Positions 1 through 64,000 of a DNA stretch of 64,000 bases are shown here, one piece after another. How positions within the stretch are numbered: position 1 is the stretch's first letter; the number at the start of each line of letters is the position of its first letter. The stretch lies in the IMG/VR virus record IMGVR_UViG_3300032268_000832, positions 1 to 64,000 of that record; one strand, written 5' to 3'. A model generated the notes under the pieces. That model saw only the letters and a program-made list of their open reading frames with translations. It ran no database searches and had not been told where the DNA came from. The translations under genes and the position numbers were made by a program.

Positions 1-22
1 TAATCAATTAAATAATTTTATT

Positions 23-631
23 ATGGAAAACATTTTAGGTGGACTTAAAGTCCTTGAAGGTAAAACTGAAACCAAATCAATCATAGAGGGTGTTTCGAGT
101 GAATTAAATGGAAAATTCACAATGAAACGTGGTAATTTCAGTATTGATTTAACTTACTATGCTCGTTTGTATGAAAAAAGTTTAAACGATAAAACTCAAA
201 TTGTTATAGCGATTGATGATTGGGAAATTCAAGATAGTACAAATGCAATGCTTGGGGATTTACCGATTGACAATGTTGGTTCTTTGCAAACTCAATTAAA
301 AAATAGTGGTTTATCTACACTTGCCAACAAGATAGGTTTTAATAGTGATGAAGAAAAACAAGCGTTATGTGAGGTTATTAAAAACCACAAATATTTTAAA
401 GTGATATTTGGGAAAAATGCAATTCTTTGGGAATCGTTAACTAAAGATGAACAAAAACTAATGGAGTTAAAGTATGTTTGTGAAAACTACGAAACTTGTG
501 GCGATTTTTATAAAAAAGAAATTGGTGCGTTTTATGGTATTAACAAAGACCCTAACGATGAAAATAACTACGATATAGTTATTCCAACACTTGAAATTTG
601 TCAGCAGAAGTTAGCTGAATTAAGTAAATAA
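23..631 (+). CDS. hypothetical early protein (202 aa)
   Basis: Long ORF with AT-rich CAATTAAAT leader; no recognisable motif. Confidence 0.8.
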   Translation: MENILGGLKVLEGKTETKSIIEGVSSELNGKFTMKRGNFSIDLTYYARLYEKSLNDKTQIVIAIDDWEIQDSTNAMLGDLPIDNVGSLQTQLKNSGLSTLANKIGFNSDEEKQALCEVIKNHKYFKVIFGKNAILWESLTKDEQKLMELKYVCENYETCGDFYKKEIGAFYGINKDPNDENNYDIVIPTLEICQQKLAELSK

Positions 632-671
632 TTTATTTCCATTCTATATATTTATTTATTTCTGAAAAAAT

Positions 672-700
672 CGACACTACTATTTGGTAGTGTCGGTTTT
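672..700 (+). terminator. intrinsic terminator overlapping the -33 box of the next promoter
   Basis: CGACACTAC-tatttg-GTAGTGTCG followed by TTTT. Confidence 0.7.
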
Positions 701-738
701 ATTCTTACCTTTGCACCACCAATTTAAAATAAAATGTT

Positions 739-1038
739 ATGGAACTATTAGTAGAACACATTGAATTAAACCACCCTTTGGCAAATGAGAATAGTACTTA
801 TAATGTCTTTTTAAAAGACAAGAAAGCCAAAAAACCTATCTTTGTTGCAGTTGAGAATAACGGAAAACAAAGACTTGAATTTGAGTTGTCAGGCGACCAT
901 AAATTGATTGCCAAGAATTTTAGAAAAGTAATTTTACAATATAGACTTGGTACTTTTACCGATGAAGACCAAGTAACCCTTGCTGATATTTTTATGTACG
1001 GCAAATTTAACTTATTGATTGACCATAACGTTAATTAA
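739..1038 (+). CDS. hypothetical early protein (99 aa)
   Basis: ATG 26 nt after promoter; followed by hairpin. Confidence 0.8.
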   Translation: MELLVEHIELNHPLANENSTYNVFLKDKKAKKPIFVAVENNGKQRLEFELSGDHKLIAKNFRKVILQYRLGTFTDEDQVTLADIFMYGKFNLLIDHNVN

Positions 1039-1055
1039 TTTAATTGGTGTGAACT

Positions 1056-1085
1056 TCCCGCAGAAATGCGGGATTTTCTTTTTAT
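1056..1085 (+). terminator. intrinsic terminator
   Basis: TCCCGC-agaaat-GCGGGA plus T-rich tail. Confidence 0.7.
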
Positions 1086-1165
1086 AAAAAAAAATGTTAA
1101 AATTTTTGGTAGTGTAAAATAATTGTTATACATTTGTATCGTTAAACCAATTAAATTATATCGTT

Positions 1166-1489
1166 ATGGATTATGTTAATAAAGTTCTTATTTCACTGAC
1201 CGACAATTATGGGTTTGAGTTTGGTAAGAATTACAAAGTTGTTTCTGACAATGGTCGAGAATTAGAATTTGAGAACGGACAACGTTTCTTCAAAGATAGA
1301 ATTGATTTGCATTTTGGCAAAAACTATTCAGAACTATTTGCCAAAGTAAAATATATTGTTGATACCAAAGAAATAGAAAACCATAAATTGTGTATTGAAA
1401 ATATTAGATTGGATAATAGAGTTATCAATAACAAAAAGAAGTTTGCCGAGAACGATAAGTATATCAACCGACTTAAAAAACTTTTGTAA
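1166..1489 (+). CDS. hypothetical early protein (107 aa)
   Basis: ORF behind promoter-leader repeat. Confidence 0.8.
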   Translation: MDYVNKVLISLTDNYGFEFGKNYKVVSDNGRELEFENGQRFFKDRIDLHFGKNYSELFAKVKYIVDTKEIENHKLCIENIRLDNRVINNKKKFAENDKYINRLKKLL

Positions 1490-1551
1490 ATATATTTGGT
1501 AGTGTAAAATATTTGTTATATCTTTGCATAGTTAAACCAATTAAATTAGTT

Positions 1552-1833
1552 ATGGCACATTCAAAAGAATTAATAGCTTTCAAAAAAAGTTTTGAAACCA
1601 ATACAAATATTAAAGTTTTTGGTGTTGAAGAAAATAGAACTTATTATCATTGGAAACGATTGATATTACCAAGTTTAAATTGTCAGGATATGTTAAAAGT
1701 TTCAAACTACATTTCAAACAATTTTTCAACACCAAATAAATTTACTCACTTACAAGTTTCATTGGGAACATATAATGGTAATTTAACCTTAACTTGTGAT
1801 GTTACATATATTAAAGAATTTATTATTAAATAA
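1552..1833 (+). CDS. hypothetical early protein (93 aa; start moved from 1513 to ATG 1552)
   Basis: The track's TTG start lies inside the promoter; ATG 1552 follows the conserved leader. Confidence 0.75.
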   Translation: MAHSKELIAFKKSFETNTNIKVFGVEENRTYYHWKRLILPSLNCQDMLKVSNYISNNFSTPNKFTHLQVSLGTYNGNLTLTCDVTYIKEFIIK

Positions 1834-1839
1834 CCCAGT

Positions 1840-1854
1840 GTACACATTTGTGTC
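1840..1854 (+). promoter_or_regulatory. second-class palindromic motif GTACACATTTGTGTC (also at 8743-8757, 11638-11652, variant 12108-12122)
   Basis: Interrupted palindrome ACACA-TT-TGTGT, 32-35 nt upstream of an ATG in three copies. Confidence 0.55.
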
Positions 1855-1886
1855 ATACACGTATAACCAATTAAATTAAATGACTT

Positions 1887-2306
1887 ATGTATGAAGTTAA
1901 TGAGATAGTAAAAGATTTAATAAAAACCGAAACAGGTATTGATATAAACGAAACAAGCCGATTAAGACCGATAGTTGAAATACGTTCACTTTATTATAAA
2001 ATAGTAAGGGAATTAGCACCAACACAAAGTTATCATCTTATTGGTAAGAGTGTGAAAAAAGACCACGCAAGCGTTATGTATGGTATTGCACAATTTGAGT
2101 TATATGCCAAGTATAATAAGCGTTTAATGTTACATTATCATAATATTAAAAATGCGTTCCTTAAACTTTATGACCATAACAATATTATTGCTTTGGATAT
2201 GGAAATTCAAATATTGGAGTATAAAATAAAAATGCTTAAAGAAAAAAGACTTGAATTAATTAATGCAACAATATTAGAGAATGGTGTTTCTGAACAGCAA
2301 GGGTAA
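1887..2306 (+). CDS. DnaA C-terminal (domain IV)-like HTH protein
   Basis: SRLRPIVEIRSLYYKIVRE...IGKSVKKDHASVMYG resembles the DnaA domain IV signature (IG..F.RDHTTV.HA). Confidence 0.6.
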   Translation: MYEVNEIVKDLIKTETGIDINETSRLRPIVEIRSLYYKIVRELAPTQSYHLIGKSVKKDHASVMYGIAQFELYAKYNKRLMLHYHNIKNAFLKLYDHNNIIALDMEIQILEYKIKMLKEKRLELINATILENGVSEQQG

Positions 2307-2394
2307 GGATTGGTATATTATAAAGGGATATAAAATATGGGCGGAAAGCAAAGAACAAGCCGAACAATTATATGAAAAAATAAAAAATTTTTAA
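2281..2394 (+). CDS. small hypothetical protein (37 aa, MVFLNSKGKDWYIIKGYKIWAESKEQAEQLYEKIKNF)
   Basis: Hand-translated; overlaps the previous gene's end and fills the gap before the next promoter. Confidence 0.45.
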   Translation: MVFLNSKGKDWYIIKGYKIWAESKEQAEQLYEKIKNF

Positions 2395-2462
2395 TAATAA
2401 ATTTGGTATATTAAAAAATTGTTATATATTTGCACTCACAAACCAATTAAATTTATTATATT

Positions 2463-2732
2463 ATGACAAGACAATTTACTGAAAGAATTGAATACAAAGG
2501 CACACGCTTTGAATCTAAAGTGGGTGTTGAATTTGACCAAGAAAATTGGAATGAGCTTTGGAATAAGGGTGTTATGAATGAAAACCAAATTGTATTGGCA
2601 AATGATTGGGAAACCACTTTTCCACCAAACAAATGGGGTACAAAGTATTCAAAGTATATGTATAGTGCAACGCTTGACAGATTAAGAGCGTGTACCTTTG
2701 GCGAGTTTTATGGTGGTGGTATCGTTGATTAA
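2463..2732 (+). CDS. hypothetical early protein (89 aa)
   Basis: ORF behind promoter-leader repeat. Confidence 0.8.
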   Translation: MTRQFTERIEYKGTRFESKVGVEFDQENWNELWNKGVMNENQIVLANDWETTFPPNKWGTKYSKYMYSATLDRLRACTFGEFYGGGIVD

Positions 2733-2744
2733 ATTAAATGACTT

Positions 2745-2951
2745 ATGAAACTATTAAAAAAATTAGTCAATTTAAACACTGGGTATTGGCTTGAAACACG
2801 TTTATATCAATACAAAGGTAAACTTGAAATTGGTTATGTTCTTTATCAAGGATATACCATATTTGGAATAAATGGTAAAGATAGAATTAATGTTTATGTT
2901 GATTTAAAAGACGCTAAAGAAGATTTAGAAAAACTTAATTTAACTGATTAA
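2745..2951 (+). CDS. hypothetical early protein (68 aa)
   Basis: Preceded by short leader ATTAAATTAAATGACTTATG. Confidence 0.75.
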   Translation: MKLLKKLVNLNTGYWLETRLYQYKGKLEIGYVLYQGYTIFGINGKDRINVYVDLKDAKEDLEKLNLTD

Positions 2952-2963
2952 ATTTAATAACTT

Positions 2964-3257
2964 ATGAAAAATAAAGAATTTGGGTTAGTATTAGATTTAA
3001 CTTGGTTAGAAACCAATGAAAGTGTGTTTGCAATATTGGAACGATTTGCAATTAATTTTTATCGTTTTGTTAATAACAAACACGAAATTAAATTAAATGA
3101 CGATAAAGATAAATTATGCGAGTTTCTTAAATCAAATAATATTGATTTCACTTGTGAAGTTAGCAGAGCAGATGAAAAAGATTTTTGGGTTTCATTTGAA
3201 TTAAAAGCTGATACCTATTTAGACGTTACAGACCGAATTGAATTAAGAGCAAGATAA
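2964..3257 (+). CDS. hypothetical early protein (97 aa)
   Basis: Preceded by ATTAAATTTAATAACTTATG leader. Confidence 0.75.
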   Translation: MKNKEFGLVLDLTWLETNESVFAILERFAINFYRFVNNKHEIKLNDDKDKLCEFLKSNNIDFTCEVSRADEKDFWVSFELKADTYLDVTDRIELRAR

Positions 3258-3269
3258 ATTAAATGGCTT

Positions 3270-3437
3270 ATGTTATACGATGAAAATAACCGAGTTATGA
3301 TTAACTCAATTAGTGAAGTAAACAACGCTAAATATAGAGTATCACTAAAAAGAAAAATTAGAAAATTTATACCTAAAGTATTACATAGTTCAATTAATAA
3401 TTTAAGTACAGAAACTTTAGAAAATATTTCATTTTAA
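3270..3437 (+). CDS. hypothetical early protein (55 aa, below track cut-off)
   Basis: Leader ATAAATTAAATGGCTTATG; hand translation MLYDENNRVMINS...ENISF. Confidence 0.6.
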   Translation: MLYDENNRVMINSISEVNNAKYRVSLKRKIRKFIPKVLHSSINNLSTETLENISF

Positions 3438-3508
3438 TATAAAAATATTTGGTAGTTTAAAATATTGTTATATCTTTGCACTCACAAACCAATTAAATTA
3501 AATGTATT

Positions 3509-4006
3509 ATGGAAAATTCAATTTTAAATTACGACTTAACAACATTAAAAAATATTGTTAATAAAAAAAATGTTAATGAAATTATTTTTAAAATTTTTGA
3601 TGACGATAAAAAACCAAATTGGACACCATTAATAAAAGTGGCTACTTTAAAAAAGAAAAGAGAAGAAAATTTAAGATACAATGGGGTTGTTAGTTCGTTT
3701 AATTCTAATGACGATTATAAGTTAGCTAAACTACTTATCAATAGTGGTGCTGATTTAAACTATCAAGATAAAAACGGAAATACCGCTTTGATTTATTGTG
3801 TTTATTATAATAATATTAAATTATTAAAATTATTAATTAAGTCAGGTGCTGATTTGAACATAAAAGATAATAATGGTTCAAGTGCATTAATAATTGCGGG
3901 TTATTCAAATAAATTTAATATTGGCGACATTTTAATTAAGTCAGGTGCTGACCAAAGAATAAAAAATAATAACGGAGATAATTATAGTATCTTTTTAAAT
4001 AAATGA
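3509..4006 (+). CDS. ankyrin-repeat protein
   Basis: Repeats LLINSGADLNYQDKNGNTAL / LLIKSGADLNIKDNNGSSAL / ILIKSGADQRIKNNNG. Confidence 0.9.
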   Translation: MENSILNYDLTTLKNIVNKKNVNEIIFKIFDDDKKPNWTPLIKVATLKKKREENLRYNGVVSSFNSNDDYKLAKLLINSGADLNYQDKNGNTALIYCVYYNNIKLLKLLIKSGADLNIKDNNGSSALIIAGYSNKFNIGDILIKSGADQRIKNNNGDNYSIFLNK

Positions 4007-4299
4007 AATACATAGACGATTTAAGTTTCTCAAACATTATCAATTTGATACAAGGAGAAGAAATAAAAGGTGCTGATATTCTAAATAATATCGCACACGA
4101 AATGGAAGAAAATAATAAAATAATTGAAAAACTTGAAAGCGATTTGGCTCGTGCTAAAAGTCGTAAAGGTGTTTTAATTGAAGGTTCTCAAAGAGTATTA
4201 CAACACTTGAAAAAAGAATATCCGTTAGCAGTTCAAAGGAATGGTTACATAGTTGTGGTTACAAAAGAAAAAATATCAATTGAACGCAATGTCTTGTAG
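4003..4299 (+). CDS. hypothetical protein (98 aa, coiled-coil), followed by attC-like hairpin
   Basis: ORF track; overlaps ankyrin gene stop. Confidence 0.7.
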   Translation: MKYIDDLSFSNIINLIQGEEIKGADILNNIAHEMEENNKIIEKLESDLARAKSRKGVLIEGSQRVLQHLKKEYPLAVQRNGYIVVVTKEKISIERNVL

Positions 4300-4304
4300 C
4301 ATTA

Positions 4305-4440
4305 CTGCCAACGTTTGATGATTGTATTAGTAGCGTTCTAAAATTACCAAACGTTTCAGATTAAAAATTAGATTACAATAAAACGCAAAACATTAAATTA
4401 TTCACAAACGTAGCTATTGATACAATTATTTGTTAGTAGC
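4305..4440 (+). mobile_element. solo attC-like inverted-repeat element
   Basis: CTGCCAAC-gttt-[18 bp stem 4317-4334 / 4413-4430, four G-T pairs]-t-GTTAGTAG. Confidence 0.5.
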
Positions 4441-4460
4441 TGTGTTTAAATTCAAAAATT

Positions 4461-4688
4461 ATGGAAAAATCAGCAGTACAATTTTTAGTGATAAAATTAG
4501 AAGAATTAATGTTAAAAAATGACTTCAATGAAATTTCAGATGAAGAATATTTGAAAGAAAAAGAAAATATTTTGATTATATCTAAACATAAAGAAAAAGA
4601 AAATATGATTAACTTTTTAAAGTCAGTTTTTCAACAAGAAAATTTTGATTATGAAAAAGCTTATAACGATTTTTTAAAACAAAAGTAA
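4461..4688 (+). CDS. hypothetical protein (75 aa)
   Basis: ORF starts 20 nt after the attC-like site. Confidence 0.75.
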   Translation: MEKSAVQFLVIKLEELMLKNDFNEISDEEYLKEKENILIISKHKEKENMINFLKSVFQQENFDYEKAYNDFLKQK

Positions 4689-4689
4689 A

Positions 4690-4887
4690 ATGATAAAAGT
4701 AAATTTAAAATTAATTAGTGAATTTCTCCCGTCAAAAGAAGAAGAAATTGAAATTACATTAGCTGAAATTATTGAATTAGCTAAAGAAAAAATAAAAAAT
4801 CAATATGAAAATGATGTTTATAATACTATTATTTATAAAGGATTTTCTTTTACAGATTCATTAAAAGAAAAAGAAGATATAAAATAA
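4690..4887 (+). CDS. hypothetical protein (65 aa)
   Basis: Tightly coupled ORF. Confidence 0.65.
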   Translation: MIKVNLKLISEFLPSKEEEIEITLAEIIELAKEKIKNQYENDVYNTIIYKGFSFTDSLKEKEDIK

Positions 4888-4944
4888 TTTTTTTATTTCG
4901 GAAATATTTCATATATTTGCATAACAATTTAAAAACAAATAGAA

Positions 4945-5400
4945 ATGAAACTAATAAAAATGACAGATTATATTTCACAAAAAAGAGATATAATAGACGA
5001 AGAAATGAGTAACGAAGACAGATTAACTATTTTACAATGTATTTTTGATTATAGTAAATTTTTAAAGACACCCTTAAAGTTAGATATGTTTATCCCTTGT
5101 GATGAAAAAATGAACATTTTAAAAAAACCTAAAAACAAAAGTAATTTAGGTAGTGGAAAAACTGATAGCGTTGAATTGTTAAAATACGAAAACAAGTTAA
5201 GAGATTACAGTTTTGCACTATCAAAGGTGTTATTTAAAGATTTTCATTTACACAAAGATGATGAAGATAACTTTAAAAAATGTGTTGCTACTCCTGGTTT
5301 TGTTTTACCATTTGAAGTATTATACACAATGAAAATTGAGGATATAGTTGATAACGATATTAAACTTACAAGTTTCGGACTTGCCACAATACATCAATAA
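4945..5400 (+). CDS. hypothetical protein (151 aa)
   Basis: ORF after a degenerate TAtaTTTG promoter. Confidence 0.8.
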   Translation: MKLIKMTDYISQKRDIIDEEMSNEDRLTILQCIFDYSKFLKTPLKLDMFIPCDEKMNILKKPKNKSNLGSGKTDSVELLKYENKLRDYSFALSKVLFKDFHLHKDDEDNFKKCVATPGFVLPFEVLYTMKIEDIVDNDIKLTSFGLATIHQ

Positions 5401-5509
5401 TTTAGTATAGTGTTTGTCGAAAATAAATAAAAAAGTTTTTAATAATTGTTTGGTAGTTTAATTAATTGTTATATATTTGCACTCACAAACCAATTAAATT
5501 TATTTAGTT

Positions 5510-5716
5510 ATGAGCAAATATCAAACAAAAATAGTTGACGCATTAAAAAACGGAGCTAAATTACAATGCACAGAGGGTGCTAATTATAAAACGTGGTTAG
5601 TTTACCCTAATGGTAAAATAGAAAATATTAGACGTGATTCAGCAAATAAAGTTTGTTTAGATTATGAAAATAAATTAGTGTTTGGGTTAAATGAGGGTAT
5701 AAGTTGGAAAAAATAA
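5510..5716 (+). CDS. hypothetical early protein (68 aa)
   Basis: ORF behind promoter-leader repeat. Confidence 0.8.
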   Translation: MSKYQTKIVDALKNGAKLQCTEGANYKTWLVYPNGKIENIRRDSANKVCLDYENKLVFGLNEGISWKK

Positions 5717-5726
5717 TTTTAATAAA

Positions 5727-5933
5727 ATGGAAGTCAAGTTAAAAAATGATGGCGAAAAAACCCCTAAAAGTATTCAAGCTGAAATTGAATTGAATAATAA
5801 AACAGATGATTGGGGTTATTTTAATCTTAAAATAATTGGATATGGAGGGAATGTTACACACGCTAAAATTAACTTAAAATATCAAATAGATGATTTAATT
5901 ACTGAACTACAAAATTTTAAAAATAGTTTATAA
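5727..5933 (+). CDS. hypothetical protein (68 aa)
   Basis: ORF track, A-rich leader. Confidence 0.7.
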   Translation: MEVKLKNDGEKTPKSIQAEIELNNKTDDWGYFNLKIIGYGGNVTHAKINLKYQIDDLITELQNFKNSL

Positions 5934-6003
5934 TTTATAATCTATACACACCAATATAGTTAAATTTTCGTTTTTTCAGTATATTTATATATAAAAAAAT
6001 AGT

Positions 6004-6264
6004 ATGGAAAACGAAATGAGAAAACACATTGACAAGTTTAATAATTTTATTAAAGAAGATATTATTAATAAAGGGGTTAAAACATCAACTAGGTTAGTTC
6101 AAGTTGATTATGAAGGTAAAAAAATGAACGCTGTTGCTATTGGATACGCATCTGGTCCTTATTTTAAGGAAGTTTATTATTTATTAGACGATATTCAATA
6201 TGATAATAATGATTTTAATAATGTAAAAGAAATTAATGGCTCGGATTTAATTATTGGTAGTTAA
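6004..6264 (+). CDS. hypothetical protein under a late-type promoter (86 aa)
   Basis: ATATTTAT at 5981-5988; N-terminus MENEMRKHIDKFNNFIKE ends in I-x-E. Confidence 0.75.
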   Translation: MENEMRKHIDKFNNFIKEDIINKGVKTSTRLVQVDYEGKKMNAVAIGYASGPYFKEVYYLLDDIQYDNNDFNNVKEINGSDLIIGS

Positions 6265-6280
6265 TTTTTTTTGGTATTAT

Positions 6281-6368
6281 ATAAATTAAATAACCCACTT
6301 AAAAAAAAGTGGGTTATTTATTTGGTATATTAAAATATTGTTATATCTTTGCACTCACAAACCAATTA
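6281..6368 (+). repeat. 88 bp perfect direct repeat, copy 1 (terminator + promoter + leader)
   Basis: Identical to 11033-11120; contains hairpin AATAACCCACT/AGTGGGTTATT. Confidence 0.9.
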
Positions 6369-6426
6369 TAAAAGTACAAAACAGAAAACAAATTAATAAC
6401 CAAAGCCTTAATTGCTACAATATATT

Positions 6427-6717
6427 GTTATGCATTCGGCTTTTTATCCACAATTATTATGGCAATTAAAATAGATGAATCACAGGAATATTTATTTGAA
6501 AAAAATCAAAATGTATGTGTTGTAGGTAAATTTCCAATCAATGCGACAAGATTATTTGTAACTAAACAAAAGAAAATAATAAAAGGCTATTGCACTTCTT
6601 GGTGGCAAAATGGTGGTCATTTTAAATCTTCTTTTTTGATTCTAAACGAAAGTTGCTCACAAGCTGATGCATAACGTTTTGCGTATAAAAAATCGTTTTA
6701 ATGTTTTTTATACGATG
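6427..6717 (+). mobile_element. integron-cassette-like unit 1 (one ORF plus attC-like hairpin)
   Basis: Starts GTTATGCATTCGGCTT; the gene ends in the complementary AAGCTGATGCATAAC (stop TAA inside TAAC); 11 bp stem 6682-6692/6704-6714; next GTT at 6717. Confidence 0.6.
6459..6674 (+). CDS. cassette-borne hypothetical protein (71 aa)
   Basis: Stop codon embedded in the TAAC inverse-core-like box. Confidence 0.7.
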   Translation: MAIKIDESQEYLFEKNQNVCVVGKFPINATRLFVTKQKKIIKGYCTSWWQNGGHFKSSFLILNESCSQADA

Positions 6718-6909
6718 TTATAAGATAGTATTTTTTGTGATAAAAGAAGCACCAAATGGTTGCTCAATGTAAAGATACCAACAATAAGGGTAGCGGGTGT
6801 ACAAAAGACCGTTTTAATACTATTTCGTTGGGTTTGGGTGGATGAAACTATAACTGCGGTTGAAACGTACCGTTCACAAAAAATATTTTTTATAACTAAT
6901 ATATGTTAT
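6717..6909 (+). mobile_element. integron-cassette-like unit 2 (non-coding or mini-ORF cargo)
   Basis: Start GTTATAAGATAGTATTTTTTGTG (6717-6739) pairs with end CACAAAAAATATTTTTTATAAC (6875-6896); followed by GTTAT at 6905. Confidence 0.55.
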
Positions 6910-7046
6910 TAATATTTGTTAACATTAATGAAATCAATACTTTAGTATAGTGTTTGTCGAAAATAGATAAAAAAGTTTTCTAAATATTTGGTAGTTTAAA
7001 ATATTGTTATATCTTTGCATCGTTAAACCAATTAAATTATATCGTT

Positions 7047-7205
7047 ATGAGTTCAAATAAAATGATTAAAAAATTATTATCAATAAATAATAATTATAAT
7101 AAAAAATGGTTAAAATCTTTATCTAAAGATTATTTAAACAAATTACTTATTGATAATATGATTATATCACAAGGTTGTCAAAATAAATTGATGTTAAATT
7201 TTTAA
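7047..7205 (+). CDS. hypothetical early protein (52 aa)
   Basis: ATG directly after promoter-leader 6987-7046; hand-translated. Confidence 0.55.
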   Translation: MSSNKMIKKLLSINNNYNKKWLKSLSKDYLNKLLIDNMIISQGCQNKLMLNF

Positions 7206-7219
7206 TTTTAAAATTAATT

Positions 7220-7630
7220 ATGGCTACAATAGAAAAAAAAGAATTTGCTTTATCACAATTAGCACCTTATTACGCTAACCCAAGCACTTGTGGGTATGAT
7301 AAAGAAAAGAAAACTTGTGAATACCTTACAACCGATGGGCGTATGTGTGTTGCAGGAAAGAATATGATTGAACCTAAAATTGGTTTAGTCAAGGGTATTG
7401 ATGATATACTTGCTGATTTAGACCACGAACAAGAGGGTTTATTTAAACCCGAAGTTGTTGGAATTTTAACATCAGTTGAATGGCGACGTATGCAATGTAT
7501 TCACGATAGTATTGCATTAGAACCAAACGACAAAGTTAGACTTAAAGTAACAATATTGCGATTAAATTTATTCACGATTGAAGAATTTGAGGAACGTGCA
7601 GAATTATTAAAAAATAATTTGGTAGTTTAA
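7220..7630 (+). CDS. hypothetical protein (136 aa)
   Basis: ORF track; Cys motifs CGY, CEY, CVAG. Confidence 0.8.
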   Translation: MATIEKKEFALSQLAPYYANPSTCGYDKEKKTCEYLTTDGRMCVAGKNMIEPKIGLVKGIDDILADLDHEQEGLFKPEVVGILTSVEWRRMQCIHDSIALEPNDKVRLKVTILRLNLFTIEEFEERAELLKNNLVV

Positions 7631-7677
7631 ATAATTGTTATATCTTTGCACTCACAAACCAATTAAATTAAATTGAT

Positions 7678-7956
7678 ATGAATTTAGTAGATAAAAGCGA
7701 ATTAGGAAATATTGAAGAAACTAAAATAATAGAATATAAAAATGGTGTTATTCAAGGTATTAAATTAGTTAGAACTAAAGCAACAGGGGAAGTTAGAACA
7801 CAATATATTGCTTATTTAAAACATAGTGTTTACCCAAGTGGAATTTTACGTTTTGAAACTTGTTTAAATGGTGGTGTTATTACAAACGTAAATCAAGCAA
7901 TTAACCAAGCAAAAATATTTGTTGATTGGAAAACAACAAAAGATTTGGTAAATTAA
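7678..7956 (+). CDS. hypothetical early protein (92 aa)
   Basis: ORF behind promoter-leader repeat. Confidence 0.8.
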   Translation: MNLVDKSELGNIEETKIIEYKNGVIQGIKLVRTKATGEVRTQYIAYLKHSVYPSGILRFETCLNGGVITNVNQAINQAKIFVDWKTTKDLVN

Positions 7957-8005
7957 AATAATTGTTATATCTTTGCACTCACAAACCAATTAAAACACTT
8001 AAACA

Positions 8006-8221
8006 ATGAAAAAATTAGTAGTATTATTTATCGTTTCAATAACATTCGTTTCTTGTTATTCAACCAAAGAAATTGTTGATGTACCATTAAAAGATGTTTA
8101 CATTCAATATAAAGAAACTAAATATCAAGTGTATAGATGTAGTGATAAATTTAATTATATTCTTAAATTAGACAAAAAAGGTAGATTGATTAGACAACAA
8201 GTTTATCTTGGTATAAAATAA
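8006..8221 (+). CDS. putative lipoprotein (71 aa)
   Basis: MKK + hydrophobic stretch + lipobox FVS-C17. Confidence 0.7.
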   Translation: MKKLVVLFIVSITFVSCYSTKEIVDVPLKDVYIQYKETKYQVYRCSDKFNYILKLDKKGRLIRQQVYLGIK

Positions 8222-8273
8222 ATATTTTTATATATTTGCACTCACAAACCAATTAAATTAAATTAAATGTATT

Positions 8274-8597
8274 ATGGCAGTTACTAATAGATACGCAAAA
8301 AGACTTCTTTTGGTTGATGAACTAATCAAGTTGAAGTATGATGTTTCCCCGAAGAAAATTAGTCCAAGAAAAAAGAGTTATATTATATCGAAAGATAATA
8401 TAATTTATAGAATGGATTTTAATACTGATTGGGTTACAATTAATCAAGACCAAGATAAATTGTATTGCGGAATAAATTTATTGAGTGGTAAAAGAATTGC
8501 TAATTGTATGGATAATCATTTGGTAAAGTTATTTAATGATGTTGTAGGTATTTTATATAATAAAACTAATATTAACGTACCAACAATTATTTTATAA
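8274..8597 (+). CDS. hypothetical early protein (107 aa)
   Basis: ORF behind promoter-leader repeat. Confidence 0.8.
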   Translation: MAVTNRYAKRLLLVDELIKLKYDVSPKKISPRKKSYIISKDNIIYRMDFNTDWVTINQDQDKLYCGINLLSGKRIANCMDNHLVKLFNDVVGILYNKTNINVPTIIL

Positions 8598-8663
8598 AAA
8601 TATTTGTGAGTGTAAATTATTTGTTATATATTTGCACTCACAAACTAAATTATTCAGTTATAT

Positions 8664-8741
8664 ATGAAAACTAAAAAAATTAAATGGCACAAATATTTTA
8701 TTGTTGCCTTTGGTATATGGTTAATAAATTTATTATCATAG
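8664..8741 (+). CDS. small membrane peptide (25 aa, MKTKKIKWHKYFIVAFGIWLINLLS)
   Basis: Has its own promoter (8603-8634); basic N-terminus plus hydrophobic helix. Confidence 0.55.
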   Translation: MKTKKIKWHKYFIVAFGIWLINLLS

Positions 8742-8825
8742 TGTACACATTTGTGTCTATTACGCGTAGTACTCATTAAATTAAATTATATGACAACGAT
8801 ATATAAACCAACAAATTAAAAAAAA

Positions 8826-9152
8826 ATGAAAGTATTAACAGCAGAATTAGTAGCATCGAATAAAAGAGAACGAATCTCTGGCGGTGTCTACATTGAATTT
8901 GAAACAACTGAAAATGTGAAAAAAGATGACTACTTTAAAGTAAAAGTAGAAGACTTTAGTTATGATTTTCAAGCAAATGGAGTAAAAGTAGAAGGGGATA
9001 AATTGAAAGTAACAGCAAGAGAAGTTGGATATTGGGCACAAAAACTTGACAGAAAGGGCGTTGATTTGAGATTAGTTATCGGAAGCGATGTAATTGCTGT
9101 TACTGATGAATCAGAAAAGTCTAAAATATACGAAAGGTCTTGTTGGTGTTAA
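8826..9152 (+). CDS. hypothetical protein (108 aa)
   Basis: ORF track. Confidence 0.8.
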   Translation: MKVLTAELVASNKRERISGGVYIEFETTENVKKDDYFKVKVEDFSYDFQANGVKVEGDKLKVTAREVGYWAQKLDRKGVDLRLVIGSDVIAVTDESEKSKIYERSCWC

Positions 9153-9169
9153 CAAATGTATTTAATTAT

Positions 9170-9224
9170 GGTAAAGTAAAATAATTGTTATATCTTTGCA
9201 CTCACAAAACCAATTAAATTTATT
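9170..9224 (+). repeat. 55 bp perfect direct repeat, copy 1 (copy 2 at 9617-9671), flanking one gene
   Basis: GGTAAAGTAAAATAATTGTTATATCTTTGCACTCACAAAACCAATTAAATTTATT in both copies. Confidence 0.9.
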
Positions 9225-9229
9225 CAGTT

Positions 9230-9610
9230 ATGATAATACAAATAAAACAATACAAATATGAGAAGACCGAAACGTCTTCAATGGATTTAGAGTTGCCAGA
9301 AGAAACGACTTATTTTTTTGAAACTCACGTTAGACGTTCAATAAGAATTAAACCCATATTCACAACGTGGAACAAGGTACGATACGACAAAGAAGAAGAA
9401 TTGTATTATTTTGAGGTTACTTGTGTTTATTTGTCTTCTAAATGTAAGATTGAGAAGTTTAGAGTTAATTTAGACGATTTCAAAAAAGATAAAGAGGTAA
9501 TTCAAAAGGATAACTTTTTAAATGCGTGGGTTAATGATTGGTTTGACAAGCGAACCAAAGAGCAGTTTGATGTTGATTTGAAAATAGCTATTGATAAAAT
9601 AAATGAATAA
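9230..9610 (+). CDS. hypothetical early protein (126 aa)
   Basis: ORF behind promoter-leader repeat. Confidence 0.8.
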   Translation: MIIQIKQYKYEKTETSSMDLELPEETTYFFETHVRRSIRIKPIFTTWNKVRYDKEEELYYFEVTCVYLSSKCKIEKFRVNLDDFKKDKEVIQKDNFLNAWVNDWFDKRTKEQFDVDLKIAIDKINE

Positions 9611-9676
9611 TTATTTGGTAAAGTAAAATAATTGTTATATCTTTGCACTCACAAAACCAATTAAATTTATTGTATT

Positions 9677-10066
9677 ATGAAAATCAATTTAGTAGAAGTA
9701 CCAAGACCAATGGTAAGCAGTTTTATGATGTTTGCTGAACCTGACTTAAATTTATTAAGAGAAACCAAAACAATAAGAGTTTCTTTTCATCACATTACCA
9801 AAACAAGAATTTCAACAAGTATTCAGTTTGGAGAATATTGTGTTAAAGCCAATAAATTTATTGACGGATATAAAATGCACAAAGACGTACAATGGAATCA
9901 TTTTAGTAGCGGACAACAAACAAGCCATTATTTTGTTAAATCAAAAAAACAAAATTATGATGTTTATAAAGAGTTTGTCATTAAATTAATTGAGAGCGTA
10001 ATAAAAGATAATTTCAAAATGGAATTAGACGAAATTACCATTAATTTGGAACAAAGAGAATTTTAA
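9677..10066 (+). CDS. hypothetical early protein (129 aa)
   Basis: ORF behind promoter-leader repeat. Confidence 0.8.
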   Translation: MKINLVEVPRPMVSSFMMFAEPDLNLLRETKTIRVSFHHITKTRISTSIQFGEYCVKANKFIDGYKMHKDVQWNHFSSGQQTSHYFVKSKKQNYDVYKEFVIKLIESVIKDNFKMELDEITINLEQREF

Positions 10067-10149
10067 CAAAATTTTAACATTTTCCCACTTGTATTAGTGG
10101 GAAATTGTTTTACCTTTGCACTCACAAAACCAATTAAATTTATTGAATT

Positions 10150-10614
10150 ATGAAAAAAGTATTATTAGTATCAGTATTATTTTTAGTTTCTACATTAACA
10201 TTTTCACAATGTTATAGAAGTAAAAGAAATTACGATAGAGAAAGTCATTTTGGACTTGTTGCTAACATCGGTACACTTAAATCATTAGGTGGCGAAATTT
10301 ACGTTAAATTTAATAACCATATAATCGGTGGCGGTTATGCAGGGGAAATTAATGGTGCTAAAGTGGTATCAGAAGAATTTAAAAACGAAACACTATATTT
10401 AACCTATGGTTATCAATATGAAAAATATACCTTTGGTGTTAGATATGGTAAACAAAATAAAGCAAGTTGGATTGATACAACTACAAAAGAAGTAACTCCT
10501 TATTCAACAATGGTTGGCGGTTATATGGGTTACAATTTTACGAATAAAGTTGCTATTAATTTAGGTTACGATACATTTAGCCAAGTAACAATAGGTATTG
10601 TTATGGGGTTATAA
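10150..10614 (+). CDS. secreted, outer-membrane beta-barrel-like protein (154 aa)
   Basis: Sec signal MKKVLLVSVLFLVSTLTFS|Q; alternating G/Y/aliphatic strands (YLTYGYQY, YTFGVRYG, VAINLGY). Confidence 0.6.
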   Translation: MKKVLLVSVLFLVSTLTFSQCYRSKRNYDRESHFGLVANIGTLKSLGGEIYVKFNNHIIGGGYAGEINGAKVVSEEFKNETLYLTYGYQYEKYTFGVRYGKQNKASWIDTTTKEVTPYSTMVGGYMGYNFTNKVAINLGYDTFSQVTIGIVMGL

Positions 10615-10662
10615 ACAATAAAATTAATATCCATAATGTTAATTTGATTTAAAGTTGATTTG

Positions 10663-10700
10663 AATAAGGGTTGTTAAATTTAACAATCCTTATTTTTTTT
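10663..10700 (+). terminator. intrinsic terminator
   Basis: AATAAGGGTTGTTA-aatt-TAACAATCCTTATT plus T run. Confidence 0.75.
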
Positions 10701-10775
10701 TTTAGTATTTGTTTGGTATATTAAAATATTGTTATATATTTGCATAGAATTAATAACCAATTAAATTAAATCATT

Positions 10776-11033
10776 ATGGGACACGAACAATTATTTAACG
10801 CATCAGAGCAACAACTTGCAGATTTTTGTCAAGCAAACATTAACAACAAAATGCAGTTAACACTCAAAGGACAAGGCAATTTTAAACACATTTCAGCAGT
10901 AGGATTGAATATTTGTTGTGTAAGTGTTAGAATGCTCGGGAAAGATAGTTATTATTACTTTGGTTGTATTAGAGCGCATATATATAACGAACTATTATAT
11001 AAGTTTGACCATAGACATAAACGCAGAAGTTAA
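10776..11033 (+). CDS. hypothetical early protein (85 aa)
   Basis: ORF behind promoter-leader repeat. Confidence 0.75.
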   Translation: MGHEQLFNASEQQLADFCQANINNKMQLTLKGQGNFKHISAVGLNICCVSVRMLGKDSYYYFGCIRAHIYNELLYKFDHRHKRRS

Positions 11034-11120
11034 TAAATTAAATAACCCACTTAAAAAAAAGTGGGTTATTTATTTGGTATATTAAAATATTGTTATATCT
11101 TTGCACTCACAAACCAATTA
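11033..11120 (+). repeat. 88 bp perfect direct repeat, copy 2
   Basis: Identical to 6281-6368. Confidence 0.9.
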
Positions 11121-11132
11121 AATTATTTAGTT

Positions 11133-11261
11133 ATGAAATCAATTTCAGTTTCTTTTTACGCTAAAACTTCTGACAACAAAGAAGTTAAATTAGAACAAAA
11201 TCCGTTTGTTGAAGTGTATCTTAAAACACCAAAAGAAACAACCCTTATTTGTGTTAATTAA
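11133..11261 (+). CDS. hypothetical early protein (42 aa; start corrected)
   Basis: The track's start at 11061 lies in the terminator; ATG 11133 follows the leader. Confidence 0.6.
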   Translation: MKSISVSFYAKTSDNKEVKLEQNPFVEVYLKTPKETTLICVN

Positions 11262-11281
11262 CCCAATAAATTAAATGACTT

Positions 11282-11548
11282 ATGAATGTAGATAATAAAC
11301 TAATAGCAGAATTTTTAGGTTACTCACAACCGCACCCTGATTATCCTGATACAACATATTGGTATAAAAAAGACTTTCCACCACTTACAATATTATCTTT
11401 TGACACTGATTGGAATTGGTTAATACAAGTAGTAAAAAAGATTGAGAGTTTGAACAAATTAGATAGTGTATTAATAAACACTGACATCAAAGAAGTTTAC
11501 AACGCTTGTGTAGAATTTATTAAGTGGTATAACGAACAACCTAAATAA
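11282..11548 (+). CDS. hypothetical protein (88 aa)
   Basis: Leader AAATTAAATGACTTATG. Confidence 0.8.
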   Translation: MNVDNKLIAEFLGYSQPHPDYPDTTYWYKKDFPPLTILSFDTDWNWLIQVVKKIESLNKLDSVLINTDIKEVYNACVEFIKWYNEQPK

Positions 11549-11559
11549 ATTAAATCACT

Positions 11560-11631
11560 ATGAAAAAATTAATTATTATAAAAGCAGTTATATTACTTGT
11601 AGTGATACTATTAATCTATCTTTTAAGATAA
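11560..11631 (+). CDS. small membrane peptide (23 aa, MKKLIIIKAVILLVVILLIYLLR)
   Basis: Leader AAATTAAATCACTATG; almost wholly hydrophobic. Confidence 0.55.
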   Translation: MKKLIIIKAVILLVVILLIYLLR

Positions 11632-11686
11632 GGTTATGTACACATTTGTGTCTATTACGTATATAACCAATTAAATTTAATGAATT

Positions 11687-11977
11687 ATGTCAGAATTAGT
11701 AACCAATAGCACCACAGATAATAAATTGATGTGGAGAGTAAATACACCTCAATTACTTAAAGAAATTATGCAAAATAATGAAGTGGCAATATTATCAAAA
11801 CCACTTGAAATATTTGCTACAATACTTGCAGAAGTAGGGGAAAGAGCAAGTGAATTAAATGACCCTAAATTAAACGCTCTTATGTGTCGTTTGGCAATAT
11901 ATGAAGTTGCAGACCCATACGACAAAGAATATAATTCAGAGTTAACCAATGATACAATAAAAAAAGGATACCAATAA
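11687..11977 (+). CDS. hypothetical protein (96 aa)
   Basis: Follows the second-class motif and leader. Confidence 0.8.
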   Translation: MSELVTNSTTDNKLMWRVNTPQLLKEIMQNNEVAILSKPLEIFATILAEVGERASELNDPKLNALMCRLAIYEVADPYDKEYNSELTNDTIKKGYQ

Positions 11978-12006
11978 ATTAAACCACAACCAACACAACA
12001 ACCAAG

Positions 12007-12030
12007 AAACGCCCCAAAAGGGCGTTTTTT
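12007..12030 (+). terminator. terminator closing the early array
   Basis: AAACGCCC-caaaa-GGGCGTTT plus T run. Confidence 0.8.
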
Positions 12031-12141
12031 TATTGTTTAAAGCGTTTTTATTCAAAAATGGTATATTGATACCAAAATTAATTAAACGTGCCTTAAAACG
12101 TATGTATGTACACTTTTGTGTCAGCGCCCACGTGCAAGGCA

Positions 12142-12269
12142 AATAAATTAAACCTCGTGAATAAATTAAACCTCGTGAATAAATTAAACCTCGTGAATAA
12201 ATTAAACCTGATGAATTAAACCTGATGAATTAAACCTGATGAATTAAACCTGATGAATTAAACCTGATG
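12142..12269. repeat. iteron-like tandem repeats (core AATTAAACCT x8)
   Basis: 3x AATAAATTAAACCTCGTG, 1x AATAAATTAAACCTGATG, 4x AATTAAACCTGATG; AT-rich tract at 12270-12323. Confidence 0.9.
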
Positions 12270-12323
12270 AATAAATTTATTTAGTTATTGCAGCATAAAA
12301 TAATAAATAAATAAATTTATTAT

Positions 12324-12537
12324 CACGTATGCGTGTAGCGTGTGTATGTGTGTGTATGTATGCGTGTAGCGTGTGTATGTGTGTGTATGTATGTGCGTAG
12401 CGTGTGTATGTGTGTGTATGCGTGTGTATGCGTGTGTATGCGTGTGTATGCGTGTGTATGCGTGTGTATGTGTGTGTATGCGTGTGTATGCGTGTGTGCG
12501 TAGCGTGTGTGCGTAGCGTGTGTGTGCGTATGCGTGT
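12324..12537. repeat. alternating purine-pyrimidine (TG/CG/TA) microsatellite-like tract
   Basis: Units TATGCGTGTAGCGTGTGTATGTGTGTGTATG and CGTGTGTATG repeated. Confidence 0.9.
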
Positions 12538-12674
12538 TGATTATTATTAAATTAATAACACTAAAAAAAAATTTAAAGTTTTTTATCTTTTTTGTTGTAT
12601 ATTAAATTTATTTTATATCTTTGCGGTGTTCAAAAAGAACGAAATTAAATTTTTAATCATTAAATTCTTACATT

Positions 12675-13235
12675 ATGGAAAATCAAGTTTTAAGAGTTAC
12701 AGAATTAGAGTTAAGCGAAATTTTAAAAAATTTCAAAGTTGTTAAGGGTATGGCGGTTTTTGGTACTATCTTCCAAACTACTATACCAAAAGCGTTAGTA
12801 AAAGATAGAATTACAAAAGAAAAAAACCCTTTTGCGGTTATTCAAAAGCAAAGTAAAGTAAGTTGTATTTTTAACGCTGATTACGAAAAGCAAGTTGTTA
12901 ATCAATTAAAGCGTGAAGATAAACCCGAAACTGATTACCACAAAGGTAATGCGGTTATGGAATTAGAATTTTTTGGTAATAATGACTTTTTTTGTAGAAA
13001 TGTAAAAAATCAAAAATCGGTTGTTAGATACCGACCAAATGACAATGTTAAACCTACTACGGAATATTTTGCTGATGATAAAAAAGTAAGTTTTGAACAA
13101 GTTAAAAATTTGTTGCCTGAAACAAGTAAAGCGACAAATCAAGGTACTGAAAGAGAAATTTTATGGCGAACAATTTATCTTTCAAACATAAACGAAATAA
13201 CGATAAATAAAGTTAAGTATATCGTTATAAGATAA
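12675..13235 (+). CDS. hypothetical protein (186 aa)
   Basis: Own TAtcTTTG promoter (12616-12623) and terminator (13243-13273). Confidence 0.85.
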   Translation: MENQVLRVTELELSEILKNFKVVKGMAVFGTIFQTTIPKALVKDRITKEKNPFAVIQKQSKVSCIFNADYEKQVVNQLKREDKPETDYHKGNAVMELEFFGNNDFFCRNVKNQKSVVRYRPNDNVKPTTEYFADDKKVSFEQVKNLLPETSKATNQGTEREILWRTIYLSNINEITINKVKYIVIR

Positions 13236-13242
13236 TAAATTT

Positions 13243-13273
13243 AATAAGGGCTAAATTTTAGCCCTTATTTTTT
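13243..13273 (+). terminator. intrinsic terminator
   Basis: AATAAGGGCTAA/TTAGCCCTTATT plus T run. Confidence 0.8.
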
Positions 13274-13430
13274 GCCCTATAATTAAATGTTAAATTTATG
13301 TTAAAATTTATATTATTATTTGTATATCTAATTTATTTTACAGCAACTCAAATAAAGCGTTTTAAACAACTTTGTTTAATTCTGGACACGATATACCTTT
13401 TTACAAAGATAATTCAATACAAGCAAAATA

Positions 13431-13660
13431 CACCCCCTATACACCCCCCTACACCCCCTTCCTCGTTACCCCCCTTCCCCTACGTTACCCATGCCGAGCC
13501 AAAGGTGGGGCATGATGATGTTCGCGAAATTTTTCCTGGAAATTTTTTTAGATGAAAAAAAGGGACCTATATAAGATTTTTTTTTTCTGGGGAATTTTTC
13601 GACTTAAAAAAAGAACACCCCTTTTTTCAAAAAAATTTTTTTAGGAATTTTTTGGGGTAA
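13431..13660. other. C-tract cluster (G4/i-motif potential) plus GC hairpin and phased A/T tracts; non-coding
   Basis: C5,C6,C5,C6,C4,C3 runs at 13433-13490; CATGCC...GGCATG at 13490-13514; repeated GAAATTTTT and A6-8 tracts. Confidence 0.7.
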
Positions 13661-13700
13661 AAAAAAGAGGCACCATATTAGCACCTCTTTCTTAGAAAAA

Positions 13701-14333
13701 TTATTTAGGGTTTATTTTATTTTCTAGATTATAGTAGTAAGTGTTTTCGTCACCTTTTTTAATTGTCCATCTATCTGACACTGATTCGCAGCACCATTCT
13801 TTATCATCCACCATCCAATCTGGTTTTTCTGGAAATGGTTTAGTTACGAACGACATATCTTTCCACATTAGTCTATTGTTTGGTTGTAGGGCAAAGTTAC
13901 CGTTATCTAATTTGATTAGGTGAGCTGCTTTGTATTGTGTTGGTTCGTTAGAGTATGGGTTGTCATACCAATCAAATGTCATTATATAGTTACCCCATTC
14001 ATTTGTTCCGTCTTTGAATACTACTTTTACTCTAGATTGCAATAGATAATCATAAACGGTACAAGTTACATCGTAACCGAAGCAGTCCCATAATTGAAGA
14101 TGGTCCAAGGTCATTTTAGGTGTTTCTTCTTTCCATGCTAGCATATGGATAGGGACTCTTGACCTAACGGCGCCTTCTTCTGTCATTACGTGAAAGGTAA
14201 GTGCTTTACCGCCTACAGATTGCGCACCAAATATAATTACGTCTTGCATACCTTGTCTTCCATCATGTTGGTACATGTGTTCGATTCTCATCTTAGCATA
14301 GAAGTGTGGTATTGTAACATTTAATGTGGCCAT
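13701..14333 (-). CDS. conserved phage hypothetical protein (210 aa)
   Basis: Conserved-looking blocks LQLWDCF and LDNGNFALQPNNR; terminator 13659-13690 downstream. Confidence 0.85.
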   Translation of the reverse strand: MATLNVTIPHFYAKMRIEHMYQHDGRQGMQDVIIFGAQSVGGKALTFHVMTEEGAVRSRVPIHMLAWKEETPKMTLDHLQLWDCFGYDVTCTVYDYLLQSRVKVVFKDGTNEWGNYIMTFDWYDNPYSNEPTQYKAAHLIKLDNGNFALQPNNRLMWKDMSFVTKPFPEKPDWMVDDKEWCCESVSDRWTIKKGDENTYYYNLENKINPK

Positions 14334-14336
14334 GTG

Positions 14337-14666
14337 TTATTTGGTTTTGTTTTTAATGATTAGTTCACCGAGCACTTCGAGTCTACCCACTTCTTTTTGG
14401 AATTGTGTTTGGGACATATCCAGAGATATTTTGTTGTAAGTTTCGTTGTATTCTTTTATGGCTTGTTCTATATCAAACTTTCCGTCTATGGCTTTTTTGT
14501 AATAAGCTGGTTTTACGTTAAAGTGGTTATATGTTAGCATTGCGTCGCCGCCTTTTTCTTTTGCGTTTGCTATTATTTTTTCGGCGCCAGCAAGTCTATT
14601 CTTTGCGAAGTCTTTATCGTCGAATACAAAATTTTCTCTAAGCAGTTGTTTTATGGTATGTTTCAT
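14337..14666 (-). CDS. putative internal head protein (N-terminal MKHTIKQLLRE)
   Basis: Shared N-terminal motif; late promoter at 14688-14699. Confidence 0.8.
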   Translation of the reverse strand: MKHTIKQLLRENFVFDDKDFAKNRLAGAEKIIANAKEKGGDAMLTYNHFNVKPAYYKKAIDGKFDIEQAIKEYNETYNKISLDMSQTQFQKEVGRLEVLGELIIKNKTK

Positions 14667-14714
14667 ATTTTTTAATGTTTTAAATTATATTTATAAATAC
14701 ATAAAAAAAGTAAA

Positions 14715-16301
14715 ATGAATACAAACATACGCAATATACTTAGAGAGGGACTTATTGTAGAGGCTTCAAAGAAAGATATTCTCATTAACAAGATTGGGTG
14801 GGATGAGGAGTCGGCTGATATACTTGATAGACTTTGTGGTCCGTTAAGTGTTTGGATGGGCAACAAGATTATTGAATACAAGGTAGAAGACTATGGGGAA
14901 TTTCCTGATGGTACTTCACCTCAAGACATAAAGAAGGTTATAATGGATACTCTTAACGGTGAAAGATTTGTCAACAGAAATCGTCAACAACTTACATCCA
15001 TCATGGACTGGATTCGTGTTGGTCTTAACGGCAACTTGGGTGAAAATAAAAATTTATCTTTTTGGGATTTATACAAAGCATCTGAGAAATGGCATGATGA
15101 ATTGGAAGTTGGTGCTGGTGATATTAACTATATTGAAGAGAATCCTATTATACTTGACTTTAGAGATGCTAACGGCAATGGATTTTATTGGGCTGATTTG
15201 GAAACATCAAGTTCAAAAGAGGAATGTAATCGTATGGGACATTGTGGTACTAGTAGCGCTGGTAGGATTTATTCTCTTAGACAAGTCACACAATTAAATG
15301 AAAAGTATAAGCTTAACAAGTCTGTGTTGACTGCTGCTATTGGTACCGATGGCATAGTGTATCAGATGAAGGGTGGAAAGAATAGCAAGCCTGAAGAAAA
15401 GTATCATCAGTATATTTATCCGTTGTTATTCTTAAAGAATGGTGATGATTATTTTATCAAGGGGTTTGGTAGTGAATATGATAGTGCTAGTGACTTTAAG
15501 TTGACTGATTTTAGTGATGATGTTATTGGTGAGATATTTGCTAAGCGTCCTGAGTTGTTTAACAAGAGAAGTCTTAAGAAGAAATTATTTGCTTTGGGTC
15601 TTATTCCTGAATTGCCTGAGGAGTATGTTAACATTGAGATTGCTGTTGATAATATTGAAAGATATGTAGACAGTAATTATTCTGATGTTATTAAGAGTGT
15701 GTTGAGTGGTGATGATTATGACTTATGGGATAATTATGATGCTGATTGGAAGAGTGCATTGGAGTATCATGTTAATAATGAGAGTACAGTTGAGATAATA
15801 AATGTATTAAGGGAGATGGCGGCAAAGAATGGTGTTGAATTTGATGATAGTATGAGTCTTGAGGAAATGATTGAGGAGTATGATGAGGACCAAGAGGTTA
15901 TAAACGCGATTCAGTTATCTGTCAACGATGCTGAGCGTGATGATTATATTAGTTACATATACAAACAATTAAAAAGTTCGCTTGAGGAATATGGTGGTGT
16001 TGAGAAGTTGGATGATACTGGTGTTAGCATGCGTGTTGATTTGGGCAAACTGATTGATGAATTGGAGGATGATGTTTATGAAGAGATAGCTGACAATTGT
16101 AATGATGATAGTGATTGTATATTTAATGAGATGGTTTCTGATAGTTGGATTGATAAACCTGATTTTTATTTGGATGATAGATATATTCCTGATGTTAGTG
16201 AGGAATATTTTAATGAGTTGTTACAAGAAAGACTTGGTGAGATAAGTTTAAATGAAAGCAAGGCTTTTATAAAGAATATGCTTAGAGAGAATTTTAAATA
16301 A
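14715..16301 (+). CDS. PcfJ-like domain protein with acidic C-terminus; LRE motif at both termini
   Basis: EECNRMGHCG...IYSLR...QMKGGKN; MNTNIRNILRE and FIKNMLRENFK. Confidence 0.65.
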   Translation: MNTNIRNILREGLIVEASKKDILINKIGWDEESADILDRLCGPLSVWMGNKIIEYKVEDYGEFPDGTSPQDIKKVIMDTLNGERFVNRNRQQLTSIMDWIRVGLNGNLGENKNLSFWDLYKASEKWHDELEVGAGDINYIEENPIILDFRDANGNGFYWADLETSSSKEECNRMGHCGTSSAGRIYSLRQVTQLNEKYKLNKSVLTAAIGTDGIVYQMKGGKNSKPEEKYHQYIYPLLFLKNGDDYFIKGFGSEYDSASDFKLTDFSDDVIGEIFAKRPELFNKRSLKKKLFALGLIPELPEEYVNIEIAVDNIERYVDSNYSDVIKSVLSGDDYDLWDNYDADWKSALEYHVNNESTVEIINVLREMAAKNGVEFDDSMSLEEMIEEYDEDQEVINAIQLSVNDAERDDYISYIYKQLKSSLEEYGGVEKLDDTGVSMRVDLGKLIDELEDDVYEEIADNCNDDSDCIFNEMVSDSWIDKPDFYLDDRYIPDVSEEYFNELLQERLGEISLNESKAFIKNMLRENFK

Positions 16302-16329
16302 AAAAAGGGCCAAATGGCCCTTTATTTTT
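16300..16329. terminator. bidirectional terminator
   Basis: AAAGGGCC-aaat-GGCCCTTT between convergent genes. Confidence 0.8.
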
Positions 16330-17779
16330 ATATGAATAATTTTTTTCTTAGTGATTCTTTTATTTGTTGTTTTTGTATTATTTCTTTGTAGTCTTTTTCC
16401 ACACCTAGAAGGTTTGCTATTTCATCTGGTGAGACATGGTTACCGTGTGATGGGTTACCCATTGATTCGTCAAGTGTTTTAATTTTTCTATTTACGTAAT
16501 CGATAAGATAGTTAACCACGTTAGATACGGTTTCAAATACCTTTACCATATTTTCTTTATTTCCACCCCACATGATTGTATAGTTAAGACTTGTTGTTTT
16601 TACGTCGAATCCGAACGCGTACATAAACATCCATGCTGATAGTTCTGCTTGTTGTTCGATTGTTTGGTGGGTGATACCTCTACCGATAAAGAACTTAGAA
16701 GTTTCGTCACCTTTGCTTGATAGGTATTTTTGGTGAAGTAATTCGTGAGTAATTTCGTGTGCTAGTGTTTTTGTAAGACCTACATCGTTTCCTTCGCTTC
16801 TAAGAAGTTTTATGATACCGCTACCGCTTGAACCTCTTGCGCCATCAAGGTCATCGATAAGTTCTGTTTTGATTCCTTTTTCATCACAGAAGTCCATTAG
16901 TGATTGGTATATTGGTCTAACTTCCTCAGATATAAGATTATCTTCATACCATTTGATATCTTTTCTTGCATCTTTTGCTTTTTCGATATAGTCTTCGGTA
17001 CCTTCAATTTGTTTTGTATCGGATACGTCGTATACTGGTGCGAATTTGAATTTAGATGTTAGTGAGTAGCCTCTAAGTTCTTTATCTAGTCTTATTTTTT
17101 CATTAGGTGTAAGTTCTTCGTATGAATTTTTATTTACTGATTTAATAAAGTTTTGTTTTATTATTTCAGCCTTATCTTTTGATATTTTATTGTTAACACC
17201 TTGTGGTGCCCATACCATTAGGGGTTTAGCATTTTCATTAACGGTTCTGTTGTATTTTTCAAGCCAGTTCTTTTTGCTATTAACGATTGAAGCTTTTGGG
17301 TTTTGGATTAGGATAAGGATTGTATTTCCGAATGTAAATTCATAACCTTGAGCAGCTTTAAAAGCGATTATTTTTCCCATTGTTTCTTTGAATTGTTCAT
17401 CGTTTTCAATGTTAACAAGCATTTCTTTGAAAGACGCCAATTTTTCTTTGATATCTTCTTCCTCTTGTTTGGTTAAGCTAAGGTCTGGGTTTGCTGATGG
17501 TTCATTTTCAGAAATATTTTTAATCATTTCGTCAATATCAAACGGCAAGTTTTGTGCTTGTTTAATTTCTTTAAGAGCTGGTTTGATGAGTTTTTCTATT
17601 GTTTCTTGTTCATTTTTCCCTAAGAACCAGAACCAAAATTTATTTGGGTTGTTCCATTTTGCGTTCTTTGATTTAAGAATTTCTTTATAAGGAAATACGT
17701 CACCAGTTATGTATACTATTGGGTATTCTCCAGTTTGTGTTTTTAACTTTGTTTTAAAAAGTTTGATTTCATTTGCCAT
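16328..17779 (-). CDS. polyvalent protein: DUF5710-like + ArdC-like ssDNA-binding + zincin metallopeptidase (ImmA/MPTase-like)
   Basis: YKEILKSKNAKWNNPNKFW; YEFTFGNTILILIQNPKA...W...RTV...LMVWAP; TLAHEITHELLH...EQQAE. Confidence 0.7.
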   Translation of the reverse strand: MANEIKLFKTKLKTQTGEYPIVYITGDVFPYKEILKSKNAKWNNPNKFWFWFLGKNEQETIEKLIKPALKEIKQAQNLPFDIDEMIKNISENEPSANPDLSLTKQEEEDIKEKLASFKEMLVNIENDEQFKETMGKIIAFKAAQGYEFTFGNTILILIQNPKASIVNSKKNWLEKYNRTVNENAKPLMVWAPQGVNNKISKDKAEIIKQNFIKSVNKNSYEELTPNEKIRLDKELRGYSLTSKFKFAPVYDVSDTKQIEGTEDYIEKAKDARKDIKWYEDNLISEEVRPIYQSLMDFCDEKGIKTELIDDLDGARGSSGSGIIKLLRSEGNDVGLTKTLAHEITHELLHQKYLSSKGDETSKFFIGRGITHQTIEQQAELSAWMFMYAFGFDVKTTSLNYTIMWGGNKENMVKVFETVSNVVNYLIDYVNRKIKTLDESMGNPSHGNHVSPDEIANLLGVEKDYKEIIQKQQIKESLRKKLFI

Positions 17780-17833
17780 AATAAATCTTTTTTATGATAA
17801 ATATAATATTTATGAATAAAAGAGACCAATTAT

Positions 17834-18436
17834 ATGAAAAATATCATTAAAAAATTGCTTAGAGAACAATTTGTAAGCGAAGAAAGGTATTCAAATGACA
17901 TACGAAAATTCTTAGACCAAGACCCAAAACGCATGACTACTGGTACTGCGTATTACATATCATCTATGGATACTTATATGAATAAGACGATAACGGATAA
18001 ATTTGGCAATAAGGTACCAAATCCAATGTATGGTAAGATATTCAAACATACTAGATTTATATTTGGTTGGAGGGATACGTTTGAGAGAGCTATGAAGCGA
18101 ATTAACCCTAACTATGTTGTTGGGGCTAAGAGTGGTAACTATAAGCCAGTTGATGGTTATGATATGCTTGAGGAAGGTAAGAATGGGTTATATTTCCCAA
18201 TTATTCCAACTGGGACTGAGTATGTGTATGTAATTTGCAATGGCCCATGTAGAGTTGCTGATAAGAATGAAGTTAAACCATTTTTTAAAGAAACCAATAA
18301 GTCTTATTGGTCAGAAGAAGGTAAAGCACCTTTTAGACAGTTGATAGTTGATAGAGCGGTTAAGATAACTGGTGGTGGTCATGAGTGGATAAATGATAAA
18401 TTAAAGTCTAAATGGCTTGGAATTGGAAATGTATAA
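17834..18436 (+). CDS. putative internal head protein (MKNIIKKLLRE)
   Basis: Shared motif; late promoter at 17806. Confidence 0.8.
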   Translation: MKNIIKKLLREQFVSEERYSNDIRKFLDQDPKRMTTGTAYYISSMDTYMNKTITDKFGNKVPNPMYGKIFKHTRFIFGWRDTFERAMKRINPNYVVGAKSGNYKPVDGYDMLEEGKNGLYFPIIPTGTEYVYVICNGPCRVADKNEVKPFFKETNKSYWSEEGKAPFRQLIVDRAVKITGGGHEWINDKLKSKWLGIGNV

Positions 18437-18438
18437 TT

Positions 18439-20619
18439 ATGAATAGTATAATAAAAAAATTACTTAGAGAATCGTTGGTTGTTGAATTTTATGGCAAAAG
18501 GGTTATTGAACCCATAACAAAAAGATTTAACGATTCTTCTGATGATATGATAAACAAATTGGGTATTGCTTTTTTGTTTAGGTCATTCTTCGGCGACATC
18601 ATGCAATATAAAACCAAAGAACAATTTGAGCAAACATTCAACAAATGGTATGATGGAATATTGAAAGAAATGATAAAAACCAAGGATTTTCCAGATAACA
18701 AAGATTTAGCCAAAAAATACTTAGACGCTTATATAAACAACATAGTTTCTATGGGTGACGCAGCAAGACCATTTTCATTTAAAGACTTAGAGAAAACACT
18801 AGTCGATTTGGTTAACAACAATCGTTGGATTTCAGATGAGGAAGTTAGTACTGGTGCTACGATATACAAACCTAATCAAGAGGATATAATGTATGAGGAT
18901 GACGAAGTCCTTATATTAAACACTGATACCAAGGCTAAATGTGTAAGATATGGTATGGGTGAAACTTGGTGTATAACCAAAGCTGATGCTAATTATTATA
19001 ACACGTATAGACTTAGCTATGGTGCCACACCTTATTTTGTGTTGCAAAAGAATGTTAATGGTGATGAGCACAAGTTGGTTATATTGAATTATGGTGGTCG
19101 TGATGCGTATGCTATTGCTGATAGAAGCAACACTGGTGAAAGAAGTGGTGGTCAACGTGACGCAATGTCTTGGTATGATATAGAGCAACAGTTACCTAAT
19201 TTACAAGGGCTTGAAGAATATTTCCCATATAGAGAGATTACTGATGACGAACGTCAGTATTCTGAATTGTTGGATAAGCTTAAAAATAATTTTATTGCTG
19301 ATGACTTACAAGAACTTATAGATAGATATACTGGAAAATTGGTTATAAACGGTTCGCCTATTACCTCTGGTGATTTTATTAGAGATTTAGCAGCAAATAG
19401 AATGGCATTTAACTTAGAGCAATTAAAGAGTCTAAGAAAAGAAACTATGGATAGTCTTATTGAGGCTGGGTATTTTGTGAATTTATATTACGACACAAAA
19501 TTATATGAGGAAGTGTTATCACCATCTCAAATAAATCGTATTATAAAATTAAAGATTGATAGCAACAAGGTACTTGAGGATGTTTTTTATCAATTTATGA
19601 CACCAGATGCTCTTAAAAAGTACATGATGTTAAGAATAAATGGTCACAACAATGGGGCGAATGATAATTGGAATAGTGGTATTAATGAAAGACCATTAGA
19701 CTACGATGAAGTTAACCTAATTAAAAAAATATTACCAGAAGCTAAAATAAATGCAAACAGATATGATTTTTCTAAAGAATATGATGCATTTTTAGGGTTA
19801 GTTGTTGACCCTAGTGTTATTAAAAACCCAGAAGTTAAAGAAAACTTAAATAAATTTTCAAAGTATCAAATACAACTCTTAATAAACACCAACCCTGATT
19901 TAACTAAATACTTAGTTAGGTTAGATAATTTTAAAGAAATACAAGATTGGCAATTGGCTAATATGTTAGAAGTTAACCCAAAACTTTATAAAGTGATACT
20001 TGACTCTTTACCAGAAGAAAGAAAACAAGAATTGTTAGAAAGATTACAATTTACTGAAATATTACCTTTTTTAATTAGGGATAAATATATCACAATAGAC
20101 ACTGAAGAGGAATTTAAAAAACTTAGATTTTCTCTTTTATACGATGGTAAAGGTAAGGCTTTTGTTTATAAACCAGAATTGTTAAGATTTATTACTAGTA
20201 GCTACGATTTAGAAAAATTGTTAATACAACAACCAACATTGTTTAAATACTTAGGTGATAAAATAGACATGCTAGCTGATTATGATTTAAAAGACATTAT
20301 AGTGAAAAACCCAAAAACCTTAAACTATATACCTGAGGAGCGTCTTGACGCTATGGGTGAGTATAGAATATACAGTATGATATATAGTAAACCAATACTT
20401 GCTCGTCAGTTATATCATAAGATTGGAATAAATTATATTATTGATTTGATTAAATCAGTTCCTAAGGTAATTCAATACTTACCAGATTCTGTACTTAGAC
20501 AATTGGATAAATATGATATGGTTAGTATCTTATACAAAAAAGAGTTGTATCCTTATATGGAACCAATTATTGACAAGTACATACCAGATGATAAAGATTA
20601 TATCTTAGATAGAATGTAA
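18439..20619 (+). CDS. putative internal head protein with PcfJ-related WC[IT] domain and C-terminal helical repeats (start corrected)
   Basis: MNSIIKKLLRE; YGMGETWCITK..YYNTY; repeats NPDLTKYL, NPKLYKVI, QPTLFKYL, NPKTLNYI, VPKVIQYL. Confidence 0.7.
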   Translation: MNSIIKKLLRESLVVEFYGKRVIEPITKRFNDSSDDMINKLGIAFLFRSFFGDIMQYKTKEQFEQTFNKWYDGILKEMIKTKDFPDNKDLAKKYLDAYINNIVSMGDAARPFSFKDLEKTLVDLVNNNRWISDEEVSTGATIYKPNQEDIMYEDDEVLILNTDTKAKCVRYGMGETWCITKADANYYNTYRLSYGATPYFVLQKNVNGDEHKLVILNYGGRDAYAIADRSNTGERSGGQRDAMSWYDIEQQLPNLQGLEEYFPYREITDDERQYSELLDKLKNNFIADDLQELIDRYTGKLVINGSPITSGDFIRDLAANRMAFNLEQLKSLRKETMDSLIEAGYFVNLYYDTKLYEEVLSPSQINRIIKLKIDSNKVLEDVFYQFMTPDALKKYMMLRINGHNNGANDNWNSGINERPLDYDEVNLIKKILPEAKINANRYDFSKEYDAFLGLVVDPSVIKNPEVKENLNKFSKYQIQLLINTNPDLTKYLVRLDNFKEIQDWQLANMLEVNPKLYKVILDSLPEERKQELLERLQFTEILPFLIRDKYITIDTEEEFKKLRFSLLYDGKGKAFVYKPELLRFITSSYDLEKLLIQQPTLFKYLGDKIDMLADYDLKDIIVKNPKTLNYIPEERLDAMGEYRIYSMIYSKPILARQLYHKIGINYIIDLIKSVPKVIQYLPDSVLRQLDKYDMVSILYKKELYPYMEPIIDKYIPDDKDYILDRM

Positions 20620-20625
20620 ATAAAT

Positions 20626-20653
20626 AAATGCTCACAAAAAAGTGAGCATTTTT
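20626..20653 (+). terminator. intrinsic terminator
   Basis: AAATGCTCAC-aaaaaa-GTGAGCATTT. Confidence 0.75.
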
Positions 20654-20714
20654 ATTTGCATTGGAATAAATAAGTTAGTATCTTTGTAAACATAACTAAA
20701 AAAAAACATAAATA

Positions 20715-21950
20715 ATGGGAAGACAAATTAACAAAGAAAAAGTCCTTGAAGAAAAGGGTGAGGTTAAACAATACACGTTATTTCAAGAAAATAGGTCACC
20801 TAAATTAGATTGGTTGTTGGATGTTTATAAGAAAGACCCTTACAAGGCGCGCGTTTTGTATTTTAATAACATTGGGTCTTTTTATTTAGAGCGAAAAGTT
20901 TGTTTTGAAAGGACAGATGGTAGTTTTGAAATTTGCAATTTTAGAAGAACATTTGGCATGACAAAAACCAATAGAATTTATTCTAGAGAAAAGAAAATTA
21001 ATTCGTTGATTTACAAAAACAAAAAGTTTTATTTTAAAAATGGTTCGTCTATTAAACACGCTATGTATGTTGATGTTGCATATCATTTTAATTTTGCCTT
21101 AAATTTTTTACAGACAAAATTTACGTGGATTAGAAATATAAAAGAGAATAAGTATTGTCATAACATTTCATTTTCATCAATTATGACGTATAAATTATTC
21201 AACGCGGATAAAATAATGAAACATTTATATAAGGCACCAACATCTGTAATTAAAACGTTGACCACTGAATATGAACAAAAATCATCTGGCTATGGTTATA
21301 TTTCAAAATTTGAATGGAAAAGAATTAGCCCATATTTAATAAACATTGAAAATTTGAAAACAGAATTTTTTACAAATCATTTGTTTAGGGACACGATTGA
21401 AATGGCGATTAAGTTAGACAAAAAAATTAACTGTTCATGGTCTGATAAAAGACTTAAACATGAACACGATACATGGGCTAAAGAACTACGAAAAATAATG
21501 CTTGAGTTTGAACCAGTGATTGAATTAAACCCTCACAGAATATTTGAAGACTTTGAAAAGTTTACTGGATACAAAATGCTTAGAACCAATCATGATTTGA
21601 TTGAGGAAGGACATAGACAAGACCATTGTGTTGCTGGTTATGGTAGTTCAGTATCAAATGGTTATTGTGGAATTTATCAAGTTAGCGGATACACACTTGA
21701 GGTTAGTTACAGACAAGATTATGGTATTGGTATTAAATCAAACAATCAAAAAACATTACACTATTCTCAGTTAAGAGGTTATAAAAATTGCTCAGCACCT
21801 AAAGAATTAGATGACACTGTTAAATCTTACATTGAAGCATTTAACACTAAATATAATTTTGATGAGTATGAAAAATACTTAAAACAACAAGAAAATACTG
21901 TTCAAGCAGTGTTTAGAGAAATAGAAGAAGTAAATTATCTTCCATTTTAA
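20715..21950 (+). CDS. PcfJ domain-containing protein
   Basis: DLIEEGHRQDHCVAGY...TLEV...QLRGYKN; host-type promoter TAtcTTTG at ~20679-20686. Confidence 0.75.
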   Translation: MGRQINKEKVLEEKGEVKQYTLFQENRSPKLDWLLDVYKKDPYKARVLYFNNIGSFYLERKVCFERTDGSFEICNFRRTFGMTKTNRIYSREKKINSLIYKNKKFYFKNGSSIKHAMYVDVAYHFNFALNFLQTKFTWIRNIKENKYCHNISFSSIMTYKLFNADKIMKHLYKAPTSVIKTLTTEYEQKSSGYGYISKFEWKRISPYLINIENLKTEFFTNHLFRDTIEMAIKLDKKINCSWSDKRLKHEHDTWAKELRKIMLEFEPVIELNPHRIFEDFEKFTGYKMLRTNHDLIEEGHRQDHCVAGYGSSVSNGYCGIYQVSGYTLEVSYRQDYGIGIKSNNQKTLHYSQLRGYKNCSAPKELDDTVKSYIEAFNTKYNFDEYEKYLKQQENTVQAVFREIEEVNYLPF

Positions 21951-21955
21951 ATAAT

Positions 21956-21984
21956 AAAGGGACCCAATCAGGTCCCTTTTTTTT
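21956..21984. terminator. bidirectional terminator
   Basis: AAAGGGACC-caatca-GGTCCCTTT. Confidence 0.8.
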
Positions 21985-22838
21985 TATGTGTTTTCTTGTA
22001 TTGACATTATTTGGTCGTAAGACTTAGAATTTATATCGTTTAATACTTCCATATATGGTGTACGTCTAAGCACTTTAAACACTAGATTTTCTAGTGAATA
22101 TTCACCACCGCTTTCAAGACCGCTTTTTCTATATTTTTTTATTTTGTCTTTAAGTTCTTGTGACTTATCTAAGGCTCTTTGGTAATCACCTTCAGTGTAT
22201 ATTTTTTTGATATCTTTAAGTTTATCAAAAAAAGATAATGCTTTCTTTTTTATTATATTTCTATTTATCTTAAGTTTTTCTTTTTCAGGTTTAAGGAGCC
22301 ATTTATTTCTTTTGACAGAATATACCGCGTTAGCAGAAAGAGTTTCTCTAATGTCTTGTAAATACAATTCTACGTCATATCCTTTGATAGTTATATCATG
22401 ATTCTTATTCCAAAGGTTTTTATAAGAGTCAAATAATTGTTTTATAAATTCTTCTTTGGTATCGATTGTTTCAAAATCAACAATTACATGTAAATCAACG
22501 TCAGAGTATTTTGACCAATTGTAGTTGGCAAGACTACCAGTGAATATAACATCTTTAATCACAAGTTTTTCTGGGCTTTTTAATCCATCAAAAAATTCTT
22601 GTGCTATAAGCATAAGCTGGTCGCTGATATCTTTTCTTAATTCTTCTTTATCCCAGAATTCTGGGTTAAGTGAAGGTTTCAATTGAAAACTATCTAGAAC
22701 TTCTTTTGGGATTTTTAAATCTTTGGTGATAGTATCTCCCAATGCGTTTGCAGCCTCTTCCAATTCATCAAGTTTTTCTGATGCTGGGGTAAGGTTATAG
22801 TTTTCTATTATGATATTTTTTTTGAAAAATAATTTCAT
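21984..22838 (-). CDS. Pol beta-superfamily nucleotidyltransferase
   Basis: GSLANYNWSKYSDVDLHV (GS...DxD) and third acid in YDVELY. Confidence 0.8.
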   Translation of the reverse strand: MKLFFKKNIIIENYNLTPASEKLDELEEAANALGDTITKDLKIPKEVLDSFQLKPSLNPEFWDKEELRKDISDQLMLIAQEFFDGLKSPEKLVIKDVIFTGSLANYNWSKYSDVDLHVIVDFETIDTKEEFIKQLFDSYKNLWNKNHDITIKGYDVELYLQDIRETLSANAVYSVKRNKWLLKPEKEKLKINRNIIKKKALSFFDKLKDIKKIYTEGDYQRALDKSQELKDKIKKYRKSGLESGGEYSLENLVFKVLRRTPYMEVLNDINSKSYDQIMSIQENT

Positions 22839-22889
22839 TTAACGTGTATTTTATCATAAATATTTAGTATTATAGTAAAAAAGTAAATT

Positions 22890-23237
22890 ATGGTAGAAAA
22901 ATACATTATTGACGAAAAAAATTATTGTGGTGAGTGTCCAGAATGCAAAGCATCTTGGGATAAGGGTGAAGCAATAAATCTTGTTCCAGAAAAAACAGCT
23001 AGAGAAGTTTATGGTTGGTCATCGGAAAACCAAAAACACATAAGCAAACTAATCAAGATTGAACCTACTGAATCACAAGCATGGGAAGGAATGAACACAC
23101 ATTTCCAATGCCCTGAGTGTTTTATATCATGGGATGCTATTACTGGTGACAGAACAGAGAAATACAAACTGATGACAGTTGATAACGAGGTGATGAAAAA
23201 ATTTATGGATAAATTAAAAAATAATAACAAAGGGTAA
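22890..23237 (+). CDS. zinc-binding hypothetical protein
   Basis: CPEC...CPEC pairs. Confidence 0.7.
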   Translation: MVEKYIIDEKNYCGECPECKASWDKGEAINLVPEKTAREVYGWSSENQKHISKLIKIEPTESQAWEGMNTHFQCPECFISWDAITGDRTEKYKLMTVDNEVMKKFMDKLKNNNKG

Positions 23238-23256
23238 TTAGTTAATATTTATTAGT

Positions 23257-23961
23257 ATGGGAATACTAGTATCAATTATTATACCATGTAAGAACGAAGA
23301 AGCTTATATTGGTAAACTGTTGGATAGTTTGGTTTTACAAAATCTAACAAACATTTATGAGATTATAATAGCTGACGCTGGGTCAACTGATTCAACGCTA
23401 TCTATAATCGACAATTACAAAGATAAACTTCATAATTTAAAAGTGATTGGCGGTAGTTTACCTAGTATTGGTAGAAACTTAGGTGCCATGGCTGCCAAGG
23501 GTGATATATTGTTGTTTATTGATTCTGATGTTTATTTTAAAGACAATAATATAATAAATCATTCATTTAGAAGGTTTAGAAAAAACAAATCTGAGTTATT
23601 GGGTTGTATGTTAAATATTGAGAATGACTTTTTTGTTAGGTTAATTTATTTTTTATGTAATGGTGTTATCAGGTTGTCAAAGTTAGATAAACCATTTGTT
23701 GTTGGGTCTTATTTTATGATTAACAAAGATAAGTTTTTTAAGCTTGGTGGTTTTGATGAGGATTTGATGCATTGTGAAGATTATTTTCTTAGTAAAGAAA
23801 TTAACCCTAAAAAGTTTAGTGTTGTAAATAAGTATGTTTATACTGACAATAGACGATTTAAAAAAATGGGTTATTTAAAAATGGTTACGTATTTTATTAA
23901 AAATATATTCAAAAAAAACGATAAAGATTATTTTAAAAAAGATATTGGTTATTGGTTATGA
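23257..23961 (+). CDS. glycosyltransferase family 2
   Basis: VSIIIPCKNEE, IIIADAGSTD, LLFIDSD, GGFDE..EDY. Confidence 0.9.
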   Translation: MGILVSIIIPCKNEEAYIGKLLDSLVLQNLTNIYEIIIADAGSTDSTLSIIDNYKDKLHNLKVIGGSLPSIGRNLGAMAAKGDILLFIDSDVYFKDNNIINHSFRRFRKNKSELLGCMLNIENDFFVRLIYFLCNGVIRLSKLDKPFVVGSYFMINKDKFFKLGGFDEDLMHCEDYFLSKEINPKKFSVVNKYVYTDNRRFKKMGYLKMVTYFIKNIFKKNDKDYFKKDIGYWL

Positions 23962-24677
23962 AATGTAGAACTATTATAATATCAGACATTCATTTGGGTT
24001 CACAATATTCTAGAGCCAAAGAAGTTACAGAATTTTTAACAAAAAATTCAGCGGAGACAATTATTCTTAATGGTGATATTATTGATGGTTGGGCTTTGAA
24101 GCGTGGTGGTATTTGGACCGATGAACACATGAAGTGTATTCGAAAATTAATGAAGTTATCAAAGAGTTCGACAGTTTATTGGATAAGAGGTAACCATGAT
24201 GATTTCCTACACGATTTCATTCCATTTGATTTTGGTAAGATAATGTTAAGAGAGAGCTTGTTTCATATAGGTTTAGATGGAAACAAATATTTGGTTTTGC
24301 ATGGTGATATTTTTGATGTTTTTGTTGATAAGATGGGATGGTTGGCTAAGATTGGTTCCGTTGGATATGACATGACTCTTTGGTTAAACAAATGGTATAA
24401 CAAATACAGAGCATACCGAGGATTACCATATTTTTCATTATCACAAAAAATAAAAGCCAGTGTAAAAACGGCAACAAATTTTATTGGTGATTTTGAAAAT
24501 CACATGGTAACACACGCTAGGTCGCTTGAATGTGATGGTGTTATATGTGGTCATATACACAAAGCTGAGATTAGAGATATTGACGGAATGGTATACATGA
24601 ATTCTGGTGATTGGGTTGAATCAAACACAGCTTTAGTTGAAACTCAAAAAGGTAAATGGAAAATAGTTAACTTTTAG
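23958..24677 (+). CDS. UDP-2,3-diacylglucosamine diphosphatase (LpxH-like metallophosphoesterase)
   Basis: SDIHLG, LNGDIID, RGNHD, LHGD, CGHIH, NSGDW; ATGA overlap with GT2. Confidence 0.8.
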   Translation: MKCRTIIISDIHLGSQYSRAKEVTEFLTKNSAETIILNGDIIDGWALKRGGIWTDEHMKCIRKLMKLSKSSTVYWIRGNHDDFLHDFIPFDFGKIMLRESLFHIGLDGNKYLVLHGDIFDVFVDKMGWLAKIGSVGYDMTLWLNKWYNKYRAYRGLPYFSLSQKIKASVKTATNFIGDFENHMVTHARSLECDGVICGHIHKAEIRDIDGMVYMNSGDWVESNTALVETQKGKWKIVNF

Positions 24678-25314
24678 ATTTTGGTGGTCTTTTGGACTTA
24701 GATGACTTGGCAGCCTTAAGCACATTGTTTATCTTAGCTTTTGGGTGTAATTTTTTCTTTTTTGGTTTATCGTCAGTTGTTTTCTTTTTCTTCTTCTTTT
24801 TTGGTATTGTATTTTCGAAGATTCTTTCTTTGAACCCAGACAAGTCTATGTTATATGGTTCCTGTGAAAGCATTGATATATCTAATATCCATTGATGTTT
24901 AGAAAGTAGTTTATGTTTATCAAACGATTCGACAATGTGTTTTTGAATTTGTGATTGAGTCCATTTGTTAACCTTGGCCAATTGTCTGTAACAAATATCT
25001 ACTTTACCGATTGCGATTGACCTACCGATGTGTTTAACCATATGACACTTTGGGCACAACGAAATAAGGCCAGTTAGTTTTTGGGTAAGAGTTTCTTCAT
25101 CGTATTGCCATATTTCATGACATTCTACGTTATGGTTGTATCCTTGGTTTTTACCAGTGTCACCACAAATTTCACATTTATTGTTTGCGTTTGCGTAGGA
25201 TATTTTTCTTATTTTATCCCAATCAGAGGTTGACAGGCATGTTCTCACATTGGAGAAGTGACAAGTCTTAGGGACAAGTTCTATTGTTAGTTTTGGGTTA
25301 GATTTTACGGACAT
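24667..25314 (-). CDS. HNH endonuclease-like protein with Lys-rich tail
   Basis: CEICG...HEIW...LCPKCHMVKH. Confidence 0.75.
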   Translation of the reverse strand: MSVKSNPKLTIELVPKTCHFSNVRTCLSTSDWDKIRKISYANANNKCEICGDTGKNQGYNHNVECHEIWQYDEETLTQKLTGLISLCPKCHMVKHIGRSIAIGKVDICYRQLAKVNKWTQSQIQKHIVESFDKHKLLSKHQWILDISMLSQEPYNIDLSGFKERIFENTIPKKKKKKKTTDDKPKKKKLHPKAKINNVLKAAKSSKSKRPPKSKS

Positions 25315-25750
25315 GAAAATATTGTTTGAAATCTTTTCTTTTTATTAGGTAACCATGAGTTTCGCTACCGATATCACCAGCGTTATAAAATTTTGGGAAA
25401 TCATGTTTTTTTATGAGTTCTTTTAAGTCTTTTGATTTAATAAACCATAATTCACCTAAGTATAAAAAATAAGTCACAAACCAATCGGCTTGTGTTACAC
25501 TAATTCCAGAAATTTTACCTCTAGATTGAAATTCTATAAAAATGTTACCAGTATCAAACAGTGGTGCACATTTTACATCGGTTTTAACTTCGTAAGTTAT
25601 TTCTTTATTGTTATTAGACATTTTGACGTCATAACGATTATCTTTATTTGAATCAACAAATGTTGAACCTTTTGTAATTAAGTATTCAGTAAGTATTTCT
25701 TCACCTTCGTTACCTAATTTTAAATCTTTAATAAAATTTAAATTTGCCAT
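25298..25750 (-). CDS. PD-(D/E)XK nuclease-like protein
   Basis: G..GE...YDV...YEVKTD...NIFIEF. Confidence 0.55.
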   Translation of the reverse strand: MANLNFIKDLKLGNEGEEILTEYLITKGSTFVDSNKDNRYDVKMSNNNKEITYEVKTDVKCAPLFDTGNIFIEFQSRGKISGISVTQADWFVTYFLYLGELWFIKSKDLKELIKKHDFPKFYNAGDIGSETHGYLIKRKDFKQYFHVRKI

Positions 25751-25792
25751 ATCTTTTATACAATAATAAGTAAAATATTTTAATAAGTCAAA

Positions 25793-26038
25793 TTAAAATT
25801 TAAGATATTGTGAGATTAAATTAGTTGTTTCTAAGTTGTTAAAACCAAATACAATTTCTAATGTTGATATCATTTCTTTTTTTAAATAAACTTTATCGTT
25901 TTGATTTGATAGCATATAGGTTTTTCCATTATCAAATATGATAGCTCTTTTAAATTTACCATTGTATTTTATCCTTTGTACCGCGTAGTTTCTATTTAAA
26001 TACTTTTGGATTAATTCTAAATCTTTTTCTGTTATCAT
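25793..26038 (-). CDS. hypothetical protein (81 aa)
   Basis: ORF; ATAAATAT at 26050. Confidence 0.7.
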   Translation of the reverse strand: MITEKDLELIQKYLNRNYAVQRIKYNGKFKRAIIFDNGKTYMLSNQNDKVYLKKEMISTLEIVFGFNNLETTNLISQYLKF

Positions 26039-26100
26039 ATTTTTTAATTATAAATATTGTTTAATTGGGTAATAAGTAGTATCTTTGTAAAAAAAAAATA

Positions 26101-26421
26101 ATGTCTAAGATTGATAATTACATAATTTTATCTATTGCTGAAAAAACATATGAGCAATTTAAAAAAACTAATTACATGACTTATTCTAGTTTTTGTAAAA
26201 AAATGAGTTTTTCTGTTAATTCAAATACGTTATCACAAAAAGAAAAAATTTTTATTTGTGATATAATAGATGAAATTGAATTAATTTATGGGTTAAAACC
26301 TTTGAATATTTGGGATTATATAAATTATTATTTTAATTTAGATGTTGAAGGGTTTGGTGATTATTACAAGTATTTAAAAACAATGGAAACTAACTATCCG
26401 TTATTGTTTATTGATAAATAG
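26101..26421 (+). CDS. hypothetical protein (106 aa)
   Basis: TAtcTTTG promoter just upstream. Confidence 0.65.
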   Translation: MSKIDNYIILSIAEKTYEQFKKTNYMTYSSFCKKMSFSVNSNTLSQKEKIFICDIIDEIELIYGLKPLNIWDYINYYFNLDVEGFGDYYKYLKTMETNYPLLFIDK

Positions 26422-26662
26422 GTATTGGTTTTATTTTACCTTCATTATATTCTGTTTTTTTAAATTCCATAAATTTAATCACAGTTTTAGTGATAAATTC
26501 AATAGTATACGGAGGACAAAATATTTCTGCAACTATTTTAATAACTATGTCAATAGCTGTCTTACGACTTCTTTTTTGACCAACACAATATAAGTAAATA
26601 GCTGGGTGTTCGTCAATTAATTCGTAATGTAAAAATTTGTATAAAATTATTTCGTCTGACAT
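26408..26662 (-). CDS. hypothetical protein (84 aa)
   Basis: ORF track. Confidence 0.6.
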   Translation of the reverse strand: MSDEIILYKFLHYELIDEHPAIYLYCVGQKRSRKTAIDIVIKIVAEIFCPPYTIEFITKTVIKFMEFKKTEYNEGKIKPIPIYQ

Positions 26663-26721
26663 TTATTTTTGGGTATTTAAAATTATATTTATAACTATAA
26701 CAAATTTTTAAAAATAAGTAA

Positions 26722-27039
26722 ATGGCTTTAGAATTAAATGAAAATAACGTTGAAGAGGCGTTGAAAACAAAAAAGATAACAGTTTTAGATTTCTGGGCAC
26801 CATGGTGCGGACCTTGTAGAATGCTTGGGCCGATTATTGATGAATTAAATACCGATAACGCTGATAAAGATGTTACTGTAGCAAAAATTAATGTTGAAGA
26901 AAATCAATCTTTAGCAGTAAAATATGGTGTTAGAGGTATCCCTACTGTTGTAATCTTTAAAGATGGTGAAGAACAAACTAGAAAAGTTGGTGTTGCATCG
27001 AAATCAGAATTTCAAACAATCATTGATGGGTTGTTGTAA
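26722..27039 (+). CDS. trxA: thioredoxin
   Basis: DFWAPWCGPC, cis-Pro GIPT. Confidence 0.95.
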   Translation: MALELNENNVEEALKTKKITVLDFWAPWCGPCRMLGPIIDELNTDNADKDVTVAKINVEENQSLAVKYGVRGIPTVVIFKDGEEQTRKVGVASKSEFQTIIDGLL

Positions 27040-27059
27040 TTTTTAGTTATGTTATGTTA

Positions 27060-27087
27060 AAAAGGTTCGGTTTTCCGAACCTTTTTT
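27060..27087 (+). terminator. intrinsic terminator
   Basis: AAAAGGTTCGG-tttt-CCGAACCTTTT. Confidence 0.8.
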
Positions 27088-27109
27088 GTTTTATAAAATA
27101 TTTATAAGT

Positions 27110-27451
27110 ATGAAAACAAAATTAATAATTACGGAATCGCAATTTAATAAAGTTAAATCTATTTTGGCTGAAAACACTATGCACGCTAGAATGGTAAAAG
27201 AAATGAAAGACTTTTTAAATGCAAACTACACCCCAACTGAAAATTATGTTCGCGAGGGTGGTGAGTATTTTGGTAAAACAATGTTTAAAGTTAACGCTGA
27301 TGAAGAGTTAATCTCAGCTAAACAACTTTATGAATACATGCTTTATAAATACGGTCTTAGTGAATCATTCACCCAACAAGTTATAAAAGATTGGGTTTCT
27401 GGTAAAATTAGTGAGGATAATATGTTATCTAAACATGTACCTATGCGATAG
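27110..27451 (+). CDS. putative internal head protein (MKTKLIITESQ; start corrected)
   Basis: Late promoter at 27098; I-x-E and L-x-E sites near the N-terminus. Confidence 0.75.
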   Translation: MKTKLIITESQFNKVKSILAENTMHARMVKEMKDFLNANYTPTENYVREGGEYFGKTMFKVNADEELISAKQLYEYMLYKYGLSESFTQQVIKDWVSGKISEDNMLSKHVPMR

Positions 27452-27453
27452 TT

Positions 27454-27777
27454 ATGGACCTCAAACCTAAAATACGAAAAATATTAAGAGAACACTACGG
27501 TGAATTTGAAACGTATCTAGAACACAAATACGAAGAAGTTTTGACTGAAAATTTAATCACTGGTTCAACAATAGTAAAAGAAGCTTGGGCAACTTACAAT
27601 CAAGTAGTTTTAGAATTAAAAAACAGTATAAAAAATACTTTAAAATTAAAAGAACTACAATATAAATTAACCGATAACTCAAACCCAAAAGACATGTGTA
27701 TAGAAGTTATTTCTGATATAAAAGACATGTCTCCAGAGCTAAAAAGACTCTATGAAAAGATAAAAAATCTGTATTGA
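27454..27777 (+). CDS. putative internal head protein (KIRKILRE)
   Basis: Shared motif; paralogue of the next gene (LKELQYKLTDNSNP). Confidence 0.75.
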   Translation: MDLKPKIRKILREHYGEFETYLEHKYEEVLTENLITGSTIVKEAWATYNQVVLELKNSIKNTLKLKELQYKLTDNSNPKDMCIEVISDIKDMSPELKRLYEKIKNLY

Positions 27778-27922
27778 TTTGGTTATCAATATTTTATGTA
27801 ACGTATTGATTTTCAATATGTTATAATCTAAATATTTTTTAATAGATAATTTCTATTGTTAGGTCTAACTGTAATGTTTAAGATATTTATAATTAAATAA
27901 CATTTTTAAATTTTGTAGATTG

Positions 27923-28261
27923 ATGGGCGTTAATATTTTTTTAAATACTACATGTCAAACTAAGAGAACTAGGTTAGACAAATTGTATTACGAGCACGTT
28001 AATTGTTTATTAAATGATTTAAACGAAGAGGACGAAATAAAGTGGGAAACTTATGGGTTAATTATAGATAGCTTACTAAATCAAGGGCACAATAATGTTT
28101 TAAAAGAGATTAAGTATAGAATGACAGATGGTGAAAACCCAAATGAAATTATCTTAGACTTAATACAAAGACATTCAGATACAGTTGATGGGATGATTTG
28201 GTTTTTAAAGAGAAGGGTTGAGGAATACTTAGAAGATGATTTTTTTAAAAAATTTTTTTAA
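27923..28261 (+). CDS. hypothetical protein, paralogue of 27454-27777
   Basis: LKEIKYRMTDGENP; late promoter at 27883. Confidence 0.7.
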   Translation: MGVNIFLNTTCQTKRTRLDKLYYEHVNCLLNDLNEEDEIKWETYGLIIDSLLNQGHNNVLKEIKYRMTDGENPNEIILDLIQRHSDTVDGMIWFLKRRVEEYLEDDFFKKFF

Positions 28262-28313
28262 ATTATTGCTTTATTCAATTATTTTTAGTATGTTTGTATA
28301 TTAAAGTATAAAT

Positions 28314-29708
28314 ATGGAAAAAGGTTTAACGGATAGATTAGTGTTTTTAGCTGAAACATTTGATGTTTTTGATTGTTCTTCAGATGAACTTCAAAAAAAG
28401 ATTAGTGGTTTTGAAAAAGAAAACTATGAAGTTCAGACAGTTTATTATGAGCAAAATGTAATTGCGTTGGTTTCATCAAAGGTAAACAACAAAGACCGTA
28501 TCATTAAGAAAGTTAGTGTTTGTATGGATGTTTTTTCTGAAATGATTGCTGCTGACCCAACTAAAAATAAGATGTATGTTCAGTGGATGCTTAACATGTT
28601 TTCTCGTTTTATGAAAGATGTTAAATCACAAGTTTATGGTATTAGGTTAGTTGGTGAAGATTTACCTCAAGCTGAGATGTATTTAAAGTTATTTGAAGAT
28701 AACAAAAGAAAGAAAAAATTTAAAGATTTATGTCTTGGTAGCTATTCATTGAAAGGTATAACGGACCCTACTGATATTAACCAATACAAATCTCTTTCAC
28801 AATTATTTGATTCGGTTGACCCGTTCATTGAAAGAGATGCTAGTGTAATTGAAAGAACCATTATGAAGTATGTAGATTTAGGTAAAGCGTATATTCCTGT
28901 TAAAGACAGAAAATTTACAGTTTATGTTCCTTTGACTTTAGACGCTTCAGTTGTGTTTGCAAAACACGCTAACTGGTGTACAGCTAGGGAAGGTAATGGT
29001 ATGTTTAAAAGTTATACAGAATCATACAAAACACCAGATGGTAAAAAATCTAAGTTATATGTTATCATAAACAACAAATTTTTTAGTGGGGAGTCAGATG
29101 AAATTTTTCAAGTTCATTTTGAGACAAACCAATTAAAAGATAGAAAAAATAGTCAAAACGTTACAATTTTTGAAAACGTTATGGCTGAAAGTGAAGGGGT
29201 TGCAAATTTTTTTAAAGAAGAGTTGTTAGTTTTAGCTAAGAATAAAAAAACAGTAAAACAAAATACGTATTTAGATTATTTATTAAAATTTGGTTTTGCC
29301 GAATCATTATTTGAATTATTGGAAGAAGATACACCTATTATTAAATTTATGGACCGAGAAATACCTAGAATCCCAAATGTTTCTAAATTTAAAAATTTGG
29401 ACCAGATAATTATTACTGGTGCTAAATTACAAGAGTTAGACCCTTCTGTTGGTGAATTAACTAAATTATCTATGTTAGTGTTAGCAAATAATAAATTAAT
29501 TTCTTTGCCAAGTGAGATTGGTAGTTTAAAGAATTTAGAGTTTTTAAATTTAAAAGGAAACAATATTAAATCGATACCTAATGAGATTTCTAATTTAGAT
29601 AAATCCAAAGGTGGTTCGTTATATCGCATAGTTGTTGATAAAAACGATATAGGAGATGAAAATTATAAAAAACTAAAAGAGTTGTTACCAACAACTAATT
29701 TTAATTAA
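28314..29708 (+). CDS. PcfJ-related WCT domain fused to leucine-rich repeats
   Basis: KHANWCTAR; LSMLVLANNKLISLPSEIGSLKNLEFLNLKGNNIKSIPNEISNL. Confidence 0.85.
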   Translation: MEKGLTDRLVFLAETFDVFDCSSDELQKKISGFEKENYEVQTVYYEQNVIALVSSKVNNKDRIIKKVSVCMDVFSEMIAADPTKNKMYVQWMLNMFSRFMKDVKSQVYGIRLVGEDLPQAEMYLKLFEDNKRKKKFKDLCLGSYSLKGITDPTDINQYKSLSQLFDSVDPFIERDASVIERTIMKYVDLGKAYIPVKDRKFTVYVPLTLDASVVFAKHANWCTAREGNGMFKSYTESYKTPDGKKSKLYVIINNKFFSGESDEIFQVHFETNQLKDRKNSQNVTIFENVMAESEGVANFFKEELLVLAKNKKTVKQNTYLDYLLKFGFAESLFELLEEDTPIIKFMDREIPRIPNVSKFKNLDQIIITGAKLQELDPSVGELTKLSMLVLANNKLISLPSEIGSLKNLEFLNLKGNNIKSIPNEISNLDKSKGGSLYRIVVDKNDIGDENYKKLKELLPTTNFN

Positions 29709-29766
29709 AATAATAAGGCTCCATTAATGGGGCCTTATTTATTATAACACATAAAAAATAAATGTT

Positions 29767-30297
29767 ATGGAATGGAAAAGAAATGGCAAGTTAATTGAAG
29801 AAAGTTTAGTAGATTACTTGGAAAAATTATTTGACGAACAGTTAGAAAAAAACAAAATGCTTAAAGTTTCAATTGGAACTGATTCACAAAAACTAAGTAA
29901 AACACTTTATAAGTTTGCTACCGTTATACTTATTTCAACTAGTGAAGATTTAGGTGGTGGTGTTATCGTTGGTCGTGGTGGTATGATTATCGCTTCAACT
30001 TATACACACGATTTCATGAAAAAAGGTGACGATGCTAGATTAAGAGATAAAGAATTAGTAAACGAAAGAATGGTTTTTGAGGTAGGGAAATCAATTGAAG
30101 TAGCAACACAAGTTGCTGAGTTATTAGATTTATATGAAATCCCTTTGGAAATTCACGCGGATATTAATCCAAACCCAAAACACGACTCAAATAAAGCTTT
30201 GCAGTCAGCAGTTGGTTACATTTTAGGTATGGGTTATGAATTTAAAATAAAACCAGAAGCATGGGCAGCCTCAACAGCGGCTGACAGAAAATGTTAA
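29767..30297 (+). CDS. RNase H-like YkuK-family protein
   Basis: SIGTDSQ...E...EIHADIN...A..AAD. Confidence 0.75.
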   Translation: MEWKRNGKLIEESLVDYLEKLFDEQLEKNKMLKVSIGTDSQKLSKTLYKFATVILISTSEDLGGGVIVGRGGMIIASTYTHDFMKKGDDARLRDKELVNERMVFEVGKSIEVATQVAELLDLYEIPLEIHADINPNPKHDSNKALQSAVGYILGMGYEFKIKPEAWAASTAADRKC

Positions 30298-30358
30298 ATT
30301 TATATTATTATTTGTTTTTTTACATAAATGTTAGTATATTTACATAAAAAGAAATCTT

Positions 30359-30520
30359 ATGGCTCGTTACGCATTAAAAACTAAAAATGGTGAAGTTATT
30401 AACACAATTAACGCTGATAACCAAACAACAGCAGCAGAATTATTTGCTGAAATTAAAAAAATTAACACTGAAGATTTGTTAAATATCTATGATGTTGATA
30501 TTTTTATTGGGGTAAAATAG
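30359..30520 (+). CDS. small hypothetical protein (53 aa)
   Basis: Hand-translated MARYALKTKNGEVIN... Confidence 0.6.
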   Translation: MARYALKTKNGEVINTINADNQTTAAELFAEIKKINTEDLLNIYDVDIFIGVK

Positions 30521-30581
30521 TTTTTTTTTATTTTTTGATATATTTATTAGTAAATAAGATTTTATTTTAAACCAAATAGAC

Positions 30582-30785
30582 ATGTCAAACACTAAAAAAA
30601 CTGTTAAAATCAAAGAATCTCACCTTGTTGATTTAATCGACAACATTGTTAATGAAGCTGTTGCTGTAAAAAAACAAGAGTGGATTAATGAACAAGCTAA
30701 AAAACAAAGTGAATCAAGCAAATTAATGGAAGCAAAAATTGCTAAATTAGAAAAAGCTGTTAGAAGACTTACTGAAGGTAGATAA
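30582..30785 (+). CDS. small putative head-associated protein (67 aa)
   Basis: Late promoter at 30540; IKE/VNE/LME/LTE sites; terminator 30813-30840. Confidence 0.7.
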   Translation: MSNTKKTVKIKESHLVDLIDNIVNEAVAVKKQEWINEQAKKQSESSKLMEAKIAKLEKAVRRLTEGR

Positions 30786-30883
30786 TTAAAAACTATCTAA
30801 ATTAAAAAAAATAAGACTGGAACATATATGTTCTGGTCTTTTGTTTTTTATACTTATTGATATATTTATCTTAAAAAGGTTTT

Positions 30884-31573
30884 ATGCAAAAAGTTATCGA
30901 AAAAATGGTAAAAACTCAAACACCATTAACATCATGTGTAATAAGAGATGAATATATTTCAGCTAGTGAAATTGCTTTTGATTGTATTTTTGATGGTACT
31001 TCAAAATTTTATCCATGGGAATTACCTAAATCATTACCAAAAGAATTTAAAATAGGTGTTATCGTTGGGTCTAGCGGTAGTGGTAAATCAACTATGTTAA
31101 AACATTTTGGTTTAGAGCAATCACCAGAATGGAATCCAGAAAAATCAATCATATCACATTTTGATTCACCAGAAGACGGTATAAAAAAACTAAGTTCAGT
31201 TGGTCTTAATTCTGTACCTTCATGGTATAAACCTTATCATGTTTTATCCAACGGTGAAAAGTTTAGAGCTGATTTAGCTAGAAAAATAAAATCTAATTCT
31301 GTAATTGATGAATACACTAGTGTTGTTGACAGAAATGTTGCTAAGGCTGCTAGCGTATCTTTATCTAGATATGTTAAGGATAATGGTATCCAGAATGTTG
31401 TATTGTCAACGTGTCATAGGGATATATTAGAATGGCTTGAACCTGATTGGGTGATTGATACAGATAGTGGTGAGCTAATCGACGGTTTTTTTTTGCCCGA
31501 CCAGAAATCAAACTTGACGTATATCGCGCAAACAATGATAGTTGGAGAATGTTTAGCGACCATCACTATTTAG
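30884..31573 (+). CDS. ABC-type ATPase (N-terminal part of probable ATPase-GNAT fusion)
   Basis: GSSGSGKST, LSNGE, VIDEY, STCH. Confidence 0.85.
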   Translation: MQKVIEKMVKTQTPLTSCVIRDEYISASEIAFDCIFDGTSKFYPWELPKSLPKEFKIGVIVGSSGSGKSTMLKHFGLEQSPEWNPEKSIISHFDSPEDGIKKLSSVGLNSVPSWYKPYHVLSNGEKFRADLARKIKSNSVIDEYTSVVDRNVAKAASVSLSRYVKDNGIQNVVLSTCHRDILEWLEPDWVIDTDSGELIDGFFLPDQKSNLTYIAQTMIVGECLATITI

Positions 31574-31968
31574 ATTCTAAAGTAAATAAAGCCGCTAGGT
31601 TTTATGTTGGAATCTGGGATGGAAATGTTGTTGCTTTTGGCGCGGCCATAACTATGCCTAGTGGTACAATTAAAAACGCGTGGAGGGGTCATAGAACGGT
31701 TGTGTTGCCAGATTTTCAAGGGATGGGTATAGGTGTTCGTTTTTCAGATATAATAGCGCAAATCCACTTAAATGAAGGTCATAGATATTTTTCTAGAACT
31801 GCGCACCCGCGCATGGGAGAATATAGGGAGAAATCACAGCTATGGAAACCTACCAGCAAGAACAAAAAATTAAGAACCGATGTTAAACATGAGAACGTGT
31901 ATAACAATCATTTTGCGGATAATAGACGAGTTTGTTATAGTCACGAATATATTGGTTTAAAAACCTAA
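31486..31968 (+). CDS. GNAT acetyltransferase (-1 frame continuation of the ATPase; ATG at 31549)
   Basis: RTVVLPDFQGMGIG acetyl-CoA motif; frame open from 31474 through the T9 run. Confidence 0.8.
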   Translation, partial: FFFARPEIKLDVYRANNDSWRMFSDHHYLDSKVNKAARFYVGIWDGNVVAFGAAITMPSGTIKNAWRGHRTVVLPDFQGMGIGVRFSDIIAQIHLNEGHRYFSRTAHPRMGEYREKSQLWKPTSKNKKLRTDVKHENVYNNHFADNRRVCYSHEYIGLKT

Positions 31969-32250
31969 GTTTTCTCTAATAAGTTTTTTAATTAATTTTT
32001 TTTGAGATTCTTTTAAATCTTTTTCCGCGTCTTTTTCCATTTTTTCAAGCCTGTCATAATAATCAGGGAATTCTGTAATGTGGTCCATAGCAATTTCTTT
32101 TGCTTTTTCTTTATCGTCGGTATGCTCCGATTCAATTTTAACCCCTTTTTTTAATTGTGCTTGTATTTTTTCAACAGATACATCGAATTTGTCGGCAATG
32201 TTTTGTAGTGACATGTTATCTGATTTACCGCCTTTAATTGTATTTTTCAT
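31957..32250 (-). CDS. hypothetical protein with C-terminal LIKKLIRE motif (start corrected)
   Basis: KGVKIESEHT...AKEIAMDHITEFPDYYDRL. Confidence 0.75.
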   Translation of the reverse strand: MKNTIKGGKSDNMSLQNIADKFDVSVEKIQAQLKKGVKIESEHTDDKEKAKEIAMDHITEFPDYYDRLEKMEKDAEKDLKESQKKLIKKLIRENLGF

Positions 32251-32252
32251 AA

Positions 32253-33020
32253 TTATACATAATCTTCTGGGTGGATTCTTCCCCATTTTCTCATTATTAT
32301 TCCAGCCAACGCGTTAGCTTCATTTTCAATAGGACTACCATCAGCACCATCTTTTTCTGTATCAGTTAAACGGCCATCTAAATTTTGTTTGTGGTGTACA
32401 AGCTCGTGTGCAATTGAACGCATTATGTCAATTTTAGCTCTATCCTTAACGTATACTTTAATTCTGCGGTCACTATTGTGATAATAAGCAGTTGTTTTAA
32501 GGTCTGGTGTTTTTTCAAAGGCTAATTCAACTGTTATATCATCATCAATACCTAACAATTTTTTTGCAAAGTTTACAAAATCAGACATGCTTAACACGTC
32601 TTCTTTTTCTTTGGTCATTAAAGACTCTCTAAGTAGAGCTTTAATTATTGGTTTAAAATCTTCTTTCATACCTAGTGTTTTTGGGTAACGAATCATAGTA
32701 TCGGTATATTCATAATTTTTATTATAACCCTTATTCATTTTGAATCCGAATTTTTTATAAAATTGAACCAACACGTTAACGCTTACACCGTCAATATTAT
32801 CTGGTGTCAATGTTATTATTTTCATGTTTGCATCTGCATATCTAATCAAATCATCCATAACTTTGGTACCAATTTTAAGGTTATTACCATAGTTGTTTTT
32901 TTGATATCTATATTCTGGTTTAACTTTAATCATAGATAACCTTAGACTAGTTTTAGTTTCACTAATATCTAAGTCTGATAAATATTCACCATATTTTTCT
33001 AATAATTCATTTTCTATCAT
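32253..33020 (-). CDS. GNAT-like + zincin metallopeptidase fusion (start corrected)
   Basis: IGTKVMDDLIRYAD...FYKKFGF; internal IIKALLRE; SIAHELVHHKQ...ENEAN. Confidence 0.65.
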   Translation of the reverse strand: MIENELLEKYGEYLSDLDISETKTSLRLSMIKVKPEYRYQKNNYGNNLKIGTKVMDDLIRYADANMKIITLTPDNIDGVSVNVLVQFYKKFGFKMNKGYNKNYEYTDTMIRYPKTLGMKEDFKPIIKALLRESLMTKEKEDVLSMSDFVNFAKKLLGIDDDITVELAFEKTPDLKTTAYYHNSDRRIKVYVKDRAKIDIMRSIAHELVHHKQNLDGRLTDTEKDGADGSPIENEANALAGIIMRKWGRIHPEDYV

Positions 33021-33037
33021 ACATATAAATATAAAAA

Positions 33038-33060
33038 AAACCCACAAAATTTGTGGGTTT
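33038..33060 (-). terminator. terminator after clpC
   Basis: AAACCCACAA-aat-TTGTGGGTTT. Confidence 0.7.
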
Positions 33061-33068
33061 AATTAAAA

Positions 33069-35570
33069 TTACGATTTTTTTGTTTTTTTAGGTTTTTCTA
33101 TTACAAGACTTTCTTGTTCTTTAGAATAAACAATCTTGATTGTATCACCTTCCTCAAACACTTCAGTAAGAATTTCATCGGCTACTAAGTCTTCAACATA
33201 ATGTTGAATCGCTCTGTTTAGCGGTCTAGCACCATACTCTTCGTCATAACCTTCTTTTGCTATAAAATCTAGAGCGCTATCAGAAATGTCTAAGTTAAAT
33301 TTCAATTCAGCTAAACGACTTTCTAAGTGTTTAATCTCAACATTGATAATTTCTCTAATATTTTCTTTTGAAAGAGAATTGAAAATGATAGCTTCGTCTA
33401 TACGGTTAAGAAATTCTGGTTTAAATTTCTTTTTAAGTGCTTTATCAATGATTGCTCTAGATTTAGCTTCTTCATTAAAAGCTGTTGAACCAGTATCAAA
33501 CCCCATAGTCTTACCAAAAGAGTTTGCCTCTTTAACACCGATGTTAGATGTCATAATGATAAGAGCATTTTTAAAGTTAACCTTACGTCCAAGACCATCA
33601 GTTAAATGACCTTCATCAAGTAATTGTAACAATAAGTTAAACACATCATCGTGAGCTTTTTCAATCTCATCAAATAAGATTACACAGTGTGGTTTACGTC
33701 TAACTTTTTCAGTTAACTGACCACCTTGGTCATAACCAACGTAACCTGGTGGTGGACCAACCAATCTAGACACAGAGTGTTTCTCCATGTATTCTGACAT
33801 ATCAACTCTAACAAGAGCATCAGCATCACCATAAACATGTTCGGCTAGCAATTTAGCAAGAAGTGTTTTACCAACACCTGTAGGGCCTAAGAAAATAAAT
33901 GAACCAACAGGTTTGTTTTTATCTTTGATACCAATTCTATTACGTTTGATTGCCTTAACAACTTTAACAACAGCATCGTCTTGACCGATTACTTTACCAC
34001 TCAATTCTTTGTCCATATTCATAAGACGTTTACTTTCTTGAGTTGAAATTTTGTTAAGTGGAATACCAGTCATCATAGAAACAACCTCAGAGATTAAATC
34101 AACACCAACTTCAGTTACTTTAACATCTAGACTTGTTTGCCAATCAACCATAGCTTTTTCTAAACTATCGGTAATTTCTTTTTCTTTATCGCGAAGTTTT
34201 GCAGCTTCTTCATATTGTTGTTTTTTTACGACTTCTGCTTTTTTCTCGTTTATAAGTTTTTTCTCTTCCTCAAGTTCTTTAATAACATCAGGTTTTTCAA
34301 CTGAAATATTAGTAGTAGCACCAGCTTCATCCAAAACATCGATAGCTTTGTCTGGCATTGCTCTATCCATAATGTATCTAGCTGATAATTTAACGCATTC
34401 TTCTATTGCTTCTTCAGTATATTTAACTTTGTGATGTTTTTCATACTTCTCTTTGATGTTCATCAAAATAGTTTTAGTTTGCTCTAAGGTTGGTTCTTCA
34501 ACTAGAACTTGTTGAAAACGTCTAGTTAACGCACCGTCTTTTTCAATGTTTTCTCGATATTCATCAAGTGTTGTAGCACCAATGATTTGTATTTCACCTC
34601 TAGCCAAAGCTGGTTTGAAAATATTAGACGCGTCTAAAGAACCGCTTGAGTTTCCAGCACCTACGATTGTATGTAACTCATCAATGAACAATACAATATC
34701 TGGATTGGCTTTACATTCTTCTAATATGGCTTTCATTCTCTCTTCAAATTGTCCACGATATTTTGTACCAGCAACAATTGAAGCTAAATCTAACATGTAT
34801 ATTTTTTTACCTGTTAGTGTTCTTGGAGCGTTACCCTCAAAAATAAGTTGGGCAAGTCCCTCTACTATGGCAGTTTTTCCAACACCAGGTTCACCAATAA
34901 GGACTGGATTGTTTTTCTTTCTTCTAGATAAAATTTGAGATACACGTTTTATCTCAATTTCTCTACCAACCACTGGGTCCACTTGTTCGTTTTCAACAGC
35001 CTTAGAGATATCTCTACAGAAATTATCTAAAACTGGTGTTTTTGTTTTTGAATCTTTGTTTTTAGGTTTTCTAAAAGATTCATTTTCATCATTTTCATCA
35101 TTGCTAAAAGCACTGTTTTTGTGTTCGAATTTGTCCATATTTGTAACGGTTTTTAAAAATTTGTTGTATGTTATACCAATTTCAGATAACATTTTAATTA
35201 ACGGTAATTTAGAGTCTAAAATACTAAGCATTACATGTGTCGTATCTATGTAGGTATCATTTAGTTTATCACAATGTTTGTCTAAGTTTTTGATTATAAC
35301 TTTCATTTCATCAGAAAATGGTAGACTTTTTCTGTTTGTACCTATTCTAGGGGTCAAGTCACTTTTTCTAACAAAATCAGATACTTTATCGTATACATCA
35401 AAAGTATCCACATTCATAATGTTTAACGCTCTAACACATTCGTTATCGTTGTCTATCATCATAGATAGAATCACATGTTCTGGTTTAATTTTATTATCAT
35501 CATGGTCTTTAGCTTCTCTAATGGCTTGATTCATGATAATTTTAACTTTTGGGTCTATTCTTCTATCCAT
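33069..35570 (-). CDS. clpC: ClpC-type ATP-dependent Clp protease ATPase subunit
   Basis: Clp-N domain; GEPGVGKT/IDELH; UVR-like middle domain QQYEEAAKLRDKE; GPTGVGKT/FDEIEKAH; MGF ClpP-docking loop; GARPL. Confidence 0.92.
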   Translation of the reverse strand: MDRRIDPKVKIIMNQAIREAKDHDDNKIKPEHVILSMMIDNDNECVRALNIMNVDTFDVYDKVSDFVRKSDLTPRIGTNRKSLPFSDEMKVIIKNLDKHCDKLNDTYIDTTHVMLSILDSKLPLIKMLSEIGITYNKFLKTVTNMDKFEHKNSAFSNDENDENESFRKPKNKDSKTKTPVLDNFCRDISKAVENEQVDPVVGREIEIKRVSQILSRRKKNNPVLIGEPGVGKTAIVEGLAQLIFEGNAPRTLTGKKIYMLDLASIVAGTKYRGQFEERMKAILEECKANPDIVLFIDELHTIVGAGNSSGSLDASNIFKPALARGEIQIIGATTLDEYRENIEKDGALTRRFQQVLVEEPTLEQTKTILMNIKEKYEKHHKVKYTEEAIEECVKLSARYIMDRAMPDKAIDVLDEAGATTNISVEKPDVIKELEEEKKLINEKKAEVVKKQQYEEAAKLRDKEKEITDSLEKAMVDWQTSLDVKVTEVGVDLISEVVSMMTGIPLNKISTQESKRLMNMDKELSGKVIGQDDAVVKVVKAIKRNRIGIKDKNKPVGSFIFLGPTGVGKTLLAKLLAEHVYGDADALVRVDMSEYMEKHSVSRLVGPPPGYVGYDQGGQLTEKVRRKPHCVILFDEIEKAHDDVFNLLLQLLDEGHLTDGLGRKVNFKNALIIMTSNIGVKEANSFGKTMGFDTGSTAFNEEAKSRAIIDKALKKKFKPEFLNRIDEAIIFNSLSKENIREIINVEIKHLESRLAELKFNLDISDSALDFIAKEGYDEEYGARPLNRAIQHYVEDLVADEILTEVFEEGDTIKIVYSKEQESLVIEKPKKTKKS

Positions 35571-35668
35571 CGGTTATTTCTTTTTTTTGCAAATATACGA
35601 AAATATTTTTAAATAGCAATATTGATTGTTTAGAAAATTATTAGTATATTTGTACAAAACAAAAAATT

Positions 35669-35890
35669 ATGATACCTACAGCACCTAAATTTGGAAAAGT
35701 TGAATTACTGGTTAAGACTGGCGGGGATGGTAGAACAAACATTACATTCGATGATTGTGGTCTTATGATTACAGGTGATTATATAATAGTAATCTTAGAC
35801 GAAAAAGATGAGTTAAACCACACCCTTACTAGTACTGGTAAAATTTTTCAACTAAAAGATATTGATTCTTATAAAACACATGCAAAATAA
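35669..35890 (+). CDS. hypothetical protein (73 aa)
   Basis: TAtaTTTG promoter at ~35645, divergent from clpC. Confidence 0.7.
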   Translation: MIPTAPKFGKVELLVKTGGDGRTNITFDDCGLMITGDYIIVILDEKDELNHTLTSTGKIFQLKDIDSYKTHAK

Positions 35891-35912
35891 CAATTATTAA
35901 ATAAAACAAATT

Positions 35913-36380
35913 ATGCTTTTAAAAAAACAAGAAAACAACAATGTAACTAAGGCTATTTATAGTTCTTCTAATATCTGCGCATCGACGTATGATAAAACTT
36001 CAAAAGACCTAACAATTATTTTTAACAACGGTGGTCAATACAGATACTCAAACGTTTCTGAAACCGACTACACTCGTTTTGAATTAGCAGATAGTCAAGG
36101 GGTTATTTTTAATTCTCATATTAAAAAACATGACTTTGAAAAAATGGATAAAGTTGACCCTAGTGCAATCTTATTGGAAGTAACTGAATTAAAAGACGCT
36201 GAGAAAAAGATAAAAGCGCAGTATGTTACAAATTCAATGATAACAGCTATCAATGCAGTTTCTGTTTATTACGAAAAAACTGAAAGTATCGACCCAGCGT
36301 TGTATGCTAAAATGAAGTCAGCTATGGATGACTATGAAAAAATAACAGCATCAGCTGCTGCTTCTATAGTTAACGACTAA
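35913..36380 (+). CDS. KTSC-domain protein
   Basis: SSNI...YD...L.IIFNNGGQYRYSNV...ADSQG.IFNSHIK. Confidence 0.8.
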   Translation: MLLKKQENNNVTKAIYSSSNICASTYDKTSKDLTIIFNNGGQYRYSNVSETDYTRFELADSQGVIFNSHIKKHDFEKMDKVDPSAILLEVTELKDAEKKIKAQYVTNSMITAINAVSVYYEKTESIDPALYAKMKSAMDDYEKITASAAASIVND

Positions 36381-36382
36381 CT

Positions 36383-36808
36383 ATGGAAATTACAAACCAA
36401 ACAACAATAAAGGATGTCGAAAGATGTCCTTTTATTGGTATTGTAGATTCGCCAATGTTTATGCATTTTGAACTTGATGAAGTTAGTAATTACGACCCAT
36501 TTTCATTACATAAAGTTAGTAGAGTTGTGATGAACTCTAAACCCATACAAATATTTACATTTAGAGGTAATTATAGAGATTTAGTTACAAACACTCAAGG
36601 TAAGGGCGGTATGGTTTATTTCTACCCAACAGTTGATGGTAAAATAGTTCATAGAGATTGTGATGGTGAGTATGTACGAATGGCTCAAGTTAAACTAACC
36701 AATTATGCTTTCAATCGAAAAGTTTATGAAAATGTTAGACAAGTTTTTGAACCAGAAATTGTTGAAAACCCACAAAAGAATTACAAATACATTTTAATTA
36801 GAAGATAA
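36383..36808 (+). CDS. hypothetical protein (141 aa)
   Basis: ORF in operon. Confidence 0.75.
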   Translation: MEITNQTTIKDVERCPFIGIVDSPMFMHFELDEVSNYDPFSLHKVSRVVMNSKPIQIFTFRGNYRDLVTNTQGKGGMVYFYPTVDGKIVHRDCDGEYVRMAQVKLTNYAFNRKVYENVRQVFEPEIVENPQKNYKYILIRR

Positions 36809-37086
36809 TGAAAAACAAAGACTATAAAAAATTAAGCCTTCTAAACTATGAAGGTGATGTGCTTAAAGCATATCACATTCCAACAGCTAACATTTTTCTA
36901 ATCGTTGATGACCATGGACACATTGTGGAATCTTGTACTAAGAAACAATTAATAGATTTTATTGAAGGGAGAAAAGAAATTACAACAAGTTACGGTAAGA
37001 CTTATAATTTTACCAAAGAACATGATAACGCTAAAAAATCACAAGAAGAAATTAACGAATTTTTAAGTTTACAAAAAGATGAGTAG
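36808..37086 (+). CDS. hypothetical protein (92 aa)
   Basis: TAATG coupling. Confidence 0.75.
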   Translation: MKNKDYKKLSLLNYEGDVLKAYHIPTANIFLIVDDHGHIVESCTKKQLIDFIEGRKEITTSYGKTYNFTKEHDNAKKSQEEINEFLSLQKDE

Positions 37087-37228
37087 TGAAGTAAACCTAA
37101 TAGATGATGATTTATGGGATTATTACAGTGGGTTACCAAATCCAATGTGGTATCAACACATTAAAGAATTAGAAGATGAAGAAGAAGATACAAGTAATAG
37201 TAATGATACTACAGCTGCTACTGAATAA
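37079..37228 (+). CDS. small acidic protein (49 aa)
   Basis: Hand-translated MSSEVNLIDDDLWDYYSGLPNP... Confidence 0.55.
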   Translation: MSSEVNLIDDDLWDYYSGLPNPMWYQHIKELEDEEEDTSNSNDTTAATE

Positions 37229-37252
37229 AATAAAACGTAAAAGAAAAAGCAT

Positions 37253-38569
37253 ATGGGATTTATGAACAAACTAGATAAAGATTACACAGACCTTCTTCAA
37301 GACATTCTTGATAACGGTACTGCTAAATCTGACCGTACTGGAACTGGAACGATATCAGTATTCGGAAGACAAATACGTCACAATATGAAAGACGGTTTTC
37401 CTTTACTTACAACCAAGAAAATGCCATTTAAAACAATTGTAACAGAACTTCTTTGGTTCTTACGAGGTGATACAAATATTAAGTATTTGGTTGATAATAA
37501 TTGTCATATTTGGGATGGTGATGCTTATAAGAACTATTTGAATGTCGTTATGTTTGAAAAACCTGACTACTTACACGAAAAATATGGGCATCTTAATATG
37601 AGTGTAAAAAAAGAAGGTGATAAGTATTTACCATTTACCCAAGAAGAATTTATCAACAAAATCAAAACAGATGATAATTTCGCTAAGACATGGGGTGATT
37701 TAGGTCCAATTTATGGTAAGCAATGGAGAGGTTGGAATGGTGTAGATAAAGAAGCATTTTTCAATTCAGATAATTTGGATGAAAGAAATAAAGATGCAAG
37801 ACACAGTATGTTCTATAAAGAATCTGAAATAGACCAACTTGAGGATGCAATTCAATTACTTAAAACTGACCCAGATTCGAGACGTAATAGAGTTTCTGCT
37901 TGGAATGCAGGTGAAATCAAAAACATGGTATTACCTCCATGCCACACCGACTTTCAGTTTTATACAAGAGAGTTGAGTAGACAAGAAAGAAGTGAATACT
38001 ATTACAAACATGGTAATAGTGAAGGTATAGTAGAAGGAAGTTTAGATAGGCCAATATGGAAAGATGATGAAACTGCCCACAAATGGTATAATGAAAGAAG
38101 CGTACCAACCAGAGCAATCTCTTTAATGTGGAATCAACGTTCAGTAGATACATTCTTAGGTTTACCATTCAACATTGCTTCTTATGGATTGTTATTAGAA
38201 ATAATAGCAAAAGAAGTTAACATGGTTCCTGACCAGTTGATTGGTAATTTAGGAGATGTTCATTTATATTCAAATCATATTGAACAAGCTAAAGAACAGA
38301 TTGGTAGAGAATTTACTGAAGAGGAAATATTAGAACATTTACAACAATCAGGTATGGATGCTTTAAAGCATGAACCTAGAATGGAACACATTTCTAAATT
38401 ACCTAAGCGAACAAGAGAACCCTTTCCGTTGCCAAAATTAGTTATGAACCCAATATTTTTAGCAAACTTAGAACATAAAGGATTTGATGAAGCTATAAAT
38501 GGAGAGGTTAATTTTCAAGTAGAAAATTATCAATCACATCCAACAATTAAAGCACCTTTGTCCAACTAG
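37253..38569 (+). CDS. thyA: thymidylate synthase ThyA with several insertions
   Basis: DRTGTGT, ELLWFLRG, LPPCH, QRSVD..LGLPFN, DVHLYSNH. Confidence 0.95.
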   Translation: MGFMNKLDKDYTDLLQDILDNGTAKSDRTGTGTISVFGRQIRHNMKDGFPLLTTKKMPFKTIVTELLWFLRGDTNIKYLVDNNCHIWDGDAYKNYLNVVMFEKPDYLHEKYGHLNMSVKKEGDKYLPFTQEEFINKIKTDDNFAKTWGDLGPIYGKQWRGWNGVDKEAFFNSDNLDERNKDARHSMFYKESEIDQLEDAIQLLKTDPDSRRNRVSAWNAGEIKNMVLPPCHTDFQFYTRELSRQERSEYYYKHGNSEGIVEGSLDRPIWKDDETAHKWYNERSVPTRAISLMWNQRSVDTFLGLPFNIASYGLLLEIIAKEVNMVPDQLIGNLGDVHLYSNHIEQAKEQIGREFTEEEILEHLQQSGMDALKHEPRMEHISKLPKRTREPFPLPKLVMNPIFLANLEHKGFDEAINGEVNFQVENYQSHPTIKAPLSN

Positions 38570-38596
38570 CATGATATTTATTTATAAAATAGTATC

Positions 38597-39097
38597 ATGT
38601 TTGAAGCGATTAAAAATCTTAGCCCAGCACATAGATTTCAAGCCTTTCTGGTTGTTGTTATCTTATCAACATTAACATCAATAGCAACAGCTTATATGTC
38701 TACAGATGATTGTAGTGGATTAGCTGGTCAGTATAATGTTCTTATTAAAAATTATACGGAAACGTTATCTTTAAATAATCAGTTGGTATCTGATAATAAT
38801 CAGAAGCAAAAGGATTTTATGTTGATTAAGAAAATGCTTGATAGTCTTGATGGGTTGGAACCAGAGATTGTAAAAACAACAACTATGAGTTCTAAAACAG
38901 AACCTAAAGTTATTAAACAACACCATTCTATTGTGACTAACGATACTATAGTTGTTGCAGCTTATAGACCAGAAGTTGTTGAAACACATAAAACTAAAAC
39001 TATAAATACTGAAACAACGATTACAAAAATGAGCGATAAACACAAAAAACTCTTAGGTAGTGTTTATAATGTTATAAATAAACATCAAAAACAATAA
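38597..39097 (+). CDS. membrane-anchored late protein
   Basis: N-terminal TM FLVVVILSTLTSIATAYM; late promoter at 38574; UUCG terminator 39103-39125. Confidence 0.7.
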   Translation: MFEAIKNLSPAHRFQAFLVVVILSTLTSIATAYMSTDDCSGLAGQYNVLIKNYTETLSLNNQLVSDNNQKQKDFMLIKKMLDSLDGLEPEIVKTTTMSSKTEPKVIKQHHSIVTNDTIVVAAYRPEVVETHKTKTINTETTITKMSDKHKKLLGSVYNVINKHQKQ

Positions 39098-39155
39098 AAT
39101 AAAAGCATCTTCGGATGTTTTTTTGTTTTAAGCAATATTTATAATAAAAAGTATA

Positions 39156-39518
39156 ATGGCAATAAATAACGATATAAGTAATTTTATAATACCAGCACAA
39201 TACGCTGGTTTATATGATTTAGTCTATACTAGTGTTGATGGAGGGCCAACGGGTTGTAATATAAACATAAACGGCGTTAATGTACAAATGGGTAGTGGTT
39301 CTACTATTGAAATTTTAGTTAGAACCGTTAGTGGCGGTGCTGGATGTTATTTATATGGTGATTACCCTGACGTTAGTGGTGGTATTAACACACCTTTTAT
39401 CTCAAACCCAATTCAAATAATGGTAGACGCGTTTAAAAATAGAGTTTCTAATGATGGTGGTACTTTTGTTTCAGAAACATGTTTAATAACAGAATTAACA
39501 AATTTAAACAACATTTAA
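39156..39518 (+). CDS. small virion-type beta protein (paralogue of 41094-41339) with C-terminal extension
   Basis: GGPTGC..NINGV.V.MG.GSTI.I.VRTVSGGAGCYLYGD. Confidence 0.75.
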   Translation: MAINNDISNFIIPAQYAGLYDLVYTSVDGGPTGCNININGVNVQMGSGSTIEILVRTVSGGAGCYLYGDYPDVSGGINTPFISNPIQIMVDAFKNRVSNDGGTFVSETCLITELTNLNNI

Positions 39519-39520
39519 TT

Positions 39521-40732
39521 ATGAGTATATTAGATAAAGCTACCTTGTTGGTAACACCAAACGCATATAAAACATCAAAAATATATAGTATTATACCTTC
39601 AGATGGTAGTGGTGATTTTACATTTTCTAGAGCTAGTGGTGCAACTATAATTAATTCAACAGGACAATATGAAATTGTTGGTACTAACATGCCTAGGATT
39701 GATTATGATTTTTCAGGTGGTTGTCCTACAATATTATTAGAACCACAAAGAACAAATCTATTTAGAGATTCAGAACCATCTACAACACCAGTAGCAGGTA
39801 CTATTAGTGGTGTCACTTTTAGTGCAAATGATTGGGGTATTGGTTTAAATGGTAAAGTAACATTTACTGGTAATTCAATACAAGCAACATATTATAATGC
39901 AGCTTCGATTGCCGCTGGTAATTCAATAACTATGAGTTTTATAGCTAAAAGAACGGACGGTCAAGAAGTTAGGTTTGGTTCTGGACTTGACAACGATATA
40001 TATGTTAGTATGCAAAATACAGCTGGTATAGGTAGTATTAGCAAAACATATTTAGGAAACAATTTATGGTATTGTAGTGCTACTAGAACATCTAATGGAG
40101 CTAGTACTAGTTATGGTCCTATTAAACAAACAACAAACGATAATACTGCGGTTGAAGTAAGCGCAATTATGCTGGTAACTAACGGTACTGGTGCCGCTTC
40201 TGCAAATACAGTTACATTAAGACCAGAATCTTATATTAAAACTACTGGTTCTACTGTAACTAAAGCAACTGAATCAATGGTAGATGTTATTAGTGGTTTT
40301 ACAGGTGGTGCAGCTGGTGGGTCATGGTATTTAAAAATAAATAATAACATAGCACAACATAGAGTCGCTACTGGTGGTGCTATTTGGGTTGGAACCAATT
40401 CTGGGTCGTCAGCTACTGGTGATTCAATACGTTTTGTAAATGATGGTACGAATGCTAGGTTAAGATTAACTAAAGTTCTAAATAGTGGTACACCAACAAC
40501 ACTATTAACCACAAGCGCCGACACTTTAAGTGCGGTAATGACTTGGGATGGTACTAATTTAAATGTGTTTACCAATGGGTCTAAAGTAGTAACTAATTCG
40601 GCTTTTTCTGGTTCTACATCATTAAATTATTTAGTTGGTAATGGTACTGATGTTCCTAAATATATAAAAACAATGGCTATATTTCCAATACCATTAACTG
40701 ATGAAGAAGCAATATCTTTAACAAATATATAA
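39521..40732 (+). CDS. putative fibre/spike protein with LamG-like C-terminal domain (start corrected)
   Basis: GDFTFSRAS.AT..NSTG...PRIDY...ILLEPQRTNL; S/T/G/N-rich; AVMTWDGTNLNVFTNG. Confidence 0.6.
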   Translation: MSILDKATLLVTPNAYKTSKIYSIIPSDGSGDFTFSRASGATIINSTGQYEIVGTNMPRIDYDFSGGCPTILLEPQRTNLFRDSEPSTTPVAGTISGVTFSANDWGIGLNGKVTFTGNSIQATYYNAASIAAGNSITMSFIAKRTDGQEVRFGSGLDNDIYVSMQNTAGIGSISKTYLGNNLWYCSATRTSNGASTSYGPIKQTTNDNTAVEVSAIMLVTNGTGAASANTVTLRPESYIKTTGSTVTKATESMVDVISGFTGGAAGGSWYLKINNNIAQHRVATGGAIWVGTNSGSSATGDSIRFVNDGTNARLRLTKVLNSGTPTTLLTTSADTLSAVMTWDGTNLNVFTNGSKVVTNSAFSGSTSLNYLVGNGTDVPKYIKTMAIFPIPLTDEEAISLTNI

Positions 40733-40733
40733 T

Positions 40734-41030
40734 ATGAAAGCATATAAATTAAAATATGAAAATAGTGAATCAGCTATGGCTGATTTTATTAACAAGGGTA
40801 TTTACATTAACACTAATGACGGTTTAGTTTATGGTGAAGGTGTATGTGCAGTTGTTGCCATTGGTTTAATAACTTTAACTGATGGTGTTTATGATAATGA
40901 AGGTAATGAGGTAACACCACCAACATACATTGATGGTTATCATTACGATGTGTTAAGCGAAATTGATTTTAATTTTGGTGACACAGAAATATTCCCTAAA
41001 AACCCAGTTCATGGTTTTTACGGATTCTAA
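40734..41030 (+). CDS. hypothetical fibre-associated protein (98 aa)
   Basis: Coupled to the preceding gene; EVTPPTY.DGYHYDV. Confidence 0.7.
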   Translation: MKAYKLKYENSESAMADFINKGIYINTNDGLVYGEGVCAVVAIGLITLTDGVYDNEGNEVTPPTYIDGYHYDVLSEIDFNFGDTEIFPKNPVHGFYGF

Positions 41031-41093
41031 TATATTTTTAATAATATTAGAATAAATGAAAAAATAATTATATTTATAAGTAAAAGAAAAATT

Positions 41094-41339
41094 ATGCCAA
41101 GAAATAACGATGTATATAGTATAATAGTACCCGCATTATCTGCAAATACAACAGCTCACACGTATACTACAATATATGGTGGTTCAGCTGGTTGTACTGC
41201 AACAATTAATGGTATTTCTGTTAGTGTTGGGGCGTCATCGTCAATTACTATAACAATAAGAACCATAAGTGGTGGTTCTGGTTGTTTTTTATTAGGCGAT
41301 AATCAGAACGTATATTTAGGTTCGCCTAATTTACCATAA
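41094..41339 (+). CDS. small virion-type beta protein (81 aa)
   Basis: GGSAGC..TINGISV...ITITIRTISGGSGCFLLGD; late promoter at 41070. Confidence 0.75.
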   Translation: MPRNNDVYSIIVPALSANTTAHTYTTIYGGSAGCTATINGISVSVGASSSITITIRTISGGSGCFLLGDNQNVYLGSPNLP

Positions 41340-41381
41340 AAAAAAAAAATAATTTAATAAAACAAAAGAAAAAATAAAACT

Positions 41382-42494
41382 ATGGACAAAAATTTTAAAA
41401 TTAATCCAATAGGTCTTAAAGGTAACGAAATTAACGAACGTATGAGACAACTTATGGGTGTTACACCTATTAACGAGGGTTTATCTCGCTCAACAGTTGA
41501 GTTAACAAAACTTGGACCAGATGGTAAGTCATACGGTATTGTTAGAGAAAATCACGAATATTATATCAAAGTATCTGATAAAACTTCAAATTTAACTGTT
41601 GAAGATTTTAAGTATATTGGTGGTTTACAAAATAAAAAACAAGAAGCTTACCCATCATACGCTAAAGCTACTAAACATTTAAACTTAAGATTTAACTCTA
41701 TTTGTGAGTCTTACGATATTGTTAATACATTTAATGTATTTGTTGATGATAAATTATTATCAGAAGGTGTAGCTAAAGAAGCTACAAAACACATTACAGA
41801 TACCAAAGGTAAAGACTTAGACGCTAAGGCTAAAGAAGAAGGTGGTGATAATTTGGCTGGTAAAAAAGTTATGGATGAAATGGAAGAAGTAACACTTACT
41901 GAAGATGAGTTAGCTATTGATGCAATGCTTAATGAAATGGAAGAATTAGATGAAGAAGAATCTAAAGACAACCCATGGGCTATTTGTACTGCTAGTGTTG
42001 GTCGTAAAGACAAAGAAAAATACGAAGCGTGTGTTAGAGACGTTAAAAAAGAAAAAGGTATCAAAGAAGAATTAAAAGGTAACCAATCAAAAATCGATGC
42101 CAATAAAAACGGTAAAATTGATGGTGAGGATTTTAAAATACTTAAAAAAGGTAAAGTTAAAGAAAATTTTGGTGTAGAACCAGAACAAGAACCAACAACT
42201 GATGAGTTAATGGATAGATTAGATAATATGTCAGCAGCTGAATTTATTGAATTATTAGGTGATGCTGGTAAAGATGTTATGAGATTTGCTAAAAGAAAAA
42301 TTGAAGCTGGGACTAAATTTATGTTAAATAAAATGGGTCACGAAGTTGATGAAGCTAAAGATTTCCCTGATTTAACAGGTGATGGTAAAGTAACTAGAGC
42401 TGATATTTTAAAAGGTAGAGGTGTTGATTTAGATGAAGAAATGACTATTGAGGAAATTCAAGAAGCTATTGCTGATTTAAAAAAAAAACTTTAA
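41382..42494 (+). CDS. acidic head-core protein with two EF-hand-like loops
   Basis: IDANKNGKIDGED, PDLTGDGKVTRAD; many L/I-x-E sites. Confidence 0.8.
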   Translation: MDKNFKINPIGLKGNEINERMRQLMGVTPINEGLSRSTVELTKLGPDGKSYGIVRENHEYYIKVSDKTSNLTVEDFKYIGGLQNKKQEAYPSYAKATKHLNLRFNSICESYDIVNTFNVFVDDKLLSEGVAKEATKHITDTKGKDLDAKAKEEGGDNLAGKKVMDEMEEVTLTEDELAIDAMLNEMEELDEEESKDNPWAICTASVGRKDKEKYEACVRDVKKEKGIKEELKGNQSKIDANKNGKIDGEDFKILKKGKVKENFGVEPEQEPTTDELMDRLDNMSAAEFIELLGDAGKDVMRFAKRKIEAGTKFMLNKMGHEVDEAKDFPDLTGDGKVTRADILKGRGVDLDEEMTIEEIQEAIADLKKKL

Positions 42495-44044
42495 CTGAAG
42501 GTAAAAAATACAAACTGAAGTTGGACAATCCAGCGCCAGCGGCTCCTGCCGTTCCTGCGCCTGCTCCAGCTGAACCAATAACAGAACCAGCTGATGACGC
42601 TGGTTTTGGCGATTTTGGTGGTGATGAAACACCAGCAGAAGAACCAGCAAATGATATGTCATTTGAAAAAGAACCTTTTGATGCTGGTGTTGATGCTGAC
42701 GAGGAAACGGACCCTAAAAAATTTATTGAGCAATTGAGTGGTAAGTTAGGTCAATCTTTAAGACAATATACCAAGGACCAAGGTCAACCAGATTTTGAGT
42801 TGGAAAAATTTGCTATTAATTCAGTTATTTCGGCAACACATACAGCTGAAATGGATGAAGAAGATAAAAACGATATTATTAAAAAGATAAATAAATCAGG
42901 TGAAAATGACGCACAAGATTTTGATGGTGACAATCAAGGTGATGCCGATGGTGGAGACAATTCTATCGGTGGACCCGATAACGGGGATGGTGATTCTGAT
43001 GAGCTTGATTTTTCATCAGATGAAGAAGTTAAAGAAAATGATTTCCATATTTATGAACGCGAAGATTTATTCTTAAAAAACCCAAAGAAAAATAATATGT
43101 TTCAACCAAATTCAAATGACATCTTAGATGAAATGAAACCATGTTGGTCAGGGTATAAACAAGTTGGAACGAAGGAAAAAGGTGGAAAAGAAGTACCTAA
43201 TTGTGTTGCTGTAAATGAAAATATTGGTGAATCAAACAATTATATGTTCTGGCAAAACCTTAAAACTATTGTACATGCAGGTTCTGAATTGTTAAATATG
43301 GATAAAAATTCGTTGGACGCTTTATTATCTGATGGACATGGTTGGGCGCTTGACCACATTGCAACTTCAGCAGACGATGTTGAGGAAGTATACCATTTTG
43401 CTGAAGGTGCTTTAAATGAAAGACATGAAGATTCTGGAGAAGAGATGGATTATTCAAAATGGTCAGAACCTATGAAATTAAACAAACCAGTTCAAGTTTC
43501 TAAAGATTTAGCATACCATCTTGCAAATAACATGGCATTGGGGGAATCTATTTTTAGATATGGTTCAGAGAAATTTCAAACACTTTTAAAAGAAGTTACA
43601 CAATTAAAAAATAAGGGTTTAATTGAGCTTAATGAGAATGACCAATTTATCGTTGAAGATTATGACAATGGTTTTATTGTTATTAACGAAAATAGAGTTA
43701 AATTAAATACGATATTTGAAGACTTTGATTCTGAAACTTTAAACGAAGCTGAGTATCAAGGTAAAAAAGTAGAAATAGGTAAACCTAAACGTGGTGGTTC
43801 TAAAAAATTCTATGTTTATGTAAGAAACCCTAAGACGGGTAAAGTTAAAAAAGTATCTTTCGGAGCTAAATCGGGTGGTGGTAATTTAGCAGTTAAATTA
43901 AAAGACCCTAAGGCTAGAAAAGCGTTTGCTGATAGACATAATTGTAAAACTAAAAACGATAAAACAAAACCAGGGTACTGGGCGTGTAGACTTCCAAGAT
44001 ACGCTAAATTATTAGGTTTATCTGGTGGTGGTACATGGTGGTAA
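42479..44044 (+). CDS. modular head-core protein, probable -1 frameshift extension of 41382 (track TTG start 42521)
   Basis: Frame open from 42476; Pro/Ala and acidic linkers; Cys/Lys-rich modules. Confidence 0.75.
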   Translation, partial: KKKTLTEGKKYKLKLDNPAPAAPAVPAPAPAEPITEPADDAGFGDFGGDETPAEEPANDMSFEKEPFDAGVDADEETDPKKFIEQLSGKLGQSLRQYTKDQGQPDFELEKFAINSVISATHTAEMDEEDKNDIIKKINKSGENDAQDFDGDNQGDADGGDNSIGGPDNGDGDSDELDFSSDEEVKENDFHIYEREDLFLKNPKKNNMFQPNSNDILDEMKPCWSGYKQVGTKEKGGKEVPNCVAVNENIGESNNYMFWQNLKTIVHAGSELLNMDKNSLDALLSDGHGWALDHIATSADDVEEVYHFAEGALNERHEDSGEEMDYSKWSEPMKLNKPVQVSKDLAYHLANNMALGESIFRYGSEKFQTLLKEVTQLKNKGLIELNENDQFIVEDYDNGFIVINENRVKLNTIFEDFDSETLNEAEYQGKKVEIGKPKRGGSKKFYVYVRNPKTGKVKKVSFGAKSGGGNLAVKLKDPKARKAFADRHNCKTKNDKTKPGYWACRLPRYAKLLGLSGGGTWW

Positions 44045-44982
44045 AATTTATGAATATGAAACCATATAAAGAAACAGAAAACGGAAACATTATAAGACGT
44101 ACATTTTCAGATAACATACCTGAAAGTGAGTTGGTGTGGCATAGAGACCATGAGGATAGAGTTGTTCTACCACTTAATGAAAATAATTGGATGGTTCAAT
44201 TTGATAACGAATTACCAATGAAGTTAAATGTTGGTGAAGAATTTTTTATACCTAAAGAAACATTTCATAGAGTTATTAAGGGTTCTGGTGAATTGCAAGT
44301 TGAAATTATAAAAACTGATTTTGACGAAGTTATCGAAGAAGGTGAGAAAAAAGCTAAAAGAGACGCTTGTTATCATAAAGTAAGAGCTAGATATGATGTA
44401 TGGCCATCAGCTTATGCTTCTGGTGCTCTTGTTAAGTGTCGTAAGGTTGGCGCTGCTAACTGGGGTAACAAATCGAATGAGGGTGAAGAAAATTTAGATG
44501 AACTGGAAGTTTATGAAGCAAAAAAAACTGATTTTTCAAAAGAAAAATCACAAGGTCTTCATGGATGGTTTTCTAGAAAAGGTGGTGAAGGTTCTAGTGG
44601 TTGGGTTGATTGTAACACATGCAGAAAAGACCCTGATACTGGTAGAAAGAAATGTAAACCATGTGGTAGACAAGATGGTGAAAAAAGAAAGTATCCTGCA
44701 TGTCGCCCAACACCATCATCTTGTGGGACAAGAGGTAAAGGTAAAAAATGGGGTAAAAAAAGTACTAATGAAGGGTTGAATATATCAGAAAAATTTAGTA
44801 TATTTGATAAAAATGAAATTAAGATGAGATTACACGAAACTTTTAACTATGAAGAACCGTTAGTATTACCAGCGGAACCTAAAACAAAACCCAAAGAATC
44901 ACCTATGATTCAACCGTCTAGACGTAATAAACCTTTCTTACCAGAAAGAGAATCACAACCAGACCCAAAAGCTGAAGAATAA
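44035..44982 (+). CDS. modular protein: cupin-like domain plus Cys/Lys-rich mini-modules
   Basis: ELVWHRD..FFIPKETFHRVIKG; RDACYHKV..WPSAYASGALVKCRK; WVDCNTC..CKPC..YPACRP. Confidence 0.75.
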   Translation: MVVKFMNMKPYKETENGNIIRRTFSDNIPESELVWHRDHEDRVVLPLNENNWMVQFDNELPMKLNVGEEFFIPKETFHRVIKGSGELQVEIIKTDFDEVIEEGEKKAKRDACYHKVRARYDVWPSAYASGALVKCRKVGAANWGNKSNEGEENLDELEVYEAKKTDFSKEKSQGLHGWFSRKGGEGSSGWVDCNTCRKDPDTGRKKCKPCGRQDGEKRKYPACRPTPSSCGTRGKGKKWGKKSTNEGLNISEKFSIFDKNEIKMRLHETFNYEEPLVLPAEPKTKPKESPMIQPSRRNKPFLPERESQPDPKAEE

Positions 44983-45395
44983 TGGAAGAATTATATTTGA
45001 TATATGTGAACTATGTGGGTAAAGATTATAAGGGAGATTACCTTTATGAATTTATATTTTCTGACACTACAGAAGATATAGATGGTGATGAGTGGGATAC
45101 ATACCCAGCTTCTGGAAGACCACAACCACCGCATGATTCTTTTATAAAAAAAGTTGGTAGACTTGAATCTGAGTTAAAATTAGATGTGATACAAAATAGT
45201 GACACATTTGCAGTTTGGGACGCTATTGATGGTGTAGTTGCTTTGGCTTGGGAAAATATTGACGATTATGACACGTATCCAGAAAAAAGAATTTGTTTTA
45301 AATTTGGTGAAGATTTATCTGAAGTTGAAGATAAATTATACGAAAAAGACCTAATATTGAATTATAATATAAACAAACATGAACACAAAAAATAA
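44982..45395 (+). CDS. conserved hypothetical protein (137 aa)
   Basis: ORF in late operon. Confidence 0.8.
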   Translation: MEELYLIYVNYVGKDYKGDYLYEFIFSDTTEDIDGDEWDTYPASGRPQPPHDSFIKKVGRLESELKLDVIQNSDTFAVWDAIDGVVALAWENIDDYDTYPEKRICFKFGEDLSEVEDKLYEKDLILNYNINKHEHKK

Positions 45396-46323
45396 ATTAA
45401 AAGAAGCCACATATATTGTCGCATCACCTAATGATGCTCAGACAATGGCTGGTACTAATAAATTAAAAAAAGACGACACTGTTATTATTGATAAAGCAGC
45501 GTCTGCTAAAAGTGCATCTTCAGCTTTGGTTGGTGAAATTGACAATGTAATTCAACCTCAAGATAGAGCAACGATAAAGTACTTATCAAATGTAAAAGAT
45601 GCTGAATCTGGACAAATAGCTCAACCGTTTAACCTTGGTGATAAAAAATACCAAATGGTAAGAGGTATAACACCAGATAAAAATGTAGTCATGGGTGTTT
45701 ATTGTTTTGATGAATTAAATGAAGATGGAAGTAACATGATTTACCATGTTGATGAATTTGAAAGTAAAATAGCTAGACCAATGCTTGAAATGGAAAAATT
45801 AACAACTGAAAGTGAAAATAAAAGCACTGAACCTGAAAGTCTTAACTTAGGTGAATTTAAACATTTTATTGTAAACGAAAAAACTGGTAAATTTAAAAAA
45901 TTTAAAACAATTCCAGAATTGGCCGCTACTACTATGCTTGAAGATGAGCGATATATGGGGTTACATGAATTTAAAAAATTTTTTGAAGGTAGAGTGTTTG
46001 GTACACCTAAGAAAAAAGAGTTAAGTGAAGTTGGATTGACTGGCCAAGAAAGTGATGAAGAAATGACTATTAAAGCTAAAAAATTAATGGGTCTTATTCA
46101 AAAAAGAATTCCAGCAACTATCATAGAGAGTATTAAAACAAACAAGTTGGCACAAAGAGAAGTTATTGCTGCATTTGCTGAAATGATTGGAGTTCCTAGA
46201 AATGGACTTACTGGATTAGTCCAAGGTATTAAAGATTTAGCTAAAACTGGTTCACAACCACAACAGCAACCAGTTATGGAAAATAGAGTAATAAAAACTA
46301 TAAAGAAAAAAGACATAAAGTAA
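45379..46323 (+). CDS. hypothetical late protein (314 aa)
   Basis: ORF in late operon. Confidence 0.8.
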   Translation: MNTKNKLKEATYIVASPNDAQTMAGTNKLKKDDTVIIDKAASAKSASSALVGEIDNVIQPQDRATIKYLSNVKDAESGQIAQPFNLGDKKYQMVRGITPDKNVVMGVYCFDELNEDGSNMIYHVDEFESKIARPMLEMEKLTTESENKSTEPESLNLGEFKHFIVNEKTGKFKKFKTIPELAATTMLEDERYMGLHEFKKFFEGRVFGTPKKKELSEVGLTGQESDEEMTIKAKKLMGLIQKRIPATIIESIKTNKLAQREVIAAFAEMIGVPRNGLTGLVQGIKDLAKTGSQPQQQPVMENRVIKTIKKKDIK

Positions 46324-46326
46324 TAT

Positions 46327-47595
46327 ATGAGCAATTACAGAAAAATAGCTGAACAAGCATTATTAAAATCACTAAACAGAAACAAATCAAAATTAAATGA
46401 AGGTGTTGTTTATGGTGATAATATAACAGAAAGAATGCACCCACAGTTAGAACAAGAATTAGCTGAAAGAAAACACTCGTTAGGTAAACACCCAGCTATA
46501 CCTGAGGGTGATGAAAATAACTTTGAACAAAAGATAATGGGTAAACGTTTCAGTGAAGTTGTTAACCGTTATAAACGCGCATTTGATGTTGATGAAATTG
46601 ATAACACTAAATTAATGTCACAAATGATGCCAATGGTTCACGAAACAATGGTTTTGGAAACTAAACACAAAAAAAACTTAGAAAAATTGGCTGAGAAAAT
46701 GATTCGCGATGAGTATGATATGCCAGAAGATATTGTTGAAATAAGAGCTACTTTGTCACCTAAGATTTCGTTAGAGGGTACTAAAAAACACCCAACACCT
46801 AAATCTAATGATTTTCAATTTGAAAGCCATGAAGATATGGTAAACGCAAAAGGTGAAATTTATAAAAGAAGATTTTTAAACGCAATGATTCAAGGTGCCG
46901 CGAAAAAAACAAATCATATGTTTCATATGGTTGATGATGAATTAACTAACATGGACCCAAGATTATTGAATCGTTATTCAAAGGTTATGTCGGCGGCTGA
47001 TTATATGTATTATGTTATACCTAAGATGGATAACGGTACCAGTGGTGGTGTTGTTAAGGTAACCTTCCCAACCGCTGATAACCCTAAGGCTGTTATTGAA
47101 GCTGAAGCTATGATTTTCCCAGTACTTATTCATGAACTAGTTAAAGGTGTTATGGAATTGTTATCAGCACATGGTTTACCTAAAGATAAAAAGTTAGGTG
47201 ATTATGTTGTTGATAAGGCAGATTTCTTATCAGCTGAACCATGGGATATGAGAATTGGACCAGCATTGTGGGATAGATTTACAGATTGTATTGATGCTGA
47301 CGATTTTAATTTAAAACATCAATTGTACATGGAGTTAGCTTCTATGCCAGTAAATGAATTCAATGAAAATATGAGAGAAATTTTAGCTGGTACAAACAAG
47401 GGTAAAAAAATGGTAAAAGAAATTATGAGTAGTGTTAAACAAGAACTACAAGAAGAAGAATTTGATAACGCTATGAATGAGTTAAATTCTAAAGAAGATA
47501 AAGAATATTACACATTAGATGAAATAATGTTTGGTAACGATATTGAACTGGATGAGGACGATGATGATGTCTTCAATAGTGATGATTTATTCTAA
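46327..47595 (+). CDS. conserved hypothetical late protein (422 aa)
   Basis: ORF; terminator 47598-47625. Confidence 0.85.
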   Translation: MSNYRKIAEQALLKSLNRNKSKLNEGVVYGDNITERMHPQLEQELAERKHSLGKHPAIPEGDENNFEQKIMGKRFSEVVNRYKRAFDVDEIDNTKLMSQMMPMVHETMVLETKHKKNLEKLAEKMIRDEYDMPEDIVEIRATLSPKISLEGTKKHPTPKSNDFQFESHEDMVNAKGEIYKRRFLNAMIQGAAKKTNHMFHMVDDELTNMDPRLLNRYSKVMSAADYMYYVIPKMDNGTSGGVVKVTFPTADNPKAVIEAEAMIFPVLIHELVKGVMELLSAHGLPKDKKLGDYVVDKADFLSAEPWDMRIGPALWDRFTDCIDADDFNLKHQLYMELASMPVNEFNENMREILAGTNKGKKMVKEIMSSVKQELQEEEFDNAMNELNSKEDKEYYTLDEIMFGNDIELDEDDDDVFNSDDLF

Positions 47596-47679
47596 GATAA
47601 GGGGCTTTTAGCCCCTTATTTATTTTAAAACCTTTATTTTACTTGATTTCAGCATATTTATAATATAAAAAGAAGAAAT

Positions 47680-49455
47680 ATGCTAACAGCACAAGAAATA
47701 TTTAAAGAGTATTCTAAATGTCTTATGAATCCAGTTTATGCGATTGAGAATTATTTAGAAACTTTTGATAAAACACAAGAAGGATTTGTACCTTTTAAAT
47801 TATTCCCTAGACAAAAGGAAATTATAGGTGCATATGAAAAACATAGATTTAATTTAGTTACTAAACCTCGACAAGCTGGTGTTTCGACTACAACCGCTGC
47901 TTATATGGCGATTAAAGTTGGTTGGGCTGATGAAGATAACCCAGAAGCTGTTTTGATTATTGCTAATAAGCAAGAATTAGCTTTTGAGTTTTTAGCTAAA
48001 ATTAAAGACTTTTTATCTCAATTACCTAGATGGGTTTGGGGTCACGAATACTACGGAAACCCTAAAAATGATGGTAAAACAATTTTCCTTACTGATTCTA
48101 AAAAAGAAATTAGATTACCTAATGGTAGTCGTGTTAAAGCAGTTGCAACATCTAAAGATGCCTTGCGTGGTTTTACACCTACGTTTCTTATTATGGATGA
48201 GGCTGCCTATATTGACAATGGTGCCGAAGTATTTGGTGCCGCTCTTACGGCATTAGGTACTGGGGGTAGAGCAACACTTATTTCTACACCTAACGGAATG
48301 GATTCTTTATATTTCAAAACTTACGACCAAGCTAAAACAAAAAAGAACAACTTTAATATCATTGAAATGAAATGGTATGAGGATTTGCGTTATAATAAAG
48401 ATTTAAGGTGGGTTAAGGGTGACGATGTAGAAAAAGAATTATATTTTTCATTTGAGTCTTACACAGCTAGGATTGAAGATGGGTGGAAACCTACATCTAC
48501 ATGGTACGAGCAAATGTGTATGGGTATGAACAATGATGCGCGTATGATTGCTCAAGAGCTTGATGTTTCATTTATAGGTTCTGGGGGTAATGTAATTAGT
48601 GAAGAATATATAGGTTTTCATGAAAAAAACAATGTGATTGAACCTAAGATTACTATGGGTCTTGAAAATGAAATATGGATTTGGGAAGAACCACAAGCTG
48701 GTCATCAATATATAATGGGTGTCGATGTATCTAGAGGTGATGGTGAAGATAGTTCTACGATAGTTATAATTGATTTCACTACTATGGAACAAGTCATGGA
48801 ATATCAAGGTAAAATACAACCAGATTTATTAGCTCAAATAGCAGAAGAATACGGTGAGTTATATGAAGCATATACTGTTGTCGATGTAACTGGAGGTATG
48901 GGTGTTTCAACTGTTCTTAAATTGTTGGAATTTAATTATAAGCGTTTGCATTATGATGACGCTAGTGGTAAAATATTATCAGCTAGACAAAGAGAATTAA
49001 CTAGTTATAATCAAAAGGATAAAATCCCAGGATTCCACGCCACAAATGTTCGTTTACCTATGATTTCAAATTTAGAATATAAAATTAGAACCAATGCTAT
49101 TAAAATTCGTTCTAGTAGACTTATTTCTGAAATGAAAACGTTTATTTATAAAAATGGTAGACCAGACCACATGGAAGGTTATCATGATGATTTACTTATG
49201 TCGTTAGCGATGTGTTTATGGGTTATGGAACATTCGTTTAAAAAATTAGAAAGACTAGAAAAACAAAATAAAGCAATTTTAAATAGTTGGTTGAATGGAG
49301 CTACTTCAAGTAGTTTACCTACCGTAACAGAAAGAGACCAAAATACTGGTGTTGTGACAAAAGTAGTTAACACTAACCACCCAGCTTATAAAAACGTTCA
49401 AGACCCTAGAGGTCAATATTCGTGGTTATTTTCTAAACCAGCAAATATGAGGTAA
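47680..49455 (+). CDS. terL: terminase large subunit (T4 gp17-like)
   Basis: KPRQAGVST, LIMDEAA, LISTPNG, nuclease MGVDVSRG.G.DSS, HDDLLMS. Confidence 0.95.
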   Translation: MLTAQEIFKEYSKCLMNPVYAIENYLETFDKTQEGFVPFKLFPRQKEIIGAYEKHRFNLVTKPRQAGVSTTTAAYMAIKVGWADEDNPEAVLIIANKQELAFEFLAKIKDFLSQLPRWVWGHEYYGNPKNDGKTIFLTDSKKEIRLPNGSRVKAVATSKDALRGFTPTFLIMDEAAYIDNGAEVFGAALTALGTGGRATLISTPNGMDSLYFKTYDQAKTKKNNFNIIEMKWYEDLRYNKDLRWVKGDDVEKELYFSFESYTARIEDGWKPTSTWYEQMCMGMNNDARMIAQELDVSFIGSGGNVISEEYIGFHEKNNVIEPKITMGLENEIWIWEEPQAGHQYIMGVDVSRGDGEDSSTIVIIDFTTMEQVMEYQGKIQPDLLAQIAEEYGELYEAYTVVDVTGGMGVSTVLKLLEFNYKRLHYDDASGKILSARQRELTSYNQKDKIPGFHATNVRLPMISNLEYKIRTNAIKIRSSRLISEMKTFIYKNGRPDHMEGYHDDLLMSLAMCLWVMEHSFKKLERLEKQNKAILNSWLNGATSSSLPTVTERDQNTGVVTKVVNTNHPAYKNVQDPRGQYSWLFSKPANMR

Positions 49456-49504
49456 TAACTATTTAATTTTACAATAAATTTAATATATTAAAATAAAAAA
49501 TACT

Positions 49505-51577
49505 ATGGCAAAAGATAATTTAACAATATTTCAAAAATTAAACAGAGTTGTTAACCCTGATTATAATCCACCACAAAAACAAACAACACAAAGATTTAAT
49601 TTGGGTGGTAATGAATTGCTTAAAACTACTAGCAAACAAGAATATGAAACAGCAAAATTACAAGCTCAACAAAATAAGTATTTACAAAGTACTTGGAAAC
49701 GTGTTGAAAATGGTTTGTTTCAACAATCTATAAATTACGAAACTACACGTGTTGGTTCTTACGCTGATTTTGAAGCCATGGAATTTTACCCAACAATCGC
49801 AGCCGCTTTAGACGTAATGATGGAAGAATCAACTACTGTTAATGACAGAGGTAGAGTTCTTAACATTTATTCTGATAGTAAGCGTGTTAAGGGTATCCTT
49901 GAAGATTTATTCTTTAACCGTTTGGATTTACATACTACATTACCTATGTGGACAAGAAATACATGTAAATACGGTGATAATTTTGTTTATTTGAATATCA
50001 ACGATAGACAAGGTATTATTTCCGCAAAACAAATGCCTAACTACGAGATAGAACGTAGAGAAGCTGGTTTATATGATTTAGTTAGCGGTAGAGAATATTC
50101 TGACGACCAATCTGAAAATAGAGATAGAGTTAAATTTTACTGGAGAGGGCGAGACGTTGAATTTAATTCATGGCAAATTGCACATTTTCGTTTGTTAGGT
50201 GATGACAGACGTTTACCATACGGTACCAGTGTTTTAGAGAAAGCTAGACGTATTTGGAAACAACTTATCTTATCTGAAGATTCAATGCTTGTATATCGTG
50301 TTACTAGAGCACCAGAAAGACGTGTTTATAAAATATATGTAGGTAACATTGATGACGCTGATGTTGAACAATATGTAAACGCTATTGCTGATAGATTTAA
50401 GCGTATGCCAATTGTTGACCCTCAAACTGGTCAAATTGATTTAAGATATAATCAGCTTTCTAATGACCAAGATTTCTTTATCCCAGTTAGGGATGAAAGC
50501 GCACCTAACCCAATTGATACGTTGCCTGGAGCTTCAAACTTAGACCAAATTGCAGATATTGAATACTTACAGAGAAATTTATTTACAGCGTTGCGAGTAC
50601 CGAAACCATTTTTAGGTTTCGAAGAAGCAACTGGAGAGGGTAAAAATCTTGCTTTACAAGATATTCGTTTTTCGAGAACAATTAACCGTATTCAACAATC
50701 TATGTTACAAGAACTAAATAAATTAGCAATTATTCATTTATTCTTATTAGGTTTTGAAGATGATTTAGATAACTTTACACTTACGTTAAATAACCCATCC
50801 ACACAAGCTGAAATGCTTAAGGTTGAACATATGCAGGTAAAAGTTTCACTAGTTAAAGATTCTGTATCTGATATTGGTAACGGATTTGGTGTTATGTCAT
50901 GGACTAGAGCTCATAGAGATATATTGGGTTGGTCTGACGATGAAATTAAACAAGATTTACTAGAACAACGAATGGAAAAAGCAGCATCCGCTGAATTACA
51001 AAATACATCAGCTGTTATTAAACATACTGGTATGTTTGACGCTGTTGATAAAATATATGGTGATTACCAAGCAGCTCTTAAAGGTGCTCAAGGTGGTGAT
51101 GAAGCTGGCGCTGAAGGCGGCGGTGGAGGTGGTAGCTTTGGAGGCGGCGGTGGAGGCGGCTTCGGAGGTGGTGGTCTAGGTGGTGAAGATTTAGACTTTG
51201 GAGCAGAAGCTGGTGGTGAAGACGCAGAAGCTGGTGGTGACACAGGTGATTTTGGAGCAGAAGCTGGTGCAGAAGAACCTGCGGCTGGAGCTGAGACAAC
51301 ACCTGATGCTGGTACAACACCTGAAACACCAGAAGCTTTATCGGAATCATTAAATAAAACACAAAAACTTTTAAGTGAACAAAAAATAAAATTAGAAAAT
51401 CAATTAAAAGTAAGGGCTGAAAAATATCAAAAAAGATTTGTTGATGTGTTGGTAGAGTCGGTTAAAAAAAATGACAAAGAACATGATGTTAGAGTTAAAA
51501 TTTACGATAAAAACGTAAAGATTAACGAAGATGTTAATAATATGATAAATGACATAAATAAAATGTTAGATGAATAA
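49505..51577 (+). CDS. gp20: portal vertex protein (T4 gp20-like) with Gly/Glu-rich C-terminal extension
   Basis: LSEDSMLVYRVTRAPERRVYKIYVGN...IDTLPGASNL..I.DIEYLQRNLFTALRVP. Confidence 0.93.
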   Translation: MAKDNLTIFQKLNRVVNPDYNPPQKQTTQRFNLGGNELLKTTSKQEYETAKLQAQQNKYLQSTWKRVENGLFQQSINYETTRVGSYADFEAMEFYPTIAAALDVMMEESTTVNDRGRVLNIYSDSKRVKGILEDLFFNRLDLHTTLPMWTRNTCKYGDNFVYLNINDRQGIISAKQMPNYEIERREAGLYDLVSGREYSDDQSENRDRVKFYWRGRDVEFNSWQIAHFRLLGDDRRLPYGTSVLEKARRIWKQLILSEDSMLVYRVTRAPERRVYKIYVGNIDDADVEQYVNAIADRFKRMPIVDPQTGQIDLRYNQLSNDQDFFIPVRDESAPNPIDTLPGASNLDQIADIEYLQRNLFTALRVPKPFLGFEEATGEGKNLALQDIRFSRTINRIQQSMLQELNKLAIIHLFLLGFEDDLDNFTLTLNNPSTQAEMLKVEHMQVKVSLVKDSVSDIGNGFGVMSWTRAHRDILGWSDDEIKQDLLEQRMEKAASAELQNTSAVIKHTGMFDAVDKIYGDYQAALKGAQGGDEAGAEGGGGGGSFGGGGGGGFGGGGLGGEDLDFGAEAGGEDAEAGGDTGDFGAEAGAEEPAAGAETTPDAGTTPETPEALSESLNKTQKLLSEQKIKLENQLKVRAEKYQKRFVDVLVESVKKNDKEHDVRVKIYDKNVKINEDVNNMINDINKMLDE

Positions 51578-51621
51578 GCTTTTTGCTTAAATCTACCATA
51601 TTTATTAATAAAAAATTAGTT

Positions 51622-52404
51622 ATGCAAAATTTTGGAAAAATAAAAAACGCTTTTAGTGAAATAATTGCAGAAGGGATAGTTTCAAACGATGAATCTAAAA
51701 AGATACTCTTCAAAAAATATATAAAAACACTTAGAGAAAACAAAGCGTTAAAAACACAATTTTTGGTTTACGAAAATATCGAAAATAAAATTGAATCTAA
51801 TAGAGAAAAAGCTACAGAATTTGTTAAAGAAAATATAGCTTTATTAAACCAATTTTCAAAAAAAGAATTACAAGAAGCTAATTTAAAGTTAGCTAAACCA
51901 ATTTTATTTGAAGATAGTTCTGTGATTTCTAATGATACTGAAAAGTTACATGAGGATATTTCTAAATTAATTTTTACCGAAAGAAGTCCTAAGAATATTG
52001 ATACTATAATTGAAGCTATTTCAGATATTGTTGATTACATTCTTGCAAATAAAGAAAAAGTGGTAACAGAATCTTATGGTGTTCCAAATAGTATGTTAAG
52101 TTCTATTCTTGTTGAAAAATATAATGAGAAATATAGTGAATCAATAACTGAAACTGAAAAAGAAGTTATTACTGTTTTAATTGAATCTACTGATGAAGAG
52201 AAAATAGAAGTGTATTCAAAAATATCTAGAGAATGTATTGATTTAATTGATAATAAATTAACAGAATCGGATTTAGAAACAAAAGACAAATTGTTACGTG
52301 TTAAAGATAAATTATTAAGAGACAAAGTGGAGTTAAATGAAGATTTTTCTAAAAACATATCTAAATTAGTTAGTTTAAAATTAACTTTAAATAACGATAA
52401 CTAA
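51622..52404 (+). CDS. helical head-assembly region protein (start corrected)
   Basis: Late promoter at 51598; charged helical protein. Confidence 0.8.
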   Translation: MQNFGKIKNAFSEIIAEGIVSNDESKKILFKKYIKTLRENKALKTQFLVYENIENKIESNREKATEFVKENIALLNQFSKKELQEANLKLAKPILFEDSSVISNDTEKLHEDISKLIFTERSPKNIDTIIEAISDIVDYILANKEKVVTESYGVPNSMLSSILVEKYNEKYSESITETEKEVITVLIESTDEEKIEVYSKISRECIDLIDNKLTESDLETKDKLLRVKDKLLRDKVELNEDFSKNISKLVSLKLTLNNDN

Positions 52405-52415
52405 ACATAAAAAGT

Positions 52416-52640
52416 ATGGGCGAGTTTCAAATGTCACCAAGTGAGAATATCTTAAAATTAAGAAAATTAACAGAAGAAATTTGTAATATAGAACCATCTG
52501 GGGACTGTGTTATTGAAAAATTGAGAACCGCAATTAAGAACGGTACTGAGGATATTTTATCTTCAAAAACGGAAAGAACAAAATTAAAATATTACGAAAA
52601 AATGTTTTCAGAAATTAAAACAATTATAAGCGAAAATTAA
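52416..52640 (+). CDS. hypothetical protein (74 aa)
   Basis: ORF track. Confidence 0.65.
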   Translation: MGEFQMSPSENILKLRKLTEEICNIEPSGDCVIEKLRTAIKNGTEDILSSKTERTKLKYYEKMFSEIKTIISEN

Positions 52641-52651
52641 TTAAAAATAAA

Positions 52652-52993
52652 ATGGCAGAAAATAAAGATACTTGGGCTGATTATAGTAAATTGGTGTTGA
52701 AAGAATTGGAGCGTTTGAATGAGAACCATGAAAAAATGCGTACTGATTTTGATAGTAGACTAAACGAGATGAATCTTAAATTAAACGATGTTAAGGGTAT
52801 TGAGAAATCTGTTAATCAAAACACCGATTGGATTCAAAAAGTTAATGAAATTTGGTCTCCAACTCAAATGAAAGAAGCTAAAGACGAATTATATAGACAA
52901 AAAAATCGTTGGGTCGCTGCAATTGCTATTATGTCTTTTATTCAAATTATTGTTGGTATTATAATATCGATTTGGGGTAAAATGGGGCATTAA
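52652..52993 (+). CDS. coiled-coil + C-terminal TM protein (holin-like)
   Basis: WVAAIAIMSFIQIIVGIIISIW helix after a heptad coil. Confidence 0.55.
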   Translation: MAENKDTWADYSKLVLKELERLNENHEKMRTDFDSRLNEMNLKLNDVKGIEKSVNQNTDWIQKVNEIWSPTQMKEAKDELYRQKNRWVAAIAIMSFIQIIVGIIISIWGKMGH

Positions 52994-53048
52994 GATGTGG
53001 TATTGACTTTTACCAGGTGTTTCATTATATTTGTATTAAAATACGAAT

Positions 53049-53534
53049 ATGAAATCAGGTAAACAAATTAAAGTCCAAGACCAACAAAATTATAACATAA
53101 CTTACGGTTGTGTAGATAATAAAAACCCTAAATCAATATATGTAAATATTACAGCGTGGTTAGAACCATTATCAGAAAACGAAGAAGATTATAATAAGAT
53201 TATAAAAAATCTTAATAAAAAAATTAGACAAAACCTTTATAATTTTTTATCTTCAGATAAATCAACAATTTTTTTAAAAGATAAGACTATTGTTGATTTA
53301 GATTTAAGAGAATCTGGTATTAAATTTGGGAAGAGGAGTTTCATGAGTTGTGAAATAACTTTATTTCAAAATGGTGAAATTTCCATAAATTCAGAATTAA
53401 TGAAACAAAATTTAAACAACGTTTCTTCTTTAATAATAGATAGAACATTTAATGAAGATAAGGACTTTAGATTCCATAAAAAAAAAATAATCAAATTTAA
53501 ACCCAGCAGTTGCTGGGTTTTTTTATTTAATTAA
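53049..53534 (+). CDS. hypothetical protein (C-terminus uncertain at A10 run)
   Basis: Host-type promoter at ~53027; ORF reads into the terminator at 53499-53520. Confidence 0.7.
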   Translation: MKSGKQIKVQDQQNYNITYGCVDNKNPKSIYVNITAWLEPLSENEEDYNKIIKNLNKKIRQNLYNFLSSDKSTIFLKDKTIVDLDLRESGIKFGKRSFMSCEITLFQNGEISINSELMKQNLNNVSSLIIDRTFNEDKDFRFHKKKIIKFKPSSCWVFLFN

Positions 53535-53562
53535 CATATTTATATCTATAAGAGTTTAAACT

Positions 53563-54288
53563 ATGGATATAAATTATAAAAATTTTAAGATATTAAAAAG
53601 AGGTGAAACTGGTTGGGGTGGCCTTATAGAGCATGACGCTGGTTATATATCACCTGATGAACCTAGAAACCAACCTTTCATAAACGAAATAAAAAAATTA
53701 GATACTGGAAATAAATTAGCCATTGTTGAACCTTTGATTGTTTATGTAGTGCTTCAAAAATACGGAATCCTAAACCGTAACGGTAGAGTATACCCAGAAG
53801 CTATTCTAAAATCACAAGACAAATTATACCAACAAGCCATAAAAGAGCGTAGAGCTGTAGGTGAATTAGACCACCCAGAATCTTCTATTATCGCTGGCGA
53901 TAGAATTTCACACAATATTATTGAAACTTGGTGGGAAGGTCATACACTTATGGGTAAGATGGAAATCTTAATGACACCAGGTTTTATAAACTACGGTATT
54001 GTATCAACCAAAGGTGATGAAGTAGCAAATTTATTAAGAAACAGAATTAAAATTGGTGTTTCTTCTAGAGGTGTAGGTTCATTAAAAGAAGGTAAAAACG
54101 GTGAACAAATTGTGCAAGACGATTTTGAAATAATTTGTTGGGATGTGGTTACAGCTCCATCAACACCAGATGCATGGATTGGTCGTAGTGCTGAAGAAAT
54201 GAGACCTTATGTTGAAAACGTAGAAGTTAAAAAACCAATTATAAAAGAAAATTTTAACGATAACTTAGATAAATTTTTATTAGAATAA
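53563..54288 (+). CDS. gp21: prohead core protease (T4 gp21-like)
   Basis: NRNGRVYP, GELDHP, SH.I, GVSSRGVGS, WDVVTAPSTPDA. Confidence 0.93.
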   Translation: MDINYKNFKILKRGETGWGGLIEHDAGYISPDEPRNQPFINEIKKLDTGNKLAIVEPLIVYVVLQKYGILNRNGRVYPEAILKSQDKLYQQAIKERRAVGELDHPESSIIAGDRISHNIIETWWEGHTLMGKMEILMTPGFINYGIVSTKGDEVANLLRNRIKIGVSSRGVGSLKEGKNGEQIVQDDFEIICWDVVTAPSTPDAWIGRSAEEMRPYVENVEVKKPIIKENFNDNLDKFLLE

Positions 54289-54408
54289 AAATATTTATTT
54301 ATTTTTTTTAATCAAAAATTGATTTTTGTTAAAAACACGCATATTTATTAACAAATGGGGTCAAACTCATGTTATTAATTTAATAAAAAAAACTTAATTA
54401 AAAAACAA

Positions 54409-55647
54409 ATGGCAGATAAAAAATCTATACTTGAAGAAGCACTTTTAGATATTAACCATATCAAAAATGCTCTTAATGCCAATACCAAAGAAATACTTCG
54501 TTCTGTTGCGAAAGAAGAAATTAACGGTGTTGTGAAAGAGTCTCTAGAAGAAGAGGCTTATGAAGAAGAAGACTTAGGTGGACCAATGGATGACATGGGT
54601 GCGCCAAGCGAAGAAGAAGGTGATATTGAAGTTGGAGGTTTTGAAGACGAAGAAGGTCTTGAAGACGAAATGGGAATGGATGATATTGAATCATCAGACG
54701 AACTTGATATGACTGGAGCATCAGATGATGAAGTTATTGCTATTTACAAAAAAATGAGTGGTGATGATGAAATCGAAATTGTTGGCGATGAATTACGCTT
54801 AAACATTAGCGAACCAGGAGAATATGTAGTTAAACTTAACGGTGCTGACAACATGGGTGGTGAAGACGAAGAAGATGAATTAGAATTAGAACCAGCTGAC
54901 GATATGTTAGGTGATGATGAAGAAGATTTAGATATCGACATCGAAGACACTGATGAAGAAGGTGACGAAGAAGATTTTGACTATGAAATCGAAATGGGTG
55001 ACGAAGATGAGTCTGAAGAAGACGAAGAATCTGACGAATTCGAAGCTGGTGAAGAAGAAGAAGAAGAAGAAGAAGAATCTGAAGAAGAAGAAGAAGAATT
55101 GGAAGAATCTTTAGGTTACACTAGAGGTTATGCTGGTAGACAAGGTGCTAGAAAAAGTGGTGCTGCTCATTTACCAAAACCAAAAGCTGAAAGTGTAAAC
55201 GAAACAGTTATGGCAAAAAAATTAGTTTCTGAAACTGCTAAAAGATATAATAGCTTATTAACTGAAGCTACTAAACTTAAAGCTGAAAATGTTGAATTTA
55301 GAAAAGCTCTTAAAGAGTTTAGAACTAAATTAGTAGAAACAGTCGTTTTCAACAGCAATTTAACTTACGTAACTAAATTGTTTATGGAGCACTCAACTAC
55401 AAAAGGTGAAAAAGATTCAATCCTTAAAAGATTTGATGATGTAACTAGCCTTAAAGAATCAAAAAAACTTTATAGAACTATTGCGAATGAATTGGAAGAT
55501 AGAAAACCAATTTCAGAATCTTTAGAAAATAAAATAATTAAAGAAGCTACTAGTGGTGTTTCAAAACAAATTGTAGAAAACACTGCATATGTAGACCCTT
55601 CAACAAAGAGAATCATGGATTTGATTAGCAGAGTTGAAAAAAGATAA
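54409..55647 (+). CDS. prohead core scaffold protein
   Basis: Extremely acidic centre, coiled-coil C-terminus; lies between protease and capsid. Confidence 0.8.
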   Translation: MADKKSILEEALLDINHIKNALNANTKEILRSVAKEEINGVVKESLEEEAYEEEDLGGPMDDMGAPSEEEGDIEVGGFEDEEGLEDEMGMDDIESSDELDMTGASDDEVIAIYKKMSGDDEIEIVGDELRLNISEPGEYVVKLNGADNMGGEDEEDELELEPADDMLGDDEEDLDIDIEDTDEEGDEEDFDYEIEMGDEDESEEDEESDEFEAGEEEEEEEEESEEEEEELEESLGYTRGYAGRQGARKSGAAHLPKPKAESVNETVMAKKLVSETAKRYNSLLTEATKLKAENVEFRKALKEFRTKLVETVVFNSNLTYVTKLFMEHSTTKGEKDSILKRFDDVTSLKESKKLYRTIANELEDRKPISESLENKIIKEATSGVSKQIVENTAYVDPSTKRIMDLISRVEKR

Positions 55648-55680
55648 TAATAATAAAACAAAATAAAAACTTAAAAAACT

Positions 55681-57510
55681 ATGTCACATTTATTGACTTC
55701 AGGACAAGTTGGTAACATCGGATTAAACCACATGAAGGCTATCCGTTTGGAAACACAACAAAAATGGGATTCTTTAGGGTTCTTAGACGGACTTAAAGGC
55801 CATGTAAAAGAAAATATCGCTCAGTTATATGAAAACCAAGCTTCTAGCTTGTTAACTGAAGCTACTACAGCTAATTCATCAGGTTCTTTCGAAACTGTTG
55901 TATTCCCAATTGTAAGAAGAGTTTTCTCTAAATTATTAGCTAATGACGTTGTATCTGTACAAGCTATGAACATGCCAATCGGTAAATTGTTCTTCTTTGT
56001 GCCGTTAACTTCAGAGCGTGTAAACGCTTCTGGTCAAGGTGGTGACCCATATGTTGACGGTGCTCAATATTCTGCTCACACTTCATTTGCAAATTACGGT
56101 TTACCTTCATGTGTTCAAACAACTGATGGTTGCGCTGTAACTCAGTGGATGGGTAAAAACTTATACGATTTATTCTACAATGATGGTTTGTTTGATAACT
56201 CTAAAGGTACGCTTACTATTAACACTGTATCTAATTTAAAAGTATATACATTATTAACTGGTGGTACTTTCTCAATAGTAACTGGTGGTTCAACTGTATT
56301 ACCAATCGCTGCTGATGGTTCAGTTAGAAACGTAATTGTTGCTCTTTCTGGTTTCTCAGCTGGTGCTGGTACTAATGGTAGAGAAGTATTGACAGGTCCT
56401 GATGGAAACGCTATGGATACTGAATCATTCTTAGCTTCATTAAAAGTTGTTGCTCCTGCTACATTATTAGATAGAGATGGTAACGCTGTTATCGGTATTG
56501 GTCAAGAAGTTCCTTTTAGACTTGTTACTCAAAGATATGGTGTTGGTATCGTAACTGGTCCAAACGTTGTTACCGATGGTAACGGTGTATGTTGGTTAGA
56601 ATTAGATTTAACTCACCCAGTTGGAACAACTGCTGTTGCTGGTGCTGCTGCTGCTGGTACAGCTACTTACGATGGTTATGTTGGTGCTTCTGCAACTACA
56701 TTTAGTTCATTCTCTGCTTTTACAGCTGCTTACGCTACTTATGCTAGTTTAGAGTTCGAAACAGAAATGGGTGAAGTATCATTCAGACTTGATGAAGTTG
56801 TTGTTTCTGTAGAAGAAAGAAAATTAAGAGCTACATGGTCTCCAGAGTTAGCGCAAGACGTTAGTGCATTCCACAACATCGACGCTGAAGCTGAATTAAC
56901 TGCAATGCTTTCTGAGCAAGTTGCTGCTGAAATTGACCGTGAAATCCTTAGAGATTTACGTAAAGCTGCTGCATGGCAATTACGTTGGGATTACAATGGA
57001 TGGAGAAAAGCTTCTTCTGCTGCGAGCCCATATACTCAAAAAGAGTGGAACCAAACTTTAATTACTAAATTAAACCAAATTTCAGCTCAAATCCATAAAT
57101 CTACACTTAGAGGTGGTGCTAACTTCATCGTTGTATCTTCAGAGATTTCTGCAATCTTCGACGATTTAGAATACTTCCACGTGTCAGACGCTAACCCAGA
57201 GCAAGACCAATACAACATGGGTATTGAGAGAATCGGTTCATTAGGTGGTAGATATCAAGTATATCGTGACCCATATGCACCAGCATACTCAATCATCATC
57301 GGTCACAAAGGGAAATCATTATTGGATACTGGATACATCTACGCTCCGTATGTGCCATTACAGTTGACTCCAACAATGTATAACCCATTCAACTTCGCTC
57401 CAGTGAAAGGTATCATGACTCGTTACGCTAAAAAAGTGGTTAACAACAGATTCTACGGACACTTGAGAGTTGACGGTGTACAAACATTCAACATCAACGA
57501 ATTAAGATAA
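55681..57510 (+). CDS. gp23: major capsid protein (T4 gp23-like)
   Basis: PIVRRVF..LLANDVVSVQAM; RKLRATWSPELAQDV.AFHNIDAEAEL; YAPYVPL; GIMTRY. Confidence 0.96.
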   Translation: MSHLLTSGQVGNIGLNHMKAIRLETQQKWDSLGFLDGLKGHVKENIAQLYENQASSLLTEATTANSSGSFETVVFPIVRRVFSKLLANDVVSVQAMNMPIGKLFFFVPLTSERVNASGQGGDPYVDGAQYSAHTSFANYGLPSCVQTTDGCAVTQWMGKNLYDLFYNDGLFDNSKGTLTINTVSNLKVYTLLTGGTFSIVTGGSTVLPIAADGSVRNVIVALSGFSAGAGTNGREVLTGPDGNAMDTESFLASLKVVAPATLLDRDGNAVIGIGQEVPFRLVTQRYGVGIVTGPNVVTDGNGVCWLELDLTHPVGTTAVAGAAAAGTATYDGYVGASATTFSSFSAFTAAYATYASLEFETEMGEVSFRLDEVVVSVEERKLRATWSPELAQDVSAFHNIDAEAELTAMLSEQVAAEIDREILRDLRKAAAWQLRWDYNGWRKASSAASPYTQKEWNQTLITKLNQISAQIHKSTLRGGANFIVVSSEISAIFDDLEYFHVSDANPEQDQYNMGIERIGSLGGRYQVYRDPYAPAYSIIIGHKGKSLLDTGYIYAPYVPLQLTPTMYNPFNFAPVKGIMTRYAKKVVNNRFYGHLRVDGVQTFNINELR

Positions 57511-57531
57511 TCATAATCTTATATAAATTTA

Positions 57532-57561
57532 AAAAAGGCTACCATTACGGTGGCCTTTTTT
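57532..57561. terminator. terminator after major capsid gene
   Basis: AAAAAGGCTACC/GGTGGCCTTTT. Confidence 0.8.
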
Positions 57562-57564
57562 ATT

Positions 57565-57672
57565 TTATGATAATTTATTAATTTCAGCTCGTATAGCAGT
57601 GCCTAATAATGTATCATTTGGTGTTGATTTAACCAGTTCAATAATTTTTTCTAAAAGTTCTTTATTTTCCAT
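57565..57672 (-). CDS. small protein (35 aa, MENKELLEKIIELVKSTPNDTLLGTAIRAEINKLS)
   Basis: Hand-translated; own TTTG-N20-TAtcTTTG promoter on the - strand. Confidence 0.6.
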   Translation of the reverse strand: MENKELLEKIIELVKSTPNDTLLGTAIRAEINKLS

Positions 57673-57727
57673 ATTTTTTTTTTACAAAGATACTAATTTT
57701 TTTATTAATTTGCAAATATTTATAAGT

Positions 57728-58489
57728 ATGAAAAAATTAATAAAAAAGTTAATTAGAGAAAGTTTAGAAGACATCGCTGGTTTTACAAACATAACACCAG
57801 AGGAACGCAAAGAAATCGATAGAAGATATAAAGAGTTTGTTTTATCTGATACTGAAAGCGCTGTTAAAGCTAAAAAACAACTTGACCATTACAATAAGGT
57901 AATAAGCGACCCAAAATTTGCCAACCAAGAATGGATTCCAAAAGCTTTTAAAGACCAAATTAGTGCATTACAAAATACAATTAATGCTGCTAAAAATAGA
58001 GATAGAAAAGCTGTGTATCATGAAATAGCTAGAAATTATTTATCATGGAAAAGATATGAAGATGATATAGTTAAAGCTAGAGAGTCTAGAACCTTTGGTA
58101 AAGAAGACATTATAAACCTATTTGTAGACGCTTTAGAAGGAGGTTCTAACTATTGGTATGAGATACGTCATTTACCTAACGAAGTTCGCTATAAAGCCAA
58201 GGAAATGGGTCAATCAGTATCTGAAGCTATAGGTGAGTATATTCTTAAAGGTGGTTATGTTCAATTTTATGATGCTGAAGAAGAATATGACGAAGATGAT
58301 TATACTGAAACACATTCAGATAATGGATTGTTGGGTACAGTAGATATGGATTCAATTCTAGAAGCAATAACAATAATAAAAAGAGATTACCCAGATGTTT
58401 GGGAAAATATACTTGATGAGCAATACGATGCAAACGATGCTGATATATTTTTACAATTATGCGTTATGGGTGATGTAGTATTTGGTTAA
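57728..58489 (+). CDS. putative internal head protein (MKKLIKKLIRE; start corrected)
   Basis: Late promoter at 57716; C-terminal ALEGGSNYW...DADIFLQLCVMGDVVFG domain. Confidence 0.8.
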   Translation: MKKLIKKLIRESLEDIAGFTNITPEERKEIDRRYKEFVLSDTESAVKAKKQLDHYNKVISDPKFANQEWIPKAFKDQISALQNTINAAKNRDRKAVYHEIARNYLSWKRYEDDIVKARESRTFGKEDIINLFVDALEGGSNYWYEIRHLPNEVRYKAKEMGQSVSEAIGEYILKGGYVQFYDAEEEYDEDDYTETHSDNGLLGTVDMDSILEAITIIKRDYPDVWENILDEQYDANDADIFLQLCVMGDVVFG

Positions 58490-58490
58490 T

Positions 58491-59135
58491 ATGAAAAAAA
58501 TATTTTTAATAATAACATTGTTCATGACAATGAACGTGTTTTCACAAACAGTTACAACAGATAATAAACTAATAATACCTCACGGGGACATTACGTTGTA
58601 TTTAACGAAAGATACATGTGCTTTGTTATCTAAACATGTTTTAAAGTATTCGAGCTTTCTAAAGCTTGATAAAGAGCGTGATAATCGTTGGTTTCAAGAT
58701 ACGTATAAGGGTAGATATTATAAAGACGCATATTTGAAAACTGGATATGATATTGGTCATCTAACACCGTCGCACATTACATCTTATGATAACGAATTAA
58801 ACCATATGTCTTTTAGCTTGTTCAATGCAGCGCCACAGTTGGCTGGATTTAACAGAGGTAAATGGGCCCAGATGGAAGGAGATGTTGAACGCATAATATC
58901 TGATAACAAACAAGATGTTGTTATTATTACTGGTGTTATATACGACCCAAACAACATAAGGTTTATGGGTAAATCTAGAATTCCTATACCATCAGCATTT
59001 TTTAAGGTTTTATTCATGAACGGTAAAACACAATGTTGGGTTGGTTCAAATATTAATGGTTTGATAGTGACTATTACTTTAAAGGATTTAAACGAATTAT
59101 TCAAAAAGAACAAAATGAATTTAACAATACAATAA
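58491..59135 (+). CDS. secreted DNA/RNA non-specific endonuclease (NucA/Serratia type)
   Basis: Signal MKKIFLIITLFMTMNVFS; YDIGHL, PQ..GFNRGKW..ME, IP..FFKV. Confidence 0.85.
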   Translation: MKKIFLIITLFMTMNVFSQTVTTDNKLIIPHGDITLYLTKDTCALLSKHVLKYSSFLKLDKERDNRWFQDTYKGRYYKDAYLKTGYDIGHLTPSHITSYDNELNHMSFSLFNAAPQLAGFNRGKWAQMEGDVERIISDNKQDVVIITGVIYDPNNIRFMGKSRIPIPSAFFKVLFMNGKTQCWVGSNINGLIVTITLKDLNELFKKNKMNLTIQ

Positions 59136-59657
59136 ATGAAAAATTTGATTAAACAATTACTTCGAGAAAATCTTTTAAGCGAGGTTAGTGATGATATTTA
59201 TGAAATAATTAGAACCCAATACCCTAATGCTAGAATTATGATGGAAGCTAGAGGTTCTGTTGATGGTGATAAGATAATATATAAACCTAAACAACAACCT
59301 GATAAACCTATGGCTAAACCTTTTGGATTATGGTATTCTATAGGTACTGAATGGATTGATTGGGTAAGAATGGAAATGCCACAATGGGAACGTGACCACG
59401 CATTTCTTTTGGATATTGATGATAGTAGATTATTAAAAATTAATACTTATGAAGATTTAAAATTATTTAATGAAGAATATGTTATTGATAATTATTATGT
59501 TGATTGGAAAAGAGTTAGTGAAAAATATGGTGGTATAGAAATAGTACCATATATTTATGAAGCTAGATATGAAATGCTTTGGTATTATACGTGGGATGTA
59601 GCTTCTGGTTGTATATGGGCACCTAATATGCTTAAAAAATCAAAATTAATACAATAA
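59136..59657 (+). CDS. putative internal head protein (MKNLIKQLLRE), possibly ADP-ribosyltransferase-like
   Basis: Shared motif; KPFGLWYS...DW..V...Y.GI...WDVASGCIW. Confidence 0.6.
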   Translation: MKNLIKQLLRENLLSEVSDDIYEIIRTQYPNARIMMEARGSVDGDKIIYKPKQQPDKPMAKPFGLWYSIGTEWIDWVRMEMPQWERDHAFLLDIDDSRLLKINTYEDLKLFNEEYVIDNYYVDWKRVSEKYGGIEIVPYIYEARYEMLWYYTWDVASGCIWAPNMLKKSKLIQ

Positions 59658-59680
59658 AAAAGGGCCATATGGCCCTTTTT
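59657..59680. terminator. bidirectional terminator
   Basis: AAAAAGGGCCATATGGCCCTTTTT. Confidence 0.85.
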
Positions 59681-59681
59681 A

Positions 59682-60725
59682 TATATACGTTAACTCGATT
59701 AATTATTTATTATGCTTTTGTACCGCAACTAGCACAGAACTTGTGTCCTTTACCTAATTTGGCACCACAGTTTGTGCAATATCTTTTTACATTGATATCT
59801 TCAACTGTGTTAACTTTTTGAGATACTGGAAGCAACTTAGCTTCAATAGTATAAAAAGCAAAATATTCAAAATCTTTATTTACTGTTTTGAATTTTTGGT
59901 CAGAATCAGAACCTTCTTCAACTCTACCAGTTTCAATTGATTTAGATTTCTTAGCAACCCCTTTAGTTAGATTTAAAGGTGTTTCAACACTTTTTTCAGT
60001 TTGCATCCAATCCATCGTTGCTGAACCGTCATGTACGCTTGAACTATAAAACGCGCTAGTTGATAAATTACTACTACCTCCAATGATTGTGTTAGTGGTT
60101 GTGAAGGTGTTAGTTATTGGTGTAGTTGAACCATAAACGTAACCACCAGTGTTAGTGTTATCGTAACGGATAATACCTTGGTCGTAGTTTTGTCCACCCC
60201 AGATATCTCTAGTACCACCAATTCTTAATATTGGGTTTCTTGGTCTAGGTTTTGACTCTCTGTAAAATTGAACCTTGAAATCACCATTATTTACTATTGC
60301 TTCTTTCACTTCTTGAGTGTTAGCTACTTCGTATGTGTCGAATAAGAATTTTTTGGCAACGTCTAAGTATCTATCTAAGAATACACGTTGACCTGGGCTC
60401 AATACAAGACCACCCTGTGAGATAACATTTCCGTTAAGTGTAATTTTAGCAAGTACAGATTCCGTAGTTGGATTGAAAAGTTCAATCTGGAACTCTTGCC
60501 CTTTTTGTAAATAATAAGTTGGCAAATCACCTTCTTTTTTGTAAAGTTTAACTCTACTTTTGTTCACAGCAATGTTTGCTGTTGGCATTTTTGGTGCCAC
60601 ATAGTTTAATTGTTTCATTTTTAATTAACTTTTAATTTTTGTTATTATTGTACCAATTTCTTTATTGCCTAGACAACTCTAAAGCCTATTAAGACTCGAA
60701 ACCAATACGTGAGTTAACGTATATA
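59682..60725. repeat. 15 bp perfect inverted repeat flanking one gene
   Basis: TATATACGTTAACTC (59682-59696) / GAGTTAACGTATATA (60711-60725). Confidence 0.85.
59710..60618 (-). CDS. conserved protein with C-terminal zinc ribbon
   Basis: YCTNCGAKL.KGHKFCASCG; beta-rich N-terminal domain. Confidence 0.85.
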   Translation of the reverse strand: MKQLNYVAPKMPTANIAVNKSRVKLYKKEGDLPTYYLQKGQEFQIELFNPTTESVLAKITLNGNVISQGGLVLSPGQRVFLDRYLDVAKKFLFDTYEVANTQEVKEAIVNNGDFKVQFYRESKPRPRNPILRIGGTRDIWGGQNYDQGIIRYDNTNTGGYVYGSTTPITNTFTTTNTIIGGSSNLSTSAFYSSSVHDGSATMDWMQTEKSVETPLNLTKGVAKKSKSIETGRVEEGSDSDQKFKTVNKDFEYFAFYTIEAKLLPVSQKVNTVEDINVKRYCTNCGAKLGKGHKFCASCGTKA

Positions 60726-60764
60726 ATATAAATATAATAATTTTTTTTTTATTTGTCAATACTT

Positions 60765-61103
60765 TTATTGAAAATCTGAACCCATTTCACATAATGTTGA
60801 TTGGATTTGGTGCCAATAAGTATCAGCTTCATCTGGCATTGAATCCCCAGACATACCATATTGTTTTATTTCACCATCAATTTCAATTTGTTCGTTTTTT
60901 AAATTTTTCAAAGGCGCGTAAATTCTTTTCATTACTTTTGTCTTTGTCGCTTCATCCATATCTTTTGTGGCAGCTTTTACATATCTAATTGCTTCGGTGT
61001 ATGAACCTATAGTCATTTTATTACATAGTGATTCCATCGCTGAATTCATTTCTTGACCATCAATAAGTTCCTCTCTTAGTAATTTTTTTATAAATTTTTT
61101 CAT
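60765..61103 (-). CDS. putative internal head protein (MKKFIKKLLRE)
   Basis: Shared motif; coupled to the upstream structural gene. Confidence 0.8.
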   Translation of the reverse strand: MKKFIKKLLREELIDGQEMNSAMESLCNKMTIGSYTEAIRYVKAATKDMDEATKTKVMKRIYAPLKNLKNEQIEIDGEIKQYGMSGDSMPDEADTYWHQIQSTLCEMGSDFQ

Positions 61104-62509
61104 TATTGTCCTTTTCTTAATTCTACTTGATTAACAATATTAAATTGACAAACATTTTTAAGTGTTGTTACTTCTAAATTTGATGTTGCTAATACATCTA
61201 AGTAATATGTGTTAGGGATAAGACTAGGTGTGTCCAATAAGAAATAATAATAATTATTGGCCATTTCTACAGGTTGAAAATCAATCACTGTTAATTCAGC
61301 ACCACCTTCTTTTACATATAATCTATATTGTAAGTTATCGATATATTGTGTTTGTTCTACTGTATATGGTATTCTAGCAGAAACAATAACCCTTCTAACG
61401 TCACCTCTTAATATGTTCTCTTGGTTTCTAACACCGCTTATATTTACAGCAACTTTTTTAGGTAACATATCGTTGGTTCCTATATTATAATATTCAAAAG
61501 AGGATTTAACTACAAAATCTAATGATAATTCTGGTCTAGAAACTCCGTTAATTACAACATTTTTCCAAACATCATTAAACATTGTTTCTACATTTCCACT
61601 ATTAGTAGGTACAATTATATCAATACTATACACACCCTTCGTAACATGGTTAACATCTGAAGAAGTATAAGCGCTAAATAAATTACCATTACTATCGTAT
61701 ACATCTACATTAGGTATTTGGTCTAAATTTGTTGGGTTTCCGCCAATATTTACGTAAAGATATAGTTTGTTATTCTTATCTAAGAAAAAGTTGTTTCTAT
61801 CGTCTTTAATGTGGTTCTCATAAGTTGTTTCAATATATGGTTCGTAGAATGTTTGCGTGTTGTTAGTAAAGAAACCAACATATTGAAGTGCCGTTGTGTT
61901 TAAAAGTTCGTAACCTCTAGCAAACGCAATCCCTAAACCATAGTTCGTATTACCAGTTAACACACCATTAACATAATCAGTAATGTCCATTTCAATATTT
62001 TCATTACCCTTGTCAAAATGTTGTGTTGTTACTGTGATACTAGAAGGTGAACCAGAATAAACACCAGTACCGCCACTCCAATTAAAACCTGTTTTTGGGT
62101 TAACCCAGTTTGATGGTCCTGTTGAGTACAGATAATCACCGCTAGTTAATATTGGAACTTCGTAATCATAACCAACACCGTTATCCCAATCTTGGTTTAT
62201 TTTAAAGAGTATTAAGTCAAACGAAGTAGCTCTATCTTTGGCAGCCATAGTACCGTTTAATAACCCAGTATCAAAAGATGCAGTGTTTGTAAGTCTAAGT
62301 GTATGTTTTAATTTCGATAAATCAGTATAAGTACCACCAGTGTACAACTGTTTTAAATTAGTTTCATCAAAATGAAATAAAAATCTGCTATATTTTTCAA
62401 TACCATCATAACCACCATAAAACAATTCAGTAACAGGATTTAAACCTGTGTTTGCTATTGTATTACTGATTATAGTATTATTTTTGTCGAAATATGTACG
62501 TATTACCAT
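61103..62509 (-). CDS. virion structural protein (baseplate region, beta-rich)
   Basis: Late promoter at 62524; adjacent to a gp5-like gene. Confidence 0.6.
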   Translation of the reverse strand: MVIRTYFDKNNTIISNTIANTGLNPVTELFYGGYDGIEKYSRFLFHFDETNLKQLYTGGTYTDLSKLKHTLRLTNTASFDTGLLNGTMAAKDRATSFDLILFKINQDWDNGVGYDYEVPILTSGDYLYSTGPSNWVNPKTGFNWSGGTGVYSGSPSSITVTTQHFDKGNENIEMDITDYVNGVLTGNTNYGLGIAFARGYELLNTTALQYVGFFTNNTQTFYEPYIETTYENHIKDDRNNFFLDKNNKLYLYVNIGGNPTNLDQIPNVDVYDSNGNLFSAYTSSDVNHVTKGVYSIDIIVPTNSGNVETMFNDVWKNVVINGVSRPELSLDFVVKSSFEYYNIGTNDMLPKKVAVNISGVRNQENILRGDVRRVIVSARIPYTVEQTQYIDNLQYRLYVKEGGAELTVIDFQPVEMANNYYYFLLDTPSLIPNTYYLDVLATSNLEVTTLKNVCQFNIVNQVELRKGQ

Positions 62510-62548
62510 GTTTTGTTTTTATTATAAATATCACAAAACTTAATAAAA

Positions 62549-63550
62549 TTAATTGATTCTAATGTTTTTAGATAACATAGTTTCTTCAAGTTTGGCAGCG
62601 TTCTTTTGAAATTCAAAAACAGCTTGTTTATTACCATCTATTGTTAAATCAGTTGGTGGTTTACCGTTACCGTTATGTACGTGTGATAAGAAAGCTTCTT
62701 TAAGTAAAATAAGGTATTGTAATAACACGTCGCCAAATGGTAATTGATGAGCGGTGGTTAATATTTTTTCCAATTCATCTGTTGATATTAAATCAACGTT
62801 ATTTGTAGTGTTAAAATTAGGTGAACCACCATGAGTTATAAAATTTATTTTATTTGATACGATATTGGTTACGCTACCTACTCTATCAGAAACTTCAGTT
62901 TCAGTTAATTTTGGTAAATTAACTTTGTTTTTGATTTGAATATAAGCTTGAGTTTCCGTATTAAATTTAATAGGGTAAGGGTTTGTTTGTGTGATTTGAG
63001 ACTCCACAAATTTACCAGCTCTAATAACTATTTCATTATCTTTTTGTGTGATGTCTGTATTGTATCTACCTTGAATTGAAATATCGTTTGGGTTCGGGAA
63101 AACACCTTTTAATTCAGGAATATTAGCTGGTGTAACGTTTGGTGCCACTGGACCAAAGGTAAACCCAGCCAACGCAGTTGTTCTGGCAGAATCAAAACTA
63201 AGTTTATTTAACTGAGAAATAATTGGCCCGATATATAAACGGTCAGCGCTTTCTTTTTGTTTGTTTAGTAAAAAGATTAACACCATTTCACCCACTTTAG
63301 GTTTTATTGATAAGTGTTTTGGTAATAAAGGTAAACACCATGGTAAAGCGTCATATCCACTAACACCTTCACCTAATAACTCGTCATCACCACCAGTTGT
63401 GACTGAACCTTTTACCCAAACTTTAACTCTATCTAAACCCAAAGGGTCATCAACGGCCATAACCTCACCAAATTTTAAATATTGAAAATTTAATGGGTCG
63501 TTGTCGTTGTTTTTTACACCTCTAGTTAATCTATTACTACCTTCTAACAT
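62549..63550 (-). CDS. baseplate hub/spike protein (gp5/VgrG-like OB-fold N-terminus)
   Basis: FGEVMAVDDPLGLDRVKV...WCLP...PKVGEMVLI; C-terminal FLSHVH. Confidence 0.7.
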   Translation of the reverse strand: MLEGSNRLTRGVKNNDNDPLNFQYLKFGEVMAVDDPLGLDRVKVWVKGSVTTGGDDELLGEGVSGYDALPWCLPLLPKHLSIKPKVGEMVLIFLLNKQKESADRLYIGPIISQLNKLSFDSARTTALAGFTFGPVAPNVTPANIPELKGVFPNPNDISIQGRYNTDITQKDNEIVIRAGKFVESQITQTNPYPIKFNTETQAYIQIKNKVNLPKLTETEVSDRVGSVTNIVSNKINFITHGGSPNFNTTNNVDLISTDELEKILTTAHQLPFGDVLLQYLILLKEAFLSHVHNGNGKPPTDLTIDGNKQAVFEFQKNAAKLEETMLSKNIRIN

Positions 63551-63732
63551 TAAGCTTCGTTTTTAAGTCTTTTTAAAATAATTTTATTAGCACTTTCAAA
63601 TCGTTTTTCAATTTCGATTAATTTATCGTAATCTTGAACCATTTTTAATTTTAAAGCTTCATAATCAGCTTCCATTTGTTTTATTTCAAACAAGATTTCA
63701 TTGTTTGATTTTTCTTCTAAATCTTCATTCAT
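63550..63732 (-). CDS. small coiled-coil protein (60 aa)
   Basis: ORF track; coupled. Confidence 0.7.
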   Translation of the reverse strand: MNEDLEEKSNNEILFEIKQMEADYEALKLKMVQDYDKLIEIEKRFESANKIILKRLKNEA

Positions 63733-63736
63733 AATA

Positions 63737-64000
63737 TTATCTAATTATTCCATTACCAATACCCATAGTTGTTGTAACACCTTGTATTAATACTGGCGCA
63801 CCTAAGTTTCCAATACCCACACCCATTATACCAACTCCAGGTGGGATGACAACATTAACAACACTTTCGGTTAATATGGCATTTATTATTTCCTCACATT
63901 GAATCGCTAACATAGCTTCAGAAGTGTTTGGACCGTCAGCAAAAACATCACCAACAACTAAACCAGCTTCTGATTGTCTAGAGATAATTCTAGAAGCAAT
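63737..64000 (-). CDS. partial structural protein (5' end beyond the window)
   Basis: Open frame IASRIISRQSEAG...VLIQGVTTTMGIGNGIIR*. Confidence 0.7.
   Translation of the reverse strand: MASRIISRQSEAGLVVGDVFADGPNTSEAMLAIQCEEIINAILTESVVNVVIPPGVGIMGVGIGNLGAPVLIQGVTTTMGIGNGIIR

Follow-up and report, generated by a model that had tools for sequence, protein, structure and literature searches.

Our analysis indicates that a conserved gene of freshwater jumbo phages is transcribed into an mRNA whose first 10-15 bases are predicted to pair with bases just upstream of its terminator. Relatives retain this pairing through many matched changes. The complementarity is therefore real, and end-to-end closure of this kind is rarely documented for bacterial-type mRNAs. 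The most likely role of the pairing, inferred by analogy, is to stabilize the transcript.

The element was found in a 64,000-nucleotide stretch (the window) of a 306-kb phage genome that is 86% complete (IMG/VR record IMGVR_UViG_3300032268_000832). A perfect 15-nt inverted repeat brackets a gene encoding a 302-amino-acid protein. The 5' arm TATATACGTTAACTC and its 3' complement GAGTTAACGTATATA are 100% complementary, are separated by 1014 nt, and are the only two zero-mismatch copies in the window. The 5' arm starts 3 nt after the octamer TATATTTA of a TTGACA-17-TATATT promoter (11 of 12 consensus matches), and the 3' arm ends 1 nt before a strong terminator hairpin (10 pairs, 5 G-C, T-run). 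The observation made in the initial annotation is thus correct in every coordinate, although the 8-mer that it called a late promoter (60728-60735) overlaps the downstream promoter element. The label "late" is not supported; the motif looks like a host sigma-A type promoter (TTG-N19-20-TAnnTTT), and about 17 similar promoters occur genome-wide. The features of the locus are listed in Table 1.

Table 1. Features of the locus, in coordinates of the window
Position	Strand	Feature	Details
60754-60759	-	Promoter upstream element	TTGACA (-35 / Bacteroidota -33 TTG); TTGAC conserved in most homologous loci
60729-60736	-	Promoter downstream element	TATATTTA; -10 TATATT at 60736-60731; resembles the Bacteroidota -7 motif TAnnTTTG; nearly invariant in the relatives
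60711-60725	-	5' arm	UAUAUACGUUAACUC; at or within a few nt of the predicted transcript 5' end
60705-60722	-	Local hairpin	ATACGT 60722-60717 with ACGTAT 60710-60705; -3.9 kcal/mol
60650-60708	-	Structured leader RNA	P1: 60708 and 60707-60701 pair with 60657-60651 and 60650, and 60699-60698 pair with 60660-60659; P2: hairpin at about 60697-60682; P3: hairpin at 60677-60664; UUUAGAG and AAAG conserved and unpaired
60619-60649	-	Stretch before the ATG	A-rich, unstructured, no Shine-Dalgarno sequence
59710-60618	-	ORF, 302 aa	Predicted N-terminal beta-sandwich, low-confidence (probably disordered) middle, C-terminal zinc ribbon
59682-59696	-	3' arm	GAGUUAACGUAUAUA; 13 nt after the stop codon
59657-59680	.	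Intrinsic terminator hairpin	AAAAAGGGCC-AUAU-GGCCCUUUUU; palindromic with A and U tracts, probably bidirectional
59136-59657	+	Convergent gene	Probably served by the same terminator

On this genome alone, the repeat cannot be distinguished from chance. The genome carries 12 perfect inverted repeats of 15 nt or more with arms 30-3000 nt apart, whereas simulated first-order Markov genomes carry 3-10 (mean 5.25). However, the repeat is the top and only non-low-complexity match between a promoter-proximal and a terminator-proximal segment in the genome. A scan of all 56 predicted terminators against upstream DNA produced no second convincing case, the next hits being A/T low-complexity words, which argues against a genome-wide design. 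Searches with RNAduplex in wide windows were swamped by A/U-rich promoter and terminator tracts, and ungapped helix scoring in tight windows was therefore used for comparisons.

Comparison with relatives shows that the pairing is selected. Of 110 distinct homologous loci, 92 have a helix at the same two places, in 69 distinct sequence versions, with mismatch-free lengths of 8-18 bp and mostly 10-16 bp. Examples are ATGTGTTAACTC/GAGTTAACACAT, ATCGTGATTGA/TCAATCACGAT, AGACCTTGTGGTTGA/TTAATCACAAGGTCT and TGAAACCTTGTTG/TAACAAGGTTTCA; in a 462-kb phage whose protein is 32% identical, the pair is TCTCACTTTGTT/AACAAAGTGAGA. The 3' UTR of each locus pairs better with its own 5' arm than do those of other loci (mean score of 26.7 versus 19.2), and none of 50,000 permutations using one representative per arm type reaches this value (p about 2e-5). 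By column, 94% of cells pair compared with 76% in shuffles, and 168 cells are changed on both sides compared with 44 +/- 6 (0 of 500 shuffles). Because the register was chosen per locus by the best helix, the percentage paired is biased upward, and the shuffles, together with slid registers that give 31-40% paired, are the meaningful figures. A chance repeat conserved only by slow divergence of the flanks is refuted by these tests, given that the arms differ at most positions between clades and yet each pair stays complementary. The initial annotation had named arms that are not conserved or do not covary, together with a transcription start downstream of the 5' arm, as grounds for rejection; on the first count, the opposite was found.

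The arms follow the transcript ends rather than the ORF. Where homing endonuclease genes have been inserted after the stop codon (loci L021, L023, L037, L038 and L053 of our set) or in the leader (L022), matching arms still sit next to the promoter and the terminator. The helix begins 3-4 nt after the TAnnTTTN promoter element in 65 of 92 loci, which is at the predicted start site, although the complementarity often starts 1-3 nt upstream of where a canonical start site would fall. The 3' arm lies 4-21 nt after the stop codon. Interior non-Watson-Crick positions are mostly G-U on the mRNA strand, with about 7 independent cases compared with 1-2 A-C. This excess is small (one-sided p about 0.04-0.09), and a cell-level count over columns is less lopsided.

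These data bear on whether the repeat acts as DNA, either as recombination sites of an invertible segment, which the initial annotation had considered less likely, or as two operators for one DNA-binding protein that loops the gene. The inverted repeats of an invertible element also co-evolve, the 5' arm occupies the +1 to +15 position typical of an operator, and the encoded protein has a zinc ribbon. However, all 92 loci with the helix at the expected place, drawn from many samples, have the order promoter, arm, leader, ATG, and no strand-change joint at the arms appears in the contigs aligned to the locus. Moreover, no serine or tyrosine recombinase (PF00239 or PF00589) was found in the 86%-complete genome, although a host enzyme cannot be excluded. 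Sixty-nine different arm sequences would require as many changes of protein specificity, G-U type mismatches are tolerated, and the arms track the promoter and the terminator across gene insertions. A DNA-level role is therefore very unlikely.

The approximately 60-nt core of the leader is a separate, strongly covarying three-helix RNA. In this structure, 98% of cells are paired, 16 of 20 pairs are changed on both sides, and none of 500 shuffles is as good. The same fold is the minimum-energy structure. None of 4227 Rfam families matches the leader or the arms; the best hits are terminator look-alikes that score 15-23 bits against gathering thresholds of 39 or more, and nothing hits the leader. 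The leader occurs once in this genome and, in the loci examined, always ahead of this gene. Thus, the suggestion in the initial annotation that the leader has further hairpins holds. In contrast, the competing local hairpin that it proposed has no covariation support: it pairs in 81% of cells, which equals the shuffled value (80.5%), with one compensatory cell, and its 3' strand is the 5' strand of P1.

The protein has 1555 relatives, and relatives occur in Lak megaphages and other huge phages. Pfam identifies only the zinc ribbon (PF13240, residues 280-301, E 4e-6), PHROGs yields nothing useful, and a PDB sequence search yields nothing. Foldseek gives weak matches to MSP/Ig-like beta-sandwiches (best E 5e-3) and to uncharacterized viral proteins, and the Atlas returns hypothetical viral clusters. 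Near and distant DNA searches of the phage collection returned only an 84-nt coding match to Lak phages. In the Lak homologs (35% identity, TAG read through), neither the leader nor the helix is recognizable. Several other distant clades keep the leader but show no terminal helix, so the helix is dispensable for the gene.

Contigs of this gene lie in four metatranscriptomes from four studies, and these cover the ORF as far as 59694. However, they are assembled contigs whose ends are uninformative and that give neither strand nor level, and one run has contigs that cross the promoter, which means read-through or DNA.

We favor, with a probability of roughly 0.6, a model in which the gene is transcribed as a roughly 1.07-kb monocistronic mRNA from a host-type promoter to an intrinsic terminator, and in which pairing of its extreme 5' end with the 3' UTR closes the mRNA into a panhandle. 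The duplex is worth -18.1 kcal/mol, and co-folding of the two UTRs gains 19 kcal/mol and yields the terminal helix, P1-P3, and the terminator. The most likely effect is protection. A 5' terminus buried in a duplex would hinder 5'-end-dependent decay (pyrophosphate removal, 5'-monophosphate-stimulated endonuclease, or 5' exonuclease), and the adjacent terminator would block 3' exonucleases, giving a long-lived, highly productive mRNA for a protein encoded beside the head-gene module. Our analysis establishes the complementarity, its positions, its covariation, the leader structure, and the presence of the gene in RNA libraries, whereas formation of the pairing in vivo, initiation of the transcript at the arm, and any effect on decay or translation, including stabilization, are inferred. 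The interpretation given in the initial annotation is therefore partly supported: the panhandle idea holds, but the competing hairpin and inversion are unsupported, and RNase III processing, circularization, and autoregulation by the zinc-ribbon protein remain speculation.

The same panhandle might instead act mainly in translation, by bringing terminating ribosomes next to the leader for re-initiation, or as a completion checkpoint that lets the leader adopt its active fold only once the 3' UTR has been made. Folded alone, the 5' part of the window's transcript forms the local hairpin and loses the base of P1, whereas folded with the 3' UTR it forms the conserved P1-P3. Also, the stop codon is close to the 3' arm, and the absence of a Shine-Dalgarno sequence makes initiation dependent on leader context. 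However, the alternative hairpin is weak and does not covary, the leader also folds correctly without the arm, and clades that lack the helix keep the leader. We consider this role doubtful. More speculatively, the terminal helix and the leader might together form one device that senses transcript completion. In this view, the leader would bind a phage or host factor, possibly the zinc-ribbon protein itself, and closure would decide whether that site is presented, coupling the yield of a head-module protein to mRNA integrity. Such closed-loop mRNA logic is not known to have been described in bacteria or phages, but this possibility is unlikely on present evidence.

A further possibility is that the duplex is a processing site cut by host RNase III, either to release the mRNA from read-through transcripts or to trigger its decay, as in Staphylococcus aureus icaR and the T7 early mRNAs. 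Contigs that cross the promoter may reflect longer transcripts, and Bacteroides encodes RNase III. However, the mismatch-free helices (8-18 bp, mostly 10-12 bp) are shorter than the roughly two helical turns typical of RNase III substrates. In addition, the 5' arm abuts the promoter at the predicted start site rather than lying inside a precursor, the pairing does not touch the ribosome-binding region, and the phage encodes no RNase III. This reading is improbable.

Long-range pairing between the two UTRs of a bacterial mRNA is known from only a handful of single-gene experiments (hbs, icaR, hilD) and has not had broad comparative support. In this uncultured jumbo-phage lineage of lakes, rivers, and seas, nature has in effect run the compensatory-mutation experiment dozens of times. 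The system offers a clean model for asking how end-to-end closure affects decay and translation in hosts that lack Shine-Dalgarno initiation, and its simple design (about 12 nt at each end) could be tried as a portable mRNA stabilizer. It also adds a new structured leader RNA to the catalog. Like r-protein leaders, the T4 gene 32 operator, and riboswitches, this leader is a conserved, covarying multi-helix structure in a 5' UTR with invariant unpaired nucleotides, but it matches no Rfam family and, in the loci examined, is found only ahead of this one phage gene.

The closest known system is the 5'/3'-UTR interaction of the Bacillus subtilis hbs mRNA (Braun, Durand & Condon 2017, PMC5737220), a short, monocistronic, highly expressed transcript. 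There, about 14 nt of perfect, A/U-rich complementarity (-19 kcal/mol) likewise joins the 5' UTR, next to a structured leader, to a site just upstream of the intrinsic terminator, and compensatory mutants showed that the pairing limits RNase cleavage and stabilizes the transcript. The phage case, whose host is probably a Bacteroidota bacterium with no Shine-Dalgarno use, is supported by covariation over about 90 loci rather than by experiment. In hbs, the 5' partner lies inside the leader, downstream of hairpin hp2, and overlaps an RNase Y site, and the 5' end itself is protected by local hairpins, whereas here the partner is the predicted extreme 5' end. In the S. aureus icaR mRNA (Ruiz de los Mozos et al. 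2013, PMC3868564), the 3' UTR motif UCCCCUG pairs with the Shine-Dalgarno region, blocks initiation, and creates an RNase III substrate, which is a repressive device. Here, the pairing lies about 90 nt upstream of the start codon, leaves the initiation region free, and involves the 5' terminus. A base-paired 5' terminus with little or no overhang, or two ends held together, also occurs in 5'-terminal stem-loops that stabilize bacterial mRNAs (for example, the Escherichia coli ompA leader), in terminal stems of stable RNAs, and in panhandles of segmented negative-strand RNA viruses. However, those stem-loops are local, stable-RNA stems belong to non-coding RNAs, and viral panhandles act as replication promoters, whereas in the phage mRNA 1 kb of translated sequence would lie inside the loop.

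The analyzed stretch is the first 64 kb of a single 306,463-bp contig (30.9% G+C) that represents a virus record rated 86% complete. DNA sequencing runs containing it come mostly from lake-water metagenomes. The gene of interest lies near a head module and encodes a 302-aa protein whose only Pfam match is a C-terminal zinc ribbon (PF13240, residues 280-301, E 4e-6). It is preceded by a predicted promoter, in which TTGACA and TATATT are separated by a 17-nt spacer, and is followed by a 10-pair hairpin with a T-run. The initial annotation reported that a 15-mer just after this promoter has a perfect complement just before the terminator, and this observation holds at every position. The small local hairpin that it described also exists.

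Coordinates of features in the window, in the complete genome and in homologous loci of relatives (L numbers)
Sequence	Position	Strand	Feature
Window	about 9213, 9660, 10133 (also 7561, 8725)		Repeated 5' region (CAAAACCAATTAAATTTATT...ATGA)
Window	33069-35570	-	Lon-like ATP-dependent protease, 833 aa
Window	47680-49455		Large terminase
Window	49505-51577		Portal
Window	55681-57510		Major head protein
Window	57728-58489	+	ORF starting with MKKxIKKLLREeL
Window	58482-59135	+	DNA/RNA non-specific endonuclease
Window	59136-59657	+	ORF starting with MKKxIKKLLREeL
Window	59680-59657		Predicted terminator hairpin
Window	59696-59682		3' arm, perfect complement of the 5' arm
Window	59710-60618	-	Gene for the 302-aa zinc-ribbon protein
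Window	60722-60717 with 60710-60705		Local hairpin ATACGT/ACGTAT
Window	60725-60711		5' arm, TATATACGTTAACTC
Window	60736-60731		TATATT
Window	60759-60754		TTGACA
Window	60765-61103	-	ORF starting with MKKxIKKLLREeL
Genome (G000)	53003, 78598, 136715, 208782, 237913, 285822 and others		Promoters TTGAC-N19-20-TA(G)TATATTT(G)
L021	3870-4679	-	Homing endonuclease gene (LAGLIDADG)
L021	4790-5434		DNA/RNA non-specific endonuclease
L022	2169-2867	+	Homing endonuclease gene (GIY-YIG)
L022	2877-2960		Partial second copy of the leader
L038	2655-3671	-	Homing endonuclease gene (GIY-YIG-like)
L038	3845-4609		ORF starting with MKKxIKKLLREeL
L053	3777-4874	-	Homing endonuclease gene (GIY-YIG-like)
L091 (LR756500)	1397-1511 and 2335-2375		Two pairs of complementary 5'/3' segments

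The wider sequence has several other features. Several otherwise different ORFs start with the same motif, MKKxIKKLLREeL, which may be a shared N-terminal module or targeting signal of a paralogous family. The non-specific endonuclease (PF01223, E 9e-29) has a hydrophobic N-terminus that looks like a signal peptide, and it is conserved near this locus in relatives, for example L021. The phage also encodes a Lon-like protease (phrog_4871, E 7e-253). A repeated 5' region precedes several small tandem genes, which look like an array of paralogues with conserved translation-start regions. The terminator downstream of the zinc-ribbon gene is a perfect 12+12 palindrome with A and T tracts on both sides, and it probably terminates both convergent genes. 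About 17 promoters of a similar form occur genome-wide and resemble the Bacteroidota sigma-A -33/-7 consensus. Together with start codons that lack a Shine-Dalgarno sequence, this points to a Bacteroidota host, although the host is inferred from these two features only. No alternative genetic code was used for the window.

The repeat is not meaningful by itself. The genome has 12 perfect inverted repeats of 15 nt or more with arms 30-3000 nt apart, and 12 first-order Markov genomes gave 3-10, with a mean of 5.25. What stands out is position. When the 35 nt ahead of each of the 56 predicted terminators were scanned against the 6 kb upstream, this pair was the longest hit and the only one that is not A/T low complexity. 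The design is therefore specific to this gene and is not a habit of the genome.

The protein has at least 1555 relatives in public metagenomes. We collected 80 loci from IMG/VR and 80 from metagenome contigs, plus homologues in Lak megaphages and other huge phages. After duplicates and truncated flanks were removed, 110 distinct loci remained, of which 92 have a helix at the same two places, in 69 different sequence versions. Mismatch-free lengths run from 8 to 18 bp and are mostly 10-16. The 5' strand starts 3-4 nt after the TAnnTTTN promoter element in 65 of the 92 loci, and the 3' strand starts 4-21 nt after the stop codon. In the 66 of the 92 loci where a G+C run of the terminator lies within the 45 nt examined after the stop codon, it usually follows the 3' strand by 6-10 nt. 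The arms change freely between clades but always together. A 462-kb phage at 32% protein identity (L091) has TCTCACTTTGTT/AACAAAGTGAGA. In this phage a second complementary pair, GTTAAGG/CCTTAAC, lies in non-nested order with the first, and the two may be alternative pairings or a pseudoknot-like closure.

Paired arms in the window and in nine homologous loci
Locus	5' arm	3' arm
Window	TATATACGTTAACTC	GAGTTAACGTATATA
L010	TAACGTTAACTC	GAGTTAACGTTA
L011	ATGTGTTAACTC	GAGTTAACACAT
L026	TTGCGTTAACTA	TAGTTAACGCAA
L060	ATCGTGATTGA	TCAATCACGAT
L059	ATGATTAACCC	GGGTTAATCAT
L072	AACGTGATTAAACTAG	TTAGTTTAATCACGTT
L077	AGACCTTGTGGTTGA	TTAATCACAAGGTCT
L165	TGAAACCTTGTTG	TAACAAGGTTTCA
L147	GTTAACCCGTT	AACGGGTTAAC

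In an alignment-free test, the best ungapped helix between a locus's own 5' and 3' windows scores 26.7 on average, against 19.2 for windows from different loci. With one representative per arm type (86), none of 50,000 permutations reached the observed mean, and the highest was 21.3. A similar test on the first 60 loci gave 0 of 20,000. In a column-based test, which is not tree-aware, 94% of cells pair against 76% in shuffles, and 168 cells are changed on both sides against 44 +/- 6 (0 of 500). The register was picked per locus by the best helix, which inflates the percentage paired, but the shuffle and permutation controls are not affected by this. Slid registers give 31-40% paired. Four columns carry three or four Watson-Crick pair types each, for example AU 30, UA 27, GC 25. 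We consider a chance repeat to be very unlikely.

The arms follow the transcript and not the ORF. Eight loci at first seemed to lack a partner, and for six of them the partner was found elsewhere in the locus. In L021, L023, L037, L038 and L053, a homing endonuclease gene sits on the opposite strand between the stop codon and the 3' arm. The matching 3' arm lies 0.85-1.2 kb further on, again directly before a terminator. In L022 the homing endonuclease gene sits inside the leader and is followed by a partial second copy of the leader, and the matching 5' arm lies about 0.9 kb upstream, directly after the promoter. Homing endonuclease genes (LAGLIDADG or GIY-YIG-like; also in L070 and L186) have invaded this transcription unit at two sites in different relatives. 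The complementarity is therefore tied to the start and end of the transcription unit.

Four arguments favor a function in RNA on the sense strand. First, the positions match the predicted +1 and the terminator. Second, among interior non-Watson-Crick positions in the core helix, G-U or U-G occurs in about seven independent lineages (the L009 group, L039, L061/L150, L071, L077, L149 and, nearer the helix end, L048). A-C or C-A occurs once or twice (L027, L164), and transversion mismatches occur in three or four. This excess is suggestive only, with a one-sided p of about 0.04-0.09, and the cell-level tally from the column-based test is less lopsided. Third, the sequence immediately next to the arm is demonstrably a selected RNA structure, as described below. 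Fourth, a DNA-level function, either as an invertible segment or as a pair of operators, fares poorly and appears improbable. All 92 loci have the same orientation, no serine or tyrosine recombinase was found in the 86%-complete genome, and an operator model would need dozens of specificity changes. RNA libraries from four studies contain near-identical contigs of the gene, and in two of these RNA runs (X15 and X17) they are essentially the only contigs in the 5.8 kb compared. However, contig ends cannot show transcript ends, and in a further run (X18) some contigs cross the promoter.

The roughly 95 nt between the arm and the ATG contain a conserved structure. In helix P1, G + UAUUGGU pairs with AUUGGUA + C, extended by UC/GA. 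This helix is accompanied by hairpins P2 and P3 and by invariant unpaired UUUAGAG and AAAG. RNAalifold predicts 20 pairs, 16 of them with changes on both sides. On 59 distinct sequences, 98.0% of cells pair against 87.0% in shuffles, and 152 cells are changed on both sides against 32 (0 of 500), whereas slid registers give 35-49% paired. The window's own leader adopts this fold as its minimum-energy structure, and no Rfam family matches it. A covariance model finds exactly one copy in the 306-kb genome. It also finds the leader in distant clades, including two or three huge phages but not the Lak phages. An exact leader motif hit 32 IMG/VR contigs. In 31 of them this gene follows, and the last hit is cut off by the end of the locus. 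Several distant clades (L153, L157, L159, L173, L089 and L090) retain the leader, with covariance-model E values from 5e-8 to 6e-3, but have no detectable 5'/3' helix. The leader and the helix are therefore separable modules, and the helix was gained or lost independently of the leader.

The initial annotation also proposed that the local hairpin competes with the long-range pairing. In the alignment the six pairs of this hairpin are standard in 80.8% of cells, shuffles give 80.5%, and only one cell is compensatory. Its 3' strand is the 5' strand of P1. In the window, the 5' part folded alone does use this hairpin at the expense of P1. Co-folding with the 3' UTR gives the terminal helix, P1-P3 and the terminator at -51.2 kcal/mol, against -32.0 for the two parts folded apart. 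A kinetic role in this lineage is possible, but there is no sign of selection for it. A translational or completion-sensing role for the closed RNA is conceivable but, in our estimate, unlikely.

AlphaFold predicts an N-terminal beta-sandwich (pLDDT about 80), a low-confidence middle (residues 125-245) and the zinc ribbon. Foldseek finds only weak MSP/Ig-like matches and uncharacterized viral proteins, and a profile search of PDB sequences finds nothing. The suggestion in the initial annotation that the protein could be autoregulatory remains conjecture.

Our best estimate, with a probability of roughly 0.62, is that the mRNA forms a stabilizing panhandle that buries its 5' terminus. The complementarity, its placement, its covariation and the leader structure come directly from the sequence comparisons, whereas the start of the transcript at the arm, the formation of the helix in cells and its stabilizing effect are inferred. 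The interpretation in the initial annotation is supported in part: its core idea, that the transcript may close into a panhandle, is supported by the covariation of the arms, whereas the competing hairpin is not supported. Processing by a double-strand-specific RNase is a doubtful alternative. With respect to known systems, the icaR case (PMC3868564) is repressive and targets the Shine-Dalgarno region, which does not fit here. The closest tested precedent is the 14-bp, -19 kcal/mol interaction in Bacillus subtilis hbs mRNA, which joins the 5' UTR to a site just upstream of the terminator. This interaction restrains RNase Y cleavage and stabilizes the primary transcript, and compensatory mutants rescue the defects (PMC5737220).
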